In this document: in pieces, positions 1 through 64,000 of the stretch
Numbering within the stretch: the first letter of the stretch is position 1
How the letters are laid out: each line of letters opens with the position of its first letter
Source: an uncultured Chloroflexia bacterium
GTDB lineage: Bacteria > Chloroflexota > Dehalococcoidia > SM23-28-2
NCBI GenBank assembly: GCA_963701285.1
Contig: OY969584.1
Coordinates: forward strand, 627,250-691,249
Length of the DNA: 64,000 nucleotides
Direction of reading: 5' to 3'
Translations under genes and position numbers: made by a program
The notes under the pieces: generated by a model
Database searches by the model: none
Told to the model about the DNA's origin: nothing
What the model saw: the letters and a program-made list of their open reading frames with translations, nothing else

Positions 1-495
1 CGTCCGTGGCATCGCATCGAGCCACCACGCCTGGTCAAGTCCTTCGAGAGACGCCAGGGCCTCGTCCGCGGAGAGGCCTGTGCGTATGAAGATCCAGAGT
101 TGGCGATCATCTTGTGCTTCAACGTCGGCCACCACCTCAAGGATCAACTCCGGGTTGGGCCCAAAAAACCTCTGGGCCACGACGTAGGCGTCCTCGAGGA
201 CATCAGCCAGAAACCCGTGTTCGCGGATAAAGCCGGCCACAGCTTCCGGGATGCGGAACACGAAAAGCCGCGCCAGGCGATCGATCTCAGCTTGCAGCGA
301 ACGGACGATGGAGCTTCCGGGCGACCTCCGCCACAGAATGAGGGCATCTGGCTGGGACTCCGCGAGGTCAAGTGGAGGTTCCCAAGATTCTAGAGTTGGC
401 GCAGGTCGCACGGCCCATTGTGCTTGGTCCGGCACGGTGAATACGCGCCTTGCCACGCCTGCTTCCTGCTCGCGGTCGAGAACCAGACAGCCCAT
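1..495 (-). CDS. hypothetical protein, partial (3' end lies beyond window start); not in ORF track
   Basis: Hand translation of the minus strand gives an open frame from ATG at 495..493 (directly abutting the TGA of the upstream gene at 498..496) to position 1: MGCLVLDREQEAGVARRVFTVPDQAQWAVRPAPTLESWEPPLDLAESQPDALILWRR...EIDRLARLFVFRIPEAVAGFIREHGFLADVLEDAYVVAQRFFGPNPELILEVVADVEAQDDRQLWIFIRTGLSADEALASLEGLDQAWWLDAMPRT. No family recognised. Confidence 0.4.
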   Translation of the reverse strand, partial: MGCLVLDREQEAGVARRVFTVPDQAQWAVRPAPTLESWEPPLDLAESQPDALILWRRSPGSSIVRSLQAEIDRLARLFVFRIPEAVAGFIREHGFLADVLEDAYVVAQRFFGPNPELILEVVADVEAQDDRQLWIFIRTGLSADEALASLEGLDQAWWLDAMPRT

Positions 496-1317
496 TCAGT
501 CCCTCACCTCTTCAAACAGCTCCCTCAGCTTGTCAGAGATGCATCCTTCAAAAACAGCTTCGACACGGTTGTGAGCAGCGTCCACCCATTCGAGAGCGGC
601 ATTCAGCTCTATGGCGCCCGGCTGCGCGAGAAAGTAGTCCAAGTCGAGAGCAATGGCCATCACATCCGGTCTCGGAGGCTGGGCATTGGCCATCTGGAGC
701 CTTAGTCCATCCCTCAAGTCCTCGAAAGCGAACTCGACCCCGACCACGAATGCGCCGTGATCTTGCGGCAGGTCTGGTCCGAGAAATGGATAGAACGAGA
801 AATAGGATTCGAGGTCAACCTTTGGACCAGAGAGTTCTATGCTGTTGATGTATCTGAGGCCGATTCGCCGGATACCAGACGGCTGGGCCACGTCGCAATA
901 TGCTTCGTATCCTTGGTGGATGATGGGGAGAAAACCATGCCACGTTGGGTAGGGCCTCAGGTGGTTTACCGCAACGAGATTTGGGCCGACCTGGATCAGC
1001 GCTGTCTCGTCTTCGCGCAAGAATTGGACGCGGTCCGATCTGATTCGGACATCCTGATCCAGTCTATGCTGCCCCGTGCGGAGTTCCACCTCCACACTCT
1101 GAGCCTGCTTCCTCTTCGGAAACACGGGCCGGACCTTTTCGTAGACCAAGCCCGGAATCGCCAAATCCCAGGCGTTACTAGGCGTGAACTGGAACTCGCA
1201 GAACGCCTCGATGATGGGTGACTTCTCGTACCTTCTGCCCACGTTTATGTCCCAGAGCCGGTCGCACACCGCGCCTGCTAGGTGGCGTTCATCCGCTTCG
1301 CCAACTGCTTTTGCCAC
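496..1317 (-). CDS. conserved hypothetical protein, resembles TIGR04255 family
   Basis: 273-aa ORF. The N-terminal YEKSPIIEAFCEFQF motif and overall pattern resemble the TIGR04255 uncharacterised family (recognition by eye only). GC is lower than the rest of the window. Confidence 0.5.
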   Translation of the reverse strand: MAKAVGEADERHLAGAVCDRLWDINVGRRYEKSPIIEAFCEFQFTPSNAWDLAIPGLVYEKVRPVFPKRKQAQSVEVELRTGQHRLDQDVRIRSDRVQFLREDETALIQVGPNLVAVNHLRPYPTWHGFLPIIHQGYEAYCDVAQPSGIRRIGLRYINSIELSGPKVDLESYFSFYPFLGPDLPQDHGAFVVGVEFAFEDLRDGLRLQMANAQPPRPDVMAIALDLDYFLAQPGAIELNAALEWVDAAHNRVEAVFEGCISDKLRELFEEVRD

Positions 1318-1535
1318 GCAAGTCAGGCGACTTCATACTACTCTTAGCCGCGAGGCAAGGCAATGCACTGTGGTGTTCAGTAGATTGCTGACACAAGGCC
1401 CGCGTGCCCTCTGTCGCAGTGACCTGAACCACCGCTCATTTGGCGGATGAACATTGGCTGCTTGCTGGCCGCGCCGTGTGGCCGAGGCAAAATCTACCGC
1501 CCCTTGCGCAGGTGGTAGATTTCCAGATATAAGTC

Positions 1536-1610
1536 TGGAGCCAGCGGGGAGATTCGAACTCCCGACCCGCGGTTTACGAAACCGCTGCTCTACCACTGAG
1601 CCACGCTGGC
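1536..1610 (-). tRNA. tRNA-Thr (anticodon CGU), CCA encoded
   Basis: The reverse complement reads GCCAGCGTGGCTCAGTGGTAGAGCAGCGGTTTCGTAAACCGCGGGTCGGGAGTTCGAATCTCCCCGCTGGCTCCA. It has a 7-bp acceptor stem GCCAGCG/CGCTGGC, a GGTTCGAATC T-loop, and anticodon loop TTCGTAA. Confidence 0.9.
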
Positions 1611-1725
1611 CCCGACGCCCCCATCTTACCATCACCCGCCAAGCCAGATAACCCCAAACCTGCGGCTGCCCCCGGGTCGCGTTGGGCCAATGGTATAATC
1701 CTTGCCTGGCGCTGCCTAGCGAAGG

Positions 1726-2880
1726 GTGCATCGAGTGGCTGAGCAAGAAGGTAAGCCCCCGGATCCCGAGAAGGTCCGCCTCCTCCAGGCCAACCTGGAC
1801 GACGAGATCGACGGCATCGCCATCTATCGCCTGCTGGCCCAGGCGGAACGCGATTCGAAGCGGCGGTCCATCTTCGAGCAGCTCGCCCAGGTGGAGGAGC
1901 GCCACGCCGATGTCTGGCGCGAGAAGCTCCGCCAGGCCGGCGTCGAGCCAAAAGAGCACGGCCCCAGCCTGCGGGTGCGTCTCCTCGGCTTCCTGGCCCG
2001 GCGCTTCGGCGTCCGGTCCGTCCTCTCCATCGTCCGCGGGATGGAGGCCGGGGCCTACGGCGCCTACATGGCCCAGGGCGAGGCCGGCCAGGCCCTGGCG
2101 CCCGACGAGCGCGAGCACGGCCGCACCCTGGCCCGCCTCCAGCGGCGCGACGTCGAGCCAGCCACGGCCATCGCCACTCGGGAGACCTGGCACCGAAGGG
2201 GCGGCGGTGGCACGCTGCGGGCCAGCGTCTTTGGCCTCAGCGACGGCCTCCTCTCCAATACCTCGCTGATCATGGGTTTCGCTGGCGCCCACACACAGGG
2301 GAAGTTCGTCCTCCTCGCCGGCGTCGCTGGACTCTTGGCCGGCGCCTCTTCCATGGCTGTCGGCGAGTACGTTTCGATGCGCGCCCAGCGGGAGCTGTTC
2401 GAGCGTCAGATCGAGCTAGAAAAGGGCGAGCTCGAGGCAGCGCCCGCGGAGGAGGAGCAAGAGCTGGCGCTCATCTACCAGGCGAAGGGCCTGCCCAAGG
2501 AAGAGGCCGAGGCCATGGCCGCCCGCCTCATGGAGAACCCCGAGGTGGCGTTAGACACGCTCGTCCGCGAGGAGCTGGGCCTCGACCCGTCGGAGCTGGG
2601 CTCGCCGTGGGGCGCCTCCGTCGGCTCGTTCCTGACGTTCGCCATCGGAGCGCTCGTGCCGGTCATTCCGTTCTTCTTCGGCGCCAGCGCCAGCGTGCCC
2701 TTCATCGTTGCCAGCGCCGGCCTCAGCGCCGTCGCCTTCTTCGGCGTCGGCGCCTCGCTATCGTTGTTCACGGGGCGCAGCGCCTGGGTCAGCGGCGGGC
2801 GGCAGTTGGCGCTGGGCGCGGTCGCCGCCACGCTAACCTTCATCATCGGGCGCATCGTCGGCGTCTCCACCGGCGTCTGA
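1726..2880 (+). CDS. VIT1/CCC1-family iron/manganese transporter with N-terminal ferritin-like domain
   Basis: 384-aa ORF. The N-terminus is ferritin/rubrerythrin-like (LDDEIDGIAIYRLLA...VEERHADVW). The C-terminal half has VIT1-type TM helices (GLSDGLLSNTSLIMG...GEYVSM...). Confidence 0.8.
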   Translation: MHRVAEQEGKPPDPEKVRLLQANLDDEIDGIAIYRLLAQAERDSKRRSIFEQLAQVEERHADVWREKLRQAGVEPKEHGPSLRVRLLGFLARRFGVRSVLSIVRGMEAGAYGAYMAQGEAGQALAPDEREHGRTLARLQRRDVEPATAIATRETWHRRGGGGTLRASVFGLSDGLLSNTSLIMGFAGAHTQGKFVLLAGVAGLLAGASSMAVGEYVSMRAQRELFERQIELEKGELEAAPAEEEQELALIYQAKGLPKEEAEAMAARLMENPEVALDTLVREELGLDPSELGSPWGASVGSFLTFAIGALVPVIPFFFGASASVPFIVASAGLSAVAFFGVGASLSLFTGRSAWVSGGRQLALGAVAATLTFIIGRIVGVSTGV

Positions 2881-2972
2881 CGGCCGCGCGCCGCGAGGTC
2901 GGCTCCTTAACCCAGCGCAGCCCCCTATGCTATATTGATTGTAGCTGCCTTTGGAGGACAAGGAGTTTACCC

Positions 2973-3914
2973 GTGTATCAGGAGCTGCGGATTTTCAGCG
3001 GCAATGCCCATCCTGATCTCGCCCAGGCCATATCCGACTACCTCGAGACTCCCCTGGGCCGCTGCGAGGTCTTCCAGTTCAGCAACGAGAACATCTTCGT
3101 CCGCTTCTGCGAGAACATCCGCGCCCGCGACGTGTTCCTGGTGCAGCCCATCGTATCGCCGGTCAACGAGCGGTGGATGGAGCTGTTCATCATGATCGAC
3201 GCCGCCAAGCGCGCCTCGGCCGGGCGCATCACCGCCGTCGTCCCCTACTACGCCTACGGCCGCAGCGACAAGAAGGACCAGCCGCGCGTGCCCATCACCG
3301 CTCGCCTCATGGCCAACTTCACCGAGACCGCCGGCGCCGACCGCCTCCTGACGGTGGACCTCCACGCCGGCCAGATCCAGGGCTTCTTCAACATCCCCGT
3401 GGATGAGCTTACCGCTCTCTACATCATGACCCGCTACTTCAAGGAGAAGCGCATCCCCAACCTCACCATCGTGGCCACGGACGTCGGCGACGCCAAGCGG
3501 GCGCGCAACATGGCCGGCCGCCTGGACGTGCCCCTGGCCATCGTCGAGAAGCGGCGCATTGGCAACGAACAGCGCACCGAGGCCGTCAATATCATCGGTG
3601 ACGTTGAAGGGATGAACACGCTCATCGTCGACGATGAGGTCGATACCGGCAGCACCCTGGTCAGCACCGTCGACATGCTCAGCCAGCACGGGGCCGTCGA
3701 TGTCTACGCCTGCTGCACCCACGCCGTGCTCTCGGGGCAGGCCGTGCAGCACATCGAGGATTCGCCCATCAAAGAGCTGGTGGTGACGGATACCATCCCC
3801 CTGCCGCCGGCCAAGCGTTTGCCCAAGATCACGGTCCTCAGCCTGGCGCCGCTTCTTGGCGAGGCCATCCACCGCATCCACACCGGCCACTCGGTGGGGG
3901 AGCTGTTCCAGTAG
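2973..3914 (+). CDS. prs: ribose-phosphate pyrophosphokinase
   Basis: GTG at 2973 is preceded by GGAGGACAAGGAG. Translation: VYQELRIFSGNAHPDLA...VVPYYAYGRSDKKD...LIVDDEVDTGSTL. The track ORF from 2607 is an artefactual 5' extension that overlaps the previous gene. Confidence 0.92.
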   Translation: MYQELRIFSGNAHPDLAQAISDYLETPLGRCEVFQFSNENIFVRFCENIRARDVFLVQPIVSPVNERWMELFIMIDAAKRASAGRITAVVPYYAYGRSDKKDQPRVPITARLMANFTETAGADRLLTVDLHAGQIQGFFNIPVDELTALYIMTRYFKEKRIPNLTIVATDVGDAKRARNMAGRLDVPLAIVEKRRIGNEQRTEAVNIIGDVEGMNTLIVDDEVDTGSTLVSTVDMLSQHGAVDVYACCTHAVLSGQAVQHIEDSPIKELVVTDTIPLPPAKRLPKITVLSLAPLLGEAIHRIHTGHSVGELFQ

Positions 3915-3922
3915 GGATCGCC

Positions 3923-6679
3923 ATGCTCAAGTGGATCACCGGCATCATCGGCGACACCAGCGAGGCCAAGCTCAAGAAGCTCGAGCCGCTGGTGAGGGCC
4001 ATCAACGCGGAGGAGAGCGAGGTTGAGCCCCTCACCGACGCCGAGCTGCGCGCCCTCACCGACCAGTTCCGCCAGCGCCTCGCTGATGGCGAGGAGGTGG
4101 ACGATGTCCTGCCCGGGGCCTTCGCCGTGGTGCGGGAGATGGCCAATCGCCGCCTGGGGGAGCGTCACTACGACGTTCAGCTCCTGGGCGGCATCGTCCT
4201 TCACCAGGGCAAGATCTCCGAGATGAAGACCGGTGAGGGCAAAACGCTGGTGGCCACCCTCCCCCTGTACCTGAACGCCCTTGCTGGCCTGGGCGCCCAC
4301 CTTGTGACGGTCAACGACTACCTGGCCAAGCGCGACACCCAGTGGATGGGCCCCATCTTTCACGCCCTCGGTCTATCGGTGGCCTGCCTCCAGCACGACG
4401 CCGCCTACCTGTACGACCTTTCCTTCAATAGCGATAACCCCAGCCTCCGCCACCTGCGCCCCGTGCCCCGCCGCGAGGCCTATCTGGCCGACATCACTTA
4501 CGGTACGAACAACGAGTTCGGCTTCGACTATCTGCGCGACAACATGGTCGTGGACCTCTCCCAGGTGGTTCAGCGCGAGCAGCACCCTCACCACTACGCC
4601 ATCGTGGACGAGGTGGACAACATCCTCATCGACGAGGCCCGCACCCCCCTCATCATCAGCGGCCCTGCCGAGGAGACGGAAGAGGTCTACAAGATGTTCG
4701 CCCGCTTGGTCCCCCGCCTCCAGCTCGAGGTCGACTACACCATCGACCACCGGACCCGCTCCGCCTCCCTGACCGAGGAAGGCGTCGGCAAGCTGGAAAA
4801 GTGGCTCAACATCAAGAACATCTACGACCCCCAGAACTATCGACTCACCCGCTTCCTGGAGGCCGGCCTCAAGGCCAGCGCCCTCTACCAGCGCGACCGC
4901 GACTACGTGGTCAAGGACGGCGAGGTCATCATCGTCGATGAGTTCACCGGCCGCCTGATGTTCGGGCGCCGATGGTCCGATGGCCTCCATCAGGCGGTGG
5001 AGGCCAAGGAAGGGGTTCGCGTCCAGCGGGAGAGCATCACCTACGCCACCATTACCCTCCAGAACTACTTCCGCCTCTACGAGAAGCTGGGCGGCATGAC
5101 CGGTACCGCCTACACCGAGCGGGAGGAGTTCCACACCATCTACGCCCTCGACGTGGTGGTCGTCCCCACGCACCAGCCCATGATCCGCGCCGATCAGCCG
5201 GACTTCATCTACCGCCGGCCAGAGGGCAAGTTTCGGGCGGTGGTGCGCGAGATCGAGGAGATGCACGCCCAGGGCCGGCCGGTGCTGGTCGGCACTATCT
5301 CCATCGAGATCTCCGAGTACCTGGCCGATCTCCTCAAGCGCACCAGCAAGTGCCGCTTGCCCGACTGCGCTCAGTACCACCACGAATGCTCGCTGAAGGT
5401 GCCGCAGGTGCTGAACGCCAAGCAGCACGAGCGAGAGGGCCAGATCATCGCCCAGGCCGGGCGCTTCGGCGGCGTCACCATCGCCACCAACATGGCCGGC
5501 CGCGGCACCGACATCATCCTGGGCGGAAACCCCAGCCACATCGCCGATGCCCTCTTCCGCAAGCAGGACATCGACCCCGACACGGCCCCCGTCGAGGAGC
5601 TGGACCGCATCCGCAAGGAAGCCCGCCGCCTCTGGCAGGCCGACCACGACCGTGTGGTGCAGGTCGGCGGCCTGCATATCCTCGGCACTGAGCGCCACGA
5701 GGCGCGGCGCATCGATAACCAGCTCCGCGGCCGCTCGGGCCGCCAGGGCGACCCCGGCAGCTCTCGCTTCTTCGTCTCCTTCGGCGACGACGTGATGCGC
5801 CGCTTCGCCCCCGAGTGGGTGGGCAACATGATGGGCGCTCTCGGCATGGACGAGGACATGCCCCTCGAGAGCCGCATGGCCAGCCGCGCCATCGAGTCCG
5901 CCCAGACCAAGGTGGAGGGCCACAACTTCGACATCCGCAAGCACGTCGTCGAGTACGACGACGTGATGAACAAGCACCGCGACCTCATCTACACCGAGCG
6001 GCGCAAGCTCCTGGAGGGGGCCGACCTTAAGGCCAACATCTGGGACATGGTGGAGCAGGACGTTACCGACCTGGTGCAGAACTGCGTGCCAGACGGCCAG
6101 CAGGAGGAGCGCGACCTCAAGGGCCTCCTGACCGAGGTCAAGGCCATCGTTCCCTTGCCGCCCCACTTCACCGAGGCTCATTTCAGCGCTCTCGCCGGCG
6201 ACGAGATCCTCCAGGAGCTTCTGGCCCATGCCCAGGCGCAATACGAGGCCAAGGAGCAGGAGCTGGGCGCCGACAAGATGCGCATGCTGGAGCGCCTGGT
6301 CATGGTGGGCACCATCGACCGGCTGTGGGTGGAGCACCTCACCGCCCTCGAGGACATGCGTCAGGGCGTCGGGCTGGCCGGGTACGGTGGTCAGGACCCG
6401 CTGGTGGCCTTCAAGCGGGAGGCCCACGACATGTGGGAGCAGCTCAGCGACCACATTCGCCAGCAGATCTCCCACCGCATCTACCACGTAACCCTCGTGC
6501 CGCAGGCGGTGGCTACGCCACGGCCGGCGGCCCCGGCCGGTCGGGGCGAGCGGGCCCGCCGGCGGCGCGGCCCTGCCGGCGAGGAGCCACCCGCGGCCCC
6601 GCGCAAGGTGGGCCGCAACGACCCCTGCCCCTGTGGCAGCGGCCGCAAGTACAAGAAGTGCTGCGGCCGCGCAGCCTGA
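3923..6679 (+). CDS. secA: preprotein translocase ATPase SecA
   Basis: 918 aa. Motifs: MKTGEGKTLVATLP, DEVDNILIDEARTPLIISG, TNMAGRGTDI, and C-terminal zinc finger CPCGSGRKYKKCCG. Confidence 0.97.
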   Translation: MLKWITGIIGDTSEAKLKKLEPLVRAINAEESEVEPLTDAELRALTDQFRQRLADGEEVDDVLPGAFAVVREMANRRLGERHYDVQLLGGIVLHQGKISEMKTGEGKTLVATLPLYLNALAGLGAHLVTVNDYLAKRDTQWMGPIFHALGLSVACLQHDAAYLYDLSFNSDNPSLRHLRPVPRREAYLADITYGTNNEFGFDYLRDNMVVDLSQVVQREQHPHHYAIVDEVDNILIDEARTPLIISGPAEETEEVYKMFARLVPRLQLEVDYTIDHRTRSASLTEEGVGKLEKWLNIKNIYDPQNYRLTRFLEAGLKASALYQRDRDYVVKDGEVIIVDEFTGRLMFGRRWSDGLHQAVEAKEGVRVQRESITYATITLQNYFRLYEKLGGMTGTAYTEREEFHTIYALDVVVVPTHQPMIRADQPDFIYRRPEGKFRAVVREIEEMHAQGRPVLVGTISIEISEYLADLLKRTSKCRLPDCAQYHHECSLKVPQVLNAKQHEREGQIIAQAGRFGGVTIATNMAGRGTDIILGGNPSHIADALFRKQDIDPDTAPVEELDRIRKEARRLWQADHDRVVQVGGLHILGTERHEARRIDNQLRGRSGRQGDPGSSRFFVSFGDDVMRRFAPEWVGNMMGALGMDEDMPLESRMASRAIESAQTKVEGHNFDIRKHVVEYDDVMNKHRDLIYTERRKLLEGADLKANIWDMVEQDVTDLVQNCVPDGQQEERDLKGLLTEVKAIVPLPPHFTEAHFSALAGDEILQELLAHAQAQYEAKEQELGADKMRMLERLVMVGTIDRLWVEHLTALEDMRQGVGLAGYGGQDPLVAFKREAHDMWEQLSDHIRQQISHRIYHVTLVPQAVATPRPAAPAGRGERARRRRGPAGEEPPAAPRKVGRNDPCPCGSGRKYKKCCGRAA

Positions 6680-6765
6680 GCCATGGCCGCCAACGACTTC
6701 GCCGGTAAGCTAGCCTTCCGTTGGGCCGAATACGGCATTCGCTTCGTGGAACTGCGGGAGCAGCC

Positions 6766-7494
6766 ATGAGAGAAGCCACCGTCAGTGATCAGGCCTCCGT
6801 CGCCGAGGTGCTGGCCGAGCTTCGCCAGGCGGTGATGGAAGGTCGGCCGTGGTTCATCGCTCTATTGCAGGCCATCGCCCAGTGGCCGCTGCCCGAGGAG
6901 ACGGTGGGCGACCGGCACTACCGCTACCTGGTGGGCGGCGAGGCCTTCGACTGGCTCCTTCTGGCCGAGCGGCTATGCGAGGCGCTGGACGACCTCGTGC
7001 CGCCCAACGAGCAGGAGGCTCTTCTCTTCTTCGGCCGCCTGCCCCTGGACATCACCGACGAGGAGTTCCGCCGCCTTATTGGCTACGCCAAGTACCGCGC
7101 CCACTTGAACTACATGTACGGCGTCACCCTGGAGGAGGTGCTCCAGCTGGTGGCGGAAGAAGACCTGCGCAAGGCCCAGCTCTCGCGCGTCTGGGAGAGC
7201 AGATCGTCGCCGGAGGGCGAGGCCTTCCAGCACATCTACGGCCGCAGCCAACAGGAACTTCTGAGCGGGTTTCGCCAGGAGCGGCACCTACCCGAAGGCG
7301 AAGACCTCCTCCTGGCTGACGCTCGAGAGTTTGCCTACTGGCTCTTCAAACGCCGCCTGCGCACCTGTGACCCGGCACGCGTAGCCAGCGACACTCGTCG
7401 CGCCCTGGCCATGCTCCGCCGTCTGGAGCCCTGCCGCACCCGCGCGGCGGGTGCGATCCTTCAGGAGCCACCCAGCGTCATCGAGGTGCCCTGA
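6766..7494 (+). CDS. hypothetical protein
   Basis: ORF with high GC3. ATG at 6766 is preferred over the TTG at 6721. No family recognised. Confidence 0.5.
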   Translation: MREATVSDQASVAEVLAELRQAVMEGRPWFIALLQAIAQWPLPEETVGDRHYRYLVGGEAFDWLLLAERLCEALDDLVPPNEQEALLFFGRLPLDITDEEFRRLIGYAKYRAHLNYMYGVTLEEVLQLVAEEDLRKAQLSRVWESRSSPEGEAFQHIYGRSQQELLSGFRQERHLPEGEDLLLADAREFAYWLFKRRLRTCDPARVASDTRRALAMLRRLEPCRTRAAGAILQEPPSVIEVP

Positions 7495-7509
7495 GCGGAC
7501 GCCGTCCCA

Positions 7510-8976
7510 TTACTGCGCGAAGGACACCAGTCCTCCTTCGTAGTCCCACACTCCTAGACCGTTAACGATCTTGGCTCGCAGGAATCGCATCGTTTCCACG
7601 GCCATGTGGTCGTCGGGCGTGACGGTGATGGTGACACCGGGCAGGCCCAAATCGCCCTGGAAGTCGCGCAGGGACTCCACGGCGTCCATCACGCCCCGGC
7701 GGGTCAGGTTGTTGCAGGCGCGGTTCAGCGACTCCACCATGAGTGTGGCTGCCACCTGGCCCTCGATGGAGAAGCCTCCGGGAGGGGTACCATCTCCGTA
7801 CTTTTTCATGATCTCGATGTGCTTGGCTACGGCCGGGTCGTCCGTCCACTGGATGAGCTTGTTGCCGTTCATGCTGAGGGTGCCCTCCATGTCCTGGGGC
7901 GAGGCGAACGAGAACATCATCGGGTCCGTGTCGACGTAGTCGATGAGCCACTGGGGCCTCCAGTTCATTGCGTTGGCGCCCTTGATGGCCTGGGCGGCGG
8001 GCGGGGGGATGCAGCCGCAGACCATGACCTCGGCTCCCGCATTCTTTGCGTTGGCTACCTGGGAGCGGACGGATATGTCGGTAGACTCGTAGCTTTGCGG
8101 GGAGACCAGCTCGTTCTTGGTGGGGTCGAGGCCGTTCTGGAGGCCTTCCAGTACGTTGTGACCGAAGTCATCGTTCTGGTAGAGGATGCCCACCTTCTGG
8201 CCGGGGAAGTTCTCGGAGATGTACCTGCCCATCAGGGTGCCCTCAACCACGTAGTCGGGCAGGGCGGGCACCGTCCAGGGGTGGCCTTTGGGGTCGGCGT
8301 TGAATTTGTGTTCCCCGGCCATCACCCACAGGTCGGGAATGCCCTTCTCGTTCAAGTACTCCCACACGGCCGAGTGGGCAGCAGAGCCCAAGCCACCAAC
8401 GATGGCGAAGACGTGATCCTGCTCTACCAGCTTCTTGATGACCGACACGGCCAGGGTGGGGTCGTACTGGTCGTCCTCGGCCCTGAAGTCGATCTGGCGG
8501 CCGCAGACGCCACCTTGCTCGGCATTCACGTAGTTGAAGTACGCCACCAAGCCCTCGCGCACGGGGGCGTAGGCGGCGCCCCACGTCCCACTCTTGGGCA
8601 TGTGGGAGCCCAGAATGATCTTCCCCGGGGGCAGGCCGATGTCTGGGTTATCAAAGGTCTCGGGCGCCGGCGTGGCAGTGGCGGCCACCCCCGTGGCAGT
8701 GGGGGCTACCACCGTGGATTGCGACGTGGCGCTGGCCGTCGGCGTGGTCTGGGCCGTGGCGCTGGCCGTCGCCGCGGCCGTGGCCTTGGGCGTGCCGGCG
8801 GCGGTCGCCGTGGCCTTGGGCGTGCCGGCGGCGGTCGCCGTGGCCTTGGGTGTGCCGGTGGCCGGCGTGCCTGTGCCCCCTGTTTCTTCGTCCCCGCCGC
8901 CGCAGGCTGCCATCACCAGCGCTAACAGCGTCACGGTTCCCACCAAGAGTAGCCCTGCCCTACTGAATCTAAGCAT
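7510..8976 (-). CDS. ABC transporter substrate-binding lipoprotein, branched-chain amino acid (LivK/LivJ-like) family
   Basis: 488 aa. Lipobox LVMAAC, a long T/A/P linker with TPKATATAAG repeats, then a periplasmic-binding type I fold (ILGSHMPKSGTWGAAYAP...). Adjacent to livHMGF. Confidence 0.85.
   Translation of the reverse strand: MLRFSRAGLLLVGTVTLLALVMAACGGGDEETGGTGTPATGTPKATATAAGTPKATATAAGTPKATAAATASATAQTTPTASATSQSTVVAPTATGVAATATPAPETFDNPDIGLPPGKIILGSHMPKSGTWGAAYAPVREGLVAYFNYVNAEQGGVCGRQIDFRAEDDQYDPTLAVSVIKKLVEQDHVFAIVGGLGSAAHSAVWEYLNEKGIPDLWVMAGEHKFNADPKGHPWTVPALPDYVVEGTLMGRYISENFPGQKVGILYQNDDFGHNVLEGLQNGLDPTKNELVSPQSYESTDISVRSQVANAKNAGAEVMVCGCIPPPAAQAIKGANAMNWRPQWLIDYVDTDPMMFSFASPQDMEGTLSMNGNKLIQWTDDPAVAKHIEIMKKYGDGTPPGGFSIEGQVAATLMVESLNRACNNLTRRGVMDAVESLRDFQGDLGLPGVTITVTPDDHMAVETMRFLRAKIVNGLGVWDYEGGLVSFAQ
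8781..8860 (-). repeat. in-frame 30-nt tandem repeat (about 2.7 copies) encoding the TPKATATAAG linker
   Basis: 8781..8810 and 8811..8840 are identical (tggccttgggcgtgccggcggcggtcgccg). 8841..8860 is a diverged partial copy. Confidence 0.9.
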
Positions 8977-9034
8977 GGCTCGTCGGCCTCCTTCCTTTAC
9001 TTTCCGCTACCTTCCGCTCCGCCCTATCGCACTG

Positions 9035-10327
9035 CTAGTCCAGGGAGACGATGTCCCCGAAGGGCTCCCAGCGGCCGCCCACTGCCCGGTGCATCTGCAG
9101 CGCCTGAACCGCGTAATGATCGCTAGGGCTCAGGTTGACGTTGATGCCTTCGAGCAGTACCGACGGGTGGAAACCCCGTAATGATTCCGTCGCCCGCATG
9201 ATGCTTTCTCGGTCCAGGTTGGCGCAGGTGTCGCCGAGGACCTTCACCACCGTCTCCGCCACGGCCTGGCCGTAAAGCGAGTAGTTGCTGGGCTCAGGGC
9301 CGTTGTGTTCGGCCATGATCTGCCGGTGCCGGGCGATGGCAGGGTCGGCCGTGCGGTCGGGTGGCGTTAGGTAGCCCGTGGCCAACACGCCCTCCATCAC
9401 CTCCGGCGATACGTACTGGAACATCACCGGGTCGGTGTTCACGTAGCTCAAGATGATCTGGGGCTTCCAGCCCATGCGGTTGGCCCCGTTGATCAGCTGC
9501 GCCGAGAAGCCGGGCAACGAGTAGGCCACCACGACCTGAGCCCCGGCGTCCCGCAGATTAACAACCTGCGAGCGGATGTCGCTATCGCTGGCCTCGTAGC
9601 TCTGCTCGGACACCATGTCGTTGTCCTGCGGGTCCAGCGCTGCCTTCAGCCCCGCCAGGCCGTCCTTGCCAAAGTCGTCGTTCTGATACAGCACTCCCAC
9701 CTTTTGGCCGGAGAAGTGGGAGGAGATGTACCTCCCGATGATGGTTCCCTCGCTCGTGTAGTCGATAATGAAGCCGATGGTGTAGGGAAAGCGCGCAGGG
9801 TCGCTCCCCCACTTGCGGGCTCCGGACGACACGAAGAGGTCGGGCACGCGGTTCTGGTTGAGGTACTCGTAGACGGCGGAATGGGGTGCGGTGCCTAGCC
9901 CCCCGACAATGGCCAGCACCTGGTCCTGCTCCACCAGCTTCTTGGTGGCGTCCAGGGCCCGCGCCGGGTCGTACATGTCGTCCTCCACCTTCAGGACAAT
10001 CTTACGACCGCAAACGCCACCCTGCGAGTCGACGTAGTCGAAGTAGGCCTCCTCGGCGAAGGCTATCGGCCCGTAGACGGCAGCGTAGCTGCCGCTGAGG
10101 GGGGTATGCTGCCCCAGGAGAATGGTAGAGTCGCTCACTCCCGGCACCTTCGCCCCACCGCCCTCGCAGGCCACGGTCGCGGCCGACAGGGCCGTCATCA
10201 GGCCCAGGAAAGCTAGGGGCAGTCTCGAAAACGGTTTTCTGCCGCTGGAAGGCTGCGCTGCCCCGGATATCTTCAGATAGCTCCCAGTCGCTAGGGGCTG
10301 CCCCCGCTCGCCGCTCCTCCCCACCAT
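9035..10327 (-). CDS. ABC transporter substrate-binding lipoprotein, LivK-like (second paralog)
   Basis: 430-aa ORF. Lipobox TVAC, then LLGQHTPLSGSYAAVYGP..., paralogous to 7510..8976. The exact start is uncertain. Confidence 0.82.
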   Translation of the reverse strand: MVGRSGERGQPLATGSYLKISGAAQPSSGRKPFSRLPLAFLGLMTALSAATVACEGGGAKVPGVSDSTILLGQHTPLSGSYAAVYGPIAFAEEAYFDYVDSQGGVCGRKIVLKVEDDMYDPARALDATKKLVEQDQVLAIVGGLGTAPHSAVYEYLNQNRVPDLFVSSGARKWGSDPARFPYTIGFIIDYTSEGTIIGRYISSHFSGQKVGVLYQNDDFGKDGLAGLKAALDPQDNDMVSEQSYEASDSDIRSQVVNLRDAGAQVVVAYSLPGFSAQLINGANRMGWKPQIILSYVNTDPVMFQYVSPEVMEGVLATGYLTPPDRTADPAIARHRQIMAEHNGPEPSNYSLYGQAVAETVVKVLGDTCANLDRESIMRATESLRGFHPSVLLEGINVNLSPSDHYAVQALQMHRAVGGRWEPFGDIVSLD

Positions 10328-10369
10328 GCCGGCAGGCCTCTCGGGGCTCGCGATCCGCGCGCCGGTGCC

Positions 10370-11533
10370 CTAGGAGGAGCCGCCCTCCTTATCCCCTTGG
10401 GGGGGATTGGGGTTGGGCGTCTCTTTGGACGGCGTCGGGACGTTATTGCTGCCGCCCGCGAGCCCAGTTCGCAGGCGCGAGCCGATCCGGCGGGAAAGGT
10501 CGGTTAGGTTGTGAAGGACCAAGGGCGGCTGAAGCCGGCTCACGCGCTGGATGAAGCCAGCCAAGCCGTAGGGCATGAAGATCATCACCAGGATCAGGCA
10601 GGCGCCGTACACGACGCCCGGCGTCTGATCTGCGGTGGGGAGATGAAGGGTGGCCGAGAGGGTCTTGATCTCCGGTATCAGCACAAAGGCGGCAGCGCCC
10701 AGAATGGAGCCCAGAATCGAGGCCAGCCCGCCCACCACAATGGTGGTGAGGTAGTTGATGGACTGGGTGACGTCGAAGCTGCGTGGACCTACAAAGCTGA
10801 TGACCTGCATGTAGACGCCGCCGCATACACCGGCATAAAGGGCGCTGATGGCAAAGGCCATTGTCTTGAAGCGCGGCACGCTGATGCCCATCGACTGAGC
10901 GGCAATCTCGCTGTCGCGGATGGCCACAAAGGCTCGCCCCAATCGACTGCGGACAATGTTCCACGCGACTAGAGCCATGATTGCGGCTACTATGAGCGCC
11001 AGGAAGTACAGCCATTGGGTCTCGTTCAGGATGCCGCCCAGGCCGGGCGGCGGCGACGCCGAGTGGATGTTGATCCCCTGACTCCCGTGCGTGAGGCCGC
11101 CGTACTTCTGGAGGATCTGGGGCGTGGCAAGGGCCAGGGCCAGGGTGGCGATCGCCAGGTAGGGGCCGGTAAGCCGCAGGGCCGGCACCCCCACCAGGAA
11201 CCCGATGGCTCCCGTGACGAGCCCGGCCACCGGGATAGTCGCCCAGAAGGGCCAGCCGTGGTCGCCTATCAGGATGGCCGACGCGTATGCTCCCACCGCC
11301 ACGAAGGCGCCGTGGCCCAGCGAGATCTGGCCGTTGTAGCCGGTCAGCAGGTTGAGCCCCAGAGCCACAATGGCCCACATGGCGATTTCCGTCGCTTGGA
11401 AGATCCGGTAGCTGCCCAACTGCAGTGGCACCCCACTGGGGAGCTCATTGCTGAAAGGGATCCAATAGACCAGGACAAACGCCAGGAGGGCCCAGGCCAG
11501 CAGGATTCGCGGTCGCCGAATGACCCCCAGCAT
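10370..11533 (-). CDS. livM: branched-chain amino acid ABC transporter permease
   Basis: Start ATG at 11533..11531 overlaps the livH stop (TGATG). Contains LNLLTGYNGQISLGHGAF. The track ORF to 11641 is a 5' extension. Confidence 0.85.
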   Translation of the reverse strand: MLGVIRRPRILLAWALLAFVLVYWIPFSNELPSGVPLQLGSYRIFQATEIAMWAIVALGLNLLTGYNGQISLGHGAFVAVGAYASAILIGDHGWPFWATIPVAGLVTGAIGFLVGVPALRLTGPYLAIATLALALATPQILQKYGGLTHGSQGINIHSASPPPGLGGILNETQWLYFLALIVAAIMALVAWNIVRSRLGRAFVAIRDSEIAAQSMGISVPRFKTMAFAISALYAGVCGGVYMQVISFVGPRSFDVTQSINYLTTIVVGGLASILGSILGAAAFVLIPEIKTLSATLHLPTADQTPGVVYGACLILVMIFMPYGLAGFIQRVSRLQPPLVLHNLTDLSRRIGSRLRTGLAGGSNNVPTPSKETPNPNPPQGDKEGGSS

Positions 11534-12489
11534 CACACTCGCCTCAGGTGCTGGCGACCGAACAAGCCCGTGGGCTTGATCATAAGGACCAATACGATAA
11601 CGAGGAGGGCTGCCGTTAGCTTCATCTCTGGCCCAAACCAACTGACATGGATGTACTCCGGCGTTGTATACGTGCCGACCAGGTTCTCCACGATGCCCAG
11701 GGTCAGCCCGCCGACCACCGCACCCGGTGGGCTATCCATTCCGCCCAGCACAACGGCAGCGAAGGCGTAGAGCAGGACGCCCAGCATCATTGGCGGCTGG
11801 AGCAGGACCAACGGCGCGACCATCATCCCTCCCACTGCACCCACGGCCGCTGACAACGCCCAGCCCATGGTCAGCATGTTGCCCACCCGAATGCCCATCA
11901 AACGGGCGGCGACCGAGTTCTGGGCGGTGCCGCGCATGGCCAGCCCAGCCGGCGTGTACTGGAAGAAGACATACAGGGCCGCCATGATCCCCACGGCCAC
12001 CACCATGATCGTCAGGTCGTGGTAGCTGATAACGGTAGGCCCGATATCCAGGGGGCTGTCGCCGAAGAACTTGATCCCCGTCACGTGGATCTCAGGTGGG
12101 GTGGGGAAGGCCTTGGGGATGCCCCCCCAGGCCCAGGCAGCCACATTCTCAAATATGGCGAACAACCCCAGCGTCACGATGACAATAGTCAGGATCGGCC
12201 TCCCCTCCACCGGGCGGATGACCACCCGCTCCAGGAAGGCGCCCAGAATGATTGCGAAGGCCAGGACCAGGAAGAACATGAGCCAGTAGTACAGCGGGTG
12301 AATATTGGAGCCCAGGAAGCTGCCAGTGAAAAGCATCCAGCCGAAGAAGGTCGTGAACATTGCCATCTCGCCCTGGGCGAAGTTGATGACGTCCGTAGAA
12401 CGATAGATGAGGACGATGGCGAGGGCTACGAGGCCGTAGACGGAGCCCGTGGCCAGGCCCGTGAGCACCTGTTGCAGGAATAGTTCCAC
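11533..12489 (-). CDS. livH: branched-chain amino acid ABC transporter permease
   Basis: 318 aa: MELFLQQVLTGLATGSVYGLVALAIVLIYRSTDVINFAQGEM. Confidence 0.88.
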   Translation of the reverse strand: MELFLQQVLTGLATGSVYGLVALAIVLIYRSTDVINFAQGEMAMFTTFFGWMLFTGSFLGSNIHPLYYWLMFFLVLAFAIILGAFLERVVIRPVEGRPILTIVIVTLGLFAIFENVAAWAWGGIPKAFPTPPEIHVTGIKFFGDSPLDIGPTVISYHDLTIMVVAVGIMAALYVFFQYTPAGLAMRGTAQNSVAARLMGIRVGNMLTMGWALSAAVGAVGGMMVAPLVLLQPPMMLGVLLYAFAAVVLGGMDSPPGAVVGGLTLGIVENLVGTYTTPEYIHVSWFGPEMKLTAALLVIVLVLMIKPTGLFGRQHLRRV

Positions 12490-12504
12490 CGTCGCCTCCC
12501 CTGA

Positions 12505-13212
<708 letters not shown>

Positions 13213-13217
13213 CCCTG

Positions 13218-14144
13218 CTACTCCCCCAGATAGGCCTCGATGACCTGCGGATCCTTCTGCACTTCGGCTGGCGTTCCCTCGGCGATCCGCCGGCCGAAGT
13301 TCAGGACGCACACGCGGTCGGATATGGACATGATAAGTTCCATGTGGTGCTCCACCACCAGGACGGTCATGTGGAGATCGTCGCGGATGCGGCGAATGAC
13401 GTTTCCTAGCTGCTCCAGCTCCTGGTGGCTCAGGCCGCCCGCCGGCTCGTCCAGCAGGATGAGGCGCGGGTCGGCGACCAGCGCCCGTGCCAGCTCCACC
13501 CGCTTCTGAATCCCGAAGGAGAGGCCGCCAGCGGGCATCGGCGCGTACTGGCTCAGCCCCAGGAAGTCCAGGATCTCCATCGCCCGCTCGCGGGCGATGC
13601 GGTCTTCACTGACGAAGAAGGGTGGCGCCAGGTGGAGGCTGTTGCGGGTGGCCCCGTATACGAGCGCCTCTCCCACAAACGGAACCGTGCTCCAGGCGGC
13701 CCGCGCAACGCGCTTTCCCGCCTCGAGGAAGAACCGCCCGACCTCCGCGACGTCCACGCCCGCCCGCATCAGGTCGCTAGCTGTGTGTCTCTCTTGCACC
13801 GGCAGACGAGCCCATTTGGGTCCCAAGCGGTGGTGCTGTCCCACCAGGAGGTTGCTCAGCACGCTCATCGACCGGAAGAGCTCGACATTCTGGAAGGTGC
13901 GCGCGATGCCGACGTTCACCACTTCCGGGGCGTTCAGCCTCAGCAGCTCGTGGTCGTCAAACTTGATGGAACCGCGGTCGGCGTCGTAGAGGCGGGTGAT
14001 GCAGTTGAAGACTGTTGTCTTGCCGGCACCGTTGGGCCCAATCAGGCCCATAATTTCGCCCGACTGGGCCTCAAAAGAGACACCGTCCAGGGCGACGATG
14101 CCGCCGAAGGACTTAGTAAGGTTGCTTACCTGCAGTCCGGGCAT
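13218..14144 (-). CDS. livG: branched-chain amino acid ABC transporter ATP-binding protein, with extended internal insertion
   Basis: Walker A GPNGAGKTT, LSFGIQKRVELARAL, LLDEPAGGL. Carries about 40 extra residues between VGQHHRL and ARERAMEILDFLGL compared with E. coli LivG. Confidence 0.85.
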   Translation of the reverse strand: MPGLQVSNLTKSFGGIVALDGVSFEAQSGEIMGLIGPNGAGKTTVFNCITRLYDADRGSIKFDDHELLRLNAPEVVNVGIARTFQNVELFRSMSVLSNLLVGQHHRLGPKWARLPVQERHTASDLMRAGVDVAEVGRFFLEAGKRVARAAWSTVPFVGEALVYGATRNSLHLAPPFFVSEDRIARERAMEILDFLGLSQYAPMPAGGLSFGIQKRVELARALVADPRLILLDEPAGGLSHQELEQLGNVIRRIRDDLHMTVLVVEHHMELIMSISDRVCVLNFGRRIAEGTPAEVQKDPQVIEAYLGE

Positions 14145-14295
14145 GGCTCTTAGGAAGGCTTTGCACTGTAGTTACCTGTAAGAGTGCCAGTGATGGCATC
14201 GACTTTATAAACTGTTTTCTCGTCTAGCGCAACCCATTAGACCAAGAAACCTCGCCGCTGGGACGAAACGGCCTAGCGCGCACAGCCAATTTGCG

Positions 14296-14324
14296 TTGAC
14301 GCAAGCAGGCCACGGCGCTAGAAT
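14296..14324 (+). promoter_or_regulatory. candidate sigma-70-type promoter of valS (TTGACG-17-TAGAAT)
   Basis: TTGACG at 14296..14301, a 17-nt spacer, and TAGAAT at 14319..14324. The -35 lies inside the inverted repeat TTGCGT-tg-ACGCAA (14291..14304). Confidence 0.5.
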
Positions 14325-14485
14325 GCTTCCACCAAGGCGGCGAACCCCCCGGCCGCGGTCGGGAAGGATCCGCCGCCTTTATGTCACCCGTCCGCCCGGG
14401 CCGATCGGTCGGCTGGTCGTCGACCCTGGCAGGCCCGCTGACTCGCGACTTCACGATGAGCGACCCTGGCGACTCGCGCACGGAC

Positions 14486-17165
<2,680 letters not shown>

Positions 17166-17229
17166 GACTTCCCACATTATGGACTGTGGATTATTTGTAT
17201 TCTATTATGGAATAGGTAGACATTACGGA

Positions 17230-17258
17230 TTGACGGCAGGAATAGTGCATGTTATCAC
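17230..17258 (+). promoter_or_regulatory. candidate nuo operon promoter (TTGACG-17-TATCAC with TGn extended -10)
   Basis: Lies in the most AT-rich intergenic stretch of the window (17166..17294), 37 nt upstream of nuoA. ATTATGGA occurs twice just upstream. Confidence 0.4.
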
Positions 17259-17294
17259 AATCTCAACCCGCCAGGTACAGGAGGTTAGCCGCCC

Positions 17295-17660
17295 TTGCAG
17301 CCGCTCTACGATAACTACGTAGGTGTCCTTGTTGGCGCCATCGTGGGCATCCTGCTGGTGGGCGGAGCGCTTTTCGCCAACTTCCTCTTCGCCCCCCGTT
17401 CGCCCTCGCGGCCCAAGAGCCTCTCCTACGAGTGCGGCATGCTGCCCATTGGGCGCAACGTCACCCAGGTCCACTTCCGCTACTATCTGTTCGGCATCCT
17501 CTTCCTCATCTTCGACGTGGAGACGGCCTTCCTCTTCCCCTGGGCGGTAACCTTCCTCGACGTAGGCAAGGCCGCCTTCTTCGAGATGGTGGTGTTCATC
17601 TTCATCCTGGGCTTCGGCCTCTTGTACGCCTGGAAGAAGGGTGTGTTGCGGTGGAGGTAG
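17295..17660 (+). CDS. nuoA: NADH-quinone oxidoreductase subunit A
   Basis: 121 aa. TTG start after AGGAGG. Contains YECGMLP...FRYYLFGILFLIFDVE. Confidence 0.85.
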   Translation: MQPLYDNYVGVLVGAIVGILLVGGALFANFLFAPRSPSRPKSLSYECGMLPIGRNVTQVHFRYYLFGILFLIFDVETAFLFPWAVTFLDVGKAAFFEMVVFIFILGFGLLYAWKKGVLRWR

Positions 17661-17663
17661 GCA

Positions 17664-18281
17664 ATGGCTGACGAGAAGAAGGTCGAAGAAGTCCACGAAG
17701 TCCATGACGACCCGGCGCGCGCCATCTCCGACGTGGTGCCGCCGGAGCTACGCCGGCGCATCAAAGAGCTGAGCGCGGTGGAGGCCGATCCCAGCCAGGG
17801 CAAGGCCCTCTACCGGCAGGTCCTGCCCGGCGTGCTCCAGGTGCCGGCGGACACCATCATCGCCCTGGCCCGTAAGTCGTCCCTCTGGCCGCTGACCTTC
17901 GGCCTGGCCTGCTGCGCCATCGAGATGATCTCCGCCCACATGTCCAAGCACGACCTGGACCGATTCGGCATCCTGCCCTGGCCCTCGCCCCGCCAGGCGG
18001 ACGTCATGGTGGTATCCGGCACGGTGACCAAGAAGATGGCCCCTGCTGTCAAGCTGCTGTACGAGCAGATGCCCAGCCCCAAGTGGGTCATCTCCATGGG
18101 CGCCTGCGCCACCAACGGCGGCCCCTACACCCGTTACGACCGCGTCCTCCAGGGGGTAGACAAGATCATCCCGGTCGATGTCTATGTCTCCGGCTGCCCG
18201 CCGCGGCCGGAGGCCCTGGTCGACGCCTTCATGCAGTTGCAGAAGAAGATCATGGAGGAACGAGGGAAGATCGGTCGATGA
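17664..18281 (+). CDS. nuoB: NADH-quinone oxidoreductase subunit B
   Basis: Contains [16 protein letters not shown]...[10 protein letters not shown]...SGCPPRPE. Confidence 0.93.
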
Positions 18282-19000
18282 GCGCTGAGGAACGGCGAGA
18301 GCCCGGCGCCAAGGAGGCGCCGATCGTTGCCCCACCGCCGGGAAGCATCGCCGACACGTTCAAGGAAGTGCTCCCGGATGTGGGGTTCGTGGCCAACCAG
18401 GGCGTGCTGGACGTCAGCCTCACCGTCGGCCGCCAGGACATCCCGCGGGTGATGCGCGCGGCCAAGGACGACCCGCGCCTCGCCTTCGACTACCTGCGCT
18501 GCCTCAGCGGCGTCGACCAGATGGAGCAGGGGCTGGAGGTCGTCTACCACCTCTACTCCTTCAAGCACCAGCACAACGTCACCATCAAGACCCTCCTCTC
18601 GGCCGACGACCCCCAGGTGGCGACGGCGACCACCGTTTGGAACGGCGCCCTCTGGCACGAGCGGGAGGCGCACGAGATGTTCGGCATCGTCTTCCAGGGC
18701 CACCCAGACCTGCGGCCGCTCCTCTTGGAGGAAGGCCTGGGCTACTATCCGCTGCTGAAGAGCCACCCTATGGCGGAGATCGAGGAGTCGCAGGAGGAGT
18801 TCATCCAGGAGGAGGCGCCCGTCGGGGCCGCAGCGGCGGCGGCGCCCGTGGACGAGCGGGCGGCCAAGATCGCCCTCGCCCAGAAGAAAGCGGAGGTCAT
18901 GAAGAAGGCGCGGGAGGAGGCCCGGGCCAAGGGCCTCTCGCCTGAGGAGGAGAAAGCATACGTCCAGGAGGCCCTCAAAGCCCTCGAGGAGGGGAAGTAG
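18278..19000 (+). CDS. nuoC: NADH-quinone oxidoreductase subunit C with about 70-aa charged C-terminal extension
   Basis: ATG at 18278 overlaps the nuoB stop (ATGA). Contains [25 protein letters not shown], followed by a K/E/A-rich tail. Confidence 0.88.
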
Positions 19001-19055
19001 GGGCGGCGCTTGCTCCGCCCCGGAAGCTGCGGGTCGTAACCCGTAGAGAGCAATT

Positions 19056-20180
19056 ATGGCCATCGATGAGCGCCACCTAGAGACGATAGACGTCAACGTC
19101 AACGTGGGGCCGCAGCACCCCGCGACCCACGGCGTCTTCCGCATGATCCTTCGCGTCGACGGCGAGCTGGTGGTGGACGTGGAGCCCGTCATCGGCTACC
19201 TGCACCGCGGCGCCGAGAAGCTGTCCGAGAACTGCGATTACCGCCAGGCCATCGGCTTTCAGGACCGCACCGAGTACCTGTCTCAGTTCAACGCCGAGCT
19301 CTGCTACGTCATCGCCGTGGAGAAGCTCATGGGCCTGGAGGTGCCGGAGCGGGCCGAATACATTCGCGTCATCCTCACGGAGCTGAACCGTATTGCCAGC
19401 CACATGATGTTCATGGGGGCCTTCGGCACTGACCTCGGTGTCTTCGCCACCCCCTTCATGTATGCCTTCCGCGACCGGGAATACATCCAGGACCTCTTCG
19501 AGGAGGTCAGCGGCGACCGCATGATGTACAGCTACTTCCGCGTGGGCGGTCTGGCCTGGGACGTTCCCGAGGACTTCGTGGAGCGCACCCACTGGGTGGT
19601 GAAGCAGGCCCGCCGGGGCATCGCCGACCTCGACGGCCTCCTCACGGAGAACGAGGTCTTCCTGGCCCGCTCGCGCGGCATCGGCGTCATGGGCGCCGAG
19701 CAGGCAATCGACTGGGGCTTCTCCGGCCCGATGCTGCGGGCCAGCGGCGTCCGCCACGACCTCCGCCGGGCCGAGCCCTATTCCATCTACGACCGCCTGG
19801 AGTTCGACATCCCTGTCGGCGACCACGGCGACGTCTACGACCGCTACATGGTCCGCCTCGAGGAGATGCGCCAGTCGGCCCGCATCGTCGAGCAGTGCCT
19901 GGACCAGATGCCCAAGGACGGGCCCATCGTTGCCCCCGGCCTCAAGCGTGTCCTGCGGCCGCCGGCCGGCGAGCTGTACATGCGGACGGAGAACCCCCGC
20001 GGCGAGTACGGCATCTATCTCGTCTCCAAGGGAACCGACAAGCCCTACCGCCTGAAGGTCCGTGCGCCCAGCTTCTGCCACCTGGCGGCCCTGCGCGACA
20101 TGACCGTTGGTCACTACGTGGCCGACGCCGTCATCATCCTCGGCTCCATCGATATCGTCCTCTGCGAGGTGGACCGGTGA
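19056..20180 (+). CDS. nuoD: NADH-quinone oxidoreductase subunit D
   Basis: Contains NVGPQHPATHGVFRM...GYLHRGAEK. Confidence 0.95.
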   Translation: MAIDERHLETIDVNVNVGPQHPATHGVFRMILRVDGELVVDVEPVIGYLHRGAEKLSENCDYRQAIGFQDRTEYLSQFNAELCYVIAVEKLMGLEVPERAEYIRVILTELNRIASHMMFMGAFGTDLGVFATPFMYAFRDREYIQDLFEEVSGDRMMYSYFRVGGLAWDVPEDFVERTHWVVKQARRGIADLDGLLTENEVFLARSRGIGVMGAEQAIDWGFSGPMLRASGVRHDLRRAEPYSIYDRLEFDIPVGDHGDVYDRYMVRLEEMRQSARIVEQCLDQMPKDGPIVAPGLKRVLRPPAGELYMRTENPRGEYGIYLVSKGTDKPYRLKVRAPSFCHLAALRDMTVGHYVADAVIILGSIDIVLCEVDR

Positions 20181-21283
20181 TCGCTGGCAATCCCTGGATT
20201 GACGCCATAGTGCGGACGCTGCTGGTAGTGCTGCTGGTCATCGTGGCCGCCCTGATCCTCATCTGGCTGGAGCGAAAGGTGGCGGGGCGCGTCCAGATGC
20301 GCCTCGGCCCGATGGTGGTGGGGCCCTACGGCGTCTTCCAGTCGGTGGCCGACGCCATCAAGCTCCTGACCAAAGAGGACCTGCGGCCGGCCACCGCCGA
20401 TCGCTGGGTCTTCGAGTTGGCGCCCTTTGTGGCCTTCGTGCCTTCGCTCCTCACCCTGATCTCGCTGCCTTTCACCGCCCACCTGTTCGTCCGGAATCTG
20501 GAGCTGGGCCTGTTCTACATCGTGGCGGTCTCGGGGCTGTCCATTGTCGGCCTGCTCATGGCCGGCTGGGGTTCCGCCAACAAATACGCCCTCCTGGGCG
20601 CCGTCCGCGCCGCCGCCCAACTCATTAGCTACGAGATCCCGCTGGTGCTGGCCATTCTGGCTGTGGCCATGGTCGCCGGCACGCTGAACCTGGTGCAGAT
20701 CGTCGATGCGCAGGGCCGGGTGCCCTACATCGCCTGGCAGCCCCTGGGCTTCGGCATCTTCATCATCGCCACCCTGGCCGAGCTCTACCGCAACCCCTTC
20801 GACATCCCGACGGCGGAGTCGGAGATCGTGGGCGGGCCGTTCATCGAGTACAGCGGCATCCGCTGGGCCATGTTTTTCTTCGCCGAGTACATCAGCGTCT
20901 TCGTGCTCTCGGTGCTGGGGTCGCTGGTCTTCCTGGGCGGCTGGAACTGGCCCCTGGGCAACGAGGTGGGCTGGCCGCTACAGCTGGTGCTCATCTTCGT
21001 CAAGACCTCGGCCATGCTGCTGCTCTTCATGTGGCTGCGGGTGACGCTGCCCCGCCTGCGCATCGATCAGCTCATGTCCTTCTGCTGGCAGGTGCTCTTG
21101 CCGTTCGCATTCTTGGGAATTATCATCAATGGCTTAGTACTGGTGTACGGGTGGCCGGACGTGGTGCTGGGCATCTCCTCCGGCGTGGCGGGCCTTATCG
21201 CCGGCGCCGTCGTCTACCGCGGCAGCCGGCGAGCGGTGCCCAGCCAGCCCTGGTCGCTCGCGCCCGTTAGAGGGCTCGAATGA
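20177..21283 (+). CDS. nuoH: NADH-quinone oxidoreductase subunit H
   Basis: GTG at 20177 overlaps the nuoD stop (GTGA). Contains LIWLERKVAGRVQMRLGP. The track ORF from 19895 is a 5' extension. Confidence 0.92.
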   Translation: MIAGNPWIDAIVRTLLVVLLVIVAALILIWLERKVAGRVQMRLGPMVVGPYGVFQSVADAIKLLTKEDLRPATADRWVFELAPFVAFVPSLLTLISLPFTAHLFVRNLELGLFYIVAVSGLSIVGLLMAGWGSANKYALLGAVRAAAQLISYEIPLVLAILAVAMVAGTLNLVQIVDAQGRVPYIAWQPLGFGIFIIATLAELYRNPFDIPTAESEIVGGPFIEYSGIRWAMFFFAEYISVFVLSVLGSLVFLGGWNWPLGNEVGWPLQLVLIFVKTSAMLLLFMWLRVTLPRLRIDQLMSFCWQVLLPFAFLGIIINGLVLVYGWPDVVLGISSGVAGLIAGAVVYRGSRRAVPSQPWSLAPVRGLE

Positions 21284-21284
21284 G

Positions 21285-21812
21285 ATGCTAGGACTGTTCA
21301 AAGCGCTGGGCACTACCCTCTCCTCCTTCCTGCGCAAGCCGGTGACGGTGCAGTACCCGGATGTCCACAAAGAGCTGCCGCACCGCACGCGGGGCTTCCC
21401 CGTCCTCCTCTGGGACTTCGAGGTGGACGAGCCCTTCTGTGTTGGCTGCCAGGTCTGTGCCCGCTACTGCCCCACCGAGTGCATGAGCGTGACCATGAAG
21501 GACAACCCCCTCTTCGCCGAGGGGAAGAGCAAGCGGCGCAAGATCGTCGACAAGTTCGTCATCGACTATGCCCGCTGCATGCGCTGCGATATCTGCGTCG
21601 AGGTCTGCAACTTCGATGCCATTGTTCTGAACAACAGTTGGTCGGGCCACGAGGTCTCGCGCTACGACCGGCGCGACCTGGTCCAGGACCTGGAGGACCT
21701 TCTCGCAGAATCCAAGGAGGGTAGCCTCACCAATCCCTTCCGGGAGCCCCTGGGCATGGCCCACTCGGGCTGGAGTCCCAAGCCCCGCGAGGAGAAGACC
21801 GAGACCGAATAG
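21285..21812 (+). CDS. nuoI: NADH-quinone oxidoreductase subunit I
   Basis: Two 4Fe-4S motifs: CVGCQVCARYCP and CMRCDICVEVC. Confidence 0.92.
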   Translation: MLGLFKALGTTLSSFLRKPVTVQYPDVHKELPHRTRGFPVLLWDFEVDEPFCVGCQVCARYCPTECMSVTMKDNPLFAEGKSKRRKIVDKFVIDYARCMRCDICVEVCNFDAIVLNNSWSGHEVSRYDRRDLVQDLEDLLAESKEGSLTNPFREPLGMAHSGWSPKPREEKTETE

Positions 21813-21833
21813 CGGTCTGGGGAGCAATGGCCG

Positions 21834-22331
21834 GTGTCTGCTGAAGAGGGGGTATTTTATGTTATCGCTGCCCTCACCGTGGGGGGCGCGATGGGCGTCG
21901 TGTTCGCCCGCAACGTCGTGTACTCCGCTCTCTTCCTCATCCTCGCCCTGCTCTCCGTGGCCGGCATCTTCCTCCTGCTCTCCGCCGAGTTCCTGGCCCT
22001 GGTCCAGATCCTCATCTACGGCGGCGCCGTCACCATCCTGGTGCTCTTCGCCCTGATGCTCACCCGGGTGCAGGACATGCCCGTGGCCCTGGATAGCCCC
22101 CAGAAGCCCTTCGCCTTCCTGGCCGCCGCTGGCGTCCTCTCCGTCTTCATCCTGGCGGCGGTGGGCACTACCTGGCCCGGGCAGACCGAGAAGATCAACG
22201 CCATCCCCTTGCACAGCTTCGGCGATGCCCTGTTCCGCACCTACGCGCTGCCCTTTGAGGTGGCGTCTCTGGTGCTGATGGTGTCCCTGGTGGGGGCCAT
22301 CGTCCTCGCCCGCGGGGAGGAAGGCGAATGA
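21834..22331 (+). CDS. nuoJ: NADH-quinone oxidoreductase subunit J
   Basis: 165-aa membrane protein at the expected operon position. Contains AEFLALVQILIYGGAV. Confidence 0.85.
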   Translation: MSAEEGVFYVIAALTVGGAMGVVFARNVVYSALFLILALLSVAGIFLLLSAEFLALVQILIYGGAVTILVLFALMLTRVQDMPVALDSPQKPFAFLAAAGVLSVFILAAVGTTWPGQTEKINAIPLHSFGDALFRTYALPFEVASLVLMVSLVGAIVLARGEEGE

Positions 22332-22636
22332 TCCCGATGCAGCACTTCCTGGTGCTGAGCGGCATCCTCTTTTCGCTGGGGGTGTACGGGGTGCTCGCCC
22401 GCCGCAGCGGCGTGCTGATCCTGATGTCGGTGGAGCTCATGCTTCAGGGCGTGGCCATCAACTTCATCGCCTTCGCCGTGTACCTGGCGCCCGAGGCTTT
22501 CGTTGGCCTCGTTTTCGCCGTGTTCGTCATTGTCGTCGCGGCGGCGGAGGTGGGGCTCCTGCTGGCTATTATCCTGCGCATCTTCCGCAATCGAGGCACG
22601 GCCAACGTGGACGAAGTGGATTTGATGCGATGGTAG
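22328..22636 (+). CDS. nuoK: NADH-quinone oxidoreductase subunit K
   Basis: 102 aa. Contains LSGILFSLGVYGVLARR...MSVELML. Overlaps the nuoJ stop. Confidence 0.9.
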   Translation: MIPMQHFLVLSGILFSLGVYGVLARRSGVLILMSVELMLQGVAINFIAFAVYLAPEAFVGLVFAVFVIVVAAAEVGLLLAIILRIFRNRGTANVDEVDLMRW

Positions 22637-22729
22637 GTTATCGAGAACAGGCCTGCGGGTAGAGCCCGCAGAAACTGACCGATCCGATGGTGCCGCCCCC
22701 ACCGGTCGGGGCGGCGGAGGATAGACCTG

Positions 22730-24628
22730 ATGGGCATGGATCAGGCCTGGCTCTTGGCGGCCCTGCCGGCGGGGGCCTTCGTTGTCCTCCTGATCTTCGG
22801 TCGCTACCTGCCCCGCCACGGCGACTGGCTATCCATCGCCGCCATCGGCGCATCGTTCGTCCTCTTCTTCTTCGTCCTGGCTGACCTGCTGGACAAGATC
22901 GACGTGGCCGGCGCCATTCCGGGCCTCTCCGGCATCGACTGGATCGAGTACGCCGGCTTCAATCTACGCATCGGCTTCGCCGTCGATCAGCTCACCATCG
23001 TGATGCTGGTGGTGGTCAGCTTCGTGGCGCTGATGGTGCAGGTCTACTCCGTGGGCTACATGAAGGACGACCCCCACTACGGCTGGTTCTTCACCTGCAT
23101 GTCACTCTTCGCCGCCGCCATGCTCACCCTGGTCCTGGCCGACAACTTCCTCTTGCTCTACATCGCCTGGGAGGGCGTCGGCTTCTGCTCTTATCTGCTC
23201 ATCGGCTTCTGGAACGAGCGGCGGTCGGCCGCCGAGGCGGCCAAGAAGGCCTTCGTGACCACCCGCATCGGCGACGTCGGCCTGCTTATCGGCATCATTT
23301 TGCTCTGGCGGGCCACCGGCACCTTCGACATGAGGGCGACCTTCGAGGCGGCGAAGGCGGGGGTGATGAGCGAGCCCTATCTGACCACCGCCGTTATCCT
23401 CATCTTCGCCGGCGCCGTCGGCAAGTCGGCCCAATTCCCCCTGCACGTCTGGCTCCCCGACGCCATGGAGGGCCCGACGCCGGTCTCCGCCCTCATCCAC
23501 GCCGCCACCATGGTCGTGGCCGGCGTCTACCTGGTGGCCCGCACCCTACCTTTGTTCGAGGCTGCCCACCCGGCCGCCCTCGACCTTGTGGTGGCGCTGG
23601 GCCTGGTCACCGTCCTCATGTCGGCGACCATGGGCCTGGTAATGACCGACGTCAAGCGAGTGGTCGCCTACTCGACCATCAACAGCCTGGGGCTAATGAT
23701 GGTGGCGTTGGGCTCGGGCCAGGTGGCGGCGGCCATGCTCTATCTGCTCGCCCACGGCTTCTTCAAGGCCCTCCTCTTCCTTAGCTCCGGCTCCGTCCTG
23801 CACGCCACCGAGAAGGGCGACGTGCAGGAGCTGGGCGGCCTCTGGCGGAAGATGCCGGTCACCGCCACGGTGTTCGGTATCGGCGTGCTGGCCATGGCCG
23901 GCATACCACCGCTATCTGGCTTCTGGGCCAAGGACGAGATCATTCTCAGCTCGGCGCAGCACCAGAACGCCCTGGTCTACGGCCTGATGGCCCTCAGCGT
24001 CTTCATCACCGGCCTGTACATGGCCCGCCTCTTCATCCTCACCTTCACCGGCGAGCCCCGTGACCGCCACGCCCACGAGCACGCCTACGACGCCCCGCCG
24101 CTCATGACCGTGCCCCTGGTCCTCTTGGCGATCCTGGCCGTCGTGGCTGGTTTTGTGGTTTTCGACCAGGTGGGCGACGCTCTCGGCTTCCCGGGCGGCA
24201 TCGGCAAGTTCGTCTACTTGGAGGCGCCGGAGGCGTTCAAGTTCCACGCCGACGTGGCGGCTGTGTCCATCATCGCTGCTTTGGCGGGGGTGCTGGGCGC
24301 CTTCTACTTCTGGTGGGGCGAAGCGAGGCCGGCCCAGGCAGCGGGTGCCCGCTTCCCGTCCGTCTACGCTCTCTGGAAGAACAAGTACTACGTGGACAAC
24401 CTCTACCAGTTCCTAATCGACCGCGTCGTCCTCGCTTTCGGCGGCTTCATCGCCTGGTGGGATCGCAACGTTGTTAACGACACCGGCGTGGACGGTTCGG
24501 CCGCCCTGGCGGTCTACTCGGGCTTCCGACTGAAGTTCTCGCAGACGGGGCGCCTGCCCAACTACGCCTTCGCCATCGTCCTGGGGGTGGTGGTCCTGGC
24601 CATCATCGCCATGACCGTCTTCGTCTGA
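22730..24628 (+). CDS. nuoL: NADH-quinone oxidoreductase subunit L
   Basis: 632 aa. Antiporter-like; contains GKSAQFPLHVWLPDAMEGPTPVSALIHAATMV. Confidence 0.93.
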   Translation: MGMDQAWLLAALPAGAFVVLLIFGRYLPRHGDWLSIAAIGASFVLFFFVLADLLDKIDVAGAIPGLSGIDWIEYAGFNLRIGFAVDQLTIVMLVVVSFVALMVQVYSVGYMKDDPHYGWFFTCMSLFAAAMLTLVLADNFLLLYIAWEGVGFCSYLLIGFWNERRSAAEAAKKAFVTTRIGDVGLLIGIILLWRATGTFDMRATFEAAKAGVMSEPYLTTAVILIFAGAVGKSAQFPLHVWLPDAMEGPTPVSALIHAATMVVAGVYLVARTLPLFEAAHPAALDLVVALGLVTVLMSATMGLVMTDVKRVVAYSTINSLGLMMVALGSGQVAAAMLYLLAHGFFKALLFLSSGSVLHATEKGDVQELGGLWRKMPVTATVFGIGVLAMAGIPPLSGFWAKDEIILSSAQHQNALVYGLMALSVFITGLYMARLFILTFTGEPRDRHAHEHAYDAPPLMTVPLVLLAILAVVAGFVVFDQVGDALGFPGGIGKFVYLEAPEAFKFHADVAAVSIIAALAGVLGAFYFWWGEARPAQAAGARFPSVYALWKNKYYVDNLYQFLIDRVVLAFGGFIAWWDRNVVNDTGVDGSAALAVYSGFRLKFSQTGRLPNYAFAIVLGVVVLAIIAMTVFV

Positions 24629-24641
24629 GGAATGAGGGAAC

Positions 24642-26144
24642 ATGCATAGCGGCTGGCTCCTGTTCGCGGAGATAGCGGTGCCCCTGGGGGCCGCACTGAC
24701 CATCATGGCCATCCCCTCGGTCTACAAGCAGCAGGTCCGCTGGGTCGCTACGGCGGCCGCCTTCACTATGTTCGTCCTGGCGGTCATCATCTTCATCGTC
24801 TACAACTACAAGGAGGGCGGCCTTCAGTTCGACCTGCGCCTTCACTGGCTGGAGAACGTGGCCTTCCTGGGGAAGGACGGCATCGCCCTTCACCTGGCCG
24901 TGGACGGCATCGCGGTGCCGATGGTGCTGCTGACCGGCATCGTCATTCTCGCGGGCTCCCTCGTCTCCTGGAGCGTCGAGTACCGGAACAAGGACTTCTT
25001 CATCCTCCTCCTGACCCTGGTCAGTGGCGTCTTCGGCGTGTTCGAGTCGCAGGATCTGTTCTTCTTCTTCTTCTTCTACGAGCTGGCGGTGCTCCCCATG
25101 TACCTGCTCATCGGCGTCTGGGGGTCGAGCACCACCTTCGGCAGCTACGTCCGCACCAAAGAGTACGGCGCCATGAAGCTGACGATGTACCTGGTGGCGG
25201 GCAGCGTGCTGGTGTTCATCGCCATCTTTGCCACGTTCGTCGAAGCGGGCAAGGGCACCTTCGAGCTGCCGGTTCTGGGCCAGGTAACCTACAGCGAGAC
25301 CTTCCAGAAGACGTTCTACCCCTTCTTCATGATTGGCTTCGGCGTCCTGGCCGGCCTCTGGCCCTTCCACACTTGGTCGCCCGACGGCCACGTGGCGGCG
25401 CCCACGGCGGTGAGTATGCTGCACGCCGGCGTGCTGATGAAGCTGGGCGCCTTCGGCATCATCCGCGTGGGGATGAGCCTCTTCCCCCAGGGGGCCCAGT
25501 TCTGGGCGCCGGCTCTCCTGGTGCTGGGCACCACCGGCGCCCTGTATGGCGCCATATCGGCCATGGCCCAGCGCGACTTGAAGTACGTGGTGGGCTACTC
25601 CAGCGTCAGCCACATGGGCTACGTGCTCATGGGCTTAGCCACCCTTAACCCTATCGGCATTAACGGGGCCGTGCTCCAGATGTTCGCCCACGGCGTGATG
25701 ACGGCCCTCTTCTTCGCCATGGTGGGCGCCGTCTACGACCAGGCCCACGTCCGCGAGATCTGGACCTTCGGCGGCCTGGCCCAGCGCATGCCGCGCTTCG
25801 TGGCCTTCTTCACCATCGCCGGCCTATCGTCGCTGGGCCTGCCGGGGCTGGCCGGCTTCGTCGCCGAGTTCAATATCTTCGTCGGCCTGTTCAAGACGTA
25901 TCCGGTGTTTGGCGCCCTCGGCATCCTGGCGGCGGCCATCACCGCCGTCTACATCTTGCGCTTGCTGTCAGCCGCCTTCTTTGGCCCCCTGAACCCGAAG
26001 TGGGCCCATCTGAAGGAGATGCGCCCGCTGGAGCAAGCGGGCGGGGCGTTACTCATCTTTTTCATCGCCTTCATGGGCATCTGGCCGGCGCCATTCGTGG
26101 ACCGCATCGCCCAGAGCGTCCTGTCCTTGCCGGGGATCGGCTAG
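24642..26144 (+). CDS. nuoM: NADH-quinone oxidoreductase subunit M
   Basis: 500 aa. Contains FHTWSPDGHVAAPTAVSMLHAGVLMKLG. Confidence 0.92.
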   Translation: MHSGWLLFAEIAVPLGAALTIMAIPSVYKQQVRWVATAAAFTMFVLAVIIFIVYNYKEGGLQFDLRLHWLENVAFLGKDGIALHLAVDGIAVPMVLLTGIVILAGSLVSWSVEYRNKDFFILLLTLVSGVFGVFESQDLFFFFFFYELAVLPMYLLIGVWGSSTTFGSYVRTKEYGAMKLTMYLVAGSVLVFIAIFATFVEAGKGTFELPVLGQVTYSETFQKTFYPFFMIGFGVLAGLWPFHTWSPDGHVAAPTAVSMLHAGVLMKLGAFGIIRVGMSLFPQGAQFWAPALLVLGTTGALYGAISAMAQRDLKYVVGYSSVSHMGYVLMGLATLNPIGINGAVLQMFAHGVMTALFFAMVGAVYDQAHVREIWTFGGLAQRMPRFVAFFTIAGLSSLGLPGLAGFVAEFNIFVGLFKTYPVFGALGILAAAITAVYILRLLSAAFFGPLNPKWAHLKEMRPLEQAGGALLIFFIAFMGIWPAPFVDRIAQSVLSLPGIG

Positions 26145-27620
26145 ATGGACTGGTCGCTCCTAGTCCCCGAGTACATCCTGGCCGGCTGGGCGGCCATGGT
26201 GATCTCGCTGGACCTGTTCTGGGGCCGGCTGCGCAAGGACCAGCTCGCCTACGTCGCCGCCGCCGGCGCGCTGATTGCCACCCTGGTCTCGCTGATCTGG
26301 GTGAACGGCGACTCCTCCTTCGGCAACCTGCTCCAAATCGATAACTACGCCACCTTCTTCCGCGTCTTCTTCGGTCTTATCGCCTTCTTCACCTGCCTGG
26401 CCTCGGCGAAATATGTGCAGGACCGCCTGCTCCACGCCGGCGAGTACTACGCCCTGATCCTGCTGGCGACCGTCGGCGGCATCTACATGGCGGCGGCCAA
26501 GGAGCTGCTGACCGCCTACATCTCGCTGGAGCTGCTCAGCTTCAGCCTCTATGTTCTCACCTCCTACGCCAAGTTCGACCTCAAGTCCAACGAGGCGGGG
26601 CTGAAGTACATGCTGCTGGGGGCCTTTTCTTCGGCCATCTTCCTCTACGGGATGAGCCTGGTGTACGGCGTGACCAAGACCACCAGCTTCGCTGCCATCG
26701 CCACCGCCCTCAGCGGCGACACGAGCGGCATCGCCTTCGCCCTGATGCTGGGCATCGTTCTCATGATCGCCGGGCTGGGGTTCAAGGTGGCGGCGGTGCC
26801 CTTCCACATGTGGACGCCCGATGCCTACGAAGGGGCGCCGCTGCCCATCACCGCCTTCATCTCGGCCATCTCCAAGGCGGCGGGCTTCGCCCTTTTCATC
26901 AAGGTATTCGGCCAGGCCCTGCTGCCCATGGCCGACGACTGGCGCTGGATCATCGCCGGCCTCTCGGCCGCCACCATGCTCCTGGGGAACCTGGTGGCTA
27001 TCCAGCAGCACAACATCAAGCGCCTGCTGGCCTACTCCAGCATCGGCCAGGTGGGGTTCATGCTTATGGGCATCGCCGCGCTCACCCCGCACGGCCCCAG
27101 CGACTCCGCCAGCGCCCTGGTGCTGCACCTGGCGGGGTACGTCATCACCAACCTGGCCGCCTTCGTCTGCGTCATCATCTACTACAACCAGACGGGCAAG
27201 GACGAGATAGCCGACTTCGGCGGCCTGGCGGAGCGGGCGCCGTTCCTGGCCCTTTCCCTGACCATCGCCCTGTTCTCCCTGGCCGGAATGCCGCTCTTCG
27301 CCGGCTTCGCTACCAAGTTCATCCTGTTCCAGGCCGCCGCCCAGCAGGACCTCCTCTGGCTCTCGTCCATCGCCGCGTTCATGAGCTTCGTCTCCCTCTA
27401 CTACTACCTGATGATCATCAAGCAGATGTACCTGGTGGAGCCCCCGGAGAAGGTGCGCCTGCCCGTCCCGCGGCTGGAGTACGCTGTCGTGGCGGTGCTG
27501 ATCGTCGGCGTGATGCTGGTGGGGCTCTACCCCCAGCCCCTGTTCGACGGCGCAGCCAACGCCACACACGCCGTCTTCCAGGCCGGCCAGGCCGCCACCG
27601 CCGCCGGCACCGGGCCGTAG
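26145..27620 (+). CDS. nuoN: NADH-quinone oxidoreductase subunit N
   Basis: 491 aa. Contains FKVAAVPFHMWTPDAYEGAPLPITAF. Confidence 0.92.
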   Translation: MDWSLLVPEYILAGWAAMVISLDLFWGRLRKDQLAYVAAAGALIATLVSLIWVNGDSSFGNLLQIDNYATFFRVFFGLIAFFTCLASAKYVQDRLLHAGEYYALILLATVGGIYMAAAKELLTAYISLELLSFSLYVLTSYAKFDLKSNEAGLKYMLLGAFSSAIFLYGMSLVYGVTKTTSFAAIATALSGDTSGIAFALMLGIVLMIAGLGFKVAAVPFHMWTPDAYEGAPLPITAFISAISKAAGFALFIKVFGQALLPMADDWRWIIAGLSAATMLLGNLVAIQQHNIKRLLAYSSIGQVGFMLMGIAALTPHGPSDSASALVLHLAGYVITNLAAFVCVIIYYNQTGKDEIADFGGLAERAPFLALSLTIALFSLAGMPLFAGFATKFILFQAAAQQDLLWLSSIAAFMSFVSLYYYLMIIKQMYLVEPPEKVRLPVPRLEYAVVAVLIVGVMLVGLYPQPLFDGAANATHAVFQAGQAATAAGTGP

Positions 27621-27714
27621 GCAGCCCTTCGGCGCCTCGCCCAAGACAGCCGCCCATTGCGGCCTTGCCCGGCGCCGGCCGCGCGACCCCGGGCGCTTTT
27701 GTCCGCCCGATCCA

Positions 27715-27743
27715 TTGACATCCCTTATCACCGCTGGTATTAT
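27715..27743 (+). promoter_or_regulatory. near-consensus sigma-70 promoter TTGACA-17-TATTAT
   Basis: TTGACA at 27715..27720, an exact 17-nt spacer, and TATTAT at 27738..27743. It sits 45 nt upstream of the DUF134 gene ATG. Confidence 0.7.
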
Positions 27744-27744
27744 G

Positions 27745-27766
27745 GTTATGGTCATATGTTCATAAC
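27745..27766 (+). promoter_or_regulatory. 22-bp palindromic operator candidate GTTATGgtCATATGttCATAAC
   Basis: Arms GTTATG/CATAAC and core CATATG share one symmetry centre (27755/27756). 18 of 22 positions are symmetric. It begins immediately after the -10. Confidence 0.55.
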
Positions 27767-27787
27767 GTCCAGTTGAAAGCACTTCCA

Positions 27788-28282
27788 ATGCCAAGACCAA
27801 CCAGATGGAGAACTGTAGCAGGTCTACCGCCGGTGACTTACTTCAAACCGGCGGGCATACCTCTCCGTCTGCTCTCGGAGGTCAGACTGGCAATCGAGGA
27901 AGTAGAGGCGATCCGCCTGAAGGACTTGGAGGGACTGGAGCAGGAGGAATGCGCGCAAAGAATGAGCATCTCCCGTCCAACCTTCCATCGCGTCCTCAAG
28001 GCAGCCAGGCAAAAGGTGGCGGACGCATTCATAAACGGCAGAGCGATTCGGATTGAAGGCGGCAACTTCGCCGCACCGGGCCAGAAGTTCCGCTGCGTCC
28101 CTTATGGTCACGCCTGGGAGATATCTCTCGGGCCCGCGACGCCTGCCCAGCCGCTTGCCTGCCCGACCTGCGGCAGCGCTCGCGTCTTGGCGGTCACCCC
28201 GCTTGCGGAGAGCTTTGGACGACCGGGCTTACGACGAGGGAGAGGGCCCGGCAGCGGTCGTTGGAGAGGAGAAGGCGGATGA
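27788..28282 (+). CDS. DUF134 (UPF0251) family putative DNA-binding protein with C-terminal Zn-ribbon-like and RG-rich extension
   Basis: MPRPTRWRTVAGLPPVTYFKPAGIP...LAIEEVEAIRLKDLEGLEQEECAQRMSISRPTFHRVL is typical of DUF134. The extension carries C..H...CPTC and a GRGPGSGRWRG tail. Confidence 0.75.
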   Translation: MPRPTRWRTVAGLPPVTYFKPAGIPLRLLSEVRLAIEEVEAIRLKDLEGLEQEECAQRMSISRPTFHRVLKAARQKVADAFINGRAIRIEGGNFAAPGQKFRCVPYGHAWEISLGPATPAQPLACPTCGSARVLAVTPLAESFGRPGLRRGRGPGSGRWRGEGG

Positions 28283-28383
28283 TCTCCCGCTAGGCAGCAA
28301 CTCAAAGATACACCAGGCAATTGCGCTGAGGCGAAGCCAAATCGGCGCGCGAGCACAGAAAGACAAGTATGGAGGTTACTGAA

Positions 28384-28578
28384 ATGCCATTCGGCAACAG
28401 AAAAGGACCACAGGGCCAGGGGCCCAGGACAGGTCGCCGCGCGGGCTACTGCTCCGGCAACTCCCAACCGGGCCACGTGACGGCCCCAGGGAGGCGTGTT
28501 GGGCGAGGCGGCGCAGGCAGAGGCTTCGGGTTCCGGTTCGGCTGGAGAAGAGGCCGCCTGGGGAGGAGATTGGGATGA
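28384..28578 (+). CDS. DUF5320-like small Gly/Arg-rich protein
   Basis: ATG at 28384 lies 8 nt after GGAGG. MPFGNRKGPQGQGPRTGRRAGYCSG...GRGGAGRGFGF resembles the DUF5320 signature MPRGDGTGP.G.GP.TGRG.GYC. Confidence 0.6.
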   Translation: MPFGNRKGPQGQGPRTGRRAGYCSGNSQPGHVTAPGRRVGRGGAGRGFGFRFGWRRGRLGRRLG

Positions 28579-28970
28579 GGATCGCAGTCGTATCGGACGA
28601 CGAAGCCACGATCAGCCGGCACTTCGGCCGCGCGCCCTACTACGTAGTGGTTACGGTCGAGGAGGGCAAGATCGTCGGTAGAGAGACGCGCGCGAAAGCC
28701 GGCCACCACACCTCCGGCACCTGCGACTGCCATGCCGCGCCTGGAGCGCCGCACGGCCAGGGACGGCACTCCGAAGCGAAGCACCAGATCATGGCGGACA
28801 CCATCGGCGACTGCGACGCAGTCATCGCCGGCGGAATGGGCTGGGGAGCGCACGAGAGCCTGAAGAGGCGCGGCATCGAGCCCGTGATCACCGACGTGTG
28901 CGACGTGGGCGAAGCCGCGCTCGCATATGCGGGTGGCATCCTGCCCAACCTCACGGACCGCCTGCACTAA
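28575..28970 (+). CDS. NifB/NifX-family (dinitrogenase FeMo-cofactor-binding domain) protein
   Basis: ATGA overlap with the previous stop. MRIAVVSDDEATISRHFGRAPYYVVV...CDAVIAGGMGWGAHESLKRRGIEPV. Carries a His/Cys-rich insert HHTSGTCDCH. Confidence 0.75.
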   Translation: MRIAVVSDDEATISRHFGRAPYYVVVTVEEGKIVGRETRAKAGHHTSGTCDCHAAPGAPHGQGRHSEAKHQIMADTIGDCDAVIAGGMGWGAHESLKRRGIEPVITDVCDVGEAALAYAGGILPNLTDRLH

Positions 28971-29002
28971 CGCTCACCATCACCCCCACCTTTCCTCCCA
29001 TA

Positions 29003-29036
29003 GTCGGTTGACCGACCCGCTGTGGGAGGTTACTAT
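29003..29036 (+). promoter_or_regulatory. arsR promoter (TTGACC-17-TACTAT) overlapped by palindrome GTCGGTtgACCGAC
   Basis: The palindrome at 29003..29016 covers the -35 (29008..29013). The -10 is at 29031..29036, and the ATG at 29053. Confidence 0.6.
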
Positions 29037-29052
29037 ATTAGCAGATGCTGAT

Positions 29053-29439
29053 ATGACCGCGGATGCCGACGTTCTGCCTGTCTTCTCCCGAACATCGCCA
29101 CCGCCCACCGACGACCTGGCGGCCCTCCTGCGCGTGCTGGGCGACGAGACGCGGCTCCGCATCTTCGCCCTGTTGACCAAGGCCGAGCTCTGCGTCTGCG
29201 AGATCGAGGACACCGTCGGGCTCTCGCAGAGCCTGGTGTCCAACCACCTGGCGGTGTTGCGCCGCGCCGGCCTGGTCAGGGCGCGGCGCGACGACGAGGA
29301 TGCCCGTTGGATCTTCTACCGGGCCGATCCGGAGGCCGTCGCGGTTCTGCGCCAGAAGTGCGCAGCCCTGCTGGAGGTTACTGCGGCCGCGGGCGACCGC
29401 CGCCGCGCCGCCGAGGTCTGCCGGCTGCGAGGGCGGTAG
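29053..29439 (+). CDS. arsR: ArsR/SmtB-family metalloregulator
   Basis: Contains LRVLGDETRLRIFALLTKAELCVCEIEDTVGLSQSLVSNHLAVLRRAGLV, including the ELCVC metal(loid)-binding motif. Confidence 0.88.
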   Translation: MTADADVLPVFSRTSPPPTDDLAALLRVLGDETRLRIFALLTKAELCVCEIEDTVGLSQSLVSNHLAVLRRAGLVRARRDDEDARWIFYRADPEAVAVLRQKCAALLEVTAAAGDRRRAAEVCRLRGR

Positions 29440-29477
29440 GGATGTTTTTTCGGCCGAACACATCAGCACATGATGAT

Positions 29478-30560
29478 ATGACAACACAGCCGGTCGCTTG
29501 CTCCGCGATCCCGCCCCAACTTGCCGCCGGGATTACGGGACGCCAGCCAGTCTTCCGGGTCTGGGCGGGGCTGGCGGCGGCGGCCCTGATTTGGGTAGCG
29601 GTCTATGTCATGCTCCACCCGGCTGTCGATGCCGTCACCTACGACCTGTTCCATCTCTCGCGTGGTAGCCACCTGGCGAGCGCCGTCAACTTCTTCCTCT
29701 ACGATACCCCGAAGGTCTTGCTGCTCCTTACGGGCATCGTCTTCCTCATGGGCATCATCCGGACGTTCTTCTCGCCCGAGAGCACACGGAAACTGCTCGG
29801 CGGCCGCCGAGAAGGAGTCGGCAACGTCGCGGCTGCCGGCCTCGGCATAGTCACGCCCTTCTGCTCCTGCTCGGCGGTGCCGCTGTTCATCGGCTTTGTG
29901 GAGGCGGGTGTGCCCCTTGGGGTGACGTTCTCTTTCCTCATCTCGGCGCCTATGGTGAACGAGGTCGCCATCGTTCTCCTTTTCGGCCTCTTCGGCTGGA
30001 AGACGGCAGCGCTTTATGTTGGGCTCGGGCTGGCCATAGCCATCGTGGCGGGCTGGGTCATCGGAAGGATGAAAGTGGAGCGCTACGTGGAGCCGTTCGT
30101 ATATGAGATCGCCGTCGGGCAATTGGATGCCACCGAGAGCCTGAGCTGGTCCGACAGAACGGCGAGGGGCATCCAGGCCGAGCGCGACATCGTCGGTCGC
30201 GTCTGGCCTTTCGTCGTGGCCGGTATAGCTGTCGGCGCGGTCATCCACGGCTACGTCCCGCAGGACGCGATGGCTAGCATCATGGGGAAGAGCGCCTGGT
30301 GGAGCGTACCCGCTGCGGTGATCCTGGGTGTGCCGATGTACTCGAACGCCGCGGGCATCCTGCCAGTCATTGAGGCGCTTATCGACAAGGGAGCCGCACT
30401 GGGGACGGCGCTCGCTTTCATGATGAGCGTCGTCGCTCTGTCACTCCCGGAGATGATCATTTTGCGTCGGGTGCTCAGGTGGCAACTGATCGCGGTTTTC
30501 ATCGGTGTGGTTGCTGGCGGGATCATGGCTGTCGGCTTTGTATTCAATCTGGTCTTCTAG
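29478..30560 (+). CDS. permease family protein (DUF318/ArsP-like putative organoarsenical efflux permease)
   Basis: Multi-TM protein with the TPFCSCSAVPLF motif. Followed by its usual small thioredoxin-like partner. The start could also lie further upstream. Confidence 0.75.
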   Translation: MTTQPVACSAIPPQLAAGITGRQPVFRVWAGLAAAALIWVAVYVMLHPAVDAVTYDLFHLSRGSHLASAVNFFLYDTPKVLLLLTGIVFLMGIIRTFFSPESTRKLLGGRREGVGNVAAAGLGIVTPFCSCSAVPLFIGFVEAGVPLGVTFSFLISAPMVNEVAIVLLFGLFGWKTAALYVGLGLAIAIVAGWVIGRMKVERYVEPFVYEIAVGQLDATESLSWSDRTARGIQAERDIVGRVWPFVVAGIAVGAVIHGYVPQDAMASIMGKSAWWSVPAAVILGVPMYSNAAGILPVIEALIDKGAALGTALAFMMSVVALSLPEMIILRRVLRWQLIAVFIGVVAGGIMAVGFVFNLVF

Positions 30561-30569
30561 GAGGGCAAC

Positions 30570-30833
30570 ATGGTCAAGATCGAAGTGCTCGGGTCAGGTT
30601 GCGCGAACTGTCAGCGACTGGAAGTGCTGGCGCGTGAGGCTGTCGCAAAGCTAGGCGTCGAGGCGGAAGTGGCGCACGTCACCGACATCAAGGAGATCAT
30701 GGCGCGCGGCGTCGTGGCGACGCCGGGTCTCGCCGTCAACGGCAAGGTCGTCTCGAAGGGACGCGTGCCGAGGGCTAGCGAGATCGTCAGCATGCTGGCG
30801 ACGGCGCTTGCCGAAGAGGAGGCGGTATCTTAG
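30570..30833 (+). CDS. thioredoxin-family small protein (redox-active disulfide protein 2 / TM0996-like)
   Basis: MVKIEVLGSGCANCQRLE...ATPGLAVNGKVV; 87 aa. Confidence 0.8.
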   Translation: MVKIEVLGSGCANCQRLEVLAREAVAKLGVEAEVAHVTDIKEIMARGVVATPGLAVNGKVVSKGRVPRASEIVSMLATALAEEEAVS

Positions 30834-30887
30834 AGCGTTGTCACCCCGACGGCAACGTTGCGGTGGCATCGTGAGGAGAGCCGAGAG

Positions 30888-32006
30888 ATGGCAGTGGAGA
30901 GAGTAGGCCTTCCGCAGCGGACTGCGGTCGTTGGCCAGCTTGGCGTGCTGGACCGCTTCCTCGCGCTCTGGATCATACTCACCATGGTCTTCGGCGTCGC
31001 TCTGGGCAAGCTCCTTCCCGGCGTCGCCGACAGCATCAACTCCGCCAGTGTCGGCACTACCTCCATCCCCATCGCTATCGGGCTCCTGTGGATGATGTAC
31101 CCCGTCCTGGCGAAGGTGCGCTACGAGGAGCTGGGCAAGGTGAGAGGCGCCTGGAAGATGTTCAGCGTGTCGCTTGTCCAGAACTGGCTCGTCGGACCCG
31201 TGATCATGTTTGCGCTGGCTTGGCTGCTCCTGCCCGACCAGCCGGAGTACCGGACAGGGCTAATCATCGTTGGGCTGGCGCGCTGCATCGCCATGGTGCT
31301 CATCTGGAACATGCTGGCGGAAGGCGACAACGAGTACGCGGCGGTGCTGGTGGCCCTCAACTCTGTCTTTCAGGTGCTCTTCTATTCGCTGTACGCCTAC
31401 TTCTTCATCAGCGTCGCCAGCTCCTGGTTTGGCGGCGGCGAACAGATCCACATAAGCTTCTGGGAGGTGGCAAGGAGTGTGCTCATCTTCCTCGGCATCC
31501 CCCTGGCGGCCGGGATGGTGACGCGCTATGTGGGTATCCGGCGCAAGGGCCGCGACTGGTACGAGGGCGTCCTCATGCCGAAGCTGGGCCCGACGGCGAT
31601 CATCGGCCTGCTGTTCACGATCGTGGTGATGTTCGCCCTAAAGGGCGAGTACATCGTCGACGTGCCCCTGGATGTTCTGCGGATTGCGATCCCGCTGCTG
31701 CTGTACTTCCTCATCATGTTCTCTGTCTCGTTCCTCATGTCCTGGCGGCTGCGCTTCCGCTACCCGGAGACGGCGACACTCTCCTTCACGGCGGCGAGCA
31801 ACAACTTCGAGCTGGCCATCGCCGTCTGTATCGGCGTCTTCGGCATCGAGTCGGGGCAGGCGCTGGCGGCGGTCGTGGGGCCGCTCATCGAGGTGCCGGT
31901 GCTGATAACGCTGGTCTACGCATCGCTGTGGGCGCGCAAGTACTTCTTCGCCGCCGACGGCACGGCCAGGCGGCGATTGGCCTTCGCCCCCGCACAGGAC
32001 GGGTAG
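30888..32006 (+). CDS. acr3: ACR3-family arsenite efflux transporter
   Basis: ATG at 30888 follows GAGGAG. Contains LDRFLALWIILTMVFGVALG...IGLLWMMYPVLAKVRYEELG...GLARCIAMVLIWN. Confidence 0.88.
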   Translation: MAVERVGLPQRTAVVGQLGVLDRFLALWIILTMVFGVALGKLLPGVADSINSASVGTTSIPIAIGLLWMMYPVLAKVRYEELGKVRGAWKMFSVSLVQNWLVGPVIMFALAWLLLPDQPEYRTGLIIVGLARCIAMVLIWNMLAEGDNEYAAVLVALNSVFQVLFYSLYAYFFISVASSWFGGGEQIHISFWEVARSVLIFLGIPLAAGMVTRYVGIRRKGRDWYEGVLMPKLGPTAIIGLLFTIVVMFALKGEYIVDVPLDVLRIAIPLLLYFLIMFSVSFLMSWRLRFRYPETATLSFTAASNNFELAIAVCIGVFGIESGQALAAVVGPLIEVPVLITLVYASLWARKYFFAADGTARRRLAFAPAQDG

Positions 32007-32055
32007 ATGCAGATCGGGTCTTCAGACCCCCAATGCTGGCGTTGTGGTTTCAACC

Positions 32056-32715
32056 TCAAGCCTTAACCCCGCGCGCGATGAACGTCGTGCCGCCGCGCAG
32101 CGTCTGCACCTCCAGCGACGGCAGCAGCTCTTTCAGGATGAACCACGGCCGAGGGTGCAGGATCCACTTGGCGGCCGTCCGCTCGCGCTGCGAGAGCCAG
32201 ACGCTGCTGTAGACGAACACGGCCACCGCCAGGCCGCTCAGGCCGCGCCCGCCCTTCCCGCCGGCGGCGACGATGCGCCCGCCCGGCCTCAGCCACGATA
32301 GCGTCTGCTCCATCACCTCGCGCGAGGCGATGAGCTGGTTGACGTTGCAGGCCAGCACGGCGTCGACGGGCCCGTCAGGGCGGTACTGGTGGGCGAAGGC
32401 CTCCACCAGCTCCACGTTCCGCCAGCCGCCGGCCGCGACCCGGCGGCTGGCCAGCGCCAGCATGTCGGGGCTGGCGTCCAGGCCGATGACCCGCCCCTGC
32501 TCCCCGACCAGCGGGGCCAGCAGGGGCAGGCTGAGGCCCGTGCCGCAGCCCAGGTCGATGACGGTCTCGCCGGGGCGCAGGGCCAGGCGTTCGACGGCTA
32601 CGGGCCGATAGCTGGCGGAGACGGGCCGGACAACAAGATCGAAGAGGCGGGCGCGAAACCCTTCGTATGAACGGCGGACGACGCTCAGGTCAGGCTGGGT
32701 CGAGGTGCCGCCCAC
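32056..32715 (-). CDS. class I SAM-dependent methyltransferase
   Basis: SAM motif VIDLGCGTGLS. 219 aa, GTG start. No ArsM-type Cys motifs. Confidence 0.7.
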   Translation of the reverse strand: MGGTSTQPDLSVVRRSYEGFRARLFDLVVRPVSASYRPVAVERLALRPGETVIDLGCGTGLSLPLLAPLVGEQGRVIGLDASPDMLALASRRVAAGGWRNVELVEAFAHQYRPDGPVDAVLACNVNQLIASREVMEQTLSWLRPGGRIVAAGGKGGRGLSGLAVAVFVYSSVWLSQRERTAAKWILHPRPWFILKELLPSLEVQTLRGGTTFIARGVKA

Positions 32716-32734
32716 GGTCGGTTTCCATGAGCCG

Positions 32735-34069
32735 CTAGAGGATCGGCAGGTAGCGTTTGATCTCGTAGTCGGTCACGTGGCGGCGGTAGTCACTCCACTC
32801 GATGAGCTTGTTAGTGATCAGGGTCTCGAAAAGGTGCTCGCCCAGGCAGCGGCGCAGCACGTCGCTCTTCTGCGCTTCCTCGATCGCTTCGTACAGGCTC
32901 CCCGGCAGGTGCTCGATGCCCCGACGCTTCCTCTCCTCCTCGGGCATGATGAAGACGTTCTCCTCCACCGGTTCGGGGCAGGGATACTCTTTCTCTATTC
33001 CCTCCAGGCCGGCCGCCAGTAGCACGGCGAAAACCAGGTAAGGGTTGCAGGCGGGGTCTGGGGCACGGTACTCGATGCGCGTTTCTTGCTCCTTCCCCGG
33101 CTTGTACTCGGGAATACGGACGAGGTCGGAGCGGTTGCGCAGCGCCCAGGAAAGATAGACGGGCGCCTCGTAGCCCGGCACCAGCCGCTTGTAGGAGTTG
33201 ACCCACTGGTTGGTGACCAACGTTATCTCGCGGGCGTGGCGGAGCAGGCCGGCGACGTAGCTCTTGCACAGCGCCGAGAGGTGCTGCGGGTCCTTGGGGT
33301 CGAAGAAGGCGTTGCGCTCCCCCCGGAACAGCGACTGGTGGACGTGCATGCCGGAGCCGTTCTCGTTGACCAGTGGTTTCGGCATGAAGGTGGCGTAGAC
33401 GCCCTGGGCCAGCGCCACCTCCTTCACCACCAGGCGGTAGGTCATCGTGTTGTCGGCCATGGTGAGGGCGTCGGTGTAGCGCAGGTCGATCTCGTGCTGG
33501 CTGGGGGCCACCTCGTGGTGGCTCGCCTCCACGCCGATGCCCATCTCCTCCAGAGTGAGGACGGTCTCCCGCCGCAGGTCGGTGGCGGCGTCCAGGGGCG
33601 TCTGGTCGAAGTAGCCGCCGCGGTCCAGGGTTGTCGTAGTCTCGGAGTTGGCGAAGTAGAAGTACTCCAACTCGGGTGCCACGTAGAACGTGTAGCCCAG
33701 GTCGGAGGCCCGTTTCAGGTTTCGCTTCAGGATGTAGCGGGGGTCGCCCTCGAACGGCTCGCCGCCGGGCAGGTAGATGTCGCAGAAGATGCGGGCCACT
33801 CGCTTCCTGTCGCGTGGGCGCCAGGGCAGGACGACGAAAGTGCTCGGGTCGGGCATGGCCACCATGTCGCTTTCGTCGATGCGGGCGAACCCCTCGATGG
33901 AGGAGCCGTCGAAGCCCATCCCCTCGTCCAGCGCCCCCTCCAGCTCCTCGACGGTGATGGCTACGCTCTTCAGGATGCCCAGGATGTCGGTGAACCAAGC
34001 GCGGATGAACTTGACGTCCTGCTCCTTGGCCATCTGAAGGACGTATTCCTTGCCTTCCTGATTGTTCAT
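32735..34069 (-). CDS. glnA: glutamine synthetase, type I (about 444-aa form)
   Basis: MNNQEGKEYVLQMAKEQDVKFIRAWFTDILG...GFDGSSIEGF...NGSGMHVHQSLF...[12 protein letters not shown]. Confidence 0.92.
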   Translation of the reverse strand: MNNQEGKEYVLQMAKEQDVKFIRAWFTDILGILKSVAITVEELEGALDEGMGFDGSSIEGFARIDESDMVAMPDPSTFVVLPWRPRDRKRVARIFCDIYLPGGEPFEGDPRYILKRNLKRASDLGYTFYVAPELEYFYFANSETTTTLDRGGYFDQTPLDAATDLRRETVLTLEEMGIGVEASHHEVAPSQHEIDLRYTDALTMADNTMTYRLVVKEVALAQGVYATFMPKPLVNENGSGMHVHQSLFRGERNAFFDPKDPQHLSALCKSYVAGLLRHAREITLVTNQWVNSYKRLVPGYEAPVYLSWALRNRSDLVRIPEYKPGKEQETRIEYRAPDPACNPYLVFAVLLAAGLEGIEKEYPCPEPVEENVFIMPEEERKRRGIEHLPGSLYEAIEEAQKSDVLRRCLGEHLFETLITNKLIEWSDYRRHVTDYEIKRYLPIL

Positions 34070-34160
34070 AACCCCAGCCTCCGATACAAGTGGCACCATC
34101 TTAGCGCAAGAGACCGTCAGAGGCCAGGCCCTTGGGGCCCGGCCTCATGTCCCTAGCAGC

Positions 34161-34194
34161 GAAGGCCCGGGAGGGGAAGCCCTCCCGGGCCTTC
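34161..34194 (-). terminator. perfect 15-bp GC-rich hairpin between the two glnA genes
   Basis: GAAGGCCCGGGAGGG (34161..34175), loop GAAG, CCCTCCCGGGCCTTC (34180..34194). No U-tract. Confidence 0.55.
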
Positions 34195-34218
34195 TGCACC
34201 CAACAGTGGGGGGGCTCG

Positions 34219-35662
34219 CTACACGTCGAAGTACATGTAGAACTCCCACGGGTGGGGGCGCAGGCGCAACGGGTCCACTTCGTGGTCGCGCTTGTACTCC
34301 AGCCAGACCTCCAGGACGTCGCTGGTGAACACCCCCTTCTTGACCAGGAACTCGTGGTCCTCCTCCAGCGCGTTCAGTGCCTCCTCCAGCGAGCCGGGAA
34401 CGGTGGGGATGGAGCGCTCCTCCTCGGCGCCGAGCTCATACGTGTTCTTGTCCAGCGGCGGGCCCGGGTCGATCTCGTTCTCGATGCCGTCGAGGCCGGC
34501 CATCAGCATGGCGGCGAACGCCAGGTATGGGTTGCAGGTGCCGTCGGGCGGGCGGAACTCCACGCGCTTGGTCTTGGGATTGTCGGTGTAGACCGGGATG
34601 CGCACGGCGGCGCTGCGGTTGCGGGCCGAGTAGACCAGGTTGACCGGCGCCTCGTAGCCGGGCACCAGCCGCTTGTAGGAGTTGGTGGTGGGGGCGCAGA
34701 GGGCCATGAGCGCCCGCGCGTGCTTCAAAAGGCCGCCGATGTAGTAGCTGGCGGTCTGGCTGATCAGGGCATAGCCCTTGGGGTCGAAGAAGACGTTCTC
34801 GCCCTTCTTCCACAAGCTCAGGTGGATGTGCATGCCGGAGCCGTTGTCCTCGAAGAGGGGCTTGGGCATGAAGGTGGCCACTTTGCCGCGCTTATGGGCG
34901 ACGTTCTTGACGATGTACTTGTACCACATGATCTTGTCGCCCATGCTCACCAGGGTGTCGAACTTCATGTCGATCTCGGCCTGGCCGGCGGTGGCCACCT
35001 CGTGGTGGTGCACCTCGATGGGGATGCCCACCTCGATCATCGTCAGGATCATCTCCGAACGGAGGTCCTGCAGGGAGTCGTTAGGGGGCGCCGGGAAGTA
35101 GCCTTCCTTGAAGCGCGGCTTGTAGCCCAGGTTCGGCTTCTCGTCGCGGCCGCTGTTCCACTCGCCCTTCGATGGAGTCGATGTAGTAGAAGCCGTACTG
35201 CTCGGTCTGGTCGAAGCGTATGTCGTCGAAGATGAAGAACTCCAGCTCCGGTCCCCAGAAGCTGGTATCGGCGATGCCGGTGGAGCTGAGGTATTCTTCC
35301 GCCTTCTTGGCGATGAACCGCGGGTCGCGGCTGTACGGCTCGCGGGTCAGCGGGTCGAAGATGTCACAGATCACGCTCAGGGTGGGGATCTCGCAGGCCG
35401 GGTCGACGCGAGCCGTGGCCGGATCCGGGATGAGGATCATGTCGCTCTCCTGGATCTTCTGAAAGCCGCGGATGCTGGAGCCGTCGAAGCCTACCCCTTC
35501 TACCCAGATGCTCTTGGTCAAGTCGTCCATCTCCGTCAGCTCCGACACGGGCATCGAGAAGTGCTGCCAGAGCCCCGGCAGGTCGTTGAACTTGAGGTCG
35601 ACGATCTGGATGTTGTTGGCCTTGATGAGGTTGAAGACCTGTTGCGCCTGTTCCGGTGTCAT
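34219..35662 (-). pseudogene. glnA: glutamine synthetase type I (about 470-aa form) interrupted by a single +1 frameshift near 35165..35167
   Basis: The N-terminal ORF (35081..35662) ends YYIDSIEG. Deleting one G from the GGG run restores [42 protein letters not shown], joining to ORF 34219..35052. Confidence 0.88.
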
Positions 35663-35685
35663 ACCCTGAACCTCCTCCTGGATGC

Positions 35686-36102
35686 CTATGGGGCGCTTTC
35701 CGCAAGCTGCTGGTGGGTGGTGGCGGAGTGAGCGGGGCCCAAGAAATGCTGCGGGCAGGTTGCGCAGGCGCCGAGATGGTCAAGCTCGGCTTGGGTCAGC
35801 TCCCGCCCCTGCTCGAAGTAGCGAAATAGGGCGTTGCGTGCCTGTGCGCAGGAGACCCGCAGCGTTGGTGTCTCTGCCCGGGGACCAAGGCCCACCTGCT
35901 TCAGCAGGCGAAGGGCAGGCCCCCGGCAGGATTCGCAGTTCATTACGTGGGCCGCGAGGTGCACCTCGTCGCCCTCCACGCCCACGAGGACGCCTATCCT
36001 GAGAGCGTCGGGGAAGTGCGTCGGCGGAACATCGAATCCTCGTCCCGCGGCAGGGTTGGCCTTGACCACGTCGAAGGCCTTCTCTGCCTCCTGGGCTGTC
36101 AT
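35686..36102 (-). CDS. hypothetical Cys-rich protein with zf-HC2-like (anti-sigma type) motif
   Basis: 138 aa. Strong RBS GGAGGAGG. Contains HLGACATC (H-x3-C-x2-C) plus NCESC. Sits between glnB and glnA. Confidence 0.6.
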
Positions 36103-36207
36103 GCAATGCTCCTCCTCCCCGGCGCAATACCGGCCAAACTCATTGTAGGATCCGCGAATTCTTGAATGGGCTGGCGCCTGTTACGTTCTGGTTAAATGAT
36201 TCCTCCC

Positions 36208-37991
<1,784 letters not shown>

Positions 37992-38063
37992 GCTTCTCTC
38001 CCCTCTGGTCTGCCGTTCGTGAAGAAAAGGACAACCGCTTCGTTCTCAATGTAGCGAGGGGAC

Positions 38064-38101
38064 ATTACCGATGCGTTACCCGAGGGTTAACTCTGTGTTA
38101 C
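38064..38101 (-). promoter_or_regulatory. four GTAAC-like 5-mers on an 11-bp register (GlnR-box-like array) upstream of amt
   Basis: The minus strand reads GTAAC-n6-TTAAC-n6-GTAAC-n6-GTAAT. Plus-strand boxes are at 38064, 38075, 38086 and 38097. The array lies 73-110 nt upstream of the amt ATG. Confidence 0.55.
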
Positions 38102-38122
38102 GCGGGGAGAGACAAGGAAGGT

Positions 38123-38800
38123 CTATGGAGAAGAGGACCGGAAGCGGTAGCCCACGTTGCGCACCGTCTCGATGAAGGAGTGGTGGCGGTCCTCGATCTT
38201 GCTGCGCAGCCGGCGGATGTGGACGTCCACCGTGCGGCCGCCCCCGTAGAAGTCGTACCCCCAGACCTTGTTCAGCAGGGTCTCGCGGGTGAAGACCTGG
38301 TCCGGGTTGCTGGCCAGGAAGCGCAGGAGCTCGTACTCCTTGTAGGTCAGGCTCACCCGCCGGTCGGCGACGAAGACCATGTAGTTGGCCAAGTCGATGC
38401 TGAGGTCGCCGCAGCGCAGCACCCTCTCAGACTCCGCCGGCCGCCGCCGCTGGAGGGCGCGGTGCACGCGGGCCGGCAGCTCGCCCGCCGCGGCCGGCAG
38501 CGACACAAAGTCGTCGATGGCGGCCGGCAGGTCATAGCGCAGGACGCCCTGGCGGCTCGCCATAGCAATCGCTACCGGCGAATCAGGGTCGGCCGGCTCG
38601 TCCCACAGGCGGCGGATGGCCGGGTCCTCGCCCGCAGTCGTCAGGTCGATGACCAACACATCGGGCGGGTCGCCACCGGCCAGAGCCTCCTCGGCGCCGC
38701 CGGCCGGACAGAACGAGACGCGGTAGCCGCTGGCCTCGAGCTCCCGGGCCAGGGCCTCCGCCTCCTCGCCGGCCTGCCCTACGAACAGCACGCTCCGCAA
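38123..38800 (-). CDS. OmpR/PhoB-family response regulator with atypical receiver (GlnR-like)
   Basis: C-terminal winged helix (LTYKEYELLRFLASNP...TVDVHIRRLRSKIE...VGYRF). The receiver lacks the N-terminal DD/DE acidic pair (VLFVGQAGEE) and apparently the conserved Lys (DDFVSLP). No cognate kinase gene is adjacent. Confidence 0.75.
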   Translation of the reverse strand: MRSVLFVGQAGEEAEALARELEASGYRVSFCPAGGAEEALAGGDPPDVLVIDLTTAGEDPAIRRLWDEPADPDSPVAIAMASRQGVLRYDLPAAIDDFVSLPAAAGELPARVHRALQRRRPAESERVLRCGDLSIDLANYMVFVADRRVSLTYKEYELLRFLASNPDQVFTRETLLNKVWGYDFYGGGRTVDVHIRRLRSKIEDRHHSFIETVRNVGYRFRSSSP

Positions 38801-39015
38801 GTGCCCCTCCGCTCGTTCCGGTACGATACGTTTCGTTCAGTATAGGCGTAAGGGGAGCCCGGACGCAACGAAGGAAGGAGGCGAGCGGACCGTGGTTTGT
38901 AGAGGCGCCTCGCGAGGCGCCCCTACGCCTTGTTATGCGGAAATGCAAATCGGGAATGGTCATGTCATTGTCCGAACCACGCTAGCTGCGGTAGACTGAG
39001 GCTGGAGCCCATCTC

Positions 39016-39213
39016 ATGAAGCTCGCCCAGCGGGGCCGTGAGGCCAAGGCGCCGAGGCCCAAGACGCCCCCGAGGCGCGAGAAGGCCAAGAAGGAACCCC
39101 CTCCAGGCGACCAGCGCCCGGAAGAGAAGGGCTTTCTTTTCCTCGACCCCTACTGGGACGATGTCTTCTGCTCGTACTACGACCCCACTCTCCGCACCTG
39201 CTGCAATCGTTAG
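39016..39213 (+). CDS. possible small basic/Cys-containing protein (65 aa)
   Basis: High GC3. GGAG lies 10 nt upstream, and a TTGTCC-18-TAGACT promoter candidate sits at 38968..38997. MKLAQRGREAKAPRPKTPPRREKAKKEPPPGDQRPEEKGFLFLDPYWDDVFCSYYDPTLRTCCNR. No family recognised. Confidence 0.35.
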   Translation: MKLAQRGREAKAPRPKTPPRREKAKKEPPPGDQRPEEKGFLFLDPYWDDVFCSYYDPTLRTCCNR

Positions 39214-39343
39214 TGGAATAGTCTGCCGGAGGCGCCTCTCCAACCAGTCTCAGGAATCGTTCCTGCCCCCGCCTTCAGGCGGGGTCGATGCCGCCCCCTG
39301 AGCGGGCGGAACCGAGAATAGCTTCTAGCCTAAGGAGGGCAGA

Positions 39344-40756
39344 ATGGTAGGCATAACAGCTTGCGGGGCCTATGTCCCCCTCCACCGCCTCGGGCGGCAG
39401 GAGATGGGTCGGGCCTGGGGCATCCCGGCGGTGCCTGGCGAGCGATCCGTGGCCAACGCCGACGAGGATAGCCTCACCATGGCCGTGGCTGCCGGCCTGG
39501 AGTGCCTCGTGGGGCAGGACCGAGCCACCATCGACGCCGTCTACTTCGCCACTACGACCTCGCCCTACGCCGAGAAGCAGAGCGCCTCCATCATCGCCTC
39601 CGCCCTGGACCTGCGCAGCGATATCTTCACCGCCGACTTCACCGATTCTCTGCGCTCGGCGACGGTGGCCATGCGCGCGGCCTGCGACGCCATCGAGAGC
39701 GGCTCATCCCGCCGCGTGCTGGTGGTGGCGGCTGACTGCCGCCCCGCCGAGCCGGAGACGATGTGGGAGCAACTCCTGGGCGACGGCGCCGGTGCCCTGC
39801 TCCTGTCCAAGGACGGCAGCGTCACCATCCGCGCCGCCAAGTCCGTCAGCAGCGAGATGCTGGCCCAGTGGCGCCGCTCGACCGACCGCTACGTCCGCGC
39901 CTTCGAGCCCAAGCTGGAGACAGAGTACGCCTACGTCCGCTACGTGGCTCAGGCCGGCAAGGCCGCGCTGCAGGAGGCAGGAGTCGACCCCAAGGACCTG
40001 GCCAAGGCCGTCATCTCCGCCGGCGACCCCCGCAGCCACCAGACCGCCGCCCGCGCCCTGGGCGTGGAGATGCCGCAGCTTCAAGACACCCTCTTCCTGA
40101 TGCTGGGTGGCCTGGGCGCGGCCCAGGTGCCCGTCATGTTGACGGCGGTGCTGGAGACGGCCAAGGCGGGGGACAAGCTCCTGGTGGTCAACCACGGCGA
40201 CGGCGCCGACGGACTCGTGCTGGAGGTGACCGAGCCGCTCACGCCGCCGGCGGGCAAGCGGACCGTCCAACAATACATGATGGCCAAGAAGGCGCTGCCC
40301 AACTACGACGCCTACGCGGCCTTCCGCCGGCTCATGGACCGCGAGCGCTTCGTTCCCAAGTCTTCGCCGGTGACCTACTGGCGCGACGCCAAGCTGGAGC
40401 TCGGTCTCTACGGCGCTCGCTGCCGCAAGTGCGGCGTCGTCCAGTACCCGCCACCACGGGTCTGCGGCGAGTGCCGCACCAAGGACGACCTGGAAAGCGT
40501 CAAGCTGGGCCACAAGGGCAGCGTGTTCACCTTCACGCTGGACCACTTGATCGGCGGGGGCTACGTGAACGTGCCCGTCCCGCGCCTCGTGGTCGACCTG
40601 GAGGGGGGCGGTCGCATCTTCCTTGAGATGACCGACGGCGACCCCAAGGACGTGCAGATAGGCATGCTGGTGGAGCTGACTTTCCGCTGCCTGAACGAAG
40701 GAACCGGGTTCCACAACTACTACTGGAAGTGCCAGCCGGTCCGGGTGGCCGCCTAG
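39344..40756 (+). CDS. HMG-CoA synthase-like (thiolase-fold) domain fused to a DUF35 OB-fold/Zn-ribbon domain
   Basis: The N-terminus MVGITACGAYVPLHRL...NADEDSLTMAV is HMGCS-like. The C-terminus YGARCRKCGVVQYPPPRVCGECR...GSVFTFT is a DUF35 rubredoxin-like ribbon plus OB fold. Confidence 0.75.
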   Translation: MVGITACGAYVPLHRLGRQEMGRAWGIPAVPGERSVANADEDSLTMAVAAGLECLVGQDRATIDAVYFATTTSPYAEKQSASIIASALDLRSDIFTADFTDSLRSATVAMRAACDAIESGSSRRVLVVAADCRPAEPETMWEQLLGDGAGALLLSKDGSVTIRAAKSVSSEMLAQWRRSTDRYVRAFEPKLETEYAYVRYVAQAGKAALQEAGVDPKDLAKAVISAGDPRSHQTAARALGVEMPQLQDTLFLMLGGLGAAQVPVMLTAVLETAKAGDKLLVVNHGDGADGLVLEVTEPLTPPAGKRTVQQYMMAKKALPNYDAYAAFRRLMDRERFVPKSSPVTYWRDAKLELGLYGARCRKCGVVQYPPPRVCGECRTKDDLESVKLGHKGSVFTFTLDHLIGGGYVNVPVPRLVVDLEGGGRIFLEMTDGDPKDVQIGMLVELTFRCLNEGTGFHNYYWKCQPVRVAA

Positions 40757-40808
40757 GCTCTGGCTGTAGCCAAAGGAGGAGGAGTCATGCCGGGAATCAG
40801 AGGATCGA

Positions 40809-41954
40809 GTGGCTGTGGTCGGCGTCGGCTGCACCAAGTTCGGTGAGATCTGGGAGAAGGACCAGGAGGACCTGCTGGTCGAGGCCGTCTACGAGGCCCT
40901 GGACGACGCCGGCCTCACCCCCGACGATGTCGACGCCGGCTGGGTCGGCGTCATGTACAACTTTACCGGTTTCTCGGGCGCCACCATGACCGAGCCCCTG
41001 AAGCTCTTTGGCAAGCCGGTCACGCGGGTGGAGAACTTCTGCGCCTCGGGGATGGACGCCTTCCGCAACGCCTGCTTCGCCGTGGCCGCCGGCGTCTACG
41101 ACGTCGTCGTGGCCTGTGGCGTGGAGAAGTTGCTGGACCAGGGCGCCAGCGGCATTCCCATAGACCCCATTCATCCGGTGCTGGGCCACGCCAGCGCGCC
41201 GGCCATGTTCGCCCTGGCCGCCAGCCGCGCCTTCCACGAGTGGGGCTGGACCAAGGAGGACCTGGCCGCGGTCGCGGTGAAGAACCACAAGAACGGCGCC
41301 GCTCACCCCAAGGCCCACTTCCGCCGGCCCATCACCGTGGCCGACGCGGTCAACGCGCCCATGATCTCCTGGCCGCTGGGGCGCTTCGACTGCTGCGCCG
41401 TCTCCGACGGTTCCGCTGCCGTCGTTATCACCCGGCCGGAGATCGCCAAGGACACCAAGCACAGGGACGACTACGTTCTGGTCAAGGCCAACGCCCTGGC
41501 CATCGAGACCTTGCAGCCCATGTACAAGGTGTCCTACAACTGGCTCGGCTTCCCGGCCACCCGCGACGCCGCCCGCGCGGCCTACGACGAGGCAGGGATC
41601 AAGGATCCGCTCAAGGAGATCGACCTGGCCGAGGTGCACGACTGTTTCACCAGCACCGAGCTGTTCAACATCGGCGACCTGGGCCTCGTTGCCGACGGCA
41701 AGGATGCCCCGGCCTTCGTGCGGGACGGCCACGCCGACGTGGAAGGCGAGCTGCCCGTCAACCCCAGCGGCGGCCTCAAGTGCTTCGGCCACCCCATCGG
41801 CGCCACCGGCTGCCGCATGATCTACGAGGTGACCAAGCAGCTCCAGGGCCGCGCCGATGGCATGCAGGTGAAGGACGCCAAGCTGGGCATGGCCCACAAC
41901 CTGGGCGGGCCCGGCTCCGTGTGCTCCGTGACCATCCTCGGGCGGCACGACTAG
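40809..41954 (+). CDS. thiolase (SCP-x/archaeal acetoacetyl-CoA thiolase type)
   Basis: Contains VAVVGVGCTKFGE...VENFCASGMDAF...NPSGGLKCFGHPIGATGCRM. The start may be ATG 40787 if there is a 1-nt indel (see finding). Confidence 0.85.
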   Translation: MAVVGVGCTKFGEIWEKDQEDLLVEAVYEALDDAGLTPDDVDAGWVGVMYNFTGFSGATMTEPLKLFGKPVTRVENFCASGMDAFRNACFAVAAGVYDVVVACGVEKLLDQGASGIPIDPIHPVLGHASAPAMFALAASRAFHEWGWTKEDLAAVAVKNHKNGAAHPKAHFRRPITVADAVNAPMISWPLGRFDCCAVSDGSAAVVITRPEIAKDTKHRDDYVLVKANALAIETLQPMYKVSYNWLGFPATRDAARAAYDEAGIKDPLKEIDLAEVHDCFTSTELFNIGDLGLVADGKDAPAFVRDGHADVEGELPVNPSGGLKCFGHPIGATGCRMIYEVTKQLQGRADGMQVKDAKLGMAHNLGGPGSVCSVTILGRHD

Positions 41955-42037
41955 CCCCGTCGCGAGCCACACATCGCAGGCAAGAGGGCTCCTCGACGGC
42001 GTCGGGGAGCCCTCGGCACGCTGATAGGAGACGGAAC

Positions 42038-43057
42038 ATGAAGGTGGAAGCGGCTTTGCCCCTGGGCCTGACCGGCGTCGGCGAGGCGGCGCGGGAAGCG
42101 GAGGAGCTAGGCTACGACGGCGTGCTCTCCTTTGAGACCGGCCACGATCCCTTCCTGCCCCTGGCCTTGGCCGCCACTGTCACCCAGCGCGTCGACCTGG
42201 GCACGGCGGTGGCCATCGCCTTTCCCCGCAGCCCACTTACCGTCGCCCAGATCGCCTGGGACCTCCAGGCCTTTTCGCGTGGCCGGCTGCTGCTGGGCCT
42301 GGGCACCCAGGTGAAAGGCCACAACGAGCGTCGCTACAGCACCTCCTGGGGCTCGCCGCCCGGCCCTCGCCTGCGCGAGTACATCCTGGTTCTGCGCGCC
42401 ATCTGGGACTCCTGGCAGAACAAGTCCCGTCCCAGCTTCCAGGGCAAGCACTACACCTACACCCTCATGACCCCCTTCTTCGACCCGGGCCCCATCCAGC
42501 ATCCGCACATCCCCGTGTACATCTCGGCGGTCAACCCCTACATGTGCCGCCTGGCCGGCGAGCTCTGTGACGGCGTTCGCCTGCACGGCTTCTGCACCCC
42601 CAAATACCTGAAGGAGGTCGTCATCCCCAGTATCGAGGCAGGGGCCAAGAAGGCCGGCCGCTCCCTGAAGGACATCGACCTCACCGGCGGCGGCTTCGTC
42701 ATCACCGGCGAGACGGAGGCCGACGTCGAGCGGCAGAAGCCGGCCGCGCGCCACCAGATCGCCTTCTACGCCTCGACCCGCACCTACAAGGCGGTGCTCG
42801 ACCTCCACGGCTGGGGCGAGACCTGCGACCGCCTCCACCGATTGGCCGACGAGGGCCGCTGGCCGGAGATGGCCCGCGAGATCACGGACGAGATGTTCGA
42901 CCAGTTCGCCGTCTCCGGCACCTACGATCAGATCGCCGCCCGCATCAAAGAGCGCTGGGGCGGCATCATCAACCGGACGGGCTTCTTCATGCCCATCCGA
43001 CAAGCCGGCGACAAGGAACGCCTGCAGGAGATCATCCGCCAGATCCAGGCGATCTGA
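42038..43057 (+). CDS. LLM-class (luciferase-like) F420-dependent oxidoreductase
   Basis: MKVEAALPLGLTGVGEAAREAEELGYDGVLSFETGHDPF...RGRLLLGLGTQVKGHNERRY. Resembles the TIGR03617 type. Confidence 0.75.
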   Translation: MKVEAALPLGLTGVGEAAREAEELGYDGVLSFETGHDPFLPLALAATVTQRVDLGTAVAIAFPRSPLTVAQIAWDLQAFSRGRLLLGLGTQVKGHNERRYSTSWGSPPGPRLREYILVLRAIWDSWQNKSRPSFQGKHYTYTLMTPFFDPGPIQHPHIPVYISAVNPYMCRLAGELCDGVRLHGFCTPKYLKEVVIPSIEAGAKKAGRSLKDIDLTGGGFVITGETEADVERQKPAARHQIAFYASTRTYKAVLDLHGWGETCDRLHRLADEGRWPEMAREITDEMFDQFAVSGTYDQIAARIKERWGGIINRTGFFMPIRQAGDKERLQEIIRQIQAI

Positions 43058-43084
43058 GCGGATTCTCGCTCGGCGGTAGTTGTG

Positions 43085-43106
43085 GTGGAGGCCTTCAGGC
43101 CTCCAC
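43085..43106 (+). terminator. GC-rich hairpin GTGGAGGCC-TTCA-GGCCTCCAC between convergent genes
   Basis: 9-bp perfect stem, 28 nt after the oxidoreductase stop. Confidence 0.5.
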
Positions 43107-43137
43107 GGAGGCGACGGATCGGCTGACTTGGCTGAAG

Positions 43138-43157
43138 CTGCGGGTTTCAACCCGCAG
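43138..43157 (-). terminator. GC-rich hairpin CTGCGGGT-TTCA-ACCCGCAG next to modC stop
   Basis: 8-bp perfect stem, 6 nt beyond the modC stop codon. Confidence 0.5.
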
Positions 43158-43162
43158 AGTTG

Positions 43163-44260
43163 CTAACCATCCTCCGCCGGCATCACGTGGATCAGCTCCG
43201 GGTTCAGAGAAACGTCAACATCCTTGTCGGTGTCCAGGTTGAGGCGATAGTAGATGTGGATCGGCACCTCGATCTGGAGGTCGTGCGCCGCCGTCGATTC
43301 GTCTAGCCTCACGTAGAGCAGATAGCTCTCCGCCCCCAGGTCCTCGCGCACCACCCGCCCGCTGAACACGTTGAACCGCTCGCCCGGGTTGGCCGGCCGG
43401 CCCGGCCGGACGATCATCACCTGGCTGGCGCGGATGCAGAAGTCCACCGCCTGGCCCGGCGCCGCCGAACAGGCCGGCCCCTTCACCAGGCGGCCCTGCC
43501 AATCGATGCGCAGGCCGCCGGGCCCGTTCTCCATCACCCGCCCTGCCAGGATGTTCCGCCCCTGCACCAGCTCGGCCACGCGGCGGCCGGCCGGCCGGTA
43601 GTAGACCTCCTCCCGCTCGCCCTGCTGGAGGACGCGACCGCCATCGAGCACGGCGATTCGGTCGCCCAGGGCGAAGGCCTCCACCAGGTCATGCGTCACC
43701 AGCACGATGGTGACGGCCATGCTGCGTCGGATGTCCAGCAGCTCCTGCCGCAGCGTGCTCCGGATGGCCTCATCCAGGGCGGCGAAGGGTTCGTCCAGCA
43801 GGAGGAGGTGGGGCCGGAAGACCAACGCTCGCGCCAGGGCCACCCGCTGCTGCTGGCCGCCGGAGAGTTCCCGCGGGCGGCGGGCCTCCAGTCCGTCCAG
43901 ACCCATCAAACCGACCATCTCCTCCACCCGCCGCGCCCGCTGGCGGCGGTCCAGGCCGCTCAGGCCGTAGGCGATGTTCTGGGCCACCGTCAGGTGGGGG
44001 AAGAGGGCGTACCCCTGGGGCACGTAGCCGATGCGCCGGTTCTGGGGCGGCAGGCTGAGGCCGGCGGCGCTATCGAACGCGGTGAGGCCGTTCACCCGCA
44101 CCAGGCCCCGGTCCGGCCGCAGGATGCCGGCGATGGCCTGGAGCGTCAGGCTCTTGCCCGCGCCCGACGGCCCGAACAGCACGGCGATCTCGTCGCCGGT
44201 GCTGAAGGCCGGCGCCAGGTGGAAGGCGCCCAACCGCTTGCGGATGTCTACCTCAAGCAT
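43163..44260 (-). CDS. modC: molybdate ABC transporter ATP-binding protein
   Basis: Walker A GPSGAGKS, LSGGQQQRVALARAL, and a C-terminal TOBE-like domain. Confidence 0.88.
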   Translation of the reverse strand: MLEVDIRKRLGAFHLAPAFSTGDEIAVLFGPSGAGKSLTLQAIAGILRPDRGLVRVNGLTAFDSAAGLSLPPQNRRIGYVPQGYALFPHLTVAQNIAYGLSGLDRRQRARRVEEMVGLMGLDGLEARRPRELSGGQQQRVALARALVFRPHLLLLDEPFAALDEAIRSTLRQELLDIRRSMAVTIVLVTHDLVEAFALGDRIAVLDGGRVLQQGEREEVYYRPAGRRVAELVQGRNILAGRVMENGPGGLRIDWQGRLVKGPACSAAPGQAVDFCIRASQVMIVRPGRPANPGERFNVFSGRVVREDLGAESYLLYVRLDESTAAHDLQIEVPIHIYYRLNLDTDKDVDVSLNPELIHVMPAEDG

Positions 44261-44264
44261 CGCC

Positions 44265-44933
44265 CTACCAGTGCGGGACGCGCAGCAGCCGGCCGATGAC
44301 CAGCAGGCTGAGCACCGAGGTAACGGTCAGGACGGCCACCAGGGCGTTGGCCAGAGCAGTGTCGCCAGACTGCCACGCATCGTAGATGGCGATGGGCATC
44401 GTGCGCGTCCTGCCCGGGATGTCGCCGGCAAACATGAGGGTGGCGCCGAACTCGCCGATGGCCCGCGCGAACGCCAGGGCGGTGCCGGCCACAACCCCCG
44501 GCCAGGCCAGGGGTAGGGTCACGGTGAAGAACACCGCTAGGTTAGTGCGGCCCAGGGTGCGGGCCGTGTTCTCCAGGGAGGGGTCCACCGCCTCGAACGC
44601 CGCCTGGGCCGAGCGCACCATCAGGGGCAGGGCCACGATCGTGGAGGCGATCACCGCCCCCTCCCAGGCGAAGGCGAGATGCAGGCCGAAGGCGTCTTCC
44701 AGGAAGTCGCCCGCCAGGCTCCGCCGTCCCAGCGCCTGGAGGAGGTAATAGCCCAGGACGGTCGGCGGCAGGACTAAGGGGAGGGTGACCAGCGCCGAAA
44801 GGACGCCTCGCCCCCAGAACCGCCGCCGCGCCAGGAGCCAGGCCAGGGCCACCCCCACCACCAGGCAGATGGCCGTCGCCAGAGCTGCCACCTGCAACGA
44901 CAATCGCAGCGGGGTCAGGTCGACGTCGAACAC
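44265..44933 (-). CDS. modB: molybdate ABC transporter permease
   Basis: 222 aa. Contains ARTLGRTNLAVFFTVTLPLAWPGV...FGATLMFAGDIPGRT. Confidence 0.88.
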   Translation of the reverse strand: MFDVDLTPLRLSLQVAALATAICLVVGVALAWLLARRRFWGRGVLSALVTLPLVLPPTVLGYYLLQALGRRSLAGDFLEDAFGLHLAFAWEGAVIASTIVALPLMVRSAQAAFEAVDPSLENTARTLGRTNLAVFFTVTLPLAWPGVVAGTALAFARAIGEFGATLMFAGDIPGRTRTMPIAIYDAWQSGDTALANALVAVLTVTSVLSLLVIGRLLRVPHW

Positions 44934-44936
44934 TGG

Positions 44937-45740
44937 CTACCCCTCCTCCGGCACGCTGTAGCCGTACTTTTGCAGCACCGTCCGTCCCTCCGGGCTGCGG
45001 ACCAGGGCCACGAAGCGCCGGGCCAGCTCTTCGTTCTTCGTGCCCTTCACCACCGCCAGCACCTGCCGGATGGGCTGATGCAGGCTGTCGTCCACTATCA
45101 CGTAGGTCACCGCGGGTTCGTCGATGACCAGGGCCAGCGCCACCAGCCCCGCCTCGGCGTTGCCCGAGCGAATGTACTCTGTGGTCGCGTTCACATTCTG
45201 TCCGTAGACCAGCTTGGGCTGGAGCGCATCCCAGAGGCCGGCGCTCTTCAGCGCCTCCTCCGCGGCGCGGCCATAGGGGGCGACCTCTGGGTCAGCGATG
45301 GCCACGTTCTCCACCTCGGGCCGCAGCAGGTCTCTGAGCTCACTGACCGTCACCCCTGCTTTGGTGGAGCTGGCCAGGGCCAGCCGGCCGATGGCGTAGA
45401 CCTGTTCCGTGTCCTCGATGACCAGGTCCTTCTCCCGCAGGCGGTCCACCTGCTCGACGTCCGCCGCTACAAACAGGTCGGCCGGGAGGCCCGCGTCGAT
45501 CTGCTGGGCCAGGGCCGTCGTGGAGCCGTAGGAAAACGTGACCTTGGCCCCGGTCTCCTCCTCGAACAACGGGCCCATCTCGTCGAAGGCCTGCCGCACG
45601 TTGCTGGCCGCGGCCACCAGCAGCTCGCCGGAGGCCGAACCGGGGCCGCCTGCCGAGCCGCAAGCGGGCGCCGCAAGGATGCTCGCCAGGGCGCAGAAGG
45701 CAAGCCATCCCTTCGCCCCGCTCAGGGTGGGCCCCTTCAT
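44937..45740 (-). CDS. modA: molybdate ABC transporter substrate-binding lipoprotein
   Basis: Lipobox AAPAC. Contains LLVAAASNVRQAFDEM...VTFSYGSTTALAQQIDAGLPADLFVAAD. ATGA overlap with the padR stop. Confidence 0.85.
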   Translation of the reverse strand: MKGPTLSGAKGWLAFCALASILAAPACGSAGGPGSASGELLVAAASNVRQAFDEMGPLFEEETGAKVTFSYGSTTALAQQIDAGLPADLFVAADVEQVDRLREKDLVIEDTEQVYAIGRLALASSTKAGVTVSELRDLLRPEVENVAIADPEVAPYGRAAEEALKSAGLWDALQPKLVYGQNVNATTEYIRSGNAEAGLVALALVIDEPAVTYVIVDDSLHQPIRQVLAVVKGTKNEELARRFVALVRSPEGRTVLQKYGYSVPEEG

Positions 45741-46315
45741 TGCTGCCTCCCCGGCGCCGGTCGGGCGGCAGCCGCCTGCTCATCCAGCCGGCGGCGGTAG
45801 TCCAGCAGCCAGTCGAGGGTGCCCTGCGCTGCTGCCAGCTTGGCCTGGGCCACCAGCCGGTCGAAGGACTGCGGCGCGGCGTCGGCCAGGGCCTGCCACT
45901 CGCCCAGGTAGCGGCGGACGAACTCCACCTGTCCTTCCAGCAAGCGTAGAACGGACTCGGGCTCCGCGTCGCGGAGGAAGTAGGCCTTCAGCAGGAAGTC
46001 CAGCCGCACCTCCCGCAGGCGGGTGACGGGCTGCCAGATCCACGCCTCGAAGGCGCGGCGGCCAGCAGCCGTGGCCTTGAGCACCGTCTTCGGGGGGTAC
46101 GCGTCGTCGCGGCGCTGCTCCACCTCGATGAGGCCGCGGCGCTCCAGGTTCCCCAGGAGGAAGTAGACGTTGCTGCGCTGGAGGGGGCAGATCAGGCCCA
46201 GGCCGCTGTCCGAGGCCATCTCGTGGGCGATCTGGTAGCCGTGAGCGGGCCGCTGGTAGACCAGCCCCAGGATGGCATGCTCCGCCGGCGTCAGACCAGA
46301 TTTCCTGCGCGGCAT
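45737..46315 (-). CDS. PadR-family transcriptional regulator
   Basis: Contains LTPAEHAILGLVYQRPAHGYQIAHEM...SNVYFLLGNLERRGLIE. Confidence 0.85.
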   Translation of the reverse strand: MPRRKSGLTPAEHAILGLVYQRPAHGYQIAHEMASDSGLGLICPLQRSNVYFLLGNLERRGLIEVEQRRDDAYPPKTVLKATAAGRRAFEAWIWQPVTRLREVRLDFLLKAYFLRDAEPESVLRLLEGQVEFVRRYLGEWQALADAAPQSFDRLVAQAKLAAAQGTLDWLLDYRRRLDEQAAAARPAPGRQQ

Positions 46316-46330
46316 GGGACAGACCCTGAC

Positions 46331-46347
46331 TATTCAGCGAATGAATA
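46331..46347. promoter_or_regulatory. inverted repeat TATTCA-gcgaa-TGAATA, candidate PadR operator
   Basis: Perfect 6-bp arms, 16 nt upstream of the padR ATG. Confidence 0.4.
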
Positions 46348-46471
46348 CCACCCCGACGCTCCCCTGTCAAGACGGGGGCCAGGGGCAGACGAGCCGTCCG
46401 CCAGCGTGTACAATGGCGTTGGCGATCCTTTCGCAGCGTGGAGCAGATAAGAGCCTGCAAGGAGGCCCGAG

Positions 46472-47389
46472 ATGATCCTCGTGGCAGGTGGCACCGGGTT
46501 CGTGGGCGGCGGCATCGTGCTGGAGCTGTGCCGCCGCCGGCAGCGGGTGGCCGTCCTCACCCGGAGTGCGGACAAGGCAGCGAACCGCTTTCCAGGCCTG
46601 GACGTGGAGTATCGCCAGGGGGATGTGCTCGACGCCGTGAGCCTGGCGCCGGCTCTCGAGGGCGCGGAGGCGGTCGTTGGCACCGTCCAGTTCCCCAACT
46701 CACCCATCGAGAACCGCGGCCGCGGCTACACCTTCGAGGAGACGGACGCCGCCGGGACCGAGCGCCTGGTGGCGGCGGCCAAGGCCGCGGGCGTGCGGCG
46801 CTACGTATACCTCAGCGGCGCTGGCGCCGCCCCCGACTCGCCGTACCACTGGGATCGGGCGAAGTGGCGCGCTGAGGAGGCGGTACGGGGCAGCGGCATC
46901 CCCTACGTCATCCTGCGCCCCTCCTGGATCTACGGCCCCGAGGACCGCTCCCTCAACCGCTTCCTGGCGATGTCGCGCCTTCTCCCTTTCGTGCCCATCA
47001 TCGGCGACGGCGACCGCCAGCGCCTTCAGCCAGCGTTCATCGATGACGTCGGCCGGGCGGTGGCGGCGGCGCTCGAAAACGAGGCGGCGAGCAAGCGGTC
47101 CTTCGAGCTGGGCGGCCCGGAGGTCCTCACGATGAACGAGATCGTGCGCACGGCCCTCGAGGTGATGGGCCGCCGGCGCTGGCTCCTTTCCCTGTCCAAG
47201 GGGCTGATGAAGGCCCTGGCCGCCGTCCTGCGTTTCCTGCCCGGCCCACCGCTGACGCCCGACGCCATCGACTTCATCACGATGGACGCCCTGGCCGACA
47301 GCTCGGCCCTGGTGGAGACGCTGGGGCTCGAGCTGACGCCGCTGCGTCAGGGGCTGGCCACCTACCTGGCGCCGGCCACTTCCGCCTAG
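46472..47389 (+). CDS. NAD(P)H-binding SDR/epimerase family protein (complex I NDUFA9-like)
   Basis: Contains MILVAGGTGFVGGGIV...YLSGAGA...ILRPSWIYGPED. Confidence 0.8.
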   Translation: MILVAGGTGFVGGGIVLELCRRRQRVAVLTRSADKAANRFPGLDVEYRQGDVLDAVSLAPALEGAEAVVGTVQFPNSPIENRGRGYTFEETDAAGTERLVAAAKAAGVRRYVYLSGAGAAPDSPYHWDRAKWRAEEAVRGSGIPYVILRPSWIYGPEDRSLNRFLAMSRLLPFVPIIGDGDRQRLQPAFIDDVGRAVAAALENEAASKRSFELGGPEVLTMNEIVRTALEVMGRRRWLLSLSKGLMKALAAVLRFLPGPPLTPDAIDFITMDALADSSALVETLGLELTPLRQGLATYLAPATSA

Positions 47390-47390
47390 C
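47360..47390 (+). repeat. 31-nt direct repeat, copy A (3' end of the preceding CDS including its stop)
   Basis: ACCTACCTGGCGCCGGCCACTTCCGCCTAGC matches 47511..47541 at 29 of 31 positions. Confidence 0.85.
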
Positions 47391-47510
47391 AACCGGTGCT
47401 GACCGCCGGGTCTGTGCTCGCGAGTTCATCCACAGGCCCCGACAGCCCAGTGGGACGGGGAGGCGGATCGGATGCCCCCCGCCTTCAGGCGGGGGTCGAG
47501 AATCAAACCG

Positions 47511-47541
47511 ACCTACCTGGCGCCGGCCACTGCCACCTAGC
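47511..47541 (+). repeat. 31-nt direct repeat, copy B
   Basis: ACCTACCTGGCGCCGGCCACTGCCACCTAGC, 151 bp downstream of copy A. It would encode TYLAPATAT-stop. Confidence 0.85.
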
Positions 47542-47658
47542 GCAGGGGCTTGTGTCTGCCTAACGAGGTGGGTAATATGTCCTGGGCGGTGAGCCCTGCC
47601 TGAGGCCGGTCCACCGCCCTTTCGAATCATTTCCCAGTAGTTTCGCAAGGAGGCGAAC

Positions 47659-48576
47659 ATGGCTGACGTTCGATTCGACGGAAGGGTCGCCATCGTCACC
47701 GGGGCAGGCGGCGGGTTGGGCCGCAGCCATGCCCTGTTGCTGGCGTCGCGCGGCGCCAAGGTAGTGGTCAACGACCTGGGCGGCGCCGTGGACGGCACCG
47801 GGACGCCGAGCAGCGAGATGGCGAACAAGGTGGTGGCCGAGATCAAGGCCGCCGGCGGTGAGGCCGTCGCCGACGCCCATGGCGTGGACACCCCGGCGGG
47901 CGGCCAGGCCATCGTCAAGACCGCACTCGATGCCTTCGGGAAAGTCGACATTCTCATCAACAACGCCGGCATCCTCCGCGACAAGACCTTCATGAAGATG
48001 GAGGACGAGGACTGGAACAAGGTCATGGCCGTGCACCTTAACGGCGCCTACAACGTCACCAAGGCCGCCTTCCCCGTTATGCGGGAGAACAACTACGGCC
48101 GCATCATCATGACCACGTCCAACACTGGGCTGTACGGCAACTTCGGCCAGGCCAACTACGGCGCGGCCAAGCTGGGCCTGGTGGGCTTCATGAACACCCT
48201 CAAGCTGGAAGGCGCCCGCTACAACATCCTCGTCAACACCATCGCGCCCATCGCCGGCACGCGCATGACGGCGACGGTCATGCCGCCCGACATGGTCGAG
48301 AAGCTCAAGCCGGAATACGTCTCGCCAATGGTGGTCTACGCCTGCTCCGAGGAATGCACCGATAGCGGCGTGATCTTCACAGCCGGCGCTGGCTATTTCT
48401 CGCGCGCTGTCATGGTGGAGGGACCGGGCATCGCCCTGCCGGCCGCCAAGGGCATCACTCTCGAGCAGATCCGCGACCGCCTCGCGGACATCAAGAAGCT
48501 GGAGGGCGCCCAGCCCTTCAACCAGTCCAACGAAGAGGTCGCCCGCATCATCTCCGCTCTCTCAGCGGCGGGCTAA
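47659..48576 (+). CDS. SDR-family oxidoreductase (3-hydroxyacyl-CoA dehydrogenase / MFE-2-like)
   Basis: Contains RVAIVTGAGGGLGRSHALLLASRGAKVVVNDLG...NNAGILRD...YGAAKLG. Confidence 0.85.
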   Translation: MADVRFDGRVAIVTGAGGGLGRSHALLLASRGAKVVVNDLGGAVDGTGTPSSEMANKVVAEIKAAGGEAVADAHGVDTPAGGQAIVKTALDAFGKVDILINNAGILRDKTFMKMEDEDWNKVMAVHLNGAYNVTKAAFPVMRENNYGRIIMTTSNTGLYGNFGQANYGAAKLGLVGFMNTLKLEGARYNILVNTIAPIAGTRMTATVMPPDMVEKLKPEYVSPMVVYACSEECTDSGVIFTAGAGYFSRAVMVEGPGIALPAAKGITLEQIRDRLADIKKLEGAQPFNQSNEEVARIISALSAAG

Positions 48577-48599
48577 GACCCCGGAGGTCGAATGCAGAA

Positions 48600-48628
48600 G
48601 GGCGGGGCGTCTCTTGGACGCCCCGCCC
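48600..48628 (+). terminator. 12-bp perfect GC hairpin after the SDR gene
   Basis: GGGCGGGGCGTC-tcttg-GACGCCCCGCCC, 24 nt after the stop. No clear U-tract. Confidence 0.6.
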
Positions 48629-48907
48629 GCTCTGTCCTACCGCTCCCGGATTGGCCGACGCCGCCACCCAGGAAACCGTGGGCAGCATCTCTCGCGTGAA
48701 CCTGCGTGAACCGCGCCTCGGTTCTTGCATCCGGCGTCAATTGCGCCAGGCGGACGGCGGCTATAGAATCCTAGGAGCGCTACGCTGTAGACGCCAGTCT
48801 AGCCTGACCTTGCGGGACCTCCCCGCTGACATTCTGAGCGTGACGAAGAATCTGGCCTGCCCGTAGCGCGAGGATGGTTTGACCTTGCGGAAGCGAGGTG
48901 ACGAGTC

Positions 48908-49444
48908 GTGAAGCGCTATCTTGCCTGCCTGCTGGGCGCCGCGGTGCTGATGGTCCTCCTAGCGGCGGCCTGCGGCGGCGACGAAGGACAGCCCAGCCCG
49001 GCCGCCACCGCCAGCCCCACCTCTACCCCCACGGGCCCCCCCTTCGCCTTCGAAGGGCCGGTGGGCATCGACCTCAGCACCTACGGCATCTTCTTCCAGC
49101 AGGGCCAGCCGATATCCTTCACCATCACCATCGCCGCCGCCGAGCCTATCACCTTGTACTACCGCACCACCCAGCGCTACGACATCGTCGTCGCCGATTC
49201 GCAGGGCAACGAGGTGTGGCGTTGGTCCAAAGACAGGAGCTTCGGCCAGACGCTGGAGCAGGTCACCCTGACGGCGGGCGAAACTCTTACCTTCAACGAG
49301 AACTGGGACCAGCTCGGCAACGACGGTCAGCCCGTGCCTCCCGGCAACTACCAGTCAACGGCCACCAGCACTCACTGCGACGCCAACTACGAGAACTGCG
49401 GCCAGCTCAGCGTCTCCCGCACCCTCCAGATCCGCGCGCCGTAA
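48908..49444 (+). CDS. lipoprotein with BsuPI-like (intracellular proteinase inhibitor) domain
   Basis: Lipobox LAAAC. Contains QRYDIVVADSQGNEVWRWSKDRSFGQTLEQVTLTAGETLTFNENW, typical of the BsuPI fold (recognised by eye). Confidence 0.6.
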   Translation: MKRYLACLLGAAVLMVLLAAACGGDEGQPSPAATASPTSTPTGPPFAFEGPVGIDLSTYGIFFQQGQPISFTITIAAAEPITLYYRTTQRYDIVVADSQGNEVWRWSKDRSFGQTLEQVTLTAGETLTFNENWDQLGNDGQPVPPGNYQSTATSTHCDANYENCGQLSVSRTLQIRAP

Positions 49445-49598
49445 GGGGCGTTGCCGCTGCCCGTAGTGCGCCACAGGCCGGCCCCACCGCTCGTCCTGAG
49501 CGTGTCCGAAGGGCGAGCGGTTCGACGAGGCGTTGCCGCCGGCCGGGCCGGCGCCGATAATGTTCTAGGTAGTTTTTCTCCACTCGAGGCAGAATGAC

Positions 49599-50378
49599 AT
49601 GAGCAAGCTCGCTGACAAGATCCGCAAGGTCACCCGCGTGGAGCCGGCGCCCCTGGGCTTCGGCGTTTCCGCCGCCCGCCCGCGTGCCCCCTCGCTCCTC
49701 CTGCTGGTGCATGGGCCCGCTTCTGTCCGGCCGCCCGCCGACCTGGCCAGCCACGGCCTGGACGCCATCCTCCTTTCTCTCAACCCGGAGAAGGACACCG
49801 CCGAGGCCGCGCGCTGGGCCAAAGCTGCCGGGGACATCCCCTGCGGCCTGCACGTCCCCGCCGTCGCCAGGGACACGGTCGCCGACCTGAAGCAGGCGGG
49901 CATCGACTTCCTGGCCTTTGAGGCCGAGTCCGCCAGCGCGGACGCCCTCCTGGACACGGAGATGGGCTACGTCCTCACCCTGGCTGGCGAGCCGTCGGAT
50001 GCCATCCTGCGGGCCATGGCCGACTTCACCCTGGACGCCCTCTGGCTGGCCGACTGGCGCGGCCCCCTTACGCTGCGCTCGGCGCTCGAGCTGCGGCGTA
50101 TCTACCTTCTGGCCCGCATGCCCCTGCTTGTGCCCGTTCGGCCCGATATCGGCGCCGGCGACCTGGAGTGCCTGCGCGACGTCGGCGTGGCGGGGGTGAC
50201 GGTGGACGGCCACGACGCCGCTGCCTGGGGCCGGTTGGCCTCGCTGCGCCAGGCCATCGACGGTCTGCCGCCGCGGGCGCGCCGCCGTGAGGAGCGGCCG
50301 GACGCAGTGCTCCCCGCCAGCGCACTGGTCCCCTCATCGGCCGAGGAGGAAGAGGAGGAGGGGGAGGACTTCCCCTAG
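49599..50378 (+). CDS. hypothetical protein with acidic C-terminal tail
   Basis: 259-aa ORF with high GC3. Tail is [11 protein letters not shown]. No family recognised. Confidence 0.5.
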   Translation: MSKLADKIRKVTRVEPAPLGFGVSAARPRAPSLLLLVHGPASVRPPADLASHGLDAILLSLNPEKDTAEAARWAKAAGDIPCGLHVPAVARDTVADLKQAGIDFLAFEAESASADALLDTEMGYVLTLAGEPSDAILRAMADFTLDALWLADWRGPLTLRSALELRRIYLLARMPLLVPVRPDIGAGDLECLRDVGVAGVTVDGHDAAAWGRLASLRQAIDGLPPRARRREERPDAVLPASALVPSSAEEEEEEGEDFP

Positions 50379-50845
50379 GTCCTGCCCGCCTCCAGCTCTT
50401 GCACGATGCGCAAGGACTCCCGCGCGTGGATCTCCATGTCGGTCTCGCTCTCGATGACGCCGCGGATGATCCCCTGCTTGTCGATGACGTAGGTCGTGCG
50501 CCGGGCGGTGTAGCGCTCCGGGTGCCAGACGTCGTAAGCCTTAATCACCTCGTTCTGGGGCCAATCGCTGAGGATGGGGAAAGGAAGGTTCAGACTCTTG
50601 GCGAAGATGCCCGCTGACGGCCAGGGGTCAATGCTGATACCGAGGACCTCGGTATTGGCCTTCTGGAACTCCGCGTAGGCGTCCCGGAAGGCGCCGAGCT
50701 CCTTCTCTCAGCCGCCGGTAAAGGCCAGCAGGTAGAAGGCGATCACCACGTTCTTCTGGCCGCGATAGCTCTCCAGGCTCCATTTCTGGCGCTCGCCGTC
50801 CATCAGGGTGAACTCCGGCGCCTTATCGCCCACTTTCAGGGCCAT
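50375..50845 (-). CDS. AhpC/TSA (BCP-like) peroxiredoxin with in-frame TGA at the peroxidatic Cys position; candidate selenoprotein; absent from ORF track
   Basis: ATG at 50845 follows [50 protein letters not shown]-[TGA 50710..50708][61 protein letters not shown]...[12 protein letters not shown]...; TAG at 50377..50375. Confidence 0.7.
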
Positions 50846-50923
50846 ACTCGCCTCCTTCCTACGAATCGGGCCTCATCTTCCATTGTCCAGGACGGAGGGA
50901 GAGTTGGCAAGGCGCAGGCGAGC

Positions 50924-51319
50924 CTATTCCGGGGGGTGCTGGCCGGGCGGCCAGGCGAGGGGGATCCTTTTGCGGTCCTCCTCGGTCAGGGCCTCCAACC
51001 TTTGCAGGTTATCACGGGCATACTCCTCATTTGGATAGAGTTCCACTATGCGGCGGTAGGCAGAGATCCGCTCGTCCCAGTCAAGCGAAAGCACTGCCTT
51101 CAGGTGTAGGACCTCTTTGTCGTCAGGCGCGATACGCTCCGCACGCCGATAGCAGGCGTACGCCTCGACGTAGTCACCAAGCATGACCGCCATGTGGCCC
51201 AACATAGTGAGAGCACGGAGGTGGCCGGGATCCAGGCCCAGAATGCGACGAAGAGCCGCCATGGACACGCGGTCCTCGCTGAAGGCGTATTCCTCGGCGA
51301 GTGCCAGCAGCCGGTTCAC
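50924..51319 (-). CDS. tetratricopeptide-repeat protein
   Basis: 131 aa with a TPR-like pattern ([20 protein letters not shown]). The start codon (GTG 51319) is uncertain. Confidence 0.55.
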
Positions 51320-51463
51320 ATCGCTGGTGGCATCTAACGCCTCAAGGAAGGCGGCTCTTCCCGAAGCGAATGCCTCCGCCCTCCTTCCAAGTTCGTCCTT
51401 CGGGGTCTCCTGGCTGACGGTCAGACTCGCCTCCCCGTCCCGTGCGTGCTCAGCATGCCGCCC

Positions 51464-52519
51464 TCACACGTGGGACGCCACCAGGTCCCCCACCTCGGAC
51501 GTGCTCAGGCCCATGCGACCGGCGTTCACCGACTTGATCTTGCCGCTGGTCAGCGCCGCGATGATCGCCTGCTCTATCCGCTGGGCGGCCCGCTCCTCGC
51601 CCAGGTCGGCCACCAGCATCTGGGCGGCGGCAATGGCCGCCAGCGGGCAGATGACGTTCTGGCCGGTGTACTTCGGCGCGCTGCCGCCGATGGGCTCGAA
51701 CATGGAGACGCCCTGCGGGTTGATGTTGCCACCCGCGGCCACGCCCATCCCGCCCTGGATCATCGCCCCCAGGTCGGTGATGATGTCGCCGAACATGTTC
51801 TCCACCACGATGACGTCGAACCACTCCGGGTTCTTCACGAACCACATGCAGGCGGCGTCGACGTGGGCATACTCCCGCTTGATGTCCGGGTAGTCGGCGT
51901 CGCCCACCTCGTTGAAGGCCCGCCACCAGGTGTCGTGGACGTAGGTGAGCACGTTGGTCTTGGCCACCAAGTGAAGCTGCTTCGCCTTGTTCCGCTTGCG
52001 GGCCAGCTCGAAGGCGAAGCGGATCGCCCGCTCGGCGCCGAAGCGCGTCGTCAGATGGACCTGCGTCGATACCTCCTGCGGCGTGCCCTTGTACTGGAAG
52101 CCGCCCATGCCGCCGTACAGCCCCTCCGTGTTCTCCCGCACCACCACAAAGTCGATGTCCTTCGGGCCCTTGTCCTTGAGCGGACAGTCGACTCCGGGGT
52201 AGAGCTGCACCGGCCGCAGGTTGATGTACTGGTCCAGCTCGAAGCGGATGCGTAGCAGGACGCCCTTCTCCAGGATGCCCGGCGCTACGCCTGGGTGGCC
52301 GATGGCCCCCAGGAAGATGGCGTCGAAGCCGCGCAGCTCCGCCAGCACCGAATCGGGCACCGTCTCGCCCGTGCGCAGGTAGCGCTCGCCGCCCAGGTCG
52401 TAGGTCTGGGTCTCGTAGCGGAAGCCGTCCGCCGATGCGGCGGCCTCCAGCACCTTCAGGCCCTCGCGCACGACCTCGGGGCCGGTGCCGTCGCCGGGGA
52501 TGACCGCAATGCGATACAT
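51464..52519 (-). CDS. leuB: 3-isopropylmalate dehydrogenase
   Basis: Contains [17 protein letters not shown]...[12 protein letters not shown]...[10 protein letters not shown]. Confidence 0.92.
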
Positions 52520-52642
52520 GGGCAGCGTTCTTCCTTCTGGCCTAGTGGGCAGGCCGAATGCAGAGGAGGCCTTCGGGCCTCCAGGCTATTTGGTGGCTAT
52601 CGGTGGCGACCTGAAGGTCGCCGCTACATTTGTCTGGCGGCG

Positions 52643-53137
52643 CTACGGCCTCTCGGCCCGCTGGCCGCCCCGCAGGGCGCGCGCCTGCTGCTCGGCCAGC
52701 TCGCCGAAGACGGCCCGGAAGGTGATAAGCCCGCCGCAGGCGAAGGCCAGCATGATGGGGTAGGTGCGCCAGTGCTTGAGGTTCTCCGGCCCCAGGCTGT
52801 GGAGGAGCGTGGCCGCCGCGGCGATGAGGCCGGGGATGAACCAGAGGGCGGCGAAGAAGCCGGCCGCCAGCCGCAGGAGCCGGTGCTTCACCCCGAAAAC
52901 GAAGTCGCCGGTGAAGAACCAGGCCAGGCCGGCGAAACCCGCCAGACCCAGGACTCGCTCGTAGACTGTCGCCTCGCTCGTCTTCCAGAGGGTGAGGAAG
53001 CCCTGGAAGCCCGTCAGCAGCGTGGCGCGAGTCCGGCCCTCCCCCTCGTTCTCCTCATCCGCCCAGTCGTAGAGCTCGTCCTCCATCTTGCGCCCGATCC
53101 GCCTGAGGCGCATGAATGCCCGTCGAAGCGCGCTCAC
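52643..53137 (-). CDS. hypothetical membrane protein
   Basis: 164 aa with 3-4 predicted TM helices. Inserted between leuD and leuB. Confidence 0.5.
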   Translation of the reverse strand: MSALRRAFMRLRRIGRKMEDELYDWADEENEGEGRTRATLLTGFQGFLTLWKTSEATVYERVLGLAGFAGLAWFFTGDFVFGVKHRLLRLAAGFFAALWFIPGLIAAAATLLHSLGPENLKHWRTYPIMLAFACGGLITFRAVFGELAEQQARALRGGQRAERP

Positions 53138-53158
53138 CTTCTTCTCACCCCCGCTACT

Positions 53159-53668
53159 TTACTGCGACCGCTTCCCGGCCGCCAGCCGCCGTCGAGTGTA
53201 CTCCACCAGGCCGCCGGCGGCCAGCAGTTCCAGCATGAACTCGGGGTAGGGCTTGGCCTGGAACTGCGTCTCCTTAGTGAGATTGCGGATAGTGCCCGCC
53301 TCCAGTTCCACCGACAGCTCATCGCCGGGGTCGCTGCCGTCCACTGCCTCCGGGCACTCCAGGATGGGGAGGCCCAGGTTGATGGCGTTGCGATAGAAGA
53401 TGCGGGCGAAGCTCTTGGCCACCAAGCAGCTCACGCCGGTGCCGCGAATGGCCAGCGGTGCATGCTCGCGCGAGGAGCCGCAGCCGAAGTTGGTCTCGGC
53501 GACGATGATGTCGCCCGGCTGCACCCGCCCGGCGAACCCGGGGTCGACGCCCTCCAGACAGTGAGGGGCCAGCTCCTCGGGCGTGTTCAGGTTCAGGTAG
53601 CGGGCCGGAATGATCACGTCGGTATCGACGTTGGCGCCGTACTTGTGGACTCGCCCGCGAAGATTCAC
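53159..53668 (-). CDS. leuD: 3-isopropylmalate dehydratase small subunit
   Basis: Contains GANVDTDVIIPARYL...GDIIVAETNFGCGSSREHAP. Confidence 0.92.
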   Translation of the reverse strand: MNLRGRVHKYGANVDTDVIIPARYLNLNTPEELAPHCLEGVDPGFAGRVQPGDIIVAETNFGCGSSREHAPLAIRGTGVSCLVAKSFARIFYRNAINLGLPILECPEAVDGSDPGDELSVELEAGTIRNLTKETQFQAKPYPEFMLELLAAGGLVEYTRRRLAAGKRSQ

Positions 53669-53681
53669 TTCACCATGCTCC

Positions 53682-54070
53682 TCACCACGAACGCTTCGCC
53701 GCCTGTGCGGCTGCCTCGATCCGCTGGATCCACATCTCTGGATCGCGAATGCGAAAGTCGTAGTCCTTCCCGTCGCTTGTCACCGCCAAGTTCGCTCGCC
53801 AAGGGTTCGATAGGAACCTCGCCGGCCAGAGGACAAAACGGAAGGGCATTGCAGGCCGCGAAGAACGCCGGGCGTCAGAGATCGACTGCAAAGGGAAGGC
53901 GCCGTCCCGGTACATTGTCCCGAACACCCCTCGCCTCGCCCCCAGGGCGACGACTCGAAGACTAGGCGCTTGTCTGTGAGGAGGAGCGCTCCGATATTCC
54001 CGCCCCACCAGGCCAACCTGTAGGCAGCCCCTGCCAGGAGAAGCTTCTCGTCCTCTTCAAGAGTACCCAT
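53682..54070 (-). pseudogene. small PH/GRAM-like domain protein split by a frameshift near 53950
   Basis: Frame 1: MGTLEEDEKLLLAGAAYRLAWWGGNIGALLLTDKRLVFES. It continues sensibly only in another frame (VVALGARRGVFGTMYRDGAFPLQSISDARR...LAVTSDGKDYDFRIRDPEMWIQRIEAAA). Family assignment is tentative. Confidence 0.45.
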
Positions 54071-54082
54071 CGACCGGCGCTC

Positions 54083-55357
54083 CTACTTCCCCCCGCCCCC
54101 CAGCACCTCCTCTGGGCCCGCTAGCCGACCGGCGACGGCGCTAGCGGCGGCCACCGCCGGGTTCACCAGATAGACCTCCGCCTTGGGATGGCCCATGCGC
54201 CCCGGGAAGTTGCGGTTGCTGGTGCTCACGCAGCGCTCTCCCTCCGCCAGCACGCCCATGTAGCCGCCCAGGCACGGCCCGCAGGTGGAGGTCGACACCG
54301 CGCAGCCTGCCTCGGCGAAGACGGTGAGCAGTCCCTCCTTCAGAGCCGCCAGGTAGACGTCGTTGGAGGCCGGGATCACCATGCAGCGCACCCGCGGGTG
54401 CACCTGGCGCCCCGCCATGATCTGGGCGGCCAGCCGCAGGTCGGACAGGCGCCCGTTGGTGCAAGAGCCGATGAACACCTGGTCGATCTCCACTCGCTGC
54501 GCGCGGCTCAGGGGCACCACGTTGTCGGGAGAGAAGGGCAGAGCCACCATCGGCTCCAGCTCGCCCACGTCGTACTCGCGCACCTCCACGTACTCGGCGT
54601 CGGGGTCCGGCTCGTAGACCTGCCACTCCCGCTTGGCGCGGGCGCGGACGTAGCCCAGGGTCACGGCGTCGGACAGCATGAGACCCGCCTTGCCGCCGGC
54701 CTCGATGGTCATGTTGGCGATGGTGAAGCGCTCCTCCATACTGAGCTGCGCGATCGCCTCCCCCTGGAACTCGATGGCCCGGTAGAGGGCGCCGTCGGTG
54801 CCGATATCGCCGATGGTGCTCAGGATGATGTCTTTGGCCCCCACCCAGGGCTTCCGTTGCCCGCGATAGGTCATCTTCATCGTTGGCGGCACTCGCATCC
54901 AGATGTCGCCGGTAGCCATGGCGCAGGCGATGTCGGTGGAGCCCATGCCGGTGGCGAAGCAGCCCAGCGCCCCGTAGGTGCAGGTGTGCGAGTCGGCGCC
55001 CACCACCACGTCGCCGGGCAGCACCCAGCCGTCGTCCGGCAGGAGCACGTGCTCGATCCCGGCCCGCCCCTGCTCGTAGTAGACGATGCCCTGCTCCAGG
55101 GCGAACTCGCGCATCGCCTTGGCGTTCTCGGCGCTCTTGATGTCCTTGTTCGGTGCGAAGTGCGATGGCACCATCGCCACCCGCCGCGCGTCGAAGGGTC
55201 TGTCCACCCCCAGGCGCCGGAACTGGCCGATGGCGAGCGGCGCCGTCACGTCGTTGGCCAGCACAAAGTCCACCCGACAGTTGATCAGCTCGCCGGGCCG
55301 TACCTCCTTGCGGTCGCAGTGGGCGGCCAGTATCTTCTCGGCCAGGGTCATGCCCAT
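54083..55357 (-). CDS. leuC: 3-isopropylmalate dehydratase large subunit (about 420-aa archaeal/HacA-like type)
   Basis: Contains MTLAEKILAAHC...GADSHTCTYGALG...IGSCTNGRLSDL...CGPCLGG. Confidence 0.92.
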   Translation of the reverse strand: MGMTLAEKILAAHCDRKEVRPGELINCRVDFVLANDVTAPLAIGQFRRLGVDRPFDARRVAMVPSHFAPNKDIKSAENAKAMREFALEQGIVYYEQGRAGIEHVLLPDDGWVLPGDVVVGADSHTCTYGALGCFATGMGSTDIACAMATGDIWMRVPPTMKMTYRGQRKPWVGAKDIILSTIGDIGTDGALYRAIEFQGEAIAQLSMEERFTIANMTIEAGGKAGLMLSDAVTLGYVRARAKREWQVYEPDPDAEYVEVREYDVGELEPMVALPFSPDNVVPLSRAQRVEIDQVFIGSCTNGRLSDLRLAAQIMAGRQVHPRVRCMVIPASNDVYLAALKEGLLTVFAEAGCAVSTSTCGPCLGGYMGVLAEGERCVSTSNRNFPGRMGHPKAEVYLVNPAVAAASAVAGRLAGPEEVLGGGGK

Positions 55358-55369
55358 GAGAAAGCCTTT

Positions 55370-56152
55370 CTAGGGGGCACCTTCCGTCGACCGGCGGCCG
55401 GAGTCACGCTGCTCCATGCGCTCCAGCGCCTCTTGCGTGAAATCCGCCACGTCCCACGACAGCAGGGAGATCTGGGCCGCGAGGGCCACGGTTGTGCCGC
55501 CAAACCGCTTGGCCAACTCGTCCACCACCGCGTTGTGGACATCGTCCGGAATGCCCCAGGTCATCGTCCATAGCTTCTGTCTCAGCGCTCTCAGGGCCGC
55601 ATCCGCTTTCTCCACTTCCTCATACCTGACGACCGTCTCGAACCGGCGGGGCCGGATCACGTCGGCGATCTCCAACTCGGCGTCTTGCCGCCTCCTCACG
55701 CTCGCGAGGCCGTGGCGTTCGATCGCTCGGCGATAGGCAGTGGATATCCCCTCGACCGGCGGCTCGTGCCTCGTCACGATGCACACCAGCTTCTTCCTCG
55801 CCGTGGCGCCGGTCTCCGACAGGACGGCCCGCAGGCTCTTGATCAGATGCAGCACGTGCACGGCCAGGACGGCGTCGAAGCTCTGCGGCCGGAAGGGCAG
55901 CTGGCACGCGTCCCCCACGACCAGGCGATCCATCCCCTTGGCGCGGCTGAGGTCCAGCATCTTCCGCGACAGGTCGATGCCCACCACCGGAATGCCGCGC
56001 TCCAGCAGCGGGAGGGCGAGGCGCCCCGTGCCTACGCCCAACTCCAGAACCGAGGAGCAGTCCGACAGCTCCTTCGCCAGCGCCTCCACCACCTCGGGTC
56101 GGGCCGGTGGCCGGCTGGTGTCGTAGGTGTCCGCCACCCGGTCGAAGCACAC
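55370..56152 (-). CDS. class I SAM-dependent methyltransferase
   Basis: GTG at 56152 lies 7 nt after AAGGAG. Contains VLELGVGTGRLALPLLERGIPVVGIDLS. The track ORF to 56236 is a 5' extension. Confidence 0.7.
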   Translation of the reverse strand: MCFDRVADTYDTSRPPARPEVVEALAKELSDCSSVLELGVGTGRLALPLLERGIPVVGIDLSRKMLDLSRAKGMDRLVVGDACQLPFRPQSFDAVLAVHVLHLIKSLRAVLSETGATARKKLVCIVTRHEPPVEGISTAYRRAIERHGLASVRRRQDAELEIADVIRPRRFETVVRYEEVEKADAALRALRQKLWTMTWGIPDDVHNAVVDELAKRFGGTTVALAAQISLLSWDVADFTQEALERMEQRDSGRRSTEGAP

Positions 56153-56156
56153 CGCC

Positions 56157-56684
56157 TCACTCCTTGGTGACGGCCCGCGCCTGGTCGCGCAGGCGGTCCA
56201 CCATCGCCTGTACCTCCCGCGGGCGGGGGATGCCACGCAGGGCGAACTTGGGTACTGCCCCCGCTGTCTCGCACTCGACGTCGCCGAAGTCGAACAGCGT
56301 GTTCAGGAGGCCGGAGCGCAGAACGGTCATGTCCTGAACGTCCACCAGGTCGGCGGTGGACATCTGAAGGTGGAACCAGTTCGTCTTCACGCTGTCGATG
56401 ATACGCTGGTTCGTCACCACCCAGATGTCGTTGTCGTAGCGGTACTTGAAGAAGTAGAGCCGCACCGCCCAGTAGGCCAGCCAGGCCAGGGTGACCCCCA
56501 GGGCGATCCAGCGGGGGATGTCCTCGTCCGCCCAGTCGAGGCGCAGCATACCCCACCAGAGAACGATGGCAGGTGCCAGGGCCACCACCGCCCCGGCGAC
56601 AACCTTGGGCCAGACGAAGAGCCAGTGGCGCCGCGCCAGCGTCAACATCTCCTCGCCCTCTTGCAGGGGGAAAGGCAGCTTCAT
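56157..56684 (-). CDS. bacterial PH-domain (bPH_2/YdbS-YdbT-like, DUF304) membrane protein
   Basis: LQEGEEMLTLARRHWLFVWPKVV, two TM helices, then VVTNQRIIDSV... Confidence 0.65.
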   Translation of the reverse strand: MKLPFPLQEGEEMLTLARRHWLFVWPKVVAGAVVALAPAIVLWWGMLRLDWADEDIPRWIALGVTLAWLAYWAVRLYFFKYRYDNDIWVVTNQRIIDSVKTNWFHLQMSTADLVDVQDMTVLRSGLLNTLFDFGDVECETAGAVPKFALRGIPRPREVQAMVDRLRDQARAVTKE

Positions 56685-56693
56685 AGGACTCCC

Positions 56694-58244
56694 TTAGCCC
56701 CTCGCTTGCTCCGACTGCGGCCGGCCCTGGGAGGAGAGGAGGTGGTTCAAGGCGTTGAGCAAGGCCTTGGCCGAAGCCACGACGATGTCCATGTCGCCGC
56801 CGCGCCCCACGAAGGTCTGCCCACCGCTCTCGATGCGCACCGTCACCTCGCCGATGGCGTCAATGCCCTCAGTCACGCTCTTCACCGAGAACTCGGTGAG
56901 AACGTTGGGCACGTTCAGCAGGGCACTGACGGCCTTGTACGTGGCGTCCACCGGCCCCGTGCCGGTCGCGGTGTTCACCAGGAAGCTACCGTCGGGCCCG
57001 ATGAGCCGTACGGTGGCCGTGGGTACCAGTTGGTTGCCGCACGACACCTGGAGGAGGTCCAGACGGTAGATCTCCTCGAAGGTGCGGCGCTCGTCGGCCA
57101 CCAGCGCCTCCAGGTCGCGGTCGTCGATCTCGCCCTTCTTGTCGGCCAGCTCCTTGAACCCCACGAAGATGCGGTCCAGCTCGGCCGAGGTCACTTCGTA
57201 GCCCAGCTCGTCCAGCCGCGCCTTGACGCCGTGCCGGCCGGAGTTCTTGTTGAGCACCAGGATGCCGCCGCGGGGAAGACCCACGTCGCGGGCGTCCATG
57301 ATCTCGTACGTCTCCAGCAGCTTGAGGATGCCGTGCTGGTGAACGCCCGATTGGTGGCGGAAGGCGTTGGCGCCCACGATGGCCTTGTTGGGCTGCACCA
57401 CCATCCCCGTCAGGTCGGACACCAGGCGGCTCACCTTGTGGAGCTGGGTCGTGTCCACGTCGGCCCGCAGGCCGAAGAGGTCGTGCCGGGTCCTGAGGCC
57501 CATCACCACCTCTTCCAGCGACGCGTTTCCCGCCCGCTCGCCGATGCCGTTGATGGTGCACTCCACCTGGCGAGCGCCGGCGTGGACGGCCGCCAGGCTG
57601 TTGGCTACCGCCAGGCCCAGGTCGTTGTGGCAGTGGACGGAGATGACCGCCTTGTGGATATTGGGCACGTTCTCCTGGATACTGCGAATGAACGCCTCGA
57701 ACTCGTGGGGGATGGCGTAGCCCACGGTATCCGGGATGTTCACGGTGGTGGCGCCGGCGGCGATGCATTCCTCCAGCAGCGTGTAGACATACTGGCGGTC
57801 GGAGCGGGTGGCGTCCATGGGCGAGAACTCGACGTTGGAGCAGTACTTCTTGGCCCGCGCCACCGCCGTGCGGGCCATCTCCCGCACCTCGTCGCGGTCC
57901 TTCTCCAGCTGGTGCGCAATGTGGATATCGGAGCTGGACAGGAAGACGTGGATGCGGGGCTCGGCGGCGTCCTTCACCGCCTCCCAGCAGGCGTCCACGT
58001 CGCCGGGCACGGCCCGCGCCAGGCCGGCGATAACCGCCCCGCGCACCTCGCGGGCGATGTTGCTCACCGCCTCCAGGTCCCCTGGCGACGACGCCGGAAA
58101 CCCCGCCTCGATGATGTCGACGCGCAGGCGCTCCAGGGCGCGGGCGATCTCCAGCTTGTCGTGGGCGTTCAGGGCCACCCCCGGCGACTGCTCGCCGTCG
58201 CGCAGGGTGGTATCGAAGATCAGTACCTTGTCTTCGGATGACAT
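56694..58244 (-). CDS. leuA: 2-isopropylmalate synthase
   Basis: Contains IFDTTLRDGEQSPG...HCHNDLGLAVANSLAAV, and a C-terminal LeuA dimerisation/regulatory domain. Confidence 0.95.
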   Translation of the reverse strand: MSSEDKVLIFDTTLRDGEQSPGVALNAHDKLEIARALERLRVDIIEAGFPASSPGDLEAVSNIAREVRGAVIAGLARAVPGDVDACWEAVKDAAEPRIHVFLSSSDIHIAHQLEKDRDEVREMARTAVARAKKYCSNVEFSPMDATRSDRQYVYTLLEECIAAGATTVNIPDTVGYAIPHEFEAFIRSIQENVPNIHKAVISVHCHNDLGLAVANSLAAVHAGARQVECTINGIGERAGNASLEEVVMGLRTRHDLFGLRADVDTTQLHKVSRLVSDLTGMVVQPNKAIVGANAFRHQSGVHQHGILKLLETYEIMDARDVGLPRGGILVLNKNSGRHGVKARLDELGYEVTSAELDRIFVGFKELADKKGEIDDRDLEALVADERRTFEEIYRLDLLQVSCGNQLVPTATVRLIGPDGSFLVNTATGTGPVDATYKAVSALLNVPNVLTEFSVKSVTEGIDAIGEVTVRIESGGQTFVGRGGDMDIVVASAKALLNALNHLLSSQGRPQSEQARG

Positions 58245-58455
58245 TTGTTGTCGTTCCTCCTCATCCTGTATCGGGCATGCCTGCCTGGGCCCCCTCCCCG
58301 CGTCAGGCGGGGGAGGGCCGCTTAAGGATGAGGACGCGAACGACTATCATCGTCTCCACCGCTCCCAATTCACCTTGATTTAGACGCGTGCGCGTGCCGA
58401 TAGCTACACGCTCGGCGGCTGGACCTTCCGCAGCAGGCCCATTGGCTTGATTGGT

Positions 58456-58878
58456 CTACTTCGCCAGGATCGTCTCCCACTGATGGGCGTGGCCCTCCTC
58501 GTCCAGGAGGATCTGCTCCAGCATGAGGCGCGTGCCGGCATCGCCCAGGCGCTCGGCAAGCTTAATGTGCGCCTTGTAGCGGGCGATGGCGTCGTGCTCG
58601 CCGGCCAGGTCGTCCTCGATCATCTTCTTCACGTCGCCGCCCACCTGTATCGGGCCCATCTTGGTGGTAGGAACGGCCTCGTAGTAGTCGATGCGCTCGG
58701 CGATCTTCTCGGCGTGTTTCATCTCGTCCATCGAGGTTGACTCGAACCGCTCGTCGATCTCCGGGCTGTCGAACCCCGCGGCCATGACGTGGTGGTAGAT
58801 GTACTGGACGATCGCTGCCAGCTCATACGACAGGTCCTCATTGAGGGCGTCGATCAGCTCTTGAGGTGCCTTGGCCAT
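58456..58878 (-). CDS. ferritin-like / bacterioferritin-family protein
   Basis: 140 aa. Contains LNEDLSYELAAIVQY...DEMKHAEKIAERI...EEGHAHQWE (di-iron ligand pattern). Confidence 0.75.
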   Translation of the reverse strand: MAKAPQELIDALNEDLSYELAAIVQYIYHHVMAAGFDSPEIDERFESTSMDEMKHAEKIAERIDYYEAVPTTKMGPIQVGGDVKKMIEDDLAGEHDAIARYKAHIKLAERLGDAGTRLMLEQILLDEEGHAHQWETILAK

Positions 58879-58903
58879 GGCCTTCTCCTTCCTCCTTCGA
58901 GGG

Positions 58904-59902
58904 CTAGTCCTTCCGCGGGACCGATGTCATCATAGCACGCAGCCCCTTGCCGATCTGCTCGAGCTGGTGCTCGGCGTTTTGCTGGCGCAGGGCCAGGAAC
59001 AATGGGCGCCCCGCCTGGTTCTCCAGTATCCACTCGCGAGCGAAGGCGCCGCTCTGCACCTCCCTCAGGATCTGGCGCATCGTCTCGCGCACGTGCTCGT
59101 CGATAACTCGCGGCCCGCGAGTGTAGTCGCCGAACTCCGCCGTATCGCTCACGGAGTAGCGCATGTAGGACATGCCGCCCTGGTAGAACAGGTCGACTAT
59201 AAGCTTGAGCTCGTGCATGCACTCGAAGTAGGCGATCTCCGGCTGGTAGCCGGCCTCCACCAGGATCTCGAAAGCCGTCTTCACCAGGGCAGTGACGCCG
59301 CCGCAGAGCACCGTCTGCTCGCCGAAGAGATCGGTCTCCGTCTCCTCGGCGAAGGTGGTCTCGATGACGCCGATGCGCGTGCTCCCGATGCCCTTGGCGT
59401 AGGCCAGAGCCACCTCCTTGGCCTTCTTGGTGTAGTCCTGGTGCACGGCCACCAGAGCCGCCACGCCCGAGCCCTCGCTGTAGACCTCGCGCACGCGGTG
59501 GCCAGGGCCCTTGGGCGCGATCATCGTCACGTCCACGTTGGGCGGCGGCATGATCTGGTGGAAGTGGATGTTGAAGCCGTGGGCGAACATCAGCATCTTG
59601 CCCGCCTTCATCCCAGGCTGGATGCTCTCGTAGTAGACTTGCTTCTGGAGCTGGTCCGGCACCAGCATTACGACGATGTCGGCCTTTTTGGCCACCTCCG
59701 CGCTGGCCAGCACCGTGCAGCCGGCCGCCTCGGCCTCCTGCCAGGCTTTCGACCCCGGATACTCGGCGACCAGCACGTTGCAGCCGCTGTCCCGCAGGTT
59801 CAGGGCGTGGGCGTGCCCCTGGCTGCCGTAGCCGATCACGCCGATAACCTTGTCCGTCAGCCGCGATAGGTCGGCGTCCTTCTCGTAGTAGATGTTGGCC
59901 AT
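58904..59902 (-). CDS. ilvC: ketol-acid reductoisomerase
   Basis: ATG at 59902 follows GGAGG. Contains [13 protein letters not shown]...[18 protein letters not shown]...ETDLFGEQ. Confidence 0.95.
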
Positions 59903-59968
59903 CGATGCCTCCTCGTGGCGGTGAGGCCAGCGCATGGCTCGCCATCGCCTGTGCGCTGGCCCCACTTG

Positions 59969-60538
59969 CTACTTGTCGCTGTAGGGCGGCTCGCTCTCCG
60001 GATAGCGCTGGAAGGGCTCCTCCCCCAGGTCGTGGCGGGTCGGCGTCGAGCTGGCGGGCCCCCGCACCAGGGCTATGCTGCCGGTGCGCACCATCTCCAC
60101 CAGGCCGTAGTCGGCCAGCAGGTTGGACATGGTGTCGATCTTGTCGCCTTCGCCGGTCACCTCGATGATGATGGAGTCGGCCCCAACGTCCACAATCTCG
60201 GCCCGGAAGATGTCCACGATCTCGATGATCTGGCTGCGGGTCTGAGCCGTAGCCTGCACCTTGATCAGGGCCAGCTCGCGCGCCACCTTGTTCTCCTGCG
60301 AGATGTCCCGTATCTCCACCACCTCTATCAGCTTGTCCAGCTGCTTCACCACCTGGTCGGCGTCGGTGTTGGCGTCCACCACGATGGTCATGCGCGATAA
60401 CCCCGGCGTCTCCGAGTGGCCCACGGCCAGGCTCTCGATGTTGAACCCCCGCTGTCGCCACTTGCTGGCGATGCGGTTGAGGACGCCCGGCCGGTCCTCC
60501 ACCAGGGCGATGATGGTATGCGGGCGTAGCTCTCTCAT
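59969..60538 (-). CDS. ilvN: acetolactate synthase small (regulatory) subunit
   Basis: ATGA overlap with the ilvB stop. Contains HTIIALVEDRPGVLNRIASKWRQRGFNIESLAVG. Confidence 0.92.
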   Translation of the reverse strand: MRELRPHTIIALVEDRPGVLNRIASKWRQRGFNIESLAVGHSETPGLSRMTIVVDANTDADQVVKQLDKLIEVVEIRDISQENKVARELALIKVQATAQTRSQIIEIVDIFRAEIVDVGADSIIIEVTGEGDKIDTMSNLLADYGLVEMVRTGSIALVRGPASSTPTRHDLGEEPFQRYPESEPPYSDK

Positions 60539-62238
60539 GCCGGCGTCACCACCTTCTCCTCTTCGAACTGAGGTAGGTCCATCGTCTCCTGAAGGGCGGC
60601 CCCCGGCGGTACCATGGGGTAGAGGTTCTCGTCCCCGTAGACCTGGAAGTCGATAATCACCGGCCCCGGGTGGTCGATGGCCTTGTGGATGGTCGTCTCG
60701 ACCTGGTGCTTGTCTGTCACCCGCAGTCCCAGGATGTCGTAGGCCTCGGCCAGCTTCACAAAATCCGGGTTCTTCAGGGGTGTGGCCACCCGCCGGTCGC
60801 CGTAGAACAGGGTCTGCCACTGCCGCACCATGCCCAGGTAGGCATTGTCGATGATGGCGAACTTGATGGGCAGATTGTGCTCAGTGATGACCGCCAGGTT
60901 CTGCAGGGTCATCTGGAAGCCGCCATCGCCGCAGATCGCCCACACCAGCTCGCCCGGCTTGGCCACTTGTACCCCGAGGGCCGCCGCGACCTCGAATCCC
61001 ATGGTGCCCAGCCCGCCGGAGGTGACGAAGCGGGCGGGCTTGTCCGACCGGTAGTACTGGGCCGACCACATCTGGTGCTGGCCCACGCCCGTCACCACGT
61101 AGCAGTCGTCCCCGCTGCAATCGTAGATCTTCTGGATCACGTACTGGGGAAGCAGCTTATCCGTCGGCCGGATGGCGATGGAGGGATGCTCCCGCTTCAG
61201 CTCCTCTAGGCGGGCGAACCAGTCCGGCCGCTCCTTGTGGCTCACCAGCTTGTTCAGCTCGCCCAGCACCGCCCTCACGTCGCCGTGGAGCGCGGCTGTG
61301 GGCTGGACGTTCTTGCCGATCTCCGCCGCGTCGATGTCGACGTGGATGACCTTGGCGTCCGGGGCGAAGTCCCGCAGTCGGCCGGTCACCCGGTCGTCGA
61401 ACCGCATGCCGATGCCCAGCACCAGGTCCGACTCGCCGATGGCGATGTTGTTCCAGTACATGCCGTGCATCCCGGGCATCCCCAGGTTCAGGGGATGCGA
61501 GCCGGGGAAGCCGCCGATGCCGAGCAGGGTGGTCATCACGGGGATGTTGGCCTTCTCAGCCAGCTCCCGCAGCTCGTCAAAGGCGCCGGAGATGACGACG
61601 CCGTGGCCGGCCAGGATCACCGGCCGCTCGGACTCGGCGATGAGCTCCGCCGCCTTGGTTACCTCCGCCGTGTCGGCAACCGCGTTGGGGCGGTAGCCGC
61701 GCATCTCCACCTTCTCCGGATAGACGAACTCCGCTCGCTGCTGGAAGACATCGCGGGGGATGTCGATCAGCACCGGGCCCGGCCGGCCGCCGCCGGCGAT
61801 GTAGAACGCCTCGCGTATAAGGCGCGGCAGATCGCTCGCGTCCAGCGCCAGGTAGTTGTGCTTGGTGATTGGCAGGGTAATGCCGGTAATGTCCGCCTCC
61901 TGGAAGCCGTCGCGGCCGATGAGGCCCGTCACCACCTCGCCGGTGATGGCCACCATGGGCACCGAGTCCATCCAGGCGTTGGCGATGCCGGTCACGAGGT
62001 TGGTGGCGCCAGGCCCCGATGTGGCAAAGCAGACGCCCACCTTGCCCGTCACGCGAGCGTAGCCGTCGGCCGCGTGGGCCGCGCACTGTTCGTGTTTCAC
62101 CAGGATGTGCTGGATCTGCGGGTACTGGGGCAGGGCATCGTACAAGGGTAGGTTGGACCCCCCTGGCAGCCCGAAGATGTGCCTTACCCCCTCCCGCGCC
62201 AGGCACTCCATGACCATTTGTGCTCCGTTGAGCTCCAT
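60535..62238 (-). CDS. ilvB: acetolactate synthase large subunit
   Basis: ATG at 62238 follows GGAGGAGAAGGG. Contains MELNGAQMVMECLAREGVRHIFGLPGG...GLGTMGF...GDGGFQM. Confidence 0.95.
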   Translation of the reverse strand: MELNGAQMVMECLAREGVRHIFGLPGGSNLPLYDALPQYPQIQHILVKHEQCAAHAADGYARVTGKVGVCFATSGPGATNLVTGIANAWMDSVPMVAITGEVVTGLIGRDGFQEADITGITLPITKHNYLALDASDLPRLIREAFYIAGGGRPGPVLIDIPRDVFQQRAEFVYPEKVEMRGYRPNAVADTAEVTKAAELIAESERPVILAGHGVVISGAFDELRELAEKANIPVMTTLLGIGGFPGSHPLNLGMPGMHGMYWNNIAIGESDLVLGIGMRFDDRVTGRLRDFAPDAKVIHVDIDAAEIGKNVQPTAALHGDVRAVLGELNKLVSHKERPDWFARLEELKREHPSIAIRPTDKLLPQYVIQKIYDCSGDDCYVVTGVGQHQMWSAQYYRSDKPARFVTSGGLGTMGFEVAAALGVQVAKPGELVWAICGDGGFQMTLQNLAVITEHNLPIKFAIIDNAYLGMVRQWQTLFYGDRRVATPLKNPDFVKLAEAYDILGLRVTDKHQVETTIHKAIDHPGPVIIDFQVYGDENLYPMVPPGAALQETMDLPQFEEEKVVTPA

Positions 62239-62337
62239 CCCTTCTCCTCCCCTCGCTTCCAGTCTCACGCCGCAGCCGGAACGCTGCGGCATCAGCTTCA
62301 CGTCATGCCGCACCCCTCAGAGTGCGATGGGTTAGGC

Positions 62338-64000
62338 TCAGCAGGGCTCCAGGATCGCCCCTCGGCTGGCGCTGGTCACCGCCCGGGCGTAGCGCCGCAG
62401 ATAGCCGTGGTCGATCTTGGGCTGGAACGGCGGCACCTCGGCCAGGCGTGCCGCTAGGGCCGCCTCGTCCATCGACGCTTCCAGCCGCTGGCCGGGGATG
62501 TCGATGACGATCTCATCGCCGTCCCGCAGGCCGGCGATGGGGCCGCCGGCCGCCGCCTCCGGCGACACGTGGCCGATGGCGGCGCCGCGGGTGCCCCCCG
62601 AGAAGCGGCCGTCGGTGATGAAGGCCACCTTATCGTCCATGCCCATGCCGCTAAGCATGGATGTAGGCGATAGCATCTCCGGCATGCCCGGACCACCCCG
62701 TGGCCCCTCGTAGCGCACCACCAACACGTCTCCTTCCTTAAAGTCCCGCCTCATGATGGCCTGCACGCACTCGTCCTCGGAGTTGAAGCAGCGGGCCGGC
62801 CCCCGGTGTCGCATCATCTTCTCGTCCACGGCCGCCGCCCTGACCACCGCGCCCTCCGGCGCCAGATTGCCGAACAGGATCGACAGCCCGCCCCGCGGCG
62901 AGTGTGGCTCGGCGAAGGGCCGGATTACAGCGCGGTCGTGGACCGACGCCTGGGCGATGGTCTCGCCCACCGTCCGGCCCGTGACCGACGGCACCTCCAT
63001 GTTCAGAACCGACTGGATCTCCTTCATGACCGCTTGGATGCCCCCTGCCCGGTCCAGGTCCTGCAAGTGGTGAGGGCCTGCCGGGCTCAGGCGGCAAAGT
63101 TGGGGCGTCTTGGCGCTGATGTCGTTGACCAGCGAGAGGGGAAAGTCAACCTCCGCCTCGTGGGCGATGGCCAGGAAGTGGAGGATGGAGTTGGTGCTGC
63201 CGCCCAGGGCCGTATCCACGGCCAGGGCGTTCCAGATGCCCTTCCGCGTGATGATCTGGCGCGGCCGCAGGTCCATCTCCAGCAGCTTCATGATCTGCGC
63301 GCCAGCCTGTTTGGCCAGCCGGATGCGTCCGGCGTCCACGGCAGGGACGGTGCCGTTGCCAGGGAGGGCCAGGCCTAGGGCTTCGGTGGCGCAGTTCATG
63401 GTGTTGGCGGTGAACATGCCCGCGCAGGAGCCACAGGTAGGGCAGGCCAGTTCCTCCAGCCGCCGCAGCTCCTCCTCTCCCATCTCCCCGTTGGCCACGC
63501 GGCCCACCGCCTGGAAGACCGTGGTCAGGTCCACCGGCTGGCCGTTCATCTGGCCGGCCAGCATCGGCCCGCCGGAGATGAAGATCGAGGGCACGTTCAC
63601 TCGCACCGCCGCCATTAGCATGCCCGGCACGATCTTGTCGCAGTTAGGGATAAACACCAGGGCATCGAAGCCGTGGGCCATGGCCATGCACTCCACGCCA
63701 TCGGCGATTACCTCGCGGCTGGGCAGGCTGTAGCGCATGCCGATGTGGCCCATAGCGATGCCGTCGTCCACGCCGGGCACGTTCACCTCGAAGGGGGTGC
63801 CGCCGGCGCCGCGCACGCCCGCCTTCACCGCATCGGCGATGAGGCGCAGGTGGGTATGGCCGGGGATGATCTCGTTGTAGCTGTTGACGACGCCGATGAA
63901 CGGCCTCTCCATCTCCTCGTCGGTGACGCCCAAGGCCCGCAGCAGCGCCCGGTGGGGCGCCCGCTCCAGGCCCCTCTTCACGCTATCGCTGCGTCGTGGC
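62338..64000 (-). CDS. ilvD: dihydroxy-acid dehydratase, 5' end probably just beyond window
   Basis: Contains [17 protein letters not shown]...[11 protein letters not shown]...TDGRFSGGT. The frame stays open upstream of the GTG at 63981 (..[10 protein letters not shown]), which matches the usual M..SD.VK.G N-terminus. Confidence 0.93.

What the first reader, a model, noticed from the sequence alone, without database searches (positions are those of the whole stretch)
50375..50845. Unannotated peroxiredoxin with TGA exactly at the peroxidatic cysteine: candidate selenocysteine enzyme
The ORF track shows nothing on the minus strand here. From ATG 50845 (GGAGG 7-8 nt upstream) to TAG 50375 the frame is open except for one TGA at 50710..50708.

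The 45 aa before the TGA (..[24 protein letters not shown]) and the 110 aa after it ([32 protein letters not shown]) form one continuous AhpC/TSA BCP-type peroxiredoxin. The TGA falls exactly where the family has its catalytic Cys (F-[ST]-x-x-C-x-x-E). A Cys/Sec swap at a redox-active Cys is the classic selenoprotein signature, and Sec peroxiredoxins are known (PrxU of Eubacterium acidaminophilum).

Twelve nt downstream of the UGA the mRNA can fold GGCG-CC-UUCC-GG-GA-CGCC (plus coordinates 50678..50695). This can be extended by CUCGGCG/CGCGGAG, which is a plausible position for a bacterial SECIS, but I cannot score it.

The stop codon overlaps the convergent gene's stop (CTAG, 50375..50378).

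Caveat: this assembly contains indels elsewhere. This event is different because it is a substitution-type in-frame stop with the frame preserved.
Basis: partly seen in the sequence, partly recalled or inferred. Interest (0 to 1): 0.75.

Follow-up and report, generated by a model that had tools for sequence, protein, structure and literature searches.

The report
Unannotated selenocysteine peroxiredoxin gene
This is a real but unannotated gene for a peroxide-destroying enzyme whose catalytic residue is selenocysteine, encoded by a TGA "stop" codon; the same arrangement is kept in dozens of related Chloroflexota bacteria, but enzymes of this kind have been known since 2001.

Summary
Window 50845..50375 (minus strand) is a 156-codon AhpC/TSA peroxiredoxin gene with one in-frame TGA (50710..50708). 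That codon sits exactly in the peroxidatic-Cys column (TxxU motif; it aligns to Cys45 of M. tuberculosis AhpE).

It is not an assembly error. In total 74 loci, counting the window, carry TGA at this codon and never TAA or TAG. All 11 orthologues found in named genomes are Chloroflexota/Dehalococcoidia MAGs. Cys forms (TGC/TGT) occur only in distant relatives and in one nested revertant. pN/pS is 0.19 on both sides of the TGA.

A downstream mRNA hairpin is conserved (window 50692..50658, −19 kcal/mol, apical loop 30 nt after the UGA). It shows compensatory substitutions, and it is absent from most Cys forms, including the revertant. It lacks the canonical loop G.

No selA, selB, selD or tRNA-Sec lies in the window or the related loci I hold, so the decoding machinery could not be checked. 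The literature shows that Dehalococcoidia use selenocysteine heavily.

This is a new member (AhpE-like, no cysteine at all) of the known selenocysteine-peroxiredoxin family, of moderate-to-low interest. Side points: the active-site Pro is replaced, and public databases mis-annotate this clade.

The parts
50375..50845 (-). Complete coding sequence of a 156-codon AhpE-like peroxiredoxin. It runs from ATG 50845 to TAG 50377..50375 and reads through one UGA (Sec46). The product contains no Cys.
   Evidence: Translation. Pfam PF00578 E = 1.3e-36 over profile positions 1-122 of 124. Best solved structure is M. tuberculosis AhpE, E = 2e-28. Pooled pN/pS is 0.186 for the N-terminal part and 0.190 for the C-terminal part, against 14 orthologues.
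50851..50855 (-). Shine-Dalgarno-like GGAGG, 5 nt upstream of the ATG.
   Evidence: Read directly from the sequence. Orthologues start at the equivalent M-A/P-L-K-V-G-D.
50708..50710 (-). In-frame UGA, codon 46, inferred to encode selenocysteine. It occupies the peroxidatic position of the T-x-x-U motif.
   Evidence: Aligns to AhpE Cys45. The codon is TGA in 74 loci, and TGC/TGT only in L022 and distant homologues.
50658..50692 (-). Conserved mRNA hairpin and candidate bacterial SECIS: GCCUUC.GGGAC.CC-UACGC-GG.GUUCC.GAAGGC. It starts 18 nt after the U of UGA, and its apical loop lies 30 nt after the UGA.
   Evidence: Energy is -19.0 kcal/mol, and it forms in the local MFE fold. z = -2.54 against synonymous-codon shuffles. 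89% of cells pair in the window's clade, against 29-60% for slid registers. The homologous hairpin in the main clade has 5 pairs with compensatory changes, and RNAalifold recovers it independently.
50717..50719 (-). Thr43 codon (ACC), the conserved Thr of the T-x-x-U/C peroxiredoxin motif.
   Evidence: All loci have Thr here, except 3 with Ser.
50498..50500 (-). Arg116 codon (CGC), which aligns with the conserved catalytic Arg of AhpE.
   Evidence: Alignment '[10 protein letters not shown]' against 'ianRgtfvvd'; coordinates.
50729..50731 (-). Leu39 codon (CTG), at the position of the normally conserved Pro of the P-x-x-x-T-x-x-C motif.
   Evidence: 70 of 74 Sec forms have L/I/V/A here, while all 13 Cys forms have Pro (the window was counted twice in that table, and I have corrected for it here).

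Best explanation
The minus strand 50845..50375 encodes one continuous 156-residue peroxiredoxin of the AhpE-like type. Its peroxidatic residue is selenocysteine (U46), encoded by UGA 50710..50708.

Inferred decoding. While the ribosome translates the mRNA, the hairpin at 50692..50658 acts as a bacterial SECIS. It recruits SelB.GTP.Sec-tRNA(Sec), so the UGA is read as Sec rather than stop.

Inferred chemistry. The selenolate, activated by Thr43 and Arg116, attacks the peroxide O-O bond and becomes a selenenic acid. The window's protein has no cysteine at all, so it is a '1-Sec' enzyme, and an external thiol reductant must recycle it (a thioredoxin- or glutaredoxin-like protein, or a low-molecular-weight thiol).

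Shown here:
- the gene structure;
- the position of the TGA in the catalytic column;
- conservation of the TGA across relatives;
- selection on both halves of the gene;
- conservation and covariation of the hairpin.

Inferred, not shown:
- actual Sec insertion;
- peroxidase activity;
- the identity of the reductant.
For: 1. Family and catalytic column. Pfam AhpC-TSA, E = 1.3e-36. In the AhpE alignment, codon 46 falls on the peroxidatic Cys, and Thr and Arg are conserved.

2. Conservation of the TGA. The codon is TGA in 74 loci (59 distinct contexts) and never TAA or TAG. All 11 orthologues found in named genomes are Chloroflexota/Dehalococcoidia MAGs. A 35%-identity clade (L090-L093) also has TGA.

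3. Sec/Cys pairs. L022, L088, the AhpE-like P0009 and BCP-like homologues have TGC/TGT at this codon.

4. Selection. pN/pS is 0.19 on both sides of the TGA.

5. Hairpin stability. The segment 15-56 nt after the UGA folds at a mean of -19.3 kcal/mol in Sec forms. All 59 fall below their synonymous-shuffle mean (mean z = -1.87). The 8 Cys forms average -10.5 kcal/mol (mean z = +0.25).

6. Covariation in the main clade. 88% of cells pair, against 27-54% for slid registers. Five pairs show compensatory changes (reached in 1 of 500 shuffles). The covariation score is 0.162 against 0.085 (0 of 500). RNAalifold predicts the same helix without being given it.

7. Natural control. L022 is nested in the Sec clade (73% identity to L018). 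It has TGC, has lost the hairpin (-10.8 kcal/mol) and has regained Pro.

8. Three of the four published bSECIS criteria are met (criteria from PMC13188914).

9. TGA is an ordinary stop elsewhere in the window (5 of 25 confident genes), and no other coding frame runs through a TGA. The genetic code is therefore not reassigned.

10. Lineage plausibility. Dehalococcoidia MAGs with 46 and 49 selenoproteins are on record (PMC13326102). Chloroflexi selenoproteins and 8/4-type tRNA-Sec have been reported (PMC1794560, PMC5389517).
Against: - No selA, selB, selD or tRNA-Sec was found in the window or in 769 kb of window plus related loci. The source genome is not in the searchable collections. The decoding machinery is therefore unverified for this organism.
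- The hairpin's apical loop (UACGC) has no G in its first two positions. Only 22 of 59 family members meet that canonical criterion.
- The window's own clade is too uniform to show compensatory changes.
- The shuffle controls do not correct for relatedness among the sequences.
- The assembly does contain frameshift-type errors elsewhere.
- The canonical active-site Pro is missing (Leu39).
- There are no experimental data for this clade.
Confidence: 0.88

Rival explanations
1. Assembly error or recent pseudogene. The TGA would be a miscalled or mutated TGC/TGT, and the gene either encodes an ordinary Cys peroxiredoxin or is dead.
For: The window has frameshift-type breaks in valS and in a second glnA copy, so errors exist in this assembly. 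One relative (L001/L002) carries a 5'-truncated remnant of the gene.
Against: Independent assemblies from many samples have TGA at the same codon: 73 further loci, with no TAA or TAG. The 16 closest relatives (85-94% amino-acid identity) all have TGA. pN/pS is 0.19 on both sides of the TGA. A structured element co-occurs with the TGA and is lost in the Cys revertant.
Confidence: 0.02
2. The UGA is recoded, but not as selenocysteine. It could be read as Cys through a SelB-like/selC*-type system, as Trp by near-cognate read-through, or under a variant genetic code.
For: JGI gene calls for four homologues show Trp at this site (P0003, P0012, P0013, P0015). Cys-inserting selC* tRNAs with dedicated SelB copies exist in some bacteria (PMC5389517). 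The hairpin lacks the canonical SelB-binding loop G. No Sec machinery could be seen.
Against: The 'W' is a gene-caller artefact: L004 has TGA at that codon and does not translate to its W-containing product under table 11. TGA ends 5 of 25 confident genes in the window, and no other coding frame runs through a TGA. Trp or Gly at the peroxidatic position would inactivate the enzyme, yet the gene is under purifying selection. selC* systems were reported from delta-proteobacteria and a few metagenomic contigs thought to be Nitrospirae or delta-proteobacteria, not from Chloroflexi (PMC5389517). Sec decoding is well documented in Dehalococcoidia (PMC13326102).
Confidence: 0.04
3. Genuine termination. 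Translation would stop at the UGA, giving a 45-residue peptide, possibly with a separately initiated C-terminal fragment, as the database gene calls imply.
For: Gene callers annotate 45-aa plus 103-107-aa ORFs in relatives. Many relatives have an ATG 4 codons after the TGA.
Against: In the window that codon is CTC, and the first possible restart is a GTG 54 codons further on. Neither fragment would contain the catalytic residue or a complete thioredoxin fold. The conserved ATG (Met) in relatives is simply the residue of the 'E-[LM]' position, which is Leu in many others. Keeping the stop in the catalytic column across lineages down to 35% identity has no rationale under this model.
Confidence: 0.02
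4. Relic in this particular genome. The family is a true selenoprotein family, but this organism would have lost Sec decoding, so its copy is no longer expressed full-length.
For: No Sec machinery is visible in the 64 kb. Loss of the selenoprotein trait is common in bacterial evolution (PMC1794560).
Against: The window's copy keeps an intact frame, its RBS, the catalytic Thr and Arg, and a strong hairpin (-19 to -20 kcal/mol, z = -2.54). Its divergence from close relatives is dominated by synonymous changes. Sec genes are usually unlinked to their client genes, so their absence from 64 kb says nothing.
Confidence: 0.03

Closest known systems
Sec-containing peroxiredoxin family (Prx, PF00578, T-x-x-U motif). 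The prototype is PrxU of Eubacterium acidaminophilum (Sohling et al. 2001). Further members: 43 genes in the Sargasso Sea metagenome (PMC1088965) and 12 genes from 5 independent Cys-to-Sec events in the 2006 genome survey (PMC1794560).
   Same: It has an AhpC/TSA fold. Sec is encoded by an in-frame UGA exactly at the peroxidatic position, in a T-x-x-U motif. Cys-containing homologues exist. A stem-loop lies inside the coding region just downstream of the UGA.
   Different: It is not a PrxU orthologue: NCBIfam NF040737 scores 54 bits against a cutoff of 270. It is shorter (156 aa) and AhpE-like. The window's protein has no Cys. The Pro of P-x-x-x-T-x-x-U, which the 2026 review describes as highly conserved, is Leu here. 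The hairpin loop lacks the canonical G.
AhpE (Rv2238c) of Mycobacterium tuberculosis, a 1-Cys peroxiredoxin (PDB 1xvw, 4x0x, 5id2).
   Same: It is the closest solved structure (E = 2e-28 over residues 3-129). The length is the same. It shares the 'laFTG-x-C/U-x-x-EL' active-site helix and the catalytic Arg. Like AhpE, it is a one-catalytic-residue type with no resolving Cys.
   Different: AhpE uses Cys and keeps the active-site Pro ('FFPLAFTGIC'). The window's protein has Sec and Leu ('[10 protein letters not shown]'). AhpE comes from Actinobacteria, while this clade is Chloroflexota.
BCP/PrxQ thioredoxin-dependent thiol peroxidases (for example E. coli Bcp; NCBIfam NF006960).
   Same: This is the best NCBIfam match, and the same COG-level group that earlier surveys assigned to marine Sec-Prx (COG1225, PMC1088965).
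   Different: It scores 74 bits against a cutoff of 140. The typical BCP resolving Cys at +5 is absent from the window's protein. The main sister clade has a Cys at +6 instead.

Membership tests
Sec-containing peroxiredoxin (Prx selenoprotein family, PF00578, TxxU) | AhpC/TSA (thioredoxin-fold peroxiredoxin) domain | tested here: met
   PF00578, E = 1.3e-36, 125.7 bits against a cutoff of 26, profile positions 1-122 of 124.
Sec-containing peroxiredoxin (Prx selenoprotein family, PF00578, TxxU) | In-frame UGA in the peroxidatic-Cys column (T-x-x-U) | tested here: met
   Codon 46 aligns with AhpE Cys45, and the motif is F-T-G-G-U.
Sec-containing peroxiredoxin (Prx selenoprotein family, PF00578, TxxU) | Sec/Cys pairing: homologues carry Cys at the same position | tested here: met
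   L022, L088, L009/10/12, L015 and L094-100 have TGC/TGT. P0009 and AhpE have Cys.
Sec-containing peroxiredoxin (Prx selenoprotein family, PF00578, TxxU) | UGA conserved among orthologues, with the coding sequence conserved on both sides | tested here: met
   TGA in 74 loci and never TAA or TAG. pN/pS is 0.186 upstream and 0.190 downstream.
Sec-containing peroxiredoxin (Prx selenoprotein family, PF00578, TxxU) | bSECIS geometry: stem-loop downstream of the UGA, loop 3-9 nt, 16-37 nt from UGA to loop, MFE of -7.5 kcal/mol or lower (PMC13188914) | tested here: met
   In the window the loop is 5 nt, the spacing is 30 nt and the energy is -19.0 kcal/mol. Across the family: loop 59/59, MFE 59/59, spacing 55/59.
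Sec-containing peroxiredoxin (Prx selenoprotein family, PF00578, TxxU) | bSECIS loop: a G in the first two apical-loop positions | tested here: not met
   The window's loop is UACGC. Only 22 of 59 family members meet the criterion. BSepDB reports that 12.6% of its selenoprotein entries lack a canonical SECIS (PMC13326102), so this does not exclude membership.
Sec-containing peroxiredoxin (Prx selenoprotein family, PF00578, TxxU) | Sec-decoding machinery (selA, selB, selC, selD) in the same genome | not testable with these tools
   Only 64 kb is available. None is in the window or in 769 kb of window plus related loci. The source genome is not in the collections. A SelA-profile search was swamped by Enterobacterales.
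Sec-containing peroxiredoxin (Prx selenoprotein family, PF00578, TxxU) | Selenium actually incorporated (75Se labelling or mass spectrometry) | not testable with these tools
   This needs an experiment.
PrxU equivalog (NCBIfam NF040737) | Score at or above the curated cutoff of 270 bits | tested here: not met
   54.3 bits.
AhpE-type 1-Cys peroxiredoxin | Closest similarity to AhpE, with catalytic Thr and Arg conserved and no resolving Cys | tested here: met
   AhpE is the top match among solved structures (102 bits, against 85 or less for BCP structures). Thr43 and Arg116 align. The protein has no Cys.
AhpE-type 1-Cys peroxiredoxin | Canonical P-x-x-x-T-x-x-C active-site motif | tested here: not met
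   The Pro position is Leu39, and the catalytic position is Sec rather than Cys.
BCP/PrxQ (NCBIfam NF006960) | Score at or above the cutoff of 140 bits, with a resolving Cys at CP+5 | tested here: not met
   74.4 bits. The window's protein has no Cys at +5.

The most novel reading that the evidence does not exclude
This Chloroflexota clade may be a distinct, selenium-adapted peroxiredoxin subtype. It would be an AhpE-like '1-Sec' enzyme whose otherwise highly conserved active-site Pro has been replaced (L/I/V/A-x-x-x-T-x-x-U). The one lineage that went back to Cys has Pro there. Its SECIS lacks the canonical loop G and keeps its position while its pairing register slides between clades (i+j = 68, 70 or 71). 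Together these would imply a lineage-specific mode of SelB-SECIS recognition and an active site re-tuned for selenium.
Probability: 0.3. Interest if true: 0.5.

Novelty: new member of a known kind. Interest (0 to 1): 0.33.

Why it matters
It adds a well-supported selenoprotein gene to a stretch of genome that reads as empty under standard gene calling.

It also exposes a systematic annotation failure. In the public protein collections searched here, the members of this clade that I examined appear as 45-aa plus roughly 105-aa fragments, as bare C-terminal pieces, or with a false Trp at the catalytic site. No NCBIfam model reaches its cutoff for this protein. A dedicated model would recover an antioxidant selenoenzyme across many Chloroflexota/Dehalococcoidia MAGs and improve estimates of selenium use in sediments and soils.

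Biochemically, the matched natural pairs (Sec with Leu, against the Cys revertant with Pro) are a ready-made system for asking how a peroxiredoxin active site adapts to selenium.

The discovery itself, a Sec-for-Cys swap in a peroxiredoxin, is textbook, so a specialist would not be surprised.

Tried and rejected
1. Its energy is -8.2 kcal/mol. One pair is broken in 7 of 17 close relatives. It does no better than shuffles, and it does not form in the local MFE fold.

2. Searches for Sec machinery all came back empty:
- ARAGORN and Rfam on the window found only tRNA-Thr.
- ARAGORN on the loci found no tRNA-Sec.
- tblastn with E. coli SelA, SelB and SelD against the window plus all loci (769 kb) gave no hits.

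3. Attempt to find SelA in the MAGs that carry the gene. A profile of E. coli and Aquifex SelA returned 8000 candidates, and the top 120 were all Enterobacterales. That gave no lineage-specific probe. I ran no further search on this.

4. Identifying the source genome failed. The exact-match look-up of the window's LeuB found nothing. The genome scans found no hit above 61% identity.

5. The first genome scan, with the single protein, reached only distant Cys homologues at 31-37% identity. The family alignment was needed to reach the orthologues.

I relied on the AhpE sequence alignment instead.

7. A scan of the window for other genes that read through a TGA found only antisense frames and one ordinary boundary between two genes in the same frame, at 12505..12507.

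8. A single fixed column-wise structure for all 59 contexts was rejected, because the pairing register differs between clades. I analysed each register group separately.
Full report
**1. The observation**

On the minus strand, ATG 50845 to TAG 50377..50375 is a 156-codon frame interrupted by a single TGA at 50710..50708, which is codon 46. A GGAGG sits at 50855..50851, 5 nt before the ATG. Plus-strand 50375..50378 reads CTAG, so the stop overlaps that of the convergent 259-aa gene. Mechanical ORF listing sees only a 45-aa and a 57-aa piece here, which explains why nothing is annotated.

With Cys substituted at codon 46, the product matches Pfam AhpC-TSA over essentially the whole profile (E = 1.3e-36). 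The best match among solved structures is M. tuberculosis AhpE (Rv2238c, E = 2e-28). In that alignment codon 46 falls on the peroxidatic Cys ('laftGiCqgEl'), and the catalytic Thr (Thr43) and Arg (Arg116) are in place.

**2. Not an error or a pseudogene**

The nearest database proteins are C-terminal fragments of 85-107 aa, or full-length calls with 'W' at the catalytic position. Their DNA shows why. L004 has TGA where the product shows W, and it does not translate under table 11. L005 and L007 are split into 45-aa plus 106/107-aa ORFs, exactly like the window.

A family alignment of the post-TGA region (A1) retrieved two sets of loci:
- 11 loci from named genomes, all Chloroflexota/Dehalococcoidia MAGs;
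- 73 metagenome loci, 16 of them 85-94% identical to the window's protein.

The codon in the catalytic column is TGA in 74 loci counting the window (59 distinct 66-nt contexts). It is never TAA or TAG. It is TGC or TGT only in L022 and in more distant homologues. A clade at only about 35% identity (L090-L093) also has TGA.

Against 14 close orthologues, pooled pN/pS is 0.186 for the 45 codons before the TGA and 0.190 for the 110 codons after it. Both halves are under the same purifying selection, as expected for one translated protein.

TGA is still a normal stop in this genome. It ends 5 of 25 confident genes, and no other coding frame in the window runs through a TGA. A reassigned genetic code is therefore not the explanation.

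**3. The RNA element**

Every Sec-form mRNA folds into a hairpin that starts about 18 nt after the UGA. It is built from the codons for (C/A)-F-R-D paired with those for F-x-x-A. In the window this is 50692..50658: GCCUUC.GGGAC.CC-UACGC-GG.GUUCC.GAAGGC, at -19.0 kcal/mol, with the apical loop 30 nt after the UGA. It is the structure that forms in the local MFE fold.

I used controls suited to a coding region:
- The segment 15-56 nt after the UGA has a mean MFE of -19.3 kcal/mol in the 59 Sec contexts.
- All 59 fall below the mean of their synonymous-codon shuffles (mean z = -1.87; window -20.1 kcal/mol, z = -2.54).
- The 8 Cys contexts average -10.5 kcal/mol (mean z = +0.25).

The hairpin stays in place while its pairing register differs between clades. 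The sum i+j is 70 in the window's clade, 71 in the largest clade, and 68 in L007 and L090/L093.

In the 38-sequence main clade:
- 88.3% of cells form pairs, against 27-54% for slid registers.
- Five pairs show changes on both sides, reached in 1 of 500 shuffles.
- The covariation score is 0.162 against 0.085, reached in 0 of 500 shuffles.

Some of these changes alter the protein yet keep the pairing, such as V...D (GUC:GAC) to L...E (CUC:GAG). RNAalifold, given no structure, returns the same helix with 4 compensatory pairs.

The window's own clade pairs at 89%, against 29-60% for slid registers, but it is too uniform to covary.

One of its pairs is broken in 7 of 17 close relatives, and it scores no better than shuffles. 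I reject it as the conserved element.

Scores against the published bSECIS model (PMC13188914) come:

| Criterion | Met |
|---|---|
| Loop 3-9 nt | 59/59 |
| MFE of -7.5 kcal/mol or lower | 59/59 |
| UGA-to-loop spacing 16-37 nt | 55/59 |
| G in the first two loop positions | 22/59 |

For the spacing criterion, at least the window's miss is a script artefact: the script picked a minor hairpin, and the main hairpin has a spacing of 30 nt. The loop-G criterion is not met in the window. The same review, and BSepDB (87.4% of entries canonical; PMC13326102), accept that a minority of bacterial selenoprotein genes have non-canonical elements.

**4. A natural control**

In a neighbour-joining tree without bootstraps, the Cys-form L022 (a Chloroflexia MAG) sits deep inside the Sec clade, at 73% identity to L018. 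That suggests a secondary Sec-to-Cys change. In that one lineage the hairpin has decayed (-10.8 kcal/mol, z = +0.29). This is what is expected if the hairpin exists to decode the UGA.

**5. Mechanism**

Shown:
- the gene, its catalytic column, conservation of the TGA, selection on both halves, and the conserved structured element.

Inferred from established knowledge of bacterial Sec decoding and peroxiredoxin chemistry:
- SelB.GTP.Sec-tRNA(Sec) binds the hairpin and inserts Sec at UGA46.
- The selenolate, activated by Thr43 and Arg116, reduces peroxides and becomes a selenenic acid.
- The window's protein has no Cys, so an external thiol must recycle it, as in 1-Cys AhpE.
- Sister clades carry a Cys at +6, or at both +5 and +6, which could form a selenenylsulfide.

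The neighbouring genes are a short-chain dehydrogenase, a BsuPI-like lipoprotein, an unknown 259-aa protein and a small TPR protein. They suggest no dedicated reductant.

**6. What could not be tested**

None of selA, selB, selD or tRNA-Sec is in the window or in the 769 kb of window plus related loci. These genes are normally unlinked to their client genes, so this result says little either way. The source genome is not in the searchable collections. An attempt to obtain a lineage-specific SelA probe failed.

Lineage-level support comes from the literature:
- Two Dehalococcoidia MAGs are among the ten most selenoprotein-rich bacteria, with 49 and 46 genes (PMC13326102).
- Chloroflexi selenoproteins were already counted in 2006 (PMC1794560).
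- SelB occurs in Anaerolineales single-cell genomes (PMC4959059).
- Unusual 8/4-type tRNA-Sec have been described in Chloroflexi (PMC5389517).

**7. Comparison with what is known**

'Peroxiredoxin (Prx), PF00578, TxxU' is on the list of experimentally verified prokaryotic selenoprotein families. The prototype is PrxU of Eubacterium acidaminophilum (Sohling 2001, cited in PMC13188914). [quoted passage not shown] It arose by at least 5 independent Cys-to-Sec events (PMC1794560).

The window's gene works like these enzymes and meets the family's sequence-level criteria. It is not a PrxU orthologue (54 bits against a cutoff of 270), and it passes no NCBIfam cutoff. Its closest characterised relative is the 1-Cys enzyme AhpE. 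I found no paper in the library that describes an AhpE-type Sec-peroxiredoxin. I could not query BSepDB itself, so this clade may already be catalogued there.

**8. Verdict**

This is a new member of a known kind: solid, useful for annotation, and of modest scientific surprise (interest 0.33).

The most novel reading still open has a probability of about 0.3. Under it, this is a selenium-adapted, Pro-less, 1-Sec AhpE-like subtype with a non-canonical, register-sliding SECIS.

Noticed in passing
window 50729..50731 (Leu39); loci L003-L100: The active-site Pro of the peroxiredoxin P-x-x-x-T-x-x-C motif, normally highly conserved, is replaced by L/I/V/A in 70 of 74 Sec forms. It is present in all 13 Cys forms, including L022, which is nested inside the Sec clade. 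Only the distant Sec clade L090-L093 keeps Pro. This may be co-adaptation of the active site to selenium, but it rests on few independent evolutionary events.
   Followed up: partly
window 14823..17165 and 34219..35662: valS is broken into fragments: Pfam tRNA-synt_1 profile positions 104-202 fall in one ORF and 220-392 in the next. A second glnA copy is split into two ORFs, next to an intact glnA at 32735..34099.
   Followed up: partly
whole window; loci L017-L082: TAG is the commonest stop codon (window 26 TAG, 12 TGA, 6 TAA; the related Chloroflexota contigs show the same trend). That is unusual for genomes of 64-68% GC, where TGA normally dominates. The counts come from crude ORF calls. 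The pattern is unexplained; it may relate to heavy use of UGA for Sec in this lineage.
   Followed up: partly
L001 3454..3711 and L002 882..1139: One relative carries only a 5'-truncated remnant of the gene (an 85-aa ORF). It lacks roughly the first 66 codons, including the UGA and the hairpin. An unrelated 124-aa gene lies immediately upstream, and a MerR gene follows.
   Followed up: partly
proteins P0001-P0016; loci L004, L005, L007: Public gene calls for this clade are consistently wrong. Some are split into 45-aa plus roughly 105-aa ORFs, some are C-terminal fragments only, and some are full-length with Trp at the Sec position (P0003, P0012, P0013, P0015; checked on the DNA only for P0012 in L004, and probably due to code-4 metagenome gene calling). 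No NCBIfam model reaches its cutoff.
   Followed up: yes
alignments A2/A3; 66 nt after the UGA in 59 contexts: The SECIS-like hairpin keeps its position while its pairing register shifts by 1-3 nt between clades (i+j = 70, 71 or 68). So a hairpin at this place is conserved rather than specific base pairs. [quoted passage not shown]
   Followed up: yes
window 12505..12507 (minus strand): A TGA separates two long coding stretches that share one frame. The upstream sequence ends '...RRSYLGY', and the downstream sequence opens '...ELFLQQVLTGLATGSVYGL'. From memory these resemble the end of a LivF-type ABC ATPase and the start of a LivH-type permease. I read this as an ordinary stop between adjacent genes, not a selenoprotein.
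   Followed up: partly
window 47659..50845 compared with L001 3454..6299: The short-chain dehydrogenase, BsuPI-like lipoprotein and unknown 250-259-aa protein lie next to the prx gene both in the window and in a distant relative (L001). The relative also has a MerR regulator in between, which the window lacks. The 259-aa neighbour (49599..50378) has no Pfam match and ends in an acidic tail.
   Followed up: no
window 50711..50845 compared with 50378..50707: Synonymous divergence from close orthologues is about half as high in the 45 codons before the UGA (pooled pS 0.136) as in the 110 codons after it (0.301), while pN/pS is the same. The sample is small. This may be noise, or an extra constraint on the 5' mRNA.
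   Followed up: no
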